Origin: Tubulanus polymorphus
Lineage: Eukaryota; Animalia; Nemertea
Length of the DNA: 64,000 nucleotides
Reading direction: 5' to 3'
Assembly (NCBI RefSeq): GCF_964204645.1
Contig: NC_134026.1
Coordinates: 22,726,150-22,790,149, forward strand
The notes beneath the pieces were generated by a model. It saw only the letters and a list, made by a program, of their open reading frames with translations, was not told the DNA's origin and did no database searches. The position numbers and the translations under genes are program-made. The first letter of the stretch is position 1. The number at the start of each line of letters is the position of its first letter. This document shows, piece by piece, positions 1-64,000 of the stretch.

Positions 1-114
1 GTTGCTTTCTTGATCTTGATTATAGTACTGCGTGGACCGCGTATTCGCGTATTGGTGACGCAAGGAAAAAAGCTTTCTACTGATAAAATGTGTCGACTTG
101 CGGTATATTTTCAG

Positions 115-1987
115 GATACAAAGAAGCGATTGTTACATACCCAACGTTACGGTCCCGATCAAAATATAGATCCACTGGAAAATATACCGTGGTTTCAGCG
201 ATTTGTTCGTTTAGCCGATGCCTTATACAAAAACGATGTTGATAATTGCGGTTAGTTCCTTGCCTACATTTTATGCTGTAATTCATTAAATCTCATCTCT
301 GTTTACTGGCAATTTCTGCCGTTGTTGCTGTGATTTTCAGGGTATCTAAAAACCGATGAAGTGCGGTGGTTAACTGATGAATATAATGATGTCTACAGTT
401 TACATATACCAAATGAGATGATACAAGAAGCGATGCAACGTACCCGTCGTGACAATATGATAGATATTGCTCAATATGTCGACATTCTTGGCATGAATGG
501 TAAGAAATCAATGTAATCAATCCAGGAGTTTACTCTTTTGCCTACCCATACCTGGCTTGAATACCTTCATGTGTCCCCAGTATATTAACGTCTATCACTT
601 CTCGTTATCACTGATGATATGTTGTGGTTTACAGGTCCGAGTGATATGAAGTTTTACTGATGCGTACATTTGGATTATAATGTAATTTTGAAGTCGATTT
701 GATTTTAGATTTCTGAAGAACTTTAGATGATTTTCTCCAATAGACTTTACCATATTAACCCTGTATCCTTGCATTTATGTGGATCTATATTCAACAATCT
801 TCATCCAACCTTCCCGGACCATTTCATATTTATGTAGTATTTACTAACAGTTCTCGTTCAAAATGCAACTTTCATGTAATTATCCTGCATTTTTCATTAG
901 CGAAGGAGTATTTTGAGAGATTTCGTGGAACACCTGTTGATCTCATACCAGTAGACCTGGTACAGATACAGTCAGAACCTACCCCACCGCGACCGCAACC
1001 ACCAGTTGTAAAGCCAATGCCACAACCACCTCCCATACCGCAACCTCGTCCATCTAAACCACCTCAACGACCACCTCCTATATTCGAGAGGACTCACTCT
1101 GCATCTCAGTGGTCTACAGAATATAGGCAATCCTATGTGTATGTACCATATAGCATCATAGATTTGTTATACATATGTATGCTTTTAAAGGTTGTGGTGG
1201 TACAGGGCTTAGTTCCACAGTTGTGGGATGGCTTCTCAAAGAAGAAATTGTAATCATTTCAATTTTTGGAATTTAAAAGTCAGCCGCGACTATGGAATTA
1301 GTTTTAGCTTCAGATATTATATGCCAGTTTAAGTGATGTGCTTGTCAAATATTTTCTTTATATAGATATTTTGTAGCCATTTCTGTAGTGATTTTTCATC
1401 ACATGTATCCCATACTAATTTCCTGTGTACAATAACTAATAAGTAGCTATCTGCTTGTTTATGTATGTTTACGTTATCAGTACAGTCTTTATTCATGAAT
1501 GTTATATAATTATCTCTCTATTAATGCTCAATCAGGAGACAAAACTGTTTCTTTAAAAGGTATAAATTAATATACTCTTTTAGTTAATACTGCTTTTTTG
1601 TGGTGGTACGTAGTATATAGTCGTAGTTGTGCAGTAGAATCCTGGTCCCAGTTCCAGAGTTCAAGATTAAATTTGAACTCATCAGAGTTTCAAATTTTAA
1701 CTGATGCATTGAACTGGAACCAGAGCCCAATTTCACAAAAAAAAACCGTATATTTGGTTTAGTTTCTATTAGTTATGTATGTGAAAAGAATGAACAAAAA
1801 TGATTAAATCTGAAATTCTTAGGCATACAATTTTGCAAAAGAAGGCCCAGCATTAAAATCATTAATTTCTTTTAGGAAACGGGTTGGCGAAAGGCCAGAA
1901 ATGGTTACCCCGAGAGAACATGGAAACCCACTGAAGTTTCATTGGACCGACCATGAGGAGAGAGAAGGGAACATTCTGCCGGGATGA
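115..1987 (+). CDS. 3' part of a C1orf87-like EF-hand protein (5' end outside window), with alternative C-termini
   Basis: GT-AG exons 115-250 and 341-499 give PWFQRFVRLADALYKNDVDNCGYLKTDEVRWLTDEYNDVYSLHIPNEMIQEAMQR. This has an EF-hand-like loop (DVDNCGYLKTDE) and resembles the C1orf87 C-terminus as recalled. It continues either into 635-660 (GPSDMKFY*) or into 901-1138 + 1876-1987 (Pro-rich, ...STEYRQSYVKRVGERPE...ILPG*). Confidence 0.7.
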
Positions 1988-3412
1988 CACGTTTAAATGC
2001 TTTTCCTCGCCAAAAATAAAAAATGTCTATTGTGATGTTATTGACTCTAATCATTTGTGAAGCGAAATCAAAGTCCATTGATATACATTTGATATTTGTA
2101 TAACGTAGTAGTTTTACATGAACCTTTTTAAATTGAATTTATTTTTTTACTTTCTATAATTTTATGTCTATCAATAATCTAAGGTTCTATTCTTTCCGTC
2201 CATTATTTTGTTAGAGGTAATATATTTTTATATTGTATTGTTCTGATAATGTCTCTAGTCTCTACTTAAAACTGGTGATGTAACCAGCGGTTATGTTTTC
2301 CTATAGTTTATAACTCTATATAATGTAAATACGTATGAAATATACTCCCAATCGGGAAGCTAGGTACAATGTTCCTTGTTAATCTTAATACCTGGGGAAG
2401 TCATTTGAATTTAAGATATATTTTTTCTGAAATCGTGATATTTGCCAAAAAGCTTCTTGAATGAATATGACTTGCAATTACTCTTGAGTTTATCAATGAC
2501 GTGATCACAAATCATGATGAAATTAATTACTTCTATCAGGTGATAGTCGTTTGTTAAAAAGAATCAAAATTTTATAATCGGATAGACATGAAATGAATAA
2601 AAAATTAGTTACTTTAGAATAATATAAAATCAGTTCATCTCATTTGGTTTGGATTTACTGAGGCTTTAAGGACAATCGTCCAAAGAAGGAGGTCATAGAA
2701 AGAATTGATAGAGATTTAGGTTATTTATTGCTATATATTGATATACTGGTACAAAACAAATGATTTTCAGTGTATCATCACAAACGACCACAATGAGGAA
2801 ATCCCTTCTCAAATGATTTCGAACTACAGACTGTGGGTACCGGTACCTTGTTTTATTGGTATGTAACAACATGAACAAATTCAAAATGACGGAAAAGTAC
2901 CCGAAATTCCGTTTATTGACCAGTTTAACTATATACATGTATCTAGGATACTATGAAATCTAGTTGTATATTGCCGCTTGAAATTAACAGTGAATTATAA
3001 TGATCACAATATAGCTTTATATACGTTTGGGTGACATGAAACAATATTTTCAAAAGCAAGAACAATTCTTTTGATATTATTTTGTATATAAATATATCAC
3101 ATTAATTTTCCTTCATATTTCATATTCTACTTGATATATTTTGGTATGTAGCAGTTACGTTATAACTATATAGTGCATAAATATCCCCTTTACGTATACA
3201 ACATTTGAAAAAATACTGTACTGTAACTTGCTCACGATCACTCTTCCTGACTGAAAGCTGAAAAATCTGCATAATTGTCTAATACGAGAACAAACTTGAG
3301 GCCTATGCATAATTCGTATAGATGGATAGGAAATGCAACATTTTGGATGGAGTAGAAAGCATGATATCAACAAAAAATAAGGCTCATATCTAATTCTTAG
3401 TGAGAAATGTTT

Positions 3413-19373
<15,961 letters not shown>

Positions 19374-19494
19374 TTTTAAGCTATGGACTATCTTTTTGCT
19401 AGCCACCGAATAATATAACTGAAATACCAAGTCCGAGCTGCATCGCTTCCGTGCAGTCCATTTTGCCACTTGTGTTCAACTCCCTGGAAAGTAT

Positions 19495-19547
19495 TATGCT
19501 AGCAACAGAAACTTTTCGAGGATAACGAATGCTGCTTGCTTAGCAAC
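19495..19547. promoter_or_regulatory. X-box-like cluster upstream of the NompC start codon
   Basis: CTTGCTTAGCAAC (19535-19547), TATGCTAGCAAC (19495-19506) and a GGATAAC half-site, about 120-175 nt upstream of the ATG. Confidence 0.5.
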
Positions 19548-21582
19548 CGACATCAGTTTCCGAAATGCGGAACGTGCTACTACGTGCAAGGGTAGGTTGG
19601 TCATCCAATCGAATCCGTATCAATATTGAAAATGAATCAATGGCTTTGATTTACGTATCGATCTGAAGTGGATAGTGTAATAATCGTCGATTGAAAACCC
19701 ATGAACAGTATGCTGCATTACTGGTGCGAGCGACGGTTTGGTCCATCTAAGAACCATTTGTCTTTACCTGTTTATCATATTTTCTCTTCAACACTGATGT
19801 AATTTTAGTTATTAGGGGCGAGAATTGGGCTGATGAGAATTGGAAAATATCTTTTTATAATTTTTCTAGGATATAGGACCAAGTAGCAAAGGTAGACATA
19901 TACAACAGTAAAAGCAGATGAAATCATTCCTGATTCTCCTCAGTTTATCGTTCGTATCCAATTCTATGCACCAGCGACCAGTTGTGAACATCATTCCTCC
20001 CTCAGTCTTTTTGTTAAAAGAATCTCCAGAATTGCCAAAGAAAGAACAACACCAACCAATATAGAAATTAATCTTATGTTGAATGAACATTTATTTTTTT
20101 TTCTGAAATATACACAAAATGTATCCACATGAACTATGTAACTACCGGTATATGGGGACAAAACTACACTGCCAGCATTTTTTGATAAAGAGAACGAAAC
20201 TCTGCCAGACTCTCACACTATACATATTCATATAATCATAATCATATATAATCGATGTTTTTAAATGATATTTCCTTTTACTATTACGTGTGTATTGAGT
20301 AAGGTGTAAATGCATAGAATTATTCTACAGAAAAGAAATCCGTGACTTATCTGGACGTAGCCTGCATGAAGACGACTCCCGTGTCATACGCCAGTAGGCA
20401 AAGAAAGGGATGATTGAAATTGAGGGCCAATTGAGTAAAAACTTGCATATCAGAGCCCGGTTGTGATCAATTCACGTTCACTAATCTAATCATGAAACGA
20501 ACAGTCTGATGATAAATATTCTAAGCAGTACTAGTTCTGTAAGTCACTTTTCAGAATGGTGTGTTCGGCTTACAATAAGAAGTAAGGATTTACAAGTGCT
20601 GAAAGAGGTTACAATACGAGCTAAAAGAAACCCCAGTCATAACCATGACGCTATCAAAAATTATTGTTTGGCGCTACACAGACAATGTCTACACAGAATC
20701 CATTGACAATTTCAAGACAACAACAGAAAAGGCGGGTTTTTTTTCGTTTAGAAAAATAATTATCCTTTGGATGCGATAATAAAACTGGCGTCGTAATGTA
20801 AGTAATAGGAGTTCTCTACGTCAACTGAGAATGCAGGTGAATATTGACAGAATAGTTTGTGCACCGTGTTGTAAATTTACAACCCTTCTTTTCTTTAGTA
20901 ATAAGAAGACACGACGACTATGTACAGCTCTCTGTATAGAAAATAAATAATATTTTAGCTTATATATCAGCATTTGCAGTTATTCTTCTTTTTTTTATAC
21001 AGAATATGTACAGAGGATATTTTATTTGTAATGTACGTATGAAAAATAGATGACACAACTTTTACTAATATTCAGCAAGAATTTCTTTTTTTTACTAGGA
21101 AGGCCTTGTGGTATCACATATATGAACTCAACGAGAAAAACGAGAAAAATCTTATTGAAAATCAACTCATCATAAAATAAATCGTAATTTTCATTGCGTA
21201 GTTTCGATTGATTGATTCATTGCTTTGATAAAACAGTTGAAAAACGATTGAAGAATTCAACTAGAGATGGCTCTTGCACGGTAGCAGTGAAGTTGGCCAA
21301 ATCTACAAAGTTCAGTAGATCTATGCGCTTAAACGCTAAATTTGGTAGATTTTCTGAACTTAAACACTGCCTAACGATAAGTCCAATGTCAAGTATTAAT
21401 CCGAATTAAATAAAATCTTTTTCTAAAGCTAAATTCTACAAATAAATTAGGACTACAGCCTTTTTAAGATAATAAATTAAGTACACCACAAGGCAAAGTG
21501 GTGCTAGTTTAGAATTGAAAGTACTTATACATCGTATATAGATTTTTTACTAAATACATAAATTACTAATATTTACATAATT

Positions 21583-21591
21583 ATAATAATG

Positions 21592-21623
<32 letters not shown>
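21583..21623. repeat. (AAT)n microsatellite
   Basis: Near-perfect AAT run. Confidence 0.9.
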
Positions 21624-21624
<1 letters not shown>

Positions 21625-22671
21625 TGAACTAGGATAGAACAAAATGCACATGCATCTTCCTTGTACGTTGCAACAAACATCAATGAAAAGTAAACGACAA
21701 CTACAAATAAATGCTATTGTAACAAATGAAGACTCCTCACAGTTCCCAGATGCAGACAAAAACATCGAACAAGAACAAACTAACGAAACCGACATGCCTC
21801 GTAAAATTACCACAAAAACCAACGAGAAAATTTGGCCGAAAACTTTCATCAAAGTCACATCTATCAGATCTACTTTTCTTGCGGATACTGCGAGGAGAAT
21901 TGTCCAATAATTGAGACTTCGGATGAATATGAACTATTTACAACCATCGAAAATATACGTGCGAATGAACACGACACAAGCACTAAAAAAGATCATCAGT
22001 TCGACACACATCTAACCGCACACCGTTCACGTATTTATACTTTCTAGTTAAAATTTGTTTTTCAAAGAGTTTGGAAAAATATCATCTGCATTTTTTACAA
22101 TGTGACATCACATACTATATCAATGAATATAAATAGGTAATTGTCATGGCTTGTCAGTGGTTTTATCTACCAGTAATAATAATAGAAATCACTCAGTATC
22201 ATATGAAAAATAAATGCATAATATTCACTGATAATTTCTTTCATTTTTTTAATTTTCCCGTTTGAGCTTACGAAATACAGAGATGCTAATATACGTTTGG
22301 AGAGAGTTCAATTTAGAATATGACCACATCGCACATTCTACATTAATCCATGTTTATCCCATGCAAATTTGGTCCGAGTTGAGAGATAAATCTTAAAATT
22401 GAAGACGAGGGAATCATTTCGAGATTGGTAAGATGTGAGATGTCCTGAACCGGAAAACCAACCGGGGACTACTGGATTCAACAAATAAATGTACCTTTAT
22501 ATGATTGTAAAAATGACACCATACGATAAAATATATTAGGCAGAAACTACGACATAAATAAACAACACTGCCACATATAGAGAATTTCTTAAACCATTTC
22601 AAATCGAATCGGAAAGGCTTTCGACGGAAAAGATTCTAAACCTAATACGTGGAAGTGATTTGTGTACACAT

Positions 22672-22787
<116 letters not shown>

Positions 22788-23926
22788 TTAGATAGGCAGC
22801 AGTATGATAACCAGTTTAGAAAAACATCCTTTATTTCATATATTATGAGTCAATCATACATAGTCGAATGTTACATCATCGGTAACTGGATCAGGAGTAA
22901 ACACATACCCCAGTATATAATTATCATGCCTTCGAGAAGGGGAAATTAACCATTCGTGAGTCTCATTCGAAACGTATAGGGAATATAGCTCAACTTGCTT
23001 GCAGTCTTCAACTTGGTTTATTTTCATATTCTCAAAATTACCGGTATAAATGGAGAGTAGGAACGTGTTGTTCAGTTTTAAGGTATATTGTAGCTTGGCA
23101 TATTTAAAAATCAACTTTTATATACAAACGTAGCAAAAAGTCAATTGCAAGTATAGCACATAACGTCATTGCCTTTTGATATTCACTGTTAGCACCACCC
23201 GTAAATAAGCAATTATTTTCACCCTTTCGCTGTTTATTTCAAATGAAATCATGCAGCAGCAAACAGATCAGCCATTCGATTGATTCGAAAACGTTTTCGC
23301 TTTTCAATTAAAACATCGTCAACTGCATTCGTCGGATGGATTGTAATCAAAATAATTCATGCTAATAAAATTAGAAACCATTTTTCCCTGCCTACTAATT
23401 TTGAGAAAAAAAAACAATCAATAGTACGGCGAATATAACAAATCATCAAAACACATGCCAAAAATCTAACTTCACAACTCCATCAAATGCACAAAATCAA
23501 AATAAATCAAACAAATTTTTTTTCTTGGGGAAATTGTTTTTTCTAAATGTTTAAAAACGCATCTGAACGACAGTATAACATATCAAAATACGTGTACATG
23601 CTTTAGATCAACTGATCAGCTAACTGACTGGTCTGACATCTATCAGGATTTCCTATCGTCGTCATCATCATCATCATCATCATCTTGTGGATAAATCAAA
23701 CACAGAGATTACGAATGTACCTTGACGATTCACACGATACCCAATTACATATCTACCTACATATAGCATTTATGTATACAGGCACTTGGAATGATCAACA
23801 CCACCATGTACGTATGTATCTTAAGCCACAATACAACAAAACAGTCGCGATATTCCCATCATATTACACGTAGCCACTGGCAAACATTTCCGACTGTTGA
23901 TTAAACGCGTTTAACGTCGACCAATG

Positions 23927-26900
23927 TTAACCGATTTTGATTTTCTTGGTGGGGTGATGAAATTCAGCAGCATTAGTAGCGGAGACGGGAACGACGACGA
24001 TAGTTTTAGTGCCGGCTGTCGATGACGCCCCGGACGCCACGACAGTCACCGCGTGAGCACCAGCCTGGTTGACGGCGTGGGCAAGGGAGGCAGGAACGGT
24101 AACAGCAGTGGCTCCGGAATTGAGAAGAGATGTGGCTGGGATGCTACTAATGGAATTTACGGTTGTAACTTTCGGTGCTACGGGTGCGCTAGCTGATCTT
24201 CCATTCTCTAAAGTGCTCATTGTGCCCGAACTACCAAAATCTGTCAACTGAAGAAAAGACAAAAACTAATATGAATTAAGATACAATCAGATCCAAACTA
24301 TCCATCAATCAAACTTTACAAGTGATAATATCATTTCTTTCATGATTTCTTTTTCGTTTCTCTAATCTTAAATTAAGTTGATCATGCTTAAATAACTTCT
24401 AACATAATGTCCATTGTTTGCTTAGCTAAACTATTAGGTTAAGTGTTGTGTAAACGATTAACATTTATTTACAATTATCATTAAGGGAACATTGGGCGGA
24501 GTTTTTTTTTGTTGACTAGAATAGTAAATCAGGCCAGTTCCAATGAGCTAGAACATGTCGCACCTCTCCCATGACAGCGATTGGCGTGTCTCCTGTTGCG
24601 GCTGCTACTTTATGCTCAACCAAGTAGAACATGTACTCATCGTACAACAGACGGATTAAATGGAAGGAACCAAAACTGGCCGCACTACGCAGGGTTAAAT
24701 CACGAATAACCATCGAACTAAAAATAGATATAAAATTCATATATTCAATCAGACATTCTCATATTGAGCATCAAGTTTTTAGGTAGTTTGATTGGTAACC
24801 AACCTGTAAAAAGACCATTTTAATAGGAATTGTCGAGCTGCTTTTGCGAATGACGGGCTGCCTTCATGCGGTTTGAGGACCTGGTTCACCACTCCTTCAA
24901 GCCAAATAGCCCACTGTTCAAGTGAGTTTTGTTGCTGCAATGTTTTCTTGAAGTCTTGTTCTAAACGTGTGACGACTGCGTCGTCGCACTGGCAAACCCA
25001 AGATGCTTGCTCCTGAAAATTAGATCAATGCGTATGAGAAACGCTCCTCAAATATCCGCTGACCATTTTAACACCGTTTCACTACCGACTTACTTGGACA
25101 TTATTGAAGTCAACCCTGTTTAAGTCAGTGAGCATCTGATTGATTTGGGACGTATTCTGAAGGACAGCTCTAGCAGCCTGAGCAAGGTGATTTAGGGACG
25201 TATATCTCCTCAGGGTCTGAGCGAATGCACTCACAGCAGTTATCTGCTGCTGTGTCATTTCATCGGGGATTCCTTCCATGGCATTTTTCAGCCATGTTTC
25301 TAGACTCTTCGCGAAGTTACGAATCGCTTGGGTCAAGGAACCTATAAGAAATCAACAAATTTCAAATTGGTATTGATATCTTATAACATTGACATTATGC
25401 ATGGTAAATCAAGTCGGACTTACTCGGAATGGGTCTGAGGACGTCTGGAATGAGTACTTCGACGAGGGACTGATAGAAGGCATAATCTGATTGACGAATG
25501 TATCGCAGTACAGGCTCATATTTACAAACTCCCTGCAATTTATCTTTTGGCAGTCGTTTCTCGATTGCAATATCACTGAAACACAACAATAGTGGATATA
25601 GCTATGAACAACACTACTATTAATGAGTAAATTTTGGGTCGAATATGCCAGCGAAACACTCACTTATGACTACTCTCCTCAGGATTTCGCCAAAACGTTC
25701 TCCATAGATTCTCGATAAGGCTGAATTGTAGATTTACGACAACATCTAAAACTGCCTGAAAATCGAAATGGAGAAGACTGCGATGTTAGATACATATTGT
25801 GAAAACACAAACACAGCCAAATGAATGCATGTGATCTGTCTATATATACCTCGCAATGCTCCCTATACAGCTGCTCCATTATCCTAATGTGGTCCTTGTT
25901 AACTCCTTCAGGTAGGGGTATTGTGACCGTGTCGATGGATCCAAAATGTGGAATGGCACCAGATGCATCGCCGAGGAACTGTTGATGTTGCTGGTTAGAT
26001 GAGGTCTCATGCGATGCGGCGGTTGCGCTATGTGACGCATCTCCACTATCAGATCCTTCGGTTTTGGTGTTCACCGCTTTAAACCTGCAAAACATAAGAC
26101 AAATGAGCAACTACCTGCAACTGAATCAAATACTGGATATTAAGATCAACATTTAAGGAGTTCATATTCTAGGTATTTTTACCTTTTGCCTTGATTGATA
26201 GGCTGTTGTCTCATGGCCATTGTCTGATCATCGGTGAACTGATTCAGCGGAGAATTAGCCTTAATGCGAATTCCGTAATAATGATACTTAGAATTACCCC
26301 TAATAAGAGAATATGCATAAAACATGAAAATGACATTCATTACGATCGTCGTGATATCTTTGAAACGGAGTAAAAATTTCAATCTCAATAGTTGACATCG
26401 AACATCAACATAACAGACAAAGATGAAAGTCAAAACTTAGCAGAAAACCAAAAGCACAACTCAAAACATGCCAACTGTTTTAACATGTGATCAATGTTGC
26501 CCACAATACAATGTATAGATAAACAAATGAGCTACAATATACTGTCAATAATAGACACAAACGCAGTATTTCATCCGTTACAACAACGAATAGTTAAGAA
26601 TGCCAAGCATACCAGATTTTCAATAATATACACAGAATGTACAGACAATACTAAAATAAATTCTAAAAACATTGAAAGCAATAAATAATCTTCACAAAAT
26701 GAAAATGCAACCGGCGTCTTCTCCGAACGAAAGATATATTGTGGGCAACACTGATACTAAGAAAATATGGTAAGTGTTTAAAATGTTCTAGAAACTGAAA
26801 ATCATGAGCACCCGACCCCGAAACTTTGTGAGCTAAAAATGATTAATGTATAAACTATCAATGAATTATGGAATGTGGTTAGGTCTAGAAATTTTGGTGA

Positions 26901-29900
26901 ACCATGAAATTGAATCATCTCTACCTGGTCCCTAATCGACGGGTCCTCAGGCCCAGAAAAACTGAGCGTATGAGCTTGCCAAACGAAGCAGGGTTCATAG
27001 GATCCATTTTTTGTTCATGACAGTGTCGGAGATAATGGTTATATAAGGTGCTCCTCGGCAGGCTCACTCCATCAGCCGTTTCGTAATTTTCAATTAGCCA
27101 CTGAACCTAAGGCAATACACAAAAACAATGATAAACATGACACATATATTAGAAAATAAAGTAGGTAGAAAACATTGACTACCTTTTACCCAACCGACGG
27201 GTCCGTAACCCCATAAACACTGAACGAATCAGCTTTCCGAATGATGCAGCATTCATTGCATCTTGTTTAGTTTCTGCGCAGTGTTGCAGATATAGGTTGT
27301 AAAGAGTACCACGGGGTAAGCTCACACCATCTGTTGCTTCGAAATGCTCAAATAGCCACTGAACCTAACAATCAATATCACAATTGTATATATTCGAAAC
27401 AATTAACCGGCGATGAAGCATTTAAGTCCTCAAGAAGTGTGAGCGATAAGAGAAGGAAATGAATCTGTGATTCATTAGGGGAATCCTATAGTTTGCATGC
27501 TGTAAATGAAAACCAAAGGTAAAGCAACAAAAGAAGACTTCATTACTGGATTTAAAAACATCCTGAAAAAACAGCCAAGCCAGTCTAATCCGTATTTCTC
27601 ATTAGTTGGCAGCAATATGAAATTTATTCAGGATTAGGAGAAGTTCAGATTAAAGAGAGATAAGATGCAGCCAACAAAAACACAAGTCAAGAGCTCAACA
27701 CGGATAAAATTGGATTGACTGTATGAACAACTAAAGCAGGAATGACATGAATATAACAGGTAACCATCATCTGTAGACTTCAGCTGTAAATTAATGATCA
27801 ATGACATATGAGTGAATAGAAACTAAATAAAACAGCCATCATAAAAAGTCATCATATAAATGGATAATTTCAACAAATTCACTGGTCAGTAATCAAAACC
27901 TGCTGCGCATAATGTTAGTTTCTACTGTTAAGTTGCTGAACTGTTAAGTTGCCGATTCATTACCCCAATGTCCAGCTGATAACTGATAATACTTCAGGCA
28001 CTAGTTCCACAATGAAGTCAAATTTAATTGACCTGTGGAACTGGCACCAGGATTTTTCATATCGGGAGTTCATATTTTATAGCGCACAACAAGCTTTGAT
28101 CATTGCTATAATACAGGATTTTGAATAAGCAAACATCTACATATTTCTAAACTCTACGAATACATCTTTATTTGTGCTGCCACTCTTTGCAGGCTACACC
28201 GATCTACCTGGTACCTGGTAGTAGACCCTACTACAGTATTATCGAATGCAGTTTCTTTCAAATGAATATAATTGCATACATACTATTGATGTTAGCATAA
28301 ATGTACCCCGAGACATAAGGTAAAACACTCTTTGTTATCGATCTTTGACAATAGTGAAAGGATTAAAATAGATTAATAAAATTGTATATACAAAAGAAAC
28401 AAATTTACCACATCTGGTCTGATCATGAAATAGGCGTTCACAATATTATTTTCAAAACAGTACTTTTACAAAAACATCAAAGGGAAATGGCTCAATAATG
28501 AAATAACACGACAAAACAGAAAAAATCTGATAATACATATACATAAATACATATTTATAGTTACAATTTTACTTCTTACTTCTGACCTCGACTGAATGAA
28601 ATGAAACTAATAGCTTTTCATTAGGAACTAGACACTGAAATTGCGGTCAATTATTCAATGATAAAACAACCTAGATTGAAAACGTTGGTATCAATAAATG
28701 AATAAAGAACAAGAACAGAACTAATAGTAGGTAAATTGGTAGTGTTAACTAGGAACTAAACGACCACAGCATTGAATTGTTCTAGAAATGAAGATTCTAA
28801 TCCTAATAAAACATATCTCTCTGTGTATAAGGTCTAATAAATGACTGTTGTCTAATAAATCTGCCAACTATTAATGAAAACTTAACTTTTTTTCTTTTTC
28901 TTTTATCACCTTTTATGACAATAACACCAACGAAGTTGAGTATGCTTTCAAAAAACATCTAATATATCTGATAAGACAATTGGATTATTGTCGCAAGGAG
29001 AAACATCAAAATAATCAAACTCAACTGTGATATAAATTTCAAACGAGTCATTAAAAACAGGCAATCACATTCCTTCGAAGCGTCTCTCAAGTCTGACTCA
29101 CTGAACTACCATCATGGGAATTTTGCTGTAATTAACAAGTTTCAGCTTAGACTTTATTCCAGAGTCCATGTTCATAGATTCTACTAGCAAGGTGTCAGTC
29201 TCGCATATAACTGACAGAATACAGACACAGTACAACAAGACGAACAAAGATTACGTCATTGCATTAACAATGGACTCACTAGATAGAAAGAACGGCCAAA
29301 TAAAACTGATTGATATTCAAATCAAACGGTAAGACTGATGTATCCAATAAAATCACCATACGGTATATCCCCATTGATATTGTAGAATTTGCATTTGCCT
29401 GTTTTTAATTGAAAAGCGGGTTTCTTCGAATCTGTCCACACCACACGCGCTGATCGACTGATTGTAGCTCCTATCGACAACTGACTCATCCGCAGAGCAT
29501 GTACCGCCGGGGTGAACAATATACAAACACTAAACAATCACTATATATACCTCTTTTTCGTGGGCCTTCAAATCAACGCGGTTGCTCCACGACGACGGAT
29601 GGTAATTTTGCGCTGGGTCTTCATTACCCGGAGCCTGATCGCTGTATTCCCACTGAAATTATGCAAAGACGAAAAAAACGATGCCAGAATCGCTCGATTC
29701 AACATGTACATACAGGTGCTCGTGATACTTACTGTGGCCGGAGAGGCTCTCGTTGTATGAGTAATTGGGAACCCCTCCCCATCCATAGTTCCCCCTTGTA
29801 GCAGGTACGTGCCCCCGTGTTGAGCCATGAACTGTCGCTGAATGCTCTGCACCTGCAATAAATAGTTTACTCATACTCAGCCGCCAACTCTATCGGTTTT

Positions 29901-32900
29901 AATTCCGATGATTATCTCAATGGTTCCAATTCTTTTTTTATTTTACACTAAATCTATATCTAGGTTTATTAGTACATTTGTCTTTAAGATTTGAGAAAAT
30001 AATTCCAAATATCAACATTCTGAATTGTATTGCTACTAGCTATAATCAATTTTGAAACACTTTTGAAAGCAAACAGGTCTAATTTTCATAAACATATTAT
30101 CTATATATATATTTCATCAAGGATAGTTACTATATGTAATCGTTAATGAATTAGTTTTAGTAATATTAATCAACGAATAATAAAAGTTGAGGAGTTAATA
30201 GTCACGGGTAGTCAGTCAATCGGATTAACACAGGATATAGGTGCAGAGTTTTTATTGACACGGCAATGATGGTGCATACTACGACAGTATAAGCAGCAAC
30301 AGCGGGGGTCACTCCTGATGTGAGAAAATAGAGAAATAGACGAAGAAGATCATCACATTATCATCAGATTAACATATGACATGATGAGCAGTTGGTGGTG
30401 TTATACAATAAACTTCAATGAGCTCTCGATTCTTCCTTTACAACGATCAAAATTGATTTATACCATGCTTTACAACGATTTCCAAAATTTTCACTCAATT
30501 TTCATCAACTTTAACCGGACTCCCTACGAGCTCGTGCAAAGTTTACTGCGATTCGAATGACAGGGTTACAGCGCTATGCACTCATGAATAATATCTATAA
30601 TCTTTTATGCAAACATCCGCTGCTAAAAATAGCGAGGTACGTTTCGGAGGCAAGACAAATACCGGGATTACAAAAAAAATGTATGTGATATAATCTGCAT
30701 ATCAAATCCATCGACAATGTAATGATAAACAGCACAGTATTTGTCCCCACCGCTATAATAATTAATCAGGTGGGTATAGAATTAAGGATATAATGAATAA
30801 ATATCATAAGCAGCATGCGGATGATGCAATATGAGAACAGTATTAAATTCTCAATTCTGTCAGTTTCTTGGATCACTTCCCATCAGGCTTTAGTCATACT
30901 AAATCTGCACAAGGGTTCAAACTATCGACCATATAAAGGGTCTAAGTATCCAACCAGGCTTTTCTATGCAATGCGCCGTTATCATATCTTACAACCCGAT
31001 CTTTCGTAGGTAAAAACCGTGCTTGAGAATCGTGGCCACAGAATGAACGCATCATCGCCACGATCATTTGGTGAATGAAAAGGTTTTTGAAGAGATTCAG
31101 TGCACAAAACATCATACACGAGATTGAGCACGAATTTAGGGGGTTTGAATGATTAATTACACAGCATGAAGTTCAATTTGTTATCGTATTGCTAGGGGGG
31201 TGAACCAAGAAAAGTTATAGTTTTAGCGGTAGAATTCATGGAAAGATCGAGAAAAGTAACACTTACTTGTGATCCGGAAGCTGTCTGATAGTATGTTCCA
31301 GATACAGGAGTATACATAGCTGCCTGAGTATAGTCTGTGTAGTTTTGCCTGAAACATTCATTTACAAACATAGATGATTAACCAAAATAATTCACGATAA
31401 CAATCGGTACACCATTCAATATTCTATTCAGTTCATTTCAATAAATTGCAGTTTATAACACAGAAACATTTTGAGATTCAATCTCAGTAAAACTCAGCTC
31501 TCTACAGATCTAAACATTTAGAAGGATCCAGGAACTGAACACAAATTATATCCGTCAAATACATGTTGGTTACTTTACCTGAATTCAGTTAGAAACGAGT
31601 TTAAAAGAACATTTAAATAAAAAAAATCGAACACATAAATGGACAAGGAGAGGTCCTAGTTACGTTTTCAGATGTTTCTCGATTCAAGTTTTCATCGTCC
31701 CTTTAGAGACTTTTTATGTGAAATATAAATTTCAAAAAAAATAGATGATATACATCAGATGTTGCCCATAGGTCAAATTATAATAACTCAATCAAGAAAC
31801 ATTGTTTAAACAAACTAAGAACAATTAAATCACAGTGAAGTAGGTGAAAGTTTGGTCTCAGAATTTGTAACGGAGCTAGATTTCCATTTCATGATCAATT
31901 TATCAAGTTTTAGCAATATTTTTAATGGAAACCCAGCCCGAACGAACTGTGTGCAAAACAAGAACAAAGCATCAAAATTTTGGCTCAACTATCTGTTACG
32001 AACAACAATATTTGCTTGTGGTGAACAAGAATCAAGTTAGGTCAAATTGTCCGATTCAAAGCTTCTCAAAATCGAAAAAATTTTGCCGCCTACAAACGTA
32101 GCATTCGTGTGAGCTAGCGAGCGGCAAAAAATTCATCGGAATCTTGAATACGGCCATGTGCCACTACAACACTGCAACATTCTTGTGAAAACTCTCACAT
32201 TTGTCCATTTGTAGCGGCATATACAGTAGGATCGGAACTTTCCACATACTGGACATGAGCTGGATATACAGTCTGTCCAGCAGCTGCTTGAAGAGTCACT
32301 GTTTCCGTTGTGTTTGCATTCTCTTGCGTGTTGTTCTGTTCAGCTGCCGCAACTGATGCTTGCAAAGAAAGAAAAAACGTAAGCAACTAGTAACATCCCC
32401 ACTAACAAAATAGAACACGTGACGATCAAATAAGACTATTTCATACAGTTCATTGTGAAGAGTCTCTAATCGGATTAATCTGAATCTCAGGATCGTATAT
32501 CGTTTTTAATGCAGTTTATCTCGATGCAGCTTTGTACTTGATCACAATTCATAGACAAAGCTACATTAGCTAAGATACATACACTTAGATCATCGTTGAA
32601 ACACTGATTCCTCATATTATCTTTTATATATGATAACTTTTTCGATCAATTCGAAGCTTCTTTTTAATCTAGTAGAACACAAAATGAGCAGTTCCACTTT
32701 GTGAAATTAGAAAATAATTGAAAATATCGCGCAATAAAAGATTGGGTTCTTACTTGTTACGATAAACTGCTGTCCGGTTTGAGCGGACTGGATGATAGTA
32801 GCAGTTTGTGGAGCTGCTTTCGTCGGCGTCTGTGGTGACTGACTAGGAGTATTACTCTGTGTTCCTAAAGCCTACAAAGACACGACATTCCGAATATCGC

Positions 32901-33182
32901 CATTAGAAACAATAGCCCGAGTTGCTCTCGCATTCCGAATATGAAGTCAAATCAATTCCCATTTCGTTCATTTCTAGCGGCCATCGTTATCTTAAAGTCG
33001 CTCGCTACTAGTCGAGCGACGATCGATTGGAAATTTCTCGGTCAATATCTGCCCTGAAAACGCACCGTTGAACGGCGTGAACAAAAGATTTCATTATTCC
33101 CATCATCGATTCACATTGTACTCACCTGGATATTATTGGCGTTAATAGCCTGCATCTCTGTAACGTATGTTTGTGTCGCCAT
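23927..33182 (-). CDS. RFX: RFX1/2/3-class winged-helix transcription factor (daf-19/Rfx-like)
   Basis: Start [12 protein letters not shown] (RFX1-like) at 33182. Exons: 33203-33126, 32871-32754, ~32355-32199, 31348-31267, 29852-29733 (HTTRASPAT), DBD exon 27364-27183 or 27106-26925, 26299-26183 ([13 protein letters not shown]), 26084-25850, ~25755-25665, ~25576-25423 ([10 protein letters not shown]), ~25341-25094 ([18 protein letters not shown]), ~25012-24804, 24717-24564 ([21 protein letters not shown]), 24247-23927. Confidence 0.96.
26925..27106 (-). CDS. RFX: RFX DNA-binding-domain exon, copy A (mutually exclusive)
   Basis: ccttag|[61 protein letters not shown]|gtagag; 182 nt, phase 0-2. 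Confidence 0.93.
27183..27364 (-). CDS. RFX: RFX DNA-binding-domain exon, copy B (mutually exclusive)
   Basis: tgttag|[61 protein letters not shown]|gtagtc; 182 nt, phase 0-2. Confidence 0.9.
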
Positions 33183-33495
33183 GAAACTGTCCTCTTGTTC
33201 TGCCTGAAAATACACAAGGATTGTAAACACGGTCAGCATTACAGTACATTAGATAACGAAAAAAACAAAAACTTACTTTAATCATGAAAAAAGAATCGGT
33301 CATATTTTGCACTAAAACTAGTCTTTCATAAAAATGCTTTATTGAAAGCCAATTATCGATGTTTGTTGCAGGAATTGCACTCGGATAATATCATAAAAGT
33401 AACAATGCAAGCCGACAATTAATTCGTCAAGCGTTATGGATGTCCTGTGGATGCCGAGTTTGTCATTAGCAGATTAAGACTATTGATTCATATGC

Positions 33496-33528
<33 letters not shown>

Positions 33529-33531
33529 GAG
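33496..33531. repeat. (GA)n microsatellite
   Basis: GA run with one interruption, in the RFX 5' region. Confidence 0.85.
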
Positions 33532-36500
33532 GGGGAAGCCAACCACAATAATGCGTGAGCTTTGCAGTATCGATGTTAAACCTGAAAAACACAAACTACC
33601 ACGCTAGGCTTCAAAATATAGATTTATTTTCATTCCTATTCTTAGACGATGCCAAAGTATAAATCAACATCATGCAAAGCCGTTGACAATGCTACATGGA
33701 AATTATGTGATAATGAAACTCAATCTAAATTCAAATACAAATCTTTAACCGGTCCTAGAATATTTACTGGCGTGGCACCAATAGGCAAAAAGTATAAAGC
33801 ATTCTTTTTAAGGGACGTTGCAAATTTGTGACTTCACAGTCCAAAACTTTCATCACAACAAACCTCTACTTAACCACAATAGCCAAACACAATACCCTTG
33901 AAAATAGGATTCAAGCCGAGATCTCAAAGTAGAAATTACGGTTTTACAACAACTTAGCCTTACGCTTGATAATCAAACTAACAACTATTAACGGTGATAA
34001 TAAGATGCGGTCTCACCTGAAGAAAATCCACCCATGGCCCCATGTTTAACACACTGTCAATAGCATCCACCATCGACAACTCTCATTACATTCACACGTC
34101 TCTGAGTCTCAGTGAACGAACGAACGAATAAGGCAGGGTATTAAATGCCAGGTATGCTGCTAATACCTGCATGCAATTCGCTGCATGCGCATGTTGCACT
34201 TAATTGATTAATCGCATCAAACTGCTTTTGTTCCAAAGCTTCCAATATTTTCAGTGTTTTCACGGTGCAGAAATATCAATCGTCGAATCGCTTAATGAAA
34301 TGACACACACACAGACAAACACACGCGCGAGGTCAGGCGTAATCGTCCGATTCAAAATCTATTTCATTTGACGCTGAATAAACAGGGTCCAGCTTCACAA
34401 ATTTCCGACCAAATGATGTCATTAATAATTAAAACACCATTGTGAAACAAGTCAGTTTAGCAAAACTGGCCCATGAATCATGACAGCACGGCCAAGCCAT
34501 ACAACTGAACGATTCAATATCAGTCCGATAGTACCAAATAACCAGGTCCCTATTATAAGTCAACTTATTTCTGCCGCATTTTTCGATGAAATTATTATTG
34601 TCGGTTTCTTCTTTCCTGTAGTCATTCTTTTTACAGTAGTCATTATATTTCAGCAGCGGAGCATATTACGACTAACTGCATTTTATTACTGTCTTCACAG
34701 TGCAATTTAGCCACCGATATAAGTTTATTTTCTATTCATACACAAACTAATGGGACTGTTCAGCCGGAAGTTCCCCGATGAGCACGGGTTTCAATATAGT
34801 ACCTATGCATGGGGATGATAAAATTGGCACCGAGCGTTCGTCACTCGTTCGAACGTAGTTTACTATAATATGAGCCATCAATGAAAACAATACGCGCGCA
34901 CACACGCTGAAAGAATGGGAATTCTCATGACAAACTGCTATTAATGATTATCTTTATCGAGTGACAGCCACTACGCAGCGACTACAAGACAACCAGACCA
35001 GAAATTGACAAAAAGTTATCTTTCTATATTGCATGTCCCACCAGGATGACGTCTCATTGATCAAATACCTGTTCTAGCGCTCGCATGGCAACCTAATCGC
35101 TGAAGATGTATCCATGGCGAAACTATGGAAGCGGTTAACATGCGATCAGAATTGCTTTCAATTTGCTGACTCGCAGCTTAAGAAAAATCGCTAATTCACG
35201 GAAAGCAATAGACAAATGTACGGAATGTCAGCATGATCAGAATGATGATCACTTGTAGAAGTCATACATAGCCGATTACTGCTGGAATAATTTCCAATAC
35301 AAAGTAAACTTCAGAGCTATGTACAGCTTTCATCTAGCCTACGCGCACTTGAGGCAGACCTTTCACCTTATACGGATGTAAACTTAATTAGGCTTATCTA
35401 TGTTGAAATTTAAACTGGACTCACTTCATTATGTGGTCTTGGGGACTAATAGGTCAATCAAACTCATTACAATGCCTGTAGACCTAACGAATGGCTTTTT
35501 CATGAAAAACGAGAGCAGCCTGCGATACCCTTCACATCGGCCTAAGGCCCTACGCATAGAATTTGAATTTTTCAACCCTCCTTCCAAGGTACGCAAAATC
35601 TGCCATTTTTCCATATACATTTTAAGCATTACAGTGATGCAATTGCTCTTAGCCCTCCCATTCCCCTTATGCGTGTAATAAATCAATGACCCCATACATT
35701 CAAAGTCTAAGACTAGAGCCCGTAGCCTCTACACTTTCTAAACTGATGCTTAAGTAAAGCTTGATCTACAAAAGACCTCTGTGACACATAGGCCTAGTTT
35801 TCATTTATAGGCTTCAGATAACATTGATCTAGAATTATCTAACCTTAATTTTGAAGTAGGGCCTTAATTTTTCCCCTGCTTAATCAAACAACTTTGAGAT
35901 GGGGAAATAACAAAAATCTATATCCCTTGTTGTATGAATTGGTAATTCAACGTACTGAGTAGGCCTACCTTACATCTATCTTTTGTCTGGGATTAGTTTG
36001 AATATTTTGTCTCAAATTTATCTTAAAACGATCGGTGAAACTGTGCAATCGTTTTTATTCATTTTTTGAAGGATTTTCAGAGTCTTCATTTCTCATGAAT
36101 AGAGAAAAGTTATGCCATTAATTTTTAACAATATTATATTTCCTGTGTTTCCATGCCATGAACCATGATTTTTGATGATATGAAAATCATTTCAAATGGG
36201 AGGCATGGAAACATATTGTTAAAATTGATTTAGTTCACAAGATGGAGTCTCTTTGATGAGTTAAGACTATTTGGCAATCCTTGTACATAGTAAAATGGAT
36301 AAAAGAGATGGCAGACCAAAAGTAAACTTCAACAGAATGTAGTATATTGATGAGGAGGCTTAATTAGCCCTTGTATCCTCATAAAACTGGCTAAAGTTCC
36401 ACTTACAAAACAAGCGATGTTTAAATAAGATAGGAGATAAAATTGATATCATTTTCACTTTTTTTGGCATCATCAGCTTTGTTTTCAGTCTGTTCATCAG

Positions 36501-36960
36501 TCAGAGAGCGACCAGGATGACAGTTATAATAGGAAGGCGGAGGACAGAGTATCACTGTCAGTGTCAGTGATCACTCAAAACTAAATACCAATACTGGCAA
36601 CCAACAACGAGAGATGATGACGGTAAAATTTAGACCCTAATTCATACTTTCAGTTTATGTTTTAAATGTGTAAGTCTAAATGTGTAAATCTTACACAGTA
36701 TTCAACTGATGAATATTTGCATCACTTGGCAACATTCAGCATATGAATCTCAAGCGCTGAGAAGAATCCCCAGTTGCCAGTGCCTACCTCACAACCACAC
36801 AAACCAATGGCAACCGAGCTGAAAACCAAACGCTTCAATATTAGCCCAAAATACTCGTCGATTCCAACCCAAAATATTTCTAGAACACCTAGATGTAACC
36901 CTGAACGCAACGATAACACTAGAAAATCGACTACTAAAGCGAAAATAACGTAAAAATCAC

Positions 36961-37333
36961 CTGAGCTGTTGGTGGGTAACAGTCGTCACAGCTACCGTGG
37001 CTATGGCGTTTATTCCTACGGCAACAGTTGCCAGACTCACTGCATAATCAAATTCGTCGATTCGTCCGCCGGGAACTAATTTAAATACGGCAAAATTTCG
37101 TAAATTCGCGTCGGATCGACTCGGTACCGTTTTACGATATACGCTAACGATCGTATACGATAATGGTATCCTTTACGATGCGAGTCTTCCGCGTGTTTAG
37201 GGAAGTGTTACGGCTTTCGTAGAAACTAGTTTCTGTGGCGGTGTGGTTGATAGGCAGTTATTCGGCATAGCGACGCCATCTTGGCATCATCTCGGTGACG
37301 ACAAAATGGCGGATCAACGAGCGTCATGACAAC
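36961..37333 (-). promoter_or_regulatory. Probable distal RFX promoter and non-coding first exon
   Basis: CpG-rich patch; donor CAG|gtgatt at 36961; YY1-type CGCCATCTT (37274) and AAAATGGCGG (37303); X-box-like GTTGTCATGACGC (37321-37333, minus strand); several GGCAAC/GGTAAC half-sites. Confidence 0.55.
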
Positions 37334-37965
37334 AAAAGCTTTGTGCACAAAAATCAATATTTTTCCCAAATCTATATTTCAATTTGAAATAAACGATTAA
37401 TACACGGAAAATCACCCCCTGATGAATATATGAAGCTTGATATTGAGTTAAAATGAATTTAAAGAATTATTTTACTAATTCCCGCTAATTCAGTAAAAAG
37501 AAATACGTTGTTGAAAACGCACAGGATCATTTCAAAACGCAAATCATCAAATGAGCGATTAATTCAATTATTTGATAAAAATTTTTTTTCTAATTATTTT
37601 TAATTACATATGAAAAGATATCATTGAATGTGGGTAATTATCATTACACGTAAGAAAAATTAATTGTAATTTCAAATAATTTCAAGGACTGATGCTAAGA
37701 TTAGGATTAATAACTAAAAAGATTTAAATACATACAAAACAAAGACTTTTCATTTCCCAAAACTAGTTTATTGTTAACTTTATAACAAAAATCTCACTTA
37801 CAATTCACCACGCAAACTTGTTTGCAATTTTTTAAAATATCATTTTCTAGTTGATATTTTCGAAATAGTGAGTTTTAGTTCGATTCCTCATAGTCTCTAG
37901 ATCAAACGATGAAGGAAGTGTAAAAAGCAACCTTCGACAAAATGATCCTCAATCTTTCACTTAAT

Positions 37966-38937
37966 TCAAGACACATGTGAAGGATAATGTTGTTTTTTCT
38001 CTGCATCATAAGAAACATTTCCAGTTCTCAAAATAAGTTCTTCATCGTTAAACCACATTTGATAATCGAATTCCGGAAAGAAGAAATTGATTTCTTTTTT
38101 AGCTGATTCTGCAGAATCTGTAAATAAAAGAAACATTTTGCTTATATAGCTTATATGTTTACATAGGAATATTAAATGATAACAGGAACATAAGGAACAT
38201 TTAGATACCTGAACCATGGGTTCCATTTCTTGTATCAGTAAGCCCATATAATCCACGTAGTGTGTTTGGCTGTTCATATAATGTCCTGAAAGTTTTCATT
38301 TTTACTAAATTAACTCTCTCACAACCTTTACTCTCATTTAGTGACTTATTTTATTCTGATAAATCTAACCTGAATACTTTTGTTGGCCCCATCAATTTTC
38401 TCCATTCAGCTATAGCATCTTCTCTGGCTAGTATATGAGCATACAGTGGTCCACTGAAATATAAATATTTGTTTCAAATAATTTGACAAGGACCCAACAT
38501 TCTTTATACATCTTGCAGCATAAAAATGTGAAATTCACCTTGACATGTAGAGCACCAGTCTGTTGTGGAAGAACTTCCCTGAAATTAATCAGAAAATGCT
38601 TTTTATATCATAAATAACATTTTTGGACTTTTTTTGCAATAAATGACGTTGGCCTACCAGTATGTTCCTTATAAAATTCAGCAGCTCTCTCTTGACTTAA
38701 TTTCAGAACTTTAGACCGAACAAATAAGAAATTATTCTGTAATATCCGATCATGGATTCCCTGGAATGGATAAGACAAATTAATTAATCAATTGAGAGGT
38801 CTGTTATCTGGGCATTCACAATATTTTTATTTGAATAGTCTTACCTGAATGAGGTGAGGTTGGGCGACTAGATCAGGCTTCAGTAAAGCTAGCGTCAGTT
38901 GCAAGACATTGCGAGTCACCTGACTATTGATTGGCAT
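37966..38937 (-). CDS. NME6: Nucleoside diphosphate kinase 6
   Basis: Six exons (38937-38845, ~38760-38658, ~38578-38539, ~38454-38370, ~38286-38208, 38117-37966): LQLTLALLKPD, FYKEHTGKFFHNRLVLYMSSGP, WRKLMGPTKVFR, GLTDTRNGTHGSDS (catalytic His), EINFFFPEF. Confidence 0.93.
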
Positions 38938-39449
38938 TGCACGAAGTACCTAAAATAATTTTAAAAATTCTCGTCTTACGAGAAGAAAAAAATTTCTTTC
39001 ACAGGGGTCTGATGCAACTTCTTTTCACACCAAAGCCTAGCATCATAGAGCTCAGGGTCTTGTATCAGAGTTGTAAAAATCTTTTAATCCAGAATAATTA
39101 TTTTATTGACACAGTATCAACAGATTGAAATACTGTGTCTTATCAATTTAGTTTTTTTTTACACTGATCGAATTCGGAGATAAAAAAAACCATGACGCTC
39201 CTTTGAAAAATTATGTGTCGTTAATCAATTTGAGTTTCTTGGTTTTTTTTAAAATTCAGATTGTGACTGACATAACTTTTTTTCTCAAGTGCTTAGCCTA
39301 TTAATAATAAATCATATATAGAACGTGTACGCGTGGCTCGTGTAGGTACAAAAACGATAAGCTGTTTAGTCCAGTCTACTGTCTAATGTAAAATAAATAG
39401 GCCTTTTAGGCCTACTAAAAAAATGTTTTAGACACAAACAGTATTTCGG

Positions 39450-40345
39450 CAATTTAGCCATTGGCTGCTACAGCATGGCATCTTTCATTTTGTAAGAGAC
39501 GAATTTCAATACACGCAAGAAGGCACTTTAATGTTAGTAGTAGTAAATTGAGTAATTAAATACAATAATAGGCCTAAAAATGAAATGGACATCAAACTAT
39601 GGACCCAAACTATTTTATTAATGTTTGAACACAGTTATGGTAAACAAAACAAAAAGGTATGTGTAGGCTTCTTACTCAACTATAGAATTATGTACACGTT
39701 GAATTATTAGGCCGAATTATTTCCACATGCAAGATAAGATTTGAAGTGACCAGGGACATCTCGAATTATTAGAGGGCTATACACCAGCCAATCGGATGTA
39801 GCCTAGCAAAATAAGATAACGTCACTGGCCACAGTTTGAATTTGCACCAATCAACAATGGCGTGGCATAAAGCAACCGAGCAGAAACGTCAATAATTGGA
39901 CATATTCTGTTGTACTATCCACATAACATCGGTTGAATATTGTTGTCGATCGGAATAAAAAATGATTGGCTCAATAAGTTAAGAATATAATCAAATTTTA
40001 TATTATGGTTTATGCATGTTGCATTTGATATTTGATTTAATGAAAATCTGTTTCAAATGTCAACCGCTGATAAACTAGAGAAGGCATGTGTAACACATAG
40101 CAGATAGGAATTGCCCCCAATCAATAATTGTCGGGTTCTGTTCGATTTGAGCGTCATAAATATGATTTTGTGCACCAATTAGGTATTTATTGTTTAGTAA
40201 ACATGGGTCGGTGCTACGTCTAGAATAATTATTACCAAACACAGCCCTCTTTTGCTTTATGTTTCATTGAAATAACTGCAATAATGGTCTGGCGAAAGTA
40301 CAACAGCAGGCAAGTGCTCTCTGTTCCACCAGTAGATGGCGCATT
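39450..40345. promoter_or_regulatory. Divergent promoter region between NME6 and the alpha2delta-like gene, with a CTCF-like site
   Basis: Multiple CCAAT/ATTGG boxes (about 39460, 39788, 39847, 39965, 40117); CCAGTAGATGGCGC at 40329-40342 fits the CTCF core. Confidence 0.45.
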
Positions 40346-40647
40346 AGTTTTTAATTTTTTGTTAATTATCCGTATAAATTAGTGTCTCAAATAAATTATA
40401 TTTTGAATGTTAGTGTGAAGCTGTCTCAGAACTAATAGTTGATGAGATTTTTTAATAATGATTTTTGGAATTTTTTCTTACTGAAGTAAATTGATACGCA
40501 ACCCTCTGTTGTTGGCTCTTGGCCTTCGTGCTTTGCAATTAAAGAAATTCATTTTTCTTTTTTATCCAGGGAGAAGGAGAATGTAGTTGTTATGTATGTT
40601 TACAACAAATAGAGGTATAACCTGTCTAGACGAAGACAGTTGGCATA

Positions 40648-43600
40648 ATGGATGGCTTCGCAGTATTGAACATTATTCTGGTTTTCCTGATAACTTTGAA
40701 TTTCCCGACCAAAGGAACATACCAAACATTCTTGAACAGTAATGATGAAGAAGATGGAAATCTATCTGGAGATGTGCAAAACTGGGCTGTGCTTATTCAG
40801 AATTACATATTGCAGGTAGCTACCTTGTTTATTTGTCAATTAACCAAATGGCTACCTCAGATTTACTCTTGCTCCTCCTTTCTACCTATAGTTAGCCAGT
40901 GATGGAATTAAGAGAGAATATACTCAGAGCTATTTCGATAAGGCAAGTTATACATTTGAAAGGAAAGATGGTATGGCAGTTGTAAGGAAAGTACGCGATA
41001 AGCTTGGAGATTACTTCAGTCAAAAGAAAAAGGCAGCTCAGGTAAAGCCATGTGTGGGATCACTTACTAATCAACTTGTGTATTGAAAATTGTATTCAGA
41101 ATTTTGTCATAGGAAACTTTAATGTCATGTACGTTTACAGATTTAGGTAGATGTCTACTCTATATTGGATTTGCAAAACAGAAGGTTGTAGTTGATTAAG
41201 TTTCATGTTTCTGTTTCAGAGAATTGCTGACAAGATTGTGGAATTGTATGAAGAGTTCCAAGCCAATAACGGCTCATCGAAGATAGCTGGACTGAAATCT
41301 GTTGCAGCATTGTCCAAGGATACGTATAAAGATTCCGATGTACCATCCAGGCTTCCCGATGATATGATATTCAGTCCGTGAGTAAAAAATGATTTTTCCA
41401 GCTTACGTTTTCCACCAAAATCAGAAATGTGAAAGAAGAAAAGTGATGGTGTGGAGTGATTTTTTGAATTATATTGATAAGATTTTCTCTCACTTTGGTC
41501 AAAATATGTGTGAGATTTTGCTATAGGCTTGGATAGAAATTGACTTAATGCATTTGATATGCTTTTTTTCAGCTACTTCAAACAGAAGGTTAGCTTGAAT
41601 CATTCTACTGTAAAGATTTCGGATGAAGTGCCGAGAACTGATCGAGGTGTAATCGATACAGTGATGTTTACAAAAGAATTAGAGGAGATATTTAAACAGA
41701 ATGCCGCTGAAGATCGGTTGCTCAGGTCAGTAAATCTAGAAATATCAAGAGCTGTCAATGTTCAATTCATGGTAATGCTTTGTATAGCAATGCACAACTA
41801 GTAGTGAGTTAGACCTATCTGTATGAGATAATGATTAATAGTCTTCTGTGCTGCTAATAGATTGTTGTATTGATTATTGTTGTGTAATATAAATATTCGC
41901 ATAGCTGTATCTACTGAACAATGGAATCAATCACAATACCATCGATATTCGAAATGCATGTAAACATCTTAAAATTTCTTACGAAGTATTAATCTTATAT
42001 TGTTTTTCAGGTGGCAATATTTTGGATCAATCACAGGAGTTTTACGAATGTATCCCGGCCGAGAATGGGAAACAAATTTTGCCGGTTTCTACAATGATTA
42101 TGATCCACGTACTAGACCCTGGTACATTGCAGCTACTAGCGGACCCAAAGATGTAGTTATAGTTTTAGACTGTAGGTGAGTAAACGAATCCCTATTTTAG
42201 ATGTGATGCCTGCAACAAAATATTTAATTCAAGATTAGTAAACAGTAAATTATTGAAGCATCAAACCACACTTTATGAAATTTCAGTATTTCAATGAATG
42301 GTGAAAAGTTCACCATTGCAAAAGCAGTTGCAAAGACAGTCATCAATACATTGACAAAACAAGATTACCTGAATGTTGTGTGTGCACGTGCCAGTCATTG
42401 GGATGAAGTGGGAAAGTAAGTCATTAAGATTCATGCCACTGAATGAAGTGTGTTGATGTATAAATCAAGCAAGTCCGCCAATTGAAATTAGAAAATTAGA
42501 TCTGCATCTAAACTGTTTTGGTTTCAGGTGGCACTATTTTGATACTGAAGTGTTAAGCTGTCAGCGAGATAAAATGGTACCAGCCACTGTTGCTCATCGA
42601 AAAGATCTGATTGAAAAGATCTACAGTTTAAAACCGGGTGGAACTAGTGAAATGGAGTAAGCAGAAATAAACTTGAATGTACAGTGTACGCAAGTAACTC
42701 AAATTGAGAATATTTGTGAAAGATAATTGATATTTTTTACATCGTAGGAAAGGATTCGATATGGCTTTCGATTTGCTGCAAAGCCAAGGTCGCACTGGTT
42801 GCCATTCATTGATTGTGTTTGTTACTGATGGTAAAGATACAGATGGGGAAAATGTTCGTTGTGGACCAGGTACTGAAAACCTGTGCTTCATATCAAAACA
42901 CCTTTTGATTAAATAAGCTTATTAGGATTCAATATTTACATTTATATTTTGCAATATTTTCGTATCGTTTGAATCTAGGATATTACACAAGGAGTGGATA
43001 TGTTCCAGGACCAATTTGTAAATACAACTGGACAAAAGTGTGGGATGTCGTCGAACGACTTAATTTCAGAACAATACCTCAAGTAAGTCCCAGGACCTTT
43101 TACGTGAAAAGCACATCTTTGCGTTACACATGTACTTTTTATTCCTAATTTATGATATCTTTAGGCGAGAATCTTTAGTTATCTGACAAAAGACGATGGT
43201 GAAGTATTCCCAGGTCGGTTAGCCTGTGCCAATCGTGGAAGTTTACGTAAACTAGAAAATGGTGAGAACCTCATTACACAGATGCACAACTATTTCGGAT
43301 ATTTGTCGCAAAGTTCCAAGAACTTCCATGGTTTGTGGACATCACCATATTTAGATGCTTGGGGTCTGGGTCTGATGGTCACGCATGCAGTGCCGGCAAT
43401 CAGCAAAGATGGAACGTAAGTTTCAAGCAGAAATTACTTTGATTTATCTAAAGTGGTATGAATAATGGATGTATGATATTGACAAAAATATTTTCAAGGA
43501 TAGGAAAAATTTGCGATCTATTTCAAGAGCAAAGTTATTTGTTTAGGACGATTGGTGTAGCTGGTATCGATGCTACTCTAGATGAGATCGAAAACTTCTT

Positions 43601-46600
43601 GACGAAACATCAGTGGGGTTCAGTTACATCGTTTCTGATGAATAACCAAGGACAAGTCATATTCCATCCTCTTCTGAAACAAAGCACGACTGTGAGTATC
43701 TCCATTTAAACGTAGGCTTTCTTCAACTTAAATAAAATGAATTGTTCAATCGTAGTGGGAATTGATGCAGATTTAGAAACATGCGGAATATGTTGCAGAA
43801 AATCTATTTTACTGTAGTAAAATTTCTGTATTATATTCATTTTCATTCAAGTACCTGTAGTGAAATTATGTACCGGTACCCTTGATTATTTAATTACATA
43901 TAAATTACTTAATTACATTTTTTTCATGTGAATATATATACTGTACATATGTTTATTTGCATTTAAAAAATTGCTTATTGTTCATTCTTTGTGACATATG
44001 ATTTCTCTCCAAACTTTTGTTTTATATCAAATTTTTGTGTTATTACTATTTGTGCATTATATATTTTCTCCTCATATCGACAGGACTTTGATCAAGCTTG
44101 TGAGACCAGAGAATGCCTCGTTAGTTTTACATACATGTATTCTTCTAACCGCCCTAGTTCCTCAACACACTCGGAGGGGGTAGGGGCACTCGTCTTTCTT
44201 TTCAATTTTACATTAGTCATCAAGCACTCTATGGTGTATAGTAGTAGTTCCTAGTAGAGTCTCTACCCCATAACTGTTCAAATGGAAGAGTAACTTATTT
44301 CCAACTATCTCCTTGATCCCATTAATGTAACAATTTTAAGTACAGCTGTAAATATGATATGTTTCTGACAATTTAATTGATTGATTGCTATTCAGTAAAT
44401 CTACTGATCTTTAAAATCCTATAAATTGTAACACAATAAAGATAATTATAATCTTGAAGGCAAATTGTTCTGAATTTCAAAGCTTTGAAAAAGCTCTTAA
44501 AATTTAAATAACAGTATAGAAGTTGTTAATTCACAAAGATTTGAAGACACTGTACTTAAAAAGTCTTCGATGAATGACTGTTTACCAGTAGTCGGTGGTT
44601 AGAGGATTATTTTGCTAGCTTGTTGCAGACGTGTATTCTCTTGGCTCTCGGTTCACATGATTAGAATCATGTCATATATGAATCCGATGCATTTACATTT
44701 TTGAAATGTACCGAGTTTCTGTATTTTATGCTAATTCTGTGTATGATTTATTCAAAATTAGGAACCTATCTACAAGATGAGCTCAAAAAAGGTCAAGTTT
44801 TGATATTATTTCTTCTACAATTTATAATATACATAGGCCACCAGTTTGGGACACGTGTCTCTAGATGAGAGGTTTTACGGCACCATGCAGCAATATAATA
44901 ACCTAAACACCAACCATACATAGTGAGTGTACGTAGTTGTCTCACATTATCAAATTTTCAACAGATGACCTGGTGAAAGTATTGCCAAAACCATAAACTG
45001 AAAACCATGAAAATTTTCAAATTTTAACAAAAACTCATAAGATTCTTTATCAAAAGAAGTACACGTAAATCAGGTTTAGAAGACGTTGACTATCACCATC
45101 ATAATTCACTAAAATATATCAGATTCCTCCTAATCTTTCTGTAGTGAATGCACATAATTCATTTCTAAGACTCACTAGTTGTCTTTTATATCATCATTAT
45201 TAAAAACTATGTATAATTTAATCTATTAAAAACTATAATTTCGTTTAATTTATATAATTTTATCGTAACATTTGCTAAATACCCTACAATTTTGAGTTTT
45301 ACATGCTAAGTTATTTTATTTGAATAAAAACCATGCAATTTATTTATTCATTCTTCTGTAAAAAAGATATAGTCCTTAAATTTTAACACTTTATTATCCA
45401 ATAATATTTTAGTGGGGTGTAGAGATTTGCTTGTTGCATTTTGATTTTTCCTGCTCTGCTTTGTTCAGAACATGCAATTTATGTTTCCTTGTTTCTGTTT
45501 CGATGTATCCAACTGAACACTGCGGTTGGATTTGGAGAAATTTGTCACCCTCCTATTCTTTTTTCTCAGAATAATGAATTTCCGCATGGTCTGGACTGGA
45601 GAGGATTCACCGTTGATATCTGCACAATTGACTATAATTGCAAAATGTCTTTTTACAGCTGGTAGACGATCCCATATTTATTCCAATACGACAACTGGAA
45701 CAAGACAAAGAAGGCCAACCTGAACATTTCAATACAGTTGAAGAAAATATGAGAAGGGGACAGACTGGGAAATTATTCATAAAGAATGCCAGAAGAGGAA
45801 TACAGAAGGTATGTCTGATAATGAAAGCTACAATAAGCGGAGGTGATCCAATCCAAGTGGTCTACTACCGCAGTATTTGCTACACAGTAGTTTGGGAGCC
45901 AAGTAGTTTGCTATGATAACTCATATCATTGTCATATTTTCAGGGAGACTATCGAGCCGGTGTCAAATTCATACAAGAACCGGTGACTTACTACTACTCA
46001 GCCCTGAATGATTCAGAATATTCATTTGCGTTTACTCTAGCTGAAACAGATACTGTAAGATATGAAAACTTTTTAGATTGAACTTCGGCTCATTTTCAAT
46101 GCTGAAGTATTTAATCATTGATTCTTTCAGGTTTTCAGACGATCACAACAGCCGCAAGATCTGTCGAAATATTGGACTAGTTACTTCAACTTACTGATTG
46201 AATACAATCGAACCAAATCGCGAAAGGAACTTCCCGGAACATTTGAGGATATGAAGGTGCTGGAAGACACTGAAAAGTATCCAGGACTTCGTGTTACAGA
46301 AAAGTATTCCAGTATTTTTCTTGCTCCTAAATGCCATTGCGATGCGAACAAGTATTTTTACGATGATGACTTGGTTCAAAAAACAATCGATGCACATCGT
46401 TACATAAATAGCTATGATCCAGATATTGGTTGCGCTGCAGGTGGAAAGTATGAAAAAGGAATCAGGTGTGTAGTATGTAAGATTGATTGATTTGAGTCTT
46501 TTGGTTTCACACGAAAACTAGGATATTCAATAGGTGATGAGATATTAAGTTATGGGTTTGTTGTTGTAGAGCTGATGTACTCATTTCGCAACCGATTGAA

Positions 46601-48734
46601 GAAATCTGGAGGAAACGTAACTTTGAATCGATAGACCAAGTGAAATGGACATATGTTGGTATGAGAAGTGGTGTCTTTCGAACGTACCCTGGGCATCGTT
46701 CTCGCAGAACTTATGACCCGACTAAGTATGCGGGCTTGAGTCAAATATATGTACAATAACAAAATTAATGAAGTTTATGAACATTAACTTATTTTGACTT
46801 CCTATATCCCTCATAACAGGAGACCCTGGTATCTAAGAACTGTAGCAGCTCCAGATAAAACGTCTGTATCAACACCATATATGGACTCTGCCGGTGTCGG
46901 CAAAATTATCACAATTTCTCAAGCAGTTTTTGAAGGTATGATGTCACGAACTAATGCAGAATGCCAAAATAAATCCAAAGATGGACGTTTACCAGGTGGA
47001 TGTATCTGTGACAAAGATGAAGATTGCATAATAGGTTAGTCACTTTTCATTTAGATGTAGTCATGCTGCGCTTTTTAGCCCCCTTGGAGGACACACAGTT
47101 TGATCAATTATATTGAGGTTTGGTTATGTATCTCTCGAGGGCCAAGAACAATTGGGTGTATCAGAAACACAATGGCCATCTTAGTTTCATCAGTGTGAAA
47201 CTAGGTACTATTCCATTTATCTTGGGATCTATGCAAATTCTTTTTACCACATTGAATTGCAACGTTCTAGCTTATGGCATTTAATATCATGTGATTGTTG
47301 CGTGTTTCAGAGTTATTGGTATATCCATTGAATATTGGACCACTTCCCAAATGGGAATGGTGTCCCTGGACCCCTAGTTAGTTCTATTCAAGAAAATGTT
47401 CTTACAAAGAGAATGAGAACTTCATATCAAATAACATATTTCTGAGATCATTTTTTCTGACATAGGTTACTGTTATATAAGTAAAGCTCCTGGACTCAGC
47501 GATAGTCCTCGATGCGCTACTGAACGTGTAGAAGCTGTTACAAGTCTCGACATTGCTTACAATGATTTCCACGATCGAGCGATGAAAATCATGGAGTCCA
47601 GTACAGGAGAAAGAAATTGCGGTATGATGTATAACTGTCCAGATGGATCACAAGGCTGTCAGACAAGGTATTAAGAGCTTCTATCTTTCAAAAAGCCTGT
47701 AGAGAACTGTAGATATCTTAATCATTCCTATGCACTTTTCTTTCAATTTAGATGTTATTTATTTGACAATCGAGCGAATATAATCGTTGATGCAGACTTC
47801 AAACTCGCTGACGCTTTAGACACGAGTAAATACAAAGGTGTTACTCTCGGCAAAAAGGAAGGTGAAGTTATGAAAGAGTTGGTTTATGTACATAAGTTCT
47901 TCCATCGAACAGAGAGTATTGATTTTCAAGGGTCTTGTAGCATCTCCCCTTCAAGACCAAAGGTATGTTCTTTGAAATTTTTTGAGTTTTTTGTATCTAC
48001 AAATAATGCTTTTCAGTTGTTATGGTTATTTGAATATTTTCCAGGTTACTTTGATTGGCATTCCAACCAATCCTGAAGCATTAGATGACTATTACAAGGA
48101 CAAAGGTCCCATTCCGAAGTTTTCAAATGAATATGGTTGTATTCAAGATGTGGTTGGATATGAAGCAAATTACTCTGCGTTAGGTTAGTCCGCGGTGTAT
48201 TTCAAAATTGACTTGCTTATCGTACCAGTTGAATATGTACAAATGTCACATCCTTTTTTATAGGCCTTAGTGGCATGATCACCGGAAATGTGTCTGGTCC
48301 ATGTATGTCGGGTTTCTACTATGTTACTTCACTCCCAAAGACGAATTTGTTTCTTTTGACGATTGAAAACTGGAAAAGAATTAAGGAGAAAAATTTCTAC
48401 AATTTCAATTGTAAAATTGCAAAAAGGTATGCTGATAGAAAAATTAAAACCATTTAATATGATGGAGGTTTATTTTGAAAGAATTTAGTTTGCTTAATGT
48501 TTTATAAATTTTTGGTTTGTTTTAAGCATTGTCAACTCTGGAGCTTATCGTATCATAAATGGAACATGCGCTCAACGGGAGTCTTCGCAGCAGAGTCTGC
48601 GGGCACAGGGTAAATGTCCACTGCTACGAGAGTTCGATGTCAAGTGCTATTTCCAGCATGGGAACCGTGTACATCCATATTTCACATTGTTAGGAACGTT
48701 GTTGATTTTATGCATAACATTTTCTATCACTTGA
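40648..48734 (+). CDS. VWA + double dCache protein, alpha2delta (CACNA2D)/CACHD family, probable GPI anchor
   Basis: Signal peptide MDGFAVLNIILVFLITLNF; WQYFGSITGVLRMYPG; YDPRTRPWYIAATSGPKDVVIVLDCSIS (MIDAS DxSxS); IVFVTDG; WTSPYLDAWGLG; VAGIDAT; GQVIFHP; second cache GVFRTYPG...YDPTKRPWY...STPYMD; ends in a hydrophobic tail ...YFTLLGTLLILCITFSIT* at 48732-48734. Confidence 0.9.
47357..47375. repeat. Dispersed repeat terminus (MITE-like), shared with 63796-63814
   Basis: ATGGTGTCCCTGGACCCCT is identical at 47357 and 63796, with a degenerate copy at 49867-49887. The two identical copies lie in enlarged introns. Confidence 0.5.
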
Positions 48735-50539
48735 TAGAAATGGTGTTAATGTTTTTAACAACTTGATGGCTATAAATTCCCAGTAAAATAATATTCATAA
48801 TAGGGTCCAGTTATGAGACAAGTAACAATATACAGTAATATGATTTATTGTCACTTAAATTTTTGACCGACCTGACACTATATGTCACTTGTTTTGCATT
48901 TATTGTTTGTGAATGTAGGTCTTTATCTTGGTGCATTTTGTTCATGAAATAATCAAATCTACAATAATTCATGATGCATTTATGTTAGCTAGAAATTGTG
49001 TTAATGCAATCAAATTTTTTTCATGAACAGCGAGCATTTACGCTGTATGTATGCATAATATTGAAACATAAAGAATTCTCTTGCACGTTTGTAAATGTAA
49101 TAATGATGTTAAGGTACTTCATTATTTTGTGATTCATTGGATTGCCTCTATGAAATCATGTTAAGAAATTCACCAACTTTTTCTGTGAACCTTTTGAACT
49201 GCTTACAGTCGTGAGGTTATATTAGGGTGATCTCCAACCTTAAGTTGTGTGCAATAAGTCTGTATAGGCTCCTGGTATTGATTAGTATTATCCTCCCTTA
49301 TACATGTATTAAAGATAATTTAGGGAAGGAATATCAAGTTTGCTATATACTAATTAATACTAGGCCCTACTGTAGGTAGTTAAATGTGTGTGCTTTTACT
49401 TTACAGTATGTTTGAATCTCTTGATTCAATGATTTTTGCAGTTTTAAGTAGTATAATCAAAATTATTTCTGTCTCAGAAAATTCGCTGTTGACTTTGATG
49501 CTATTGCTAGTGGGCTATTGCATTCACTTTTCGTCCTTTGTCATTCCATCTATGGATATAATTAAGTGTCTTTTGGAAATTTTCAGCACGCTTTGATAAA
49601 TAGTTTGATCTCTAGTTTGGCCTGATTTTTGTATGTAATTCTTAAGAAGCTTCAAACAAATTGTCTTGAGGTTTGGTCGTTTGTATCTTATTTGTTCTAA
49701 AAGAGGTCCAGTTCTTCTGGCGCCTATTTTGTTCCAAGAGTTCCATAGCTTCTCTTTTATGAAAATGGCAAGTTTCAAGGCCTTTGGTTTCAGTATATGT
49801 TCACCACAGGGGCATTGGAAATGGAATTGCCAGATTTTTTTTCATTTCTAACTATCCGAAGTGGGCATGGCATCTATGGACCCCTAGTTTGTTTTGTTTA
49901 CAGAAATTTTGTCTCAACTTTATGAATCATTCCCAAGATTTAAAATAACATTGTATTTCCAGATAAGTTATTAACAAGTGGAATAATGTGCAATTCTAGT
50001 GTCTTTGTCTATACCGACCGGTACCGTACATAAAATCGTGTTAACAGTTTACTCAATTTTATACATTGTTTATCAATAAAGAAATAAAGCAATGGTTTAG
50101 AAAAAAATGAATTAACTTCCACTTACTATTTTACTACAGTATGTATTGTACTATTTGCTATTTCCATGATTGCACCTTTATGGCAATTTATGGGATTCGA
50201 ACCCGCTATCTGTACGTGCTGCCATCTGGTTGCCTTAAACAGTACTACACTGACCTAAATAGAAGTAGAGCTCATTATGCATTGCCTACAGGCAAGCGCT
50301 ATGGAAGGAGAGGGTTAGAGAGTTCGCTGCTGCTTTTGATGTCGATTTTAGTCGTGTATTAGATCACTGGAGTGGTTCTTTACCGAGCCGTTATCGCCGA
50401 GTATGTATGTAGCGTTCGAAAATTAATTTCAACAGTGAATTTAAGGTCAAAATCGGAGAATGAATCGAGATTGATTAAAAGACGGTGCTGTTGCGAGAAT
50501 GAAATGAAGTAACTTAACAACTGTCATCAAGAAAGCAAA

Positions 50540-53500
50540 ATGGCAGCAGTTAAATTCTGTGCTTTAAGAACTGTCATACTGGTATATTGGTTGATTGTTT
50601 GCGGATGGCAAAGCTGTTTGCAAATACCGACTGTCGAATGTAGTGGTGGTAACGACGCACCACGCCGGCATATTCGACGCGAAGTAAATGCTGCCTCCTC
50701 TACTGGCGGCGGTGCTGGTGGTGGTGGCGGCGGTCGGGTACATTTCAATAATCCGAAATTATTGAAGGACGCGGAACTCGAATTCTGGACAGACGGATTC
50801 TGGAAAGATCGACGCCAAGAGAGTACCGATCCGAAAGAACTCGGCGGTATTGATATCAGGAATGAGGCGACACGACTTTCAGTGAAATTACGTCGACTTA
50901 CGAATGAGGAGCTTCGTGTACCAGCGATGCAGGTATGTCCTGAGAAATTATTCCACATTTTGCTTTGTAGGTTAACTGCGCTCTAATAAATCTGGATTAA
51001 ATTTTGAGTGTTTTACCATATGCATTTGTCATTGTTTCCACTCATTCTTGAATTCAGTTGAAAGGGGTTTTTAATTTGAAAATAGATATAAGGAAGCTAT
51101 TGGTCTGATCATTTCCGTTTACACGACATTGTCTATTTGTCTACGGGTTCATTAATGGCTCCCAAGAAGCTCTGTGAAGCCGTTTATGATTTTAAGCAAG
51201 TTATTTCGATTCCAAAGTGCCTTGCCCGTAGCCCTGAGTGAACCTATGTTGCTTTTCAAAAAATTAGCTTTTTAAGAGTAGCTTCAGAAATAGGGTTTCA
51301 AGAATTTGTTTTTGAATGTACTGTAGTGATTATGAGGCTACTAGATTTCAATTAATACTTGAATAGTAGAAATAAATTAGATATTTGAAAAGCTTGATTC
51401 ACATTACAGAAATTACATGTTTGATTATAATTAGTATTAAGGTGCCCTTTCAAGATTGTTTGCGTAAGTGATTAAGCCTATTCAATATTTTCAATTTATG
51501 CTTGAATGCCAATAATCACAATTATATAGGCCTAGTGACACTATCAAAAATCTATTGAATATTGTTTATTTCTTCGTGGCTGAATTAAAATCTTCAAGTT
51601 GAAGAGCAGATCTAGACCTATTCGAGGATAGCAGATACACACCTTGGAGCAATCTTTCCAATTTAGTGCCAATACGCACAGATACCAATATAACAGTAGA
51701 ACCACCGTCTAAAACTATTCTCACCATTCCATCAATACCAATTACTATGATGTGAGTAAAGTTTGATATCCAGGTTCAGCGTGTGAAGTCTTTAAGATCG
51801 AATCAAATCAGTTTTCAGTTAACGAAATTTATTCTTGTTTGTTTTTACAATAAAAAAAATCCTTATTGAAGGAACGCATAAAAGTGGACATTCATTACCC
51901 GATTAGTAGGCTTCACTGGTTATTAATTCGATTATTTAGTTAACATTAGTCCAATGTTTGCTAAAGGATACTACCAGTACAGGTAGTGTAGAGGACTGTG
52001 ATTCAAAAAAGGTAAATTTTTTTTAAAAACAAAACTTAGGGTTTTGTTTTGTGCCGATGGAGAATACCGATAAAACCCTACAAAAAACATTCAGTATGGT
52101 TCACATAAGCTAATAGACCTATATCGTTTAAAAGAATTGAGTTTCAAGGAAAGATCGCTCTGTCTTCCCCCTAGAGGTTTATCCTTATCCTTGTGCTGAA
52201 AATTTGTTGTGTGTAGACGTTTGTTTTTCATCAACGCGTCGCTTTCCTTGCTTAGAGAGAACGTTTTCTTCACCGATGCACATGTCTGTCAGATTCGGTA
52301 CCTGGTCACCATGGTAACCGTGCAATGACGGACTTGAATTAAACATGAGCCGACTGATTGTGATACCGTTTAATGATCGAGAGTCTTTTTTGCGGTAGTT
52401 TGTCTTGTTTGCGTTGCTGCTGTTGCTGCGGCAATGTTTTTCTTTACTTTCAATTAACTACGCAGCGTTCATGTCATAATCTACGATAGGCTCTAGATAG
52501 AATGCCTATGCGGCTGTTCGAATTATTTTTTCCGATGATTATATAGTTTGAGGTCATGGACCGACCAGTTTTCGAACTGACGATGATTCAGATTTTGTAC
52601 CGCTTTCGAGAATTAAGTTTTACGACTGCGAACGAGGAATTTTCGATCGGTATTTCGCGAGGAATTTTTATATAGGCTTTCTCGATCGCGTGTTGAAAAA
52701 CACCGTTTTCCAAAGCGATTCAATCTGCGTTGAGCGTTTTCGCTGTCTGTACCCACAAGATGATGATGAGGATGATGATGATGATGATAATGATGATGAC
52801 GACGTGGTGTACGGACAGGGATATGGGATAAGGTTAATTTATCGGCGAGTACATGTTCAGACACACGTGCGATGAATTAGTAGACAAGCTTCCATGAAAT
52901 ATATGCTCGATGCACTTGTTCGTGGTTCAGAGATCAAAGAACAAGAAGCTTATTAGCGGTGTCTTTCATATCTATTGCCTCGTGTGCGCTGTATTTTATA
53001 TCCGTTATTCGGTCCGTTAAATCACGATCCACCTTTGAATGAGAGCCGACTCCTTTGATGATAAAAATGATGTGGTTCCTTATTGCTAAGCGTACGAAAT
53101 TTATGCTGCTGCATCACCGTTTGCCACCAAAAAAACCCCATTTGGTATTTAGGCCTATTTTTGATCTGCATTGTAAAATTGAAGTAGGTTTTAAGGGCTA
53201 GGTATCTCTCTAAATTTTTACATAGGCTAATTACATAACCAAGAAAACTAATTGGACGCTTTGAAAAATAAGAATATTGCATTGTCGCAATGATAAAGTA
53301 TAAAGATCAATAAAGTTTATTTGGATTTGAATCGATAATTCAATTCACTGGAAACCAGTCTAGCCCTGATATATTAATGACATAGCATAAGGTATCTTCT
53401 CAAAGATGATTATTGAAATTTATCAAAAATAGATGAGGAGTTATGTAATATATTTAACTGCAAAAATTCACGTGTAATCATTATTTTGAAACCCCAATAT

Positions 53501-56500
53501 TGATGACAGAGTGCACATCGACTCACACAGAACCTCTGATATAACGTGTTGTTGTAACGGTTTTTACAGCGTCAAAAAAGATTTGAACAAAAAGTCTTTT
53601 ATTAACGTCAGGTACCCCTGTATAGTCGATCGGATCCTATGTAATCTTAAAAGATGAATCTTAAGCTGTTGTTTAGTGTTGTTCTCACGGTTGAAAGACA
53701 CAAATAATAATAAACTAATGCGACAACATTCTTTCAAGCATCTTAACACGCAATGATTGTACGTTGTTGTGTTGTTATTATCGTTGTGATAAAAGCTGCT
53801 TTTATTTCCCCTCGCGGCTTTCATAATGATAACTGAAATTCCAAATATACTGATACCAGCTTTCACTGTAGGCCTATGAAGATTTATTCGGTCGTCGTCG
53901 ATGCAAAAGTCGTGATTGAATTACGTCTACTCTTATCCGTTGATAAGGGTAAGACCGTTGTTATGATGATCGCAGTGGGGCGAATCTGTAATTAATATAA
54001 ACAGGAATTATTCTACTTCATGTGAAAAAAATCTCGACCGACTGACTGTCTCTTAGTAAAAAAAAGCACTCAACACACAATAGCGTTCGAAAACTAGATT
54101 CCTCAAATATCACATGGTGTACAGAATTGCCCGAATTGCCGACAATACCATTTCGTATTAGCTTTGAATAAACAATTTGTGTTTGTCTTGATTCAATATT
54201 TTTCTTCAATTTATTTGATCGCTCGTTAGAGATATGACGTATGCAGCGTGTTAATTGCATCGATGGTTCGATGGTCCTGAAAGTAGAGTATAATGAAATA
54301 TTAGTTAAGTCGAGATACCACTTTCCACCGCACCCGAATGTTTGATCGGTTTGTTCACTTCGAACATGTGGTAGGTTGAAAACGTCTAGATTCCTAACCA
54401 TCGGTGAAACACGTGTCCACGTTGCGATGAGATAGAGAATACCGCGAGAAAGACGGAAGTCCGAAAAGTTCGATAATTTATTCATTCGATCTTCAAGATA
54501 GCTGCTATGAAAATATGAGATGAGGGAAGAAATTATCATCGTCGTGATATTAGTGTAGGATTCTCTGTAGGTTATGTCGCGATTCTTATATCTAACTGCG
54601 GGATTTTATATGACAATTTTCATATTCAATTGCTTTTTTCGATGGTTACATTCGGGAACGCTGCTCGGATGTAAAACCTCGGGACTAGGCAGTTGATTGA
54701 ATATTCATTTAACTGAGCTGCACCCAGAAATAATACGATGCAAATTTCGTCTGTGAAATTTGAGCTATAATTTCAGTTTCTCCCGAGGCCATCCGCGTCG
54801 TCTATTGTAATAGGTTCATTTCTTGTTCCATTCACCGTCATTATATGCACTAGTAATCGCGCCTACTGAGGCGTACACGCGTTTTCCTCTCTATTTTCTC
54901 TCTACTGCTCACTTCGCTATGGCCTCTGTTTTCTTCGTTGTCGGTTTGCTTAAGCGGGACAATAGAAATTCCCGACAATGCACATGTTACCCGAGATAAA
55001 AGAACCCATTTATAAAATGACACTAGCCGTCGAATTTTTGCCCGAGTTTTCATTTGCATAATATTGGCCGCTAGGTACGGGTTTTCTTTGCCGAGCCATC
55101 AAGGCAGTGTAAGATTGAAATGTGGTGTCGTTTTCACATAAAGGCCAATCATGTCTTCAATCATACCGACTGAAACTGTCATCGACATGCCCGCGTGTTT
55201 ATATTAGCAGATATTTGATTTTCGTTACACGCAAATTTCGTCTCGAAATTTCGTGTGCCCTTGTTCCCGACGGGAGTGTATCACCCTGGTAAGCGGGAAT
55301 CTGACATCCTCGCGTTAGAACGTGCATTAGAATTCTCATTGTACCCTTTCTGCTTGGGCCCTGCTTATTTGCGTCGGTCTACTTTGATGTAGTTTATCAT
55401 CGAGCTTCCATTAGACTCTATGAATCTTGTGTCCCCCAATCATCTATCTCCTAATACCCAGGGTATATACACACATGCACTTCTCCTATTCCTTCCCTTG
55501 TGACTCAGTCTGAACAGCGCTTGTGTTTGTGATGTTGCTTAATCCGCTGATTTCTAAAGGAGAGCATCATTAAGTTGGCACAATTACTCAAGATTTCTGC
55601 TCGAAGGCAGGCTTGTCTGATATTTCACTTCAAACGCAGTTTTCATTTTTGTTTCCGCTCCAGACCAGCCGCAAGCAGCGTTTCGCTGTTCGTGGCTATT
55701 CCATTCTGATAATCAGATATTTCTCCGATAAGATAATAGATGCTTCCCCAGCGGAGAGGTATTTGTTGTTTCGGTATTGGATTTATAAGCATTTGATAGG
55801 TGTTATCATCTGTAATGTTTACGAATCGGAGAATATTGGACACATTTTTTCATGATGGAAATCACCTTGTGTGTTGAAATTACTTGAAAACCCTATAATT
55901 TAAAGCCTCTATTATGCACTAGATATTGCGATTGTGTATTTCTAAGTGAGTTTTCATTCAGCCCTAAGACGCATTGAAATTTGATAAGATAACTACATAT
56001 ATGCACGTATGGCCATTTATTGAGCTCTCAGAATTTCGGTGACAATCATGTTTTATTAAAAGGAAACTTTGTGTACTAGCTGTTCATTTGTATTTCACTG
56101 ATTTTCATAAAGGTTTTGTAGCAGTCGACAGTCATTCAGGTGATGTGTACTCTACTGATACGACAAATATTCGTGCATTGTTGGTCTGTTTTTTCTTCTT
56201 GATTCTTTCGAATCGAAGGTGTGCTCGACTAGCCGGAGAAATTTGCGATCTTTTAGCGGGGTCGTAAATGTGCCTTACTTGCCTTTAGGCCTCGAAAAGC
56301 GGCAATAATATTCATGCAGTCCCATGTGTGATTTGACTAAACAGACAGATCCCCGCTGAAGGGAGAACTATTATGAAAAGATAGCGGTGGGTTTTAAGTC
56401 CTTCGTTCACTCGAGTTTGCGTTGCCCGAGGATATCCAGTCAGATGGAAGGAATTGCATTATCCCCCTATGTAGCCGAAGCTTGTCGTATGTGACGAAAA

Positions 56501-59500
56501 GGGAAACACTGTAAAATGGAGTCCATTGTGAGGAGCCTATTTTAACCTGGCTATCCGAGTAGCGAACGAAATGGGCAATCGGGAAACAATGTGTCTAAAA
56601 TCCATGGCAAATTCCTTTTGCTCAGAAACGTCACAGTAAATCAGCTTTTACCCTCGAATACTTTTGGCATATAGCCAGGATTTAACTTCGAAGACATCTA
56701 TGGTCTCAAATCTTACAGGCTTGACATTATTGTTTAGAAAAGCTCTGGGCTAAGTAAATTCTCATTAAGCTTTTGAAAATCGGCGTAGCTATTCCTGATG
56801 TAACGTAGCAATTGAACTCGAATACAAACACCCACTACTGTTGAGCCTAAGTTTCCTTATGAAATATACACGTATAATATGTCCTGTAGTTAATAGAAAA
56901 TAGTTAATATTTGTTTGCATTGGGGGTATGAAATAATGAGAAATGTATAATCAAATATGGTGCCAACTGTCAAATGGCAGCTTTCTTCAGCGTTTTATGG
57001 TCGTTAGTGCAGATCAAAAGGTAATTAATGAGATCTGTTTTTGAATTTCAATGCTCCGCTTTTGTGCTCGCGAATCGCGGCTGTGTTCGCTGGAAAAAAA
57101 TTGAATGAATACGCTATTTATCTGCGTTGACTGGCCCATCAATATTACCGCGCACAGTGAAACCTCTTTATAGATTAATTTTTCCTTTGATCTTCGGCTG
57201 ATCACTAAGACGCATTAGCCGTACATTTATGCATTCATGAACGCAATGAATGTGACATACAGACGAAGCACGTGTGTTCAAAAACATCGTGCTCTATGGG
57301 CAAATGCTTCAGCCCGTATAATGTATTGAGATCTTTTTTTTATTACCCTATATCATGAATTATAAACTGGTGTGATGGTCTGCTGCGCTATCATTTCAAA
57401 TACAGGTGGGCTGCTGCGCTATCAATTGATTGATCTCCAGTCTTAAACCCTTTTCCGTGAACCCGATGACGCCATGAAAACCGCTATATCCTGATTCTTA
57501 TGATAACCCCTTCATCTTTTTACAGACAATATTTGATACATTGCCATATTCGGAATGGAATTCGAAAGAAGATCGCAAACTTTTAGAAGTAAGTATCACA
57601 GCCTCCTGAATCGATACGGATGGAAATGGGAATTTCGAATTAATGCGCTTAATATTGATTGCTTCTAAAACTTTTCAGTTGAGCAAACGTATAGAAACGA
57701 AGTTCCATCAATACCTACGGGTGCTTCAAAGCAACAAGCAAACTGTCGAAAACTTCTACAGGTTTCATGTCAAAGTACCAATAATGCTGCCATACGATTG
57801 TTGTTTGTTCCCTGAACGCGATCTAAAGTGAGTGAAACGATAAAAAAGATACCACGAATAACATAACCACAGGGAACATTTAAAATGTCAATTATTTCTC
57901 GGGTTTCTTGTTTTATCTTGGTATAAGAATAATGATCATCCTTTGCTGGTTTTGTAGACTATAACTTCGACCCTATCATTTAACTATATGAATATGTTAA
58001 TTAAGTAACGCCCATGGGTTAAGTTAAAACTGGGCTTCAGTCTATACAAAAGGATATAAGGTTACTGCAAGTACACAGTTCGCAAATGTTGTTCTATATT
58101 ATTCTATAATATTTGTATTTGCATTTTTATTTAAGGTCAGAGAACCAGTATTCCTGCAAGATATCTCGTCAGTTCACTTGCGATCTTATACCGAAGAGCG
58201 TTCCGTCCGGGGCTTTTAATCCGGGACGAAATCTTACTCAAGGTACTTACGAATAATGAGTAGTGACTAAAACCTTTATTGTAGACTATGCCAGGCTGAG
58301 AATTCATTCCGCACTTATTTTGCTGTAGTTCTCTTTCGAATTGCTACTCTTACCGTTCTTTTTTCGTTCATCAGTTTTTCAGCATAATGTCCAGTATTTC
58401 CCGAATCTGAAGTGGCAATATTTCATCTCAGTCGACGGGGTACATAATGAGTATCCGGCTCATAAGTTCGATACAGCTCCGACCGATTGTAGGAACGTGC
58501 ACGATCTACGACATCAGGACGTGTTCGTGTCGACGATTCAACCGCATCGTAAACACGTCGTCATTGTCATGGATCATGGCAACAGTTTAAGTCATAATCA
58601 ACTGGCGATCGCGAAGGCGATCGCTAAACAGCTCATACATTCACTGTCGGAGAATGATCGGGTATGTACAAGATTCTGACTGTCTCCACCACAGTTATTG
58701 CCAACTTTCAAGATTGTAGGCAGTAATTTCTAAAAATGGTTTTCTCTCGATTGGAAATCATGTATGCGTTCCTTAAAAGGGTGGTGCCATTTCTTATGAA
58801 CTATTGCATTCAAAGATGTATGCCCTGTAAAAAGACGATTATGAATTGGCGCTTTGCTAACATTCCCTGATATATAACGTTAAATGTGTCGCTGTGAGTA
58901 ATGTTCATAGTGGATATTTGGGTTTGTTAGGAATGTTTGATTAATCTGTATTGTATTGGTCAGGTTGGTATTATTGGTCTCAGTAAAGAGGTTGTTTACC
59001 CGAAGAAAGACGGCTGTCTCACTACTCATCTAGCTCCACTGACTTATGAAGCGAAATATTTCTTCAGAGATTTTATCGATGGTTTAACAAAACAGAAAAG
59101 TGAGTGCTTAAAAAGATCTGCTGGAGACATCGAATGAACATTGATCAAAATTCCGCATGGTTATTTTCTACGATGTGCTCTGTATTTCAGGTGTAACTAG
59201 TCATACATTAGGGTTTAAGAAAGCATTTGAAATGATCTGGAACTCATTAGCTACGTCAAATAAAAGTTCAGGTATGTGTTGAAATAAGACGGTGCAATAA
59301 GCTTATTATCATTGCTTCGGGAGTGACCGGTTGCTACATTTTCTGCATACGCTACTGTTTTTGATAGGTGATACTGAGGGTATTGCTGGTCAACTTTCAG
59401 GTGAGCCAGCTATGTTTAGGCGCTATTTATATATTGTGTTATGTTGTCTGTTTTACTCAATTGATGGTAGTCATTCATTTGTGCTTCTCTGTTCAGCCGT

Positions 59501-62500
59501 CAAATTGATATTGGAATTTGTTGATAAAGCGTTAATAGGAAACATTTTATAGGACCATAGGGATGGATTAAGTGATAGCACTTTAGATAATACAGTAGTT
59601 CAAATGGTTTATGTATTAGATTCAAACTGAATGTGTATGTATTCGTAGTGTTAGTACATTACATGTTAATATGTTATTTATTTACCGTAAATGACTTCTC
59701 GCACTCACTTTTCATGTCAAGCCTGAAGTTATCAATGAATTTAGAATGAATTTAGATCCCAAAGATCATATTGCAGTCTTTTCATTAGTCCACTTGTGGT
59801 GAAGCCCCAGTGTTACAAACTATCACGTTCACTTTTCCTCAATCGTCTGTCAATGGAATCTAGTACAGAAGGGAGGTTTTCAAACCGCTTTAATGTATGG
59901 TCTTGATATTTGGTTTATATATGTATCTGCCGGAGAAGCATCTGCGAACCAAAAATTGGCTGGATCAGATAAAGATGGCCAACTTGTGGCCATTGTTATT
60001 CTTCGAACAGGGATTCTTAGGTTTCAATGGGCGGTGAATATTGACAAATTGTTAGATAATGGAGCATTTCAGACTGCTTCCTAAGTGGGCATGGTATCCC
60101 GCGACCTGTAGTCCTCGTTTCAGTGATAATTATTGTCGTATTAGACTTCGTTTGAGTGATGGAGAATTCCCTGATAAATGTGTATCCTCTTCTGCACTCG
60201 GTGATTGATAAATTTGTAATGAACAGGTGATTTATTTTTCAGACGAGGCGATGATTATGTATATAAGTCGTGGGTTTCTGTATTCTCTCACCGAACCGAA
60301 AGAAGTGATGAAAGCTATTGCACATGAGAACAGACGCATGGGTCACAAGGTTGTCATCAATACTTACGCCGTTATTGATGGTGAGTTTACAAAATTCTAA
60401 TCTAATTTTCTGATCTATATGCGTGGGGATTATTAGACAATCTGATAGTTGAGTTTCTTTATTTTCTAGTGGACAAGCCAGTTATGTATGAGAAGAGATT
60501 TCTTGAAACGATTGCTCATCAAAACTTGCGTAAATACGATGCTGACCCAGCCAATAATACTCCTGTTATGGTAAGTATCTTTTCTTCGGAGACAATTCTA
60601 TTGAGAATCCATGATCAAGTCATATGTTTAAAATTTGAATGTTGCGTTTTATAGAAGGGACGAATGTACGCGATCAACAGTACGAATGATCTCAGTTCTA
60701 CGGTGGGCAGATTTTATGAAAGTTTGAATCGAACGACTGAAGATAAGGCGCACTTTTCTCTGCCGTACATCGACATAACTGGAAAAGGTATTCATTCAAT
60801 TCACAGCGGAACGATTACGATGTTTTTCGAACATATGGCAATAATCGATTTTCAATCGTTTCTTTTCAGGATTGATAATGAGTATCACGCAGCCATGTTT
60901 CTACAACAGTTACTATAAAAACGAAGTGATCGGAATCGTCGGTATAGATTTACACGTCGGCGACGCGGTCGAAGACGTTACTTACTACGAAAACGATAAG
61001 ATGGCGTACTCATTTCTGATAAACACTGACGGTTACACGATCATGCACCCGTCGCTGGCACGGCCGGTGAAGTCGCAGCGTCAGCCGATGCATACGGACA
61101 TTTTACAGTTTGAGAATTATCCCGGTTTCGAATCGATCCGTAACAACATGTTGAGGTGAGTATCCGAGTCCGTAAAAATGCCGAATTTCCTGTATAGTTT
61201 TTGAAATACGTCAATATTCTTTCCTGTTTTTTTGGGGGGTTTTTTTGTAGAGATGATATGGGTACCGCTCTTTTGTATATTCCGAAAAATGAGACCGGGC
61301 AACTTAACATTCTCGAGCGAGAAGAGATGGTTTTGGCGAAATATTTGTGGAAGAAGGTTCCCGGGGTGCCCGTGATTGTAGGTTTAAAGGTGATGAGGGA
61401 TTCGACGATTCAGCGAGATTTAAAAAGCGTTCACAATTTAAATCCGACAGATATCATCTATCACAGACTCGATCTATTTCCTCATGAATCAATGTGTATG
61501 CATCTGAAGCAGCTCGCAACGCTTGGTAAGTGAAATGGTTTCATACAAATTTCACCAAACACTGAAATAGATGTTCAATTGGGTAGTTTTTTGCAATCAA
61601 TTCTCTTTTCTATAGCGAGCAGTACGATGTTTTTGGCACCGACAAGTTTTATCGACCCGTTCAAACATTTAATGCAAGGTGAAACAAAGAAGATGGTGCA
61701 AGGATATCTGACATATTTGAAGGATAGCACTAAACTTATCGCGAATCCAGGTTTACGGGTAAGTATCGCCAGAGACTGGCTGTTAGTTAACCAAAATTTC
61801 ACTATGAAGAACTGAAGTGTTTTATTATGTTTGCATCGTTGGACTCAATCAGTATTTTATCATTTATTTACCAGACAAATATCAGGAATGACGCGGCAGC
61901 TTTGTCAAAGATAAACTCGGAATGGTTAAGCCAGTACAAGCGCAGTATACTGAATGATTACATCATTCGCCGGTAAATATCTCATCTATTGACGTCATCA
62001 TAATATATTGTCAATCCATGGTAGATGGCAGCACTTCCTAATAATCATAGCAACATTCTGAAAAGTCTTGTCTCTTAATATTTTAGATATGTGGCGACCC
62101 CGAGTGGTGTTGTGCGTACTTATCCCGGTACGTTGCTTCACCAGAACTTTGACCCGAGTAAAAGGCCGTGGTATATGCGTGCCATCGACTATCCAGGACG
62201 AATCACGCTCACTGCTCCATACCTCGACGTAGGAGGTGCTGGTTACATTGTAACTATTAGTCATATTGTCTATGATGGCAGGTAAATATATTGTATTATC
62301 TGATATCTGCAATATATCTATAAAAATTGAATTTCTCGAGTTGTTTAGAAAGCCCTGTTAGAATGTGGAGTTTATCTTTATAGTAAATGTTAACTTATAT
62401 TACAGGGATAATGCAAAACATTCGAAGTCGGATAGGACCTCTGCCGTCATGGGCATTGATTTCACTTTGCGATTCATGTACAAGTTGTTGGTAGATGCCA

Positions 62501-64000
62501 TGCCTTTTTGTGAACAGAAACATATGAGGTAAATTACTCGTTATTCCTCTGTAATCTGTTTCGAATCCATTTCTGATATCAATTCGATGCTCACATTTTC
62601 ATTTGCTCGTTCATTGTAGGTGTTTTATATTCGATGACAAAGGTTACTTGATTGCACATCCAGGATTGATTGAAGCTAGTGGGAAGGGTCCTGTTGAACA
62701 GCAACATATTACGCATAAGGTAAGAGCCAAAAAAACAATTTTTCGACAAAATCCATTAATGCAGCAATTTGCTGATCAGGGAGGTTGATGCCATTATCTA
62801 AATTCTGCTTGACGTTCTCTTTTAGGAACCTTTGGTTGCGAACGACATCCTGAATCATGAATATTTTGTGCGTAAGACATTGTGCAATAGTTACAGTGAC
62901 AGGACAATTCAACGTTACTACCATGTGAGTTAATATCTTAGTGGTCATGTAGTCATTATCTTATAAATCAAACAGCGATAAATTTGAGATTGACTTATTT
63001 TCTTTCCAGTTCAATACAAGTTTGCATGGAATTTTGACTAATCTGGTTCACGGGGAACACTGCGCAAAATACCAGGTAATTTGAGACCAGAGAAATGACA
63101 TCTTTTTGACATCTCTTGTTAATTATAATCTTGATAATATATAAATACTTGTGGGGATTTTATCCATTTCAGATAACAACGATTCCTGGTACGAATGCAT
63201 TCCTCGGAATTGTAAATCAGACGTGTAATGTGATCACGGCGTTCTGTCCGTGTTCAATGGTTGATCGTTTGTGTTTGAACTGTAAACGAATGGAACAAAG
63301 CGAATGTGAGTGTCCGTGTGAGTGCCCGCTTGAAATGGATTTCTGCACTGGAAAATTACTCTCTAACGAGGACAAGTAAGTATAGCTCCTCAGAAGACTA
63401 TAAATCCTTCATACGGCAAGATTAGTAATTAAGCACTTGAGAAAGTAGTTTTTATTGAATTGTCATTTACGGGCCAATATGTGTTTTATTTAGGAATCCA
63501 AGTTGTCCACAATATCCGGAGATACCTATGCTGCAAGAGGCTGCAACTGGTGTGACAGAATCACTGTATCAGTGTTATAAACCACGTTGTGATGAGAGAC
63601 GTACTGAACAGTAAGTTTTTAGTCCACTAACTCGGACTTAAGTTAGGACATGAAGAAAAATTAGGTTCATCGGATACAAGATGGGTTCTACGTGATTTCA
63701 TTAAATTGGTTGGAAAGTTTTAAGACGGTAGCTTTGAAGTTGGTATCCTTGATTCTCCTCTGTATTTTATAGACTAGACTTGACCTAGTTGTCACATGGT
63801 GTCCCTGGACCCCTTGACTAAATCAAAATTATAAATCCTAGAAATCTGTTTCAATTATGAACTTGATGATTTCAGTGAATGTTTTGGCGTTTTGGATTGT
63901 GAATGGTGTCAACTGGATCATGATGGTCGTACACCATTGGCACAACCATATTGTACAACACAAAGGATTTGCTTCGGTGGTGTTTATGGAGCGCAGAGCC
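50540..64000 (+). CDS. CACHD1: VWFA and cache domain-containing protein 1 (3' end beyond window)
   Basis: Exon 1 50540-50932 (signal peptide, RRHIRR, poly-Gly), a 6.6-kb intron, then exons from 57526. Motifs: [20 protein letters not shown] (disrupted MIDAS typical of CACHD1), [63 protein letters not shown]...CECPCECPL. Confidence 0.95.
52305..52318. promoter_or_regulatory. Consensus X-box in CACHD1 intron 1
   Basis: GTCACCATGGTAAC, within the near-perfect palindrome GGTCACCATGGTAACC. Confidence 0.55.
52759..52803. repeat. (GAT)n imperfect microsatellite
   Basis: GAT/GAC run in CACHD1 intron 1. Confidence 0.8.
59368..59400 (+). CDS. CACHD1: 33-nt CACHD1 mini-exon ([11 protein letters not shown])
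   Basis: tttgatag|GT GAT...TCA G|gtgagc; phase 1-1, matching the flanking exons. Confidence 0.7.

Follow-up and report, generated by a model that had tools for sequence, protein, structure and literature searches.

In the ribbon worm Tubulanus polymorphus, a palaeonemertean, the RFX1/2/3-type gene contains two tandem versions (A and B) of the exon that encodes most of its winged-helix DNA-binding domain, and exactly one of the two is compatible with a full-length protein. In the interpretation that we favour, with a probability of roughly 0.55, exon A is the default and exon B is a rarely used or cell-type-restricted alternative, which would give a full-length RFX protein that recognises the same X-box core, with an altered affinity or partner surface. 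That exon B is a live alternative exon in one way or another, whether it tunes binding or switches the motif, appears quite probable.

Gene structure and the duplicated exon

The gene was analysed in a window of 64,000 nucleotides (the whole stretch of DNA, in which all positions below are counted). Its 15 exons in the window correspond exactly to RefSeq XP_074640484.1, named 'DNA-binding protein RFX2-like' from Tubulanus polymorphus, with exon A 100% identical to that protein. The cluster of XP_074640484.1 has one member, this being the single RefSeq model, and it includes exon A and leaves exon B unannotated. The relevant features are as follows.

23927..33182, reverse strand: entire coding region of the gene (RFX1/2/3 type), comprising 15 coding exons in RefSeq; PF02257 and PF25340
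29733..29852, reverse strand: exon U1, 120 nt, phase 0-0; ends ...TRASPAT; in the RefSeq model, absent from the contig of run X2
29551..29652, reverse strand: exon U2, 102 nt, phase 0-0; 34-aa insert right before the DNA-binding domain; the actual upstream splice partner of A
27365..29550, reverse strand: intron between U2 and B, 2186 nt; a YTRAY lies 38 nt ahead of the acceptor of B; pairing no better than in shuffles
27183..27364, reverse strand: exon B, 182 nt, phase 0-2; derived, unannotated copy of the DNA-binding-domain exon; 15 substitutions relative to A, including S20G and T61K (1DP7 numbering)
27107..27182, reverse strand: intron between B and A, 76 nt; a single branch-point-like CTAAT (A at +34) and two poorer candidates of the form yUnAy, at +26 and +51; translation continuing from B into it stops at once (TAG)
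26925..27106, reverse strand: exon A, 182 nt, phase 0-2; conserved copy of the DNA-binding-domain exon; in XP_074640484.1 and the X2 contig
26300..26924, reverse strand: intron between A and D, 625 nt; 19-nt inverted repeat of 95% (26490-26508 / 26737-26755)
26183..26299, reverse strand: exon D, common downstream exon; completes Arg62 and encodes the rest of the wing (K66, Y67)

The PF02257 domain scores 84.2 bits with exon A and 75.3 bits with exon B, both above the cut-off of 27 bits, and PF25340 (the B, C and dimerisation region) scores 393.9 bits on P0122, the protein encoded by this gene. With either copy the predicted protein is of the RFX1/2/3 type, having PF02257, PF25340 and the nine DNA contacts considered below, and X-box binding is predicted from these features.

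The coordinates, splice sites and open frames given in a preliminary description of the two exons were all reproduced: the copies are intact, 182 nt long and 76 nt apart, both start AG/GTTCAGTGGC and end AG/GTAG, and both frames are open. The duplicated exon covers residues 2-62 of the winged-helix domain, about 61 of the 76 domain residues. The copies share 46 of 61 residues (45 of 60 whole codons and the split Arg) and 126 of 182 nucleotides (69%), and at 25 of the 45 identical residues the codons differ.

The frame arithmetic of the preliminary description also held. With the full exon set, exon B alone gives a frame of 782 aa, and so does exon A alone. Inclusion of both copies reads ...RLGKRFSG and then a stop, skipping of both reads ...G and a stop, and retention of the intron likewise ends early. 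The frames stop at codons 278 (B+A), 215 (neither) and 275 (intron retention), which is 1376, 1201 and 1461 nt before the last junction, respectively, and thus more than 1.2 kb in every case. The two exons had been called obligately mutually exclusive; this is correct for the protein product, by virtue of the frame, and any enforcement at the splicing step itself is hypothetical.

Of this gene's exons, only the DNA-binding-domain exon has a second tblastn match, which rules out the remnant of a whole-gene duplicate, and no third copy was detected by tblastn within the window. An assembly or haplotype duplicate is ruled out by the 69% identity and the saturated synonymous sites. One contig of sequencing run X1, possibly the window's own source, spans both copies in one piece. 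An alternative terminal exon is ruled out as well, with AATAAA absent from the intron and the GTAG donor common to A. Comparison of the flanking introns revealed no similarity above shuffles that would mark the borders of the duplication (35/200 and 150/200).

Several neighbouring features were recorded along with the gene. A likely non-coding first exon of RFX, matched by eye to the loose end at 33207 of the X2 contig, lies at about 37020-36961 of the window (reverse strand); short ATG-initiated frames occur in and before it. Directly upstream of RFX on the same strand is a nucleoside diphosphate kinase gene with six exons (38937-37985, reverse strand) and introns of 79-91 nt; three of its exons match PF00334, all below the cut-off. 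A long (AT)n microsatellite (22675-22781) lies downstream of the RFX stop codon.

Selection on exon B

The proposal that the two copies represent an old duplication under purifying selection is borne out by saturated synonymous sites, by the rejection of neutrality and by the preference of the changes for variable columns. Between A and B, pS is 0.80 (33.7/42.0), which is saturated, and pN is 0.16 (22.3/138). A maximum-likelihood codon model yields an omega of 0.04 (LRT 57.7), with dS of about 3.6, a poorly determined value. In a fairer null, with A held at an omega of 0.005, the log-likelihood is -409.5 for a neutral B compared with -392.5 for a free B.

The columns changed in exon B are less conserved than the others (mean 0.70 versus 0.88, p = 1e-4), and none of the 10 near-invariant columns is changed. 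In 5000 neutral simulations with 15 changes each, an equally good placement arose in 0.02% of cases with the set of 141 sequences and in 0.5% with a set of 31 sequences gathered with A as query. The B residues are found elsewhere in the family in 14 of 15 cases in the full set, part of which came from searches with B itself, and in 3 of 15 cases (p = 0.14) in the A-query set. Simulations without a stop (37%) and without a hit on a contact (19%) were common, neither being significant alone. The intact frame of B limits any silencing to under about 0.10-0.16 neutral substitutions per site, with indel rates assumed. Because synonymous sites are saturated, neutrality is rejected and the changes lie in variable columns, exon B has been selected as protein; as judged from these substitutions, it has long been under purifying selection, and a very recent relaxation would be compatible with the same data.

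Origin of the second copy

Exon A matches Lineus at 57 of 60 positions. Its NPASF motif, which the preliminary description took as deviant, is the state in the nemertean (Lineus), the molluscs and the annelids examined, and B is the odd copy. For exon B, the highest identity to any of 141 distinct domains is 46/60; these domains derive from 157 stretches of 503 proteins after leaving out 16 that were gapped, partial or A itself. In these alignments exon A is the conserved lophotrochozoan copy, and exon B the derived one.

No B-type relative was found in the protein collections (among the best 120 of 2151, 61 of 61, and the best 150 of 903 matches), the best full-exon identity to B being 78%; searches of protein collections would miss an unannotated exon in a relative. 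No second version of the exon is present in six isoforms of Lineus longissimus or in the isoforms listed for seven clusters that are either molluscan or unnamed, and the RLGT-R exon boundary is the same in genomic open reading frames of relatives. P0121, P0458, P0482 and P0498, with two or four domain matches, were considered as alternatives and rejected, their domains being repeated in one chain; P0458, P0482 and P0498, which are unnamed, carry two to four diverged RFX-like domains per chain. Among the Lineus longissimus RefSeq isoforms one wing residue differs, SKYYYYG in P0126, P0240, P0242 and P0245 versus SKYHYYG in P0241 and P0244, a difference that may reflect RNA editing, a small alternative exon or an artefact of modelling.

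In a tree of 24 rows and 60 columns exon B falls outside the lophotrochozoan clade (90/93), on a branch of 0.44 compared with a median of 0.017, but a sister grouping of A and B is not rejected in the same tree (p-AU 0.435). With only 60 columns and this result for the A+B grouping, the tree cannot date the duplication. At exon positions 6 and 12, where Lineus differs, exon B has the residues of A (E6, D12); M37 is common to exon B and lophotrochozoans, and exon B also has the outgroup-like residues A39 and M51. A duplication in the Tubulanus lineage with some reversions seems, on these residues, simpler than an older origin. The outgroup residues A39 and M51, together with the position outside the clade in the best tree, nevertheless suggest a bolder scenario, in which exon B is live, cell-type-specific, older than the lophotrochozoan radiation and a second DNA-reading mode for a ciliary master regulator. 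We regard this scenario as improbable. If exon B did predate the radiation, other spiralian RFX genes may contain copies that annotation has missed, and a live and ancient exon B would be the first case of an RFX diversified by splicing rather than by gene duplication.

Transcript evidence

Four sequencing runs (X1-X4) from one study cover the region; none is recorded as RNA, and they are available as contigs only, which drop rare variants. Run X2 behaves as mRNA, with a contig of 3376 nt that contains 13 GT-AG spliced joints. This contig joins 29551>27106 and 26925>26299, that is, exon A is used and exon B is jumped. It also omits U1 (29852-29733) and joins 31267 to U2 (29652-29551). In both known transcripts, therefore, U2 (29652-29551) immediately precedes the domain exon, rather than an exon ending at 29733 as previously supposed, so that the junction 29551>27364 is also relevant to the use of exon B.

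The use of exon A is thus documented by RefSeq and by one spliced contig; for exon B, neither coverage nor a joint was found in the X2 contigs, which represent one RNA-like sample of unknown tissue. Because contigs drop rare variants, this absence is not evidence of silence, and exon B is at most a minor form in the X2 sample. Runs X3 and X4 consist of short unspliced pieces with adaptor-like loose ends that are uninformative on expression; we take them to be proximity-ligation libraries. One X2 contig within the intron stops at 27406, which is 42 nt short of the B acceptor, and could not be linked to a splice event.

The X2 contig differs from RefSeq at other places. In the exon at 32358-32199 (reverse strand) its acceptor lies further downstream (about 32352) and its donor comes earlier (about 32250), making the exon ~19 codons shorter. 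U1 and U2, both of phase 0-0 and 80 nt apart, are both present in RefSeq, whereas X2 keeps U2 and drops U1 with its conserved ...TRASPAT. An insert just before the domain occurs in 64 of 128 matched lophotrochozoan-type proteins, and vertebrate RFX2/3 and other lophotrochozoans also vary by inserts before the DNA-binding domain, which suggests that the insert site next to the domain is a recurrent splicing hotspot.

How one exon may be selected

A frameshift with likely nonsense-mediated decay is the only mechanism that the sequence itself demands. Transcripts with both exons or with neither would be removed by this decay, as has been described for the double-included and double-skipped forms of CaV1.2 exons 8a/8 (PMC3060452), perhaps aided by the very short intron between B and A; mechanisms of exon exclusivity are listed in PMC5224494. 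Of 13 short introns inspected, this one is the shortest, at 76 nt compared with 79-98 nt for the others, and the CTAAT at +34 could hinder the joining of B to A. A steric block of this tropomyosin type is no more than a possibility, given that a second, poorer branch site may lie at +51 and that an intron of 91 nt is spliced although its lone YTRAY is at +37. The preliminary description had suggested looking for competing RNA pairings in the flanking introns, but five duplex scans for pairings of the docking-site/selector type found nothing above shuffles, 7/60 to 16/30 of which were as good as the observed sequence. The inverted repeat in the intron between A and D (26490-26508 / 26737-26755) loops out 228 nt of intron only and no exon.

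Predicted effects of exon B on the protein

DNA contacts reported for RFX1 are R19, K45, R48, R57, R58, G60, R62, K66 and Y67 (PMC12311785). An alignment with 1DP7 shows that the B form retains all nine: the duplicated exon itself encodes six of them, the split codon encodes R62, and exon D provides K66 and Y67. Two of the B changes directly adjoin contacts, S20G beside R19 and T61K between G60 and R62, and Lys at position 61 occurs in 0 of the 141 domains. Of the other changes, one is at exon position 51 and twelve fall between positions 5 and 39; A and B have the same helix 3 (40-50), and in the wing strand the copies differ at position 61 only. A structural model of exon B alone, folded on the family alignment, has a helix-strand-helix-helix arrangement with 1DP7 as its best match (E 0.02, pLDDT 76.6); the wing is incomplete and the last strand absent, and the model adds little.

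These comparisons weaken the earlier suggestion of two DNA-binding specificities, since the nine contacts are unchanged, although the positions of S20G and T61K lend it some substance. The division of labour offered there as an example, between motile and sensory cilia or between germline and soma, is speculative. Because all nine contacts are kept, an altered affinity or partner surface would be likelier than a new motif. We infer that exon B is still spliced in somewhere and that the B form recognises the same X-box core, differing from A in affinity, stability or partner contacts. S20G and T61K would act by tuning contacts with the backbone, whereas the remaining substitutions, most of which lie near helices 1 and 2, may alter stability or protein contacts.

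Alternative explanations

Against the favoured reading of exon B as a rarely used or restricted alternative, no transcript or protein with B has been seen, the RefSeq annotation offers a single model with A, and the sole spliced contig skips B. The same absence from RefSeq and from the spliced contig would be expected if exon B was functional for a long time and is now silenced, or spliced only as noise, a recent relic without a lesion yet. Such a relic would also fit the lack of a relative with a B-like exon among the proteins searched and the long end branch (0.44 versus a median of 0.017), and the lesion-free state permits death within about 0.1-0.16 substitutions per site. However, the frame, the length and both splice sites of exon B are intact and its changes favour variable columns, and one RNA-like data set of unknown tissue, in contigs that drop rare variants, cannot show absence. 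We consider this explanation unlikely.

A live exon B could instead change base preference as FOXP1 exon 18b does (PMC11701043), so that the splice choice redirects RFX to other sites. Selection on B is consistent with this, as are the precedent itself and the substitutions S20G, beside R19, and T61K, in the wing between G60 and R62 and absent from the 141 other domains; the nine unchanged contacts, the identical helix 3 and a wing strand differing only at 61 speak against it. These residues are almost wholly conserved in RFX6 and RFX7, and the two proteins have been suggested to bind similar elements (PMC2533330), which likewise makes such a switch distinctly unlikely. Still another role would be regulatory, with exon B included together with A or read through, resulting in destruction of the mRNA or in a truncated, dimerisation-less protein. 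Double inclusion and intron retention both lead to early stops, the B donor AG/GTAG ends a read-through protein right after Arg62, and the 76-nt intron is near the size of other spliced introns (79-98 nt), so B can probably be joined to A. A poison exon, however, needs no protein-level constraint, yet exon B is strongly constrained; A has the same GTAG donor, which is therefore an inherited feature, and the truncated form would be without K66 and Y67. A purely regulatory exon B is thus highly improbable.

Significance and comparison with known systems

Few domains in animals vary as little as the DNA-binding domain of RFX1/2/3, whose end branches measure about 0.017 in cnidarians, insects, molluscs and vertebrates. 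A selected second copy with 15 changes in one gene is a natural experiment on how residues beyond the nine contacts tune affinity or partners, and it would show an invertebrate gaining RFX diversity by splicing where vertebrates used paralogues. It also identifies an exon that is missing from the public gene model. The weight of the case is limited by its coming from one non-model species, by exon B being known from genomic sequence alone and by a design known from FOXP1 and TCF3.

No RFX gene with a mutually exclusive or duplicated DNA-binding exon was found in the portions of the literature covered, including PMC3685541, PMC2873420, PMC2533330 and PMC4327956. The RFX instance is apparently undescribed for the family, and its design is already known from other transcription factors. 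Within the family, human RFX1 (1DP7), DAF-19 and lophotrochozoan RFX2-like proteins share PF02257, PF25340 and the nine contacts with the Tubulanus protein, and the RLGT-R boundary recurs in genomic open reading frames of relatives. The isoforms of C. elegans daf-19, by contrast, differ by promoters and an optional exon (PMC3685541).

In their frame logic the twin exons resemble CaV1.2 8a/8 and U2AF1 Ab/3, pairs of equal-length exons not divisible by three in which double inclusion or skipping shifts the frame (PMC3060452, PMC5224494); unlike the RFX exons, these do not encode transcription-factor DNA-binding domains, and regulators are known for them. In TCF3/E2A, exons 18a/18b (E12/E47) are same-size, mutually exclusive DNA-binding exons that are 74% identical (PMC6120717), compared with 69% of nucleotides for the RFX pair. 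The TCF3 domain is a bHLH rather than a winged helix, and its exon choice also changes dimerisation, whereas the PF25340 dimerisation region of RFX is common to both forms. FOXP1-ES differs in that critical residues and the motif are altered and both isoforms have been shown, whereas RFX keeps its nine contacts and the B form is predicted. The likeness is that FOXP1 18/18b are mutually exclusive exons in a winged-helix DNA-binding domain with the frame kept, one form being restricted to a cell state (PMC11701043).
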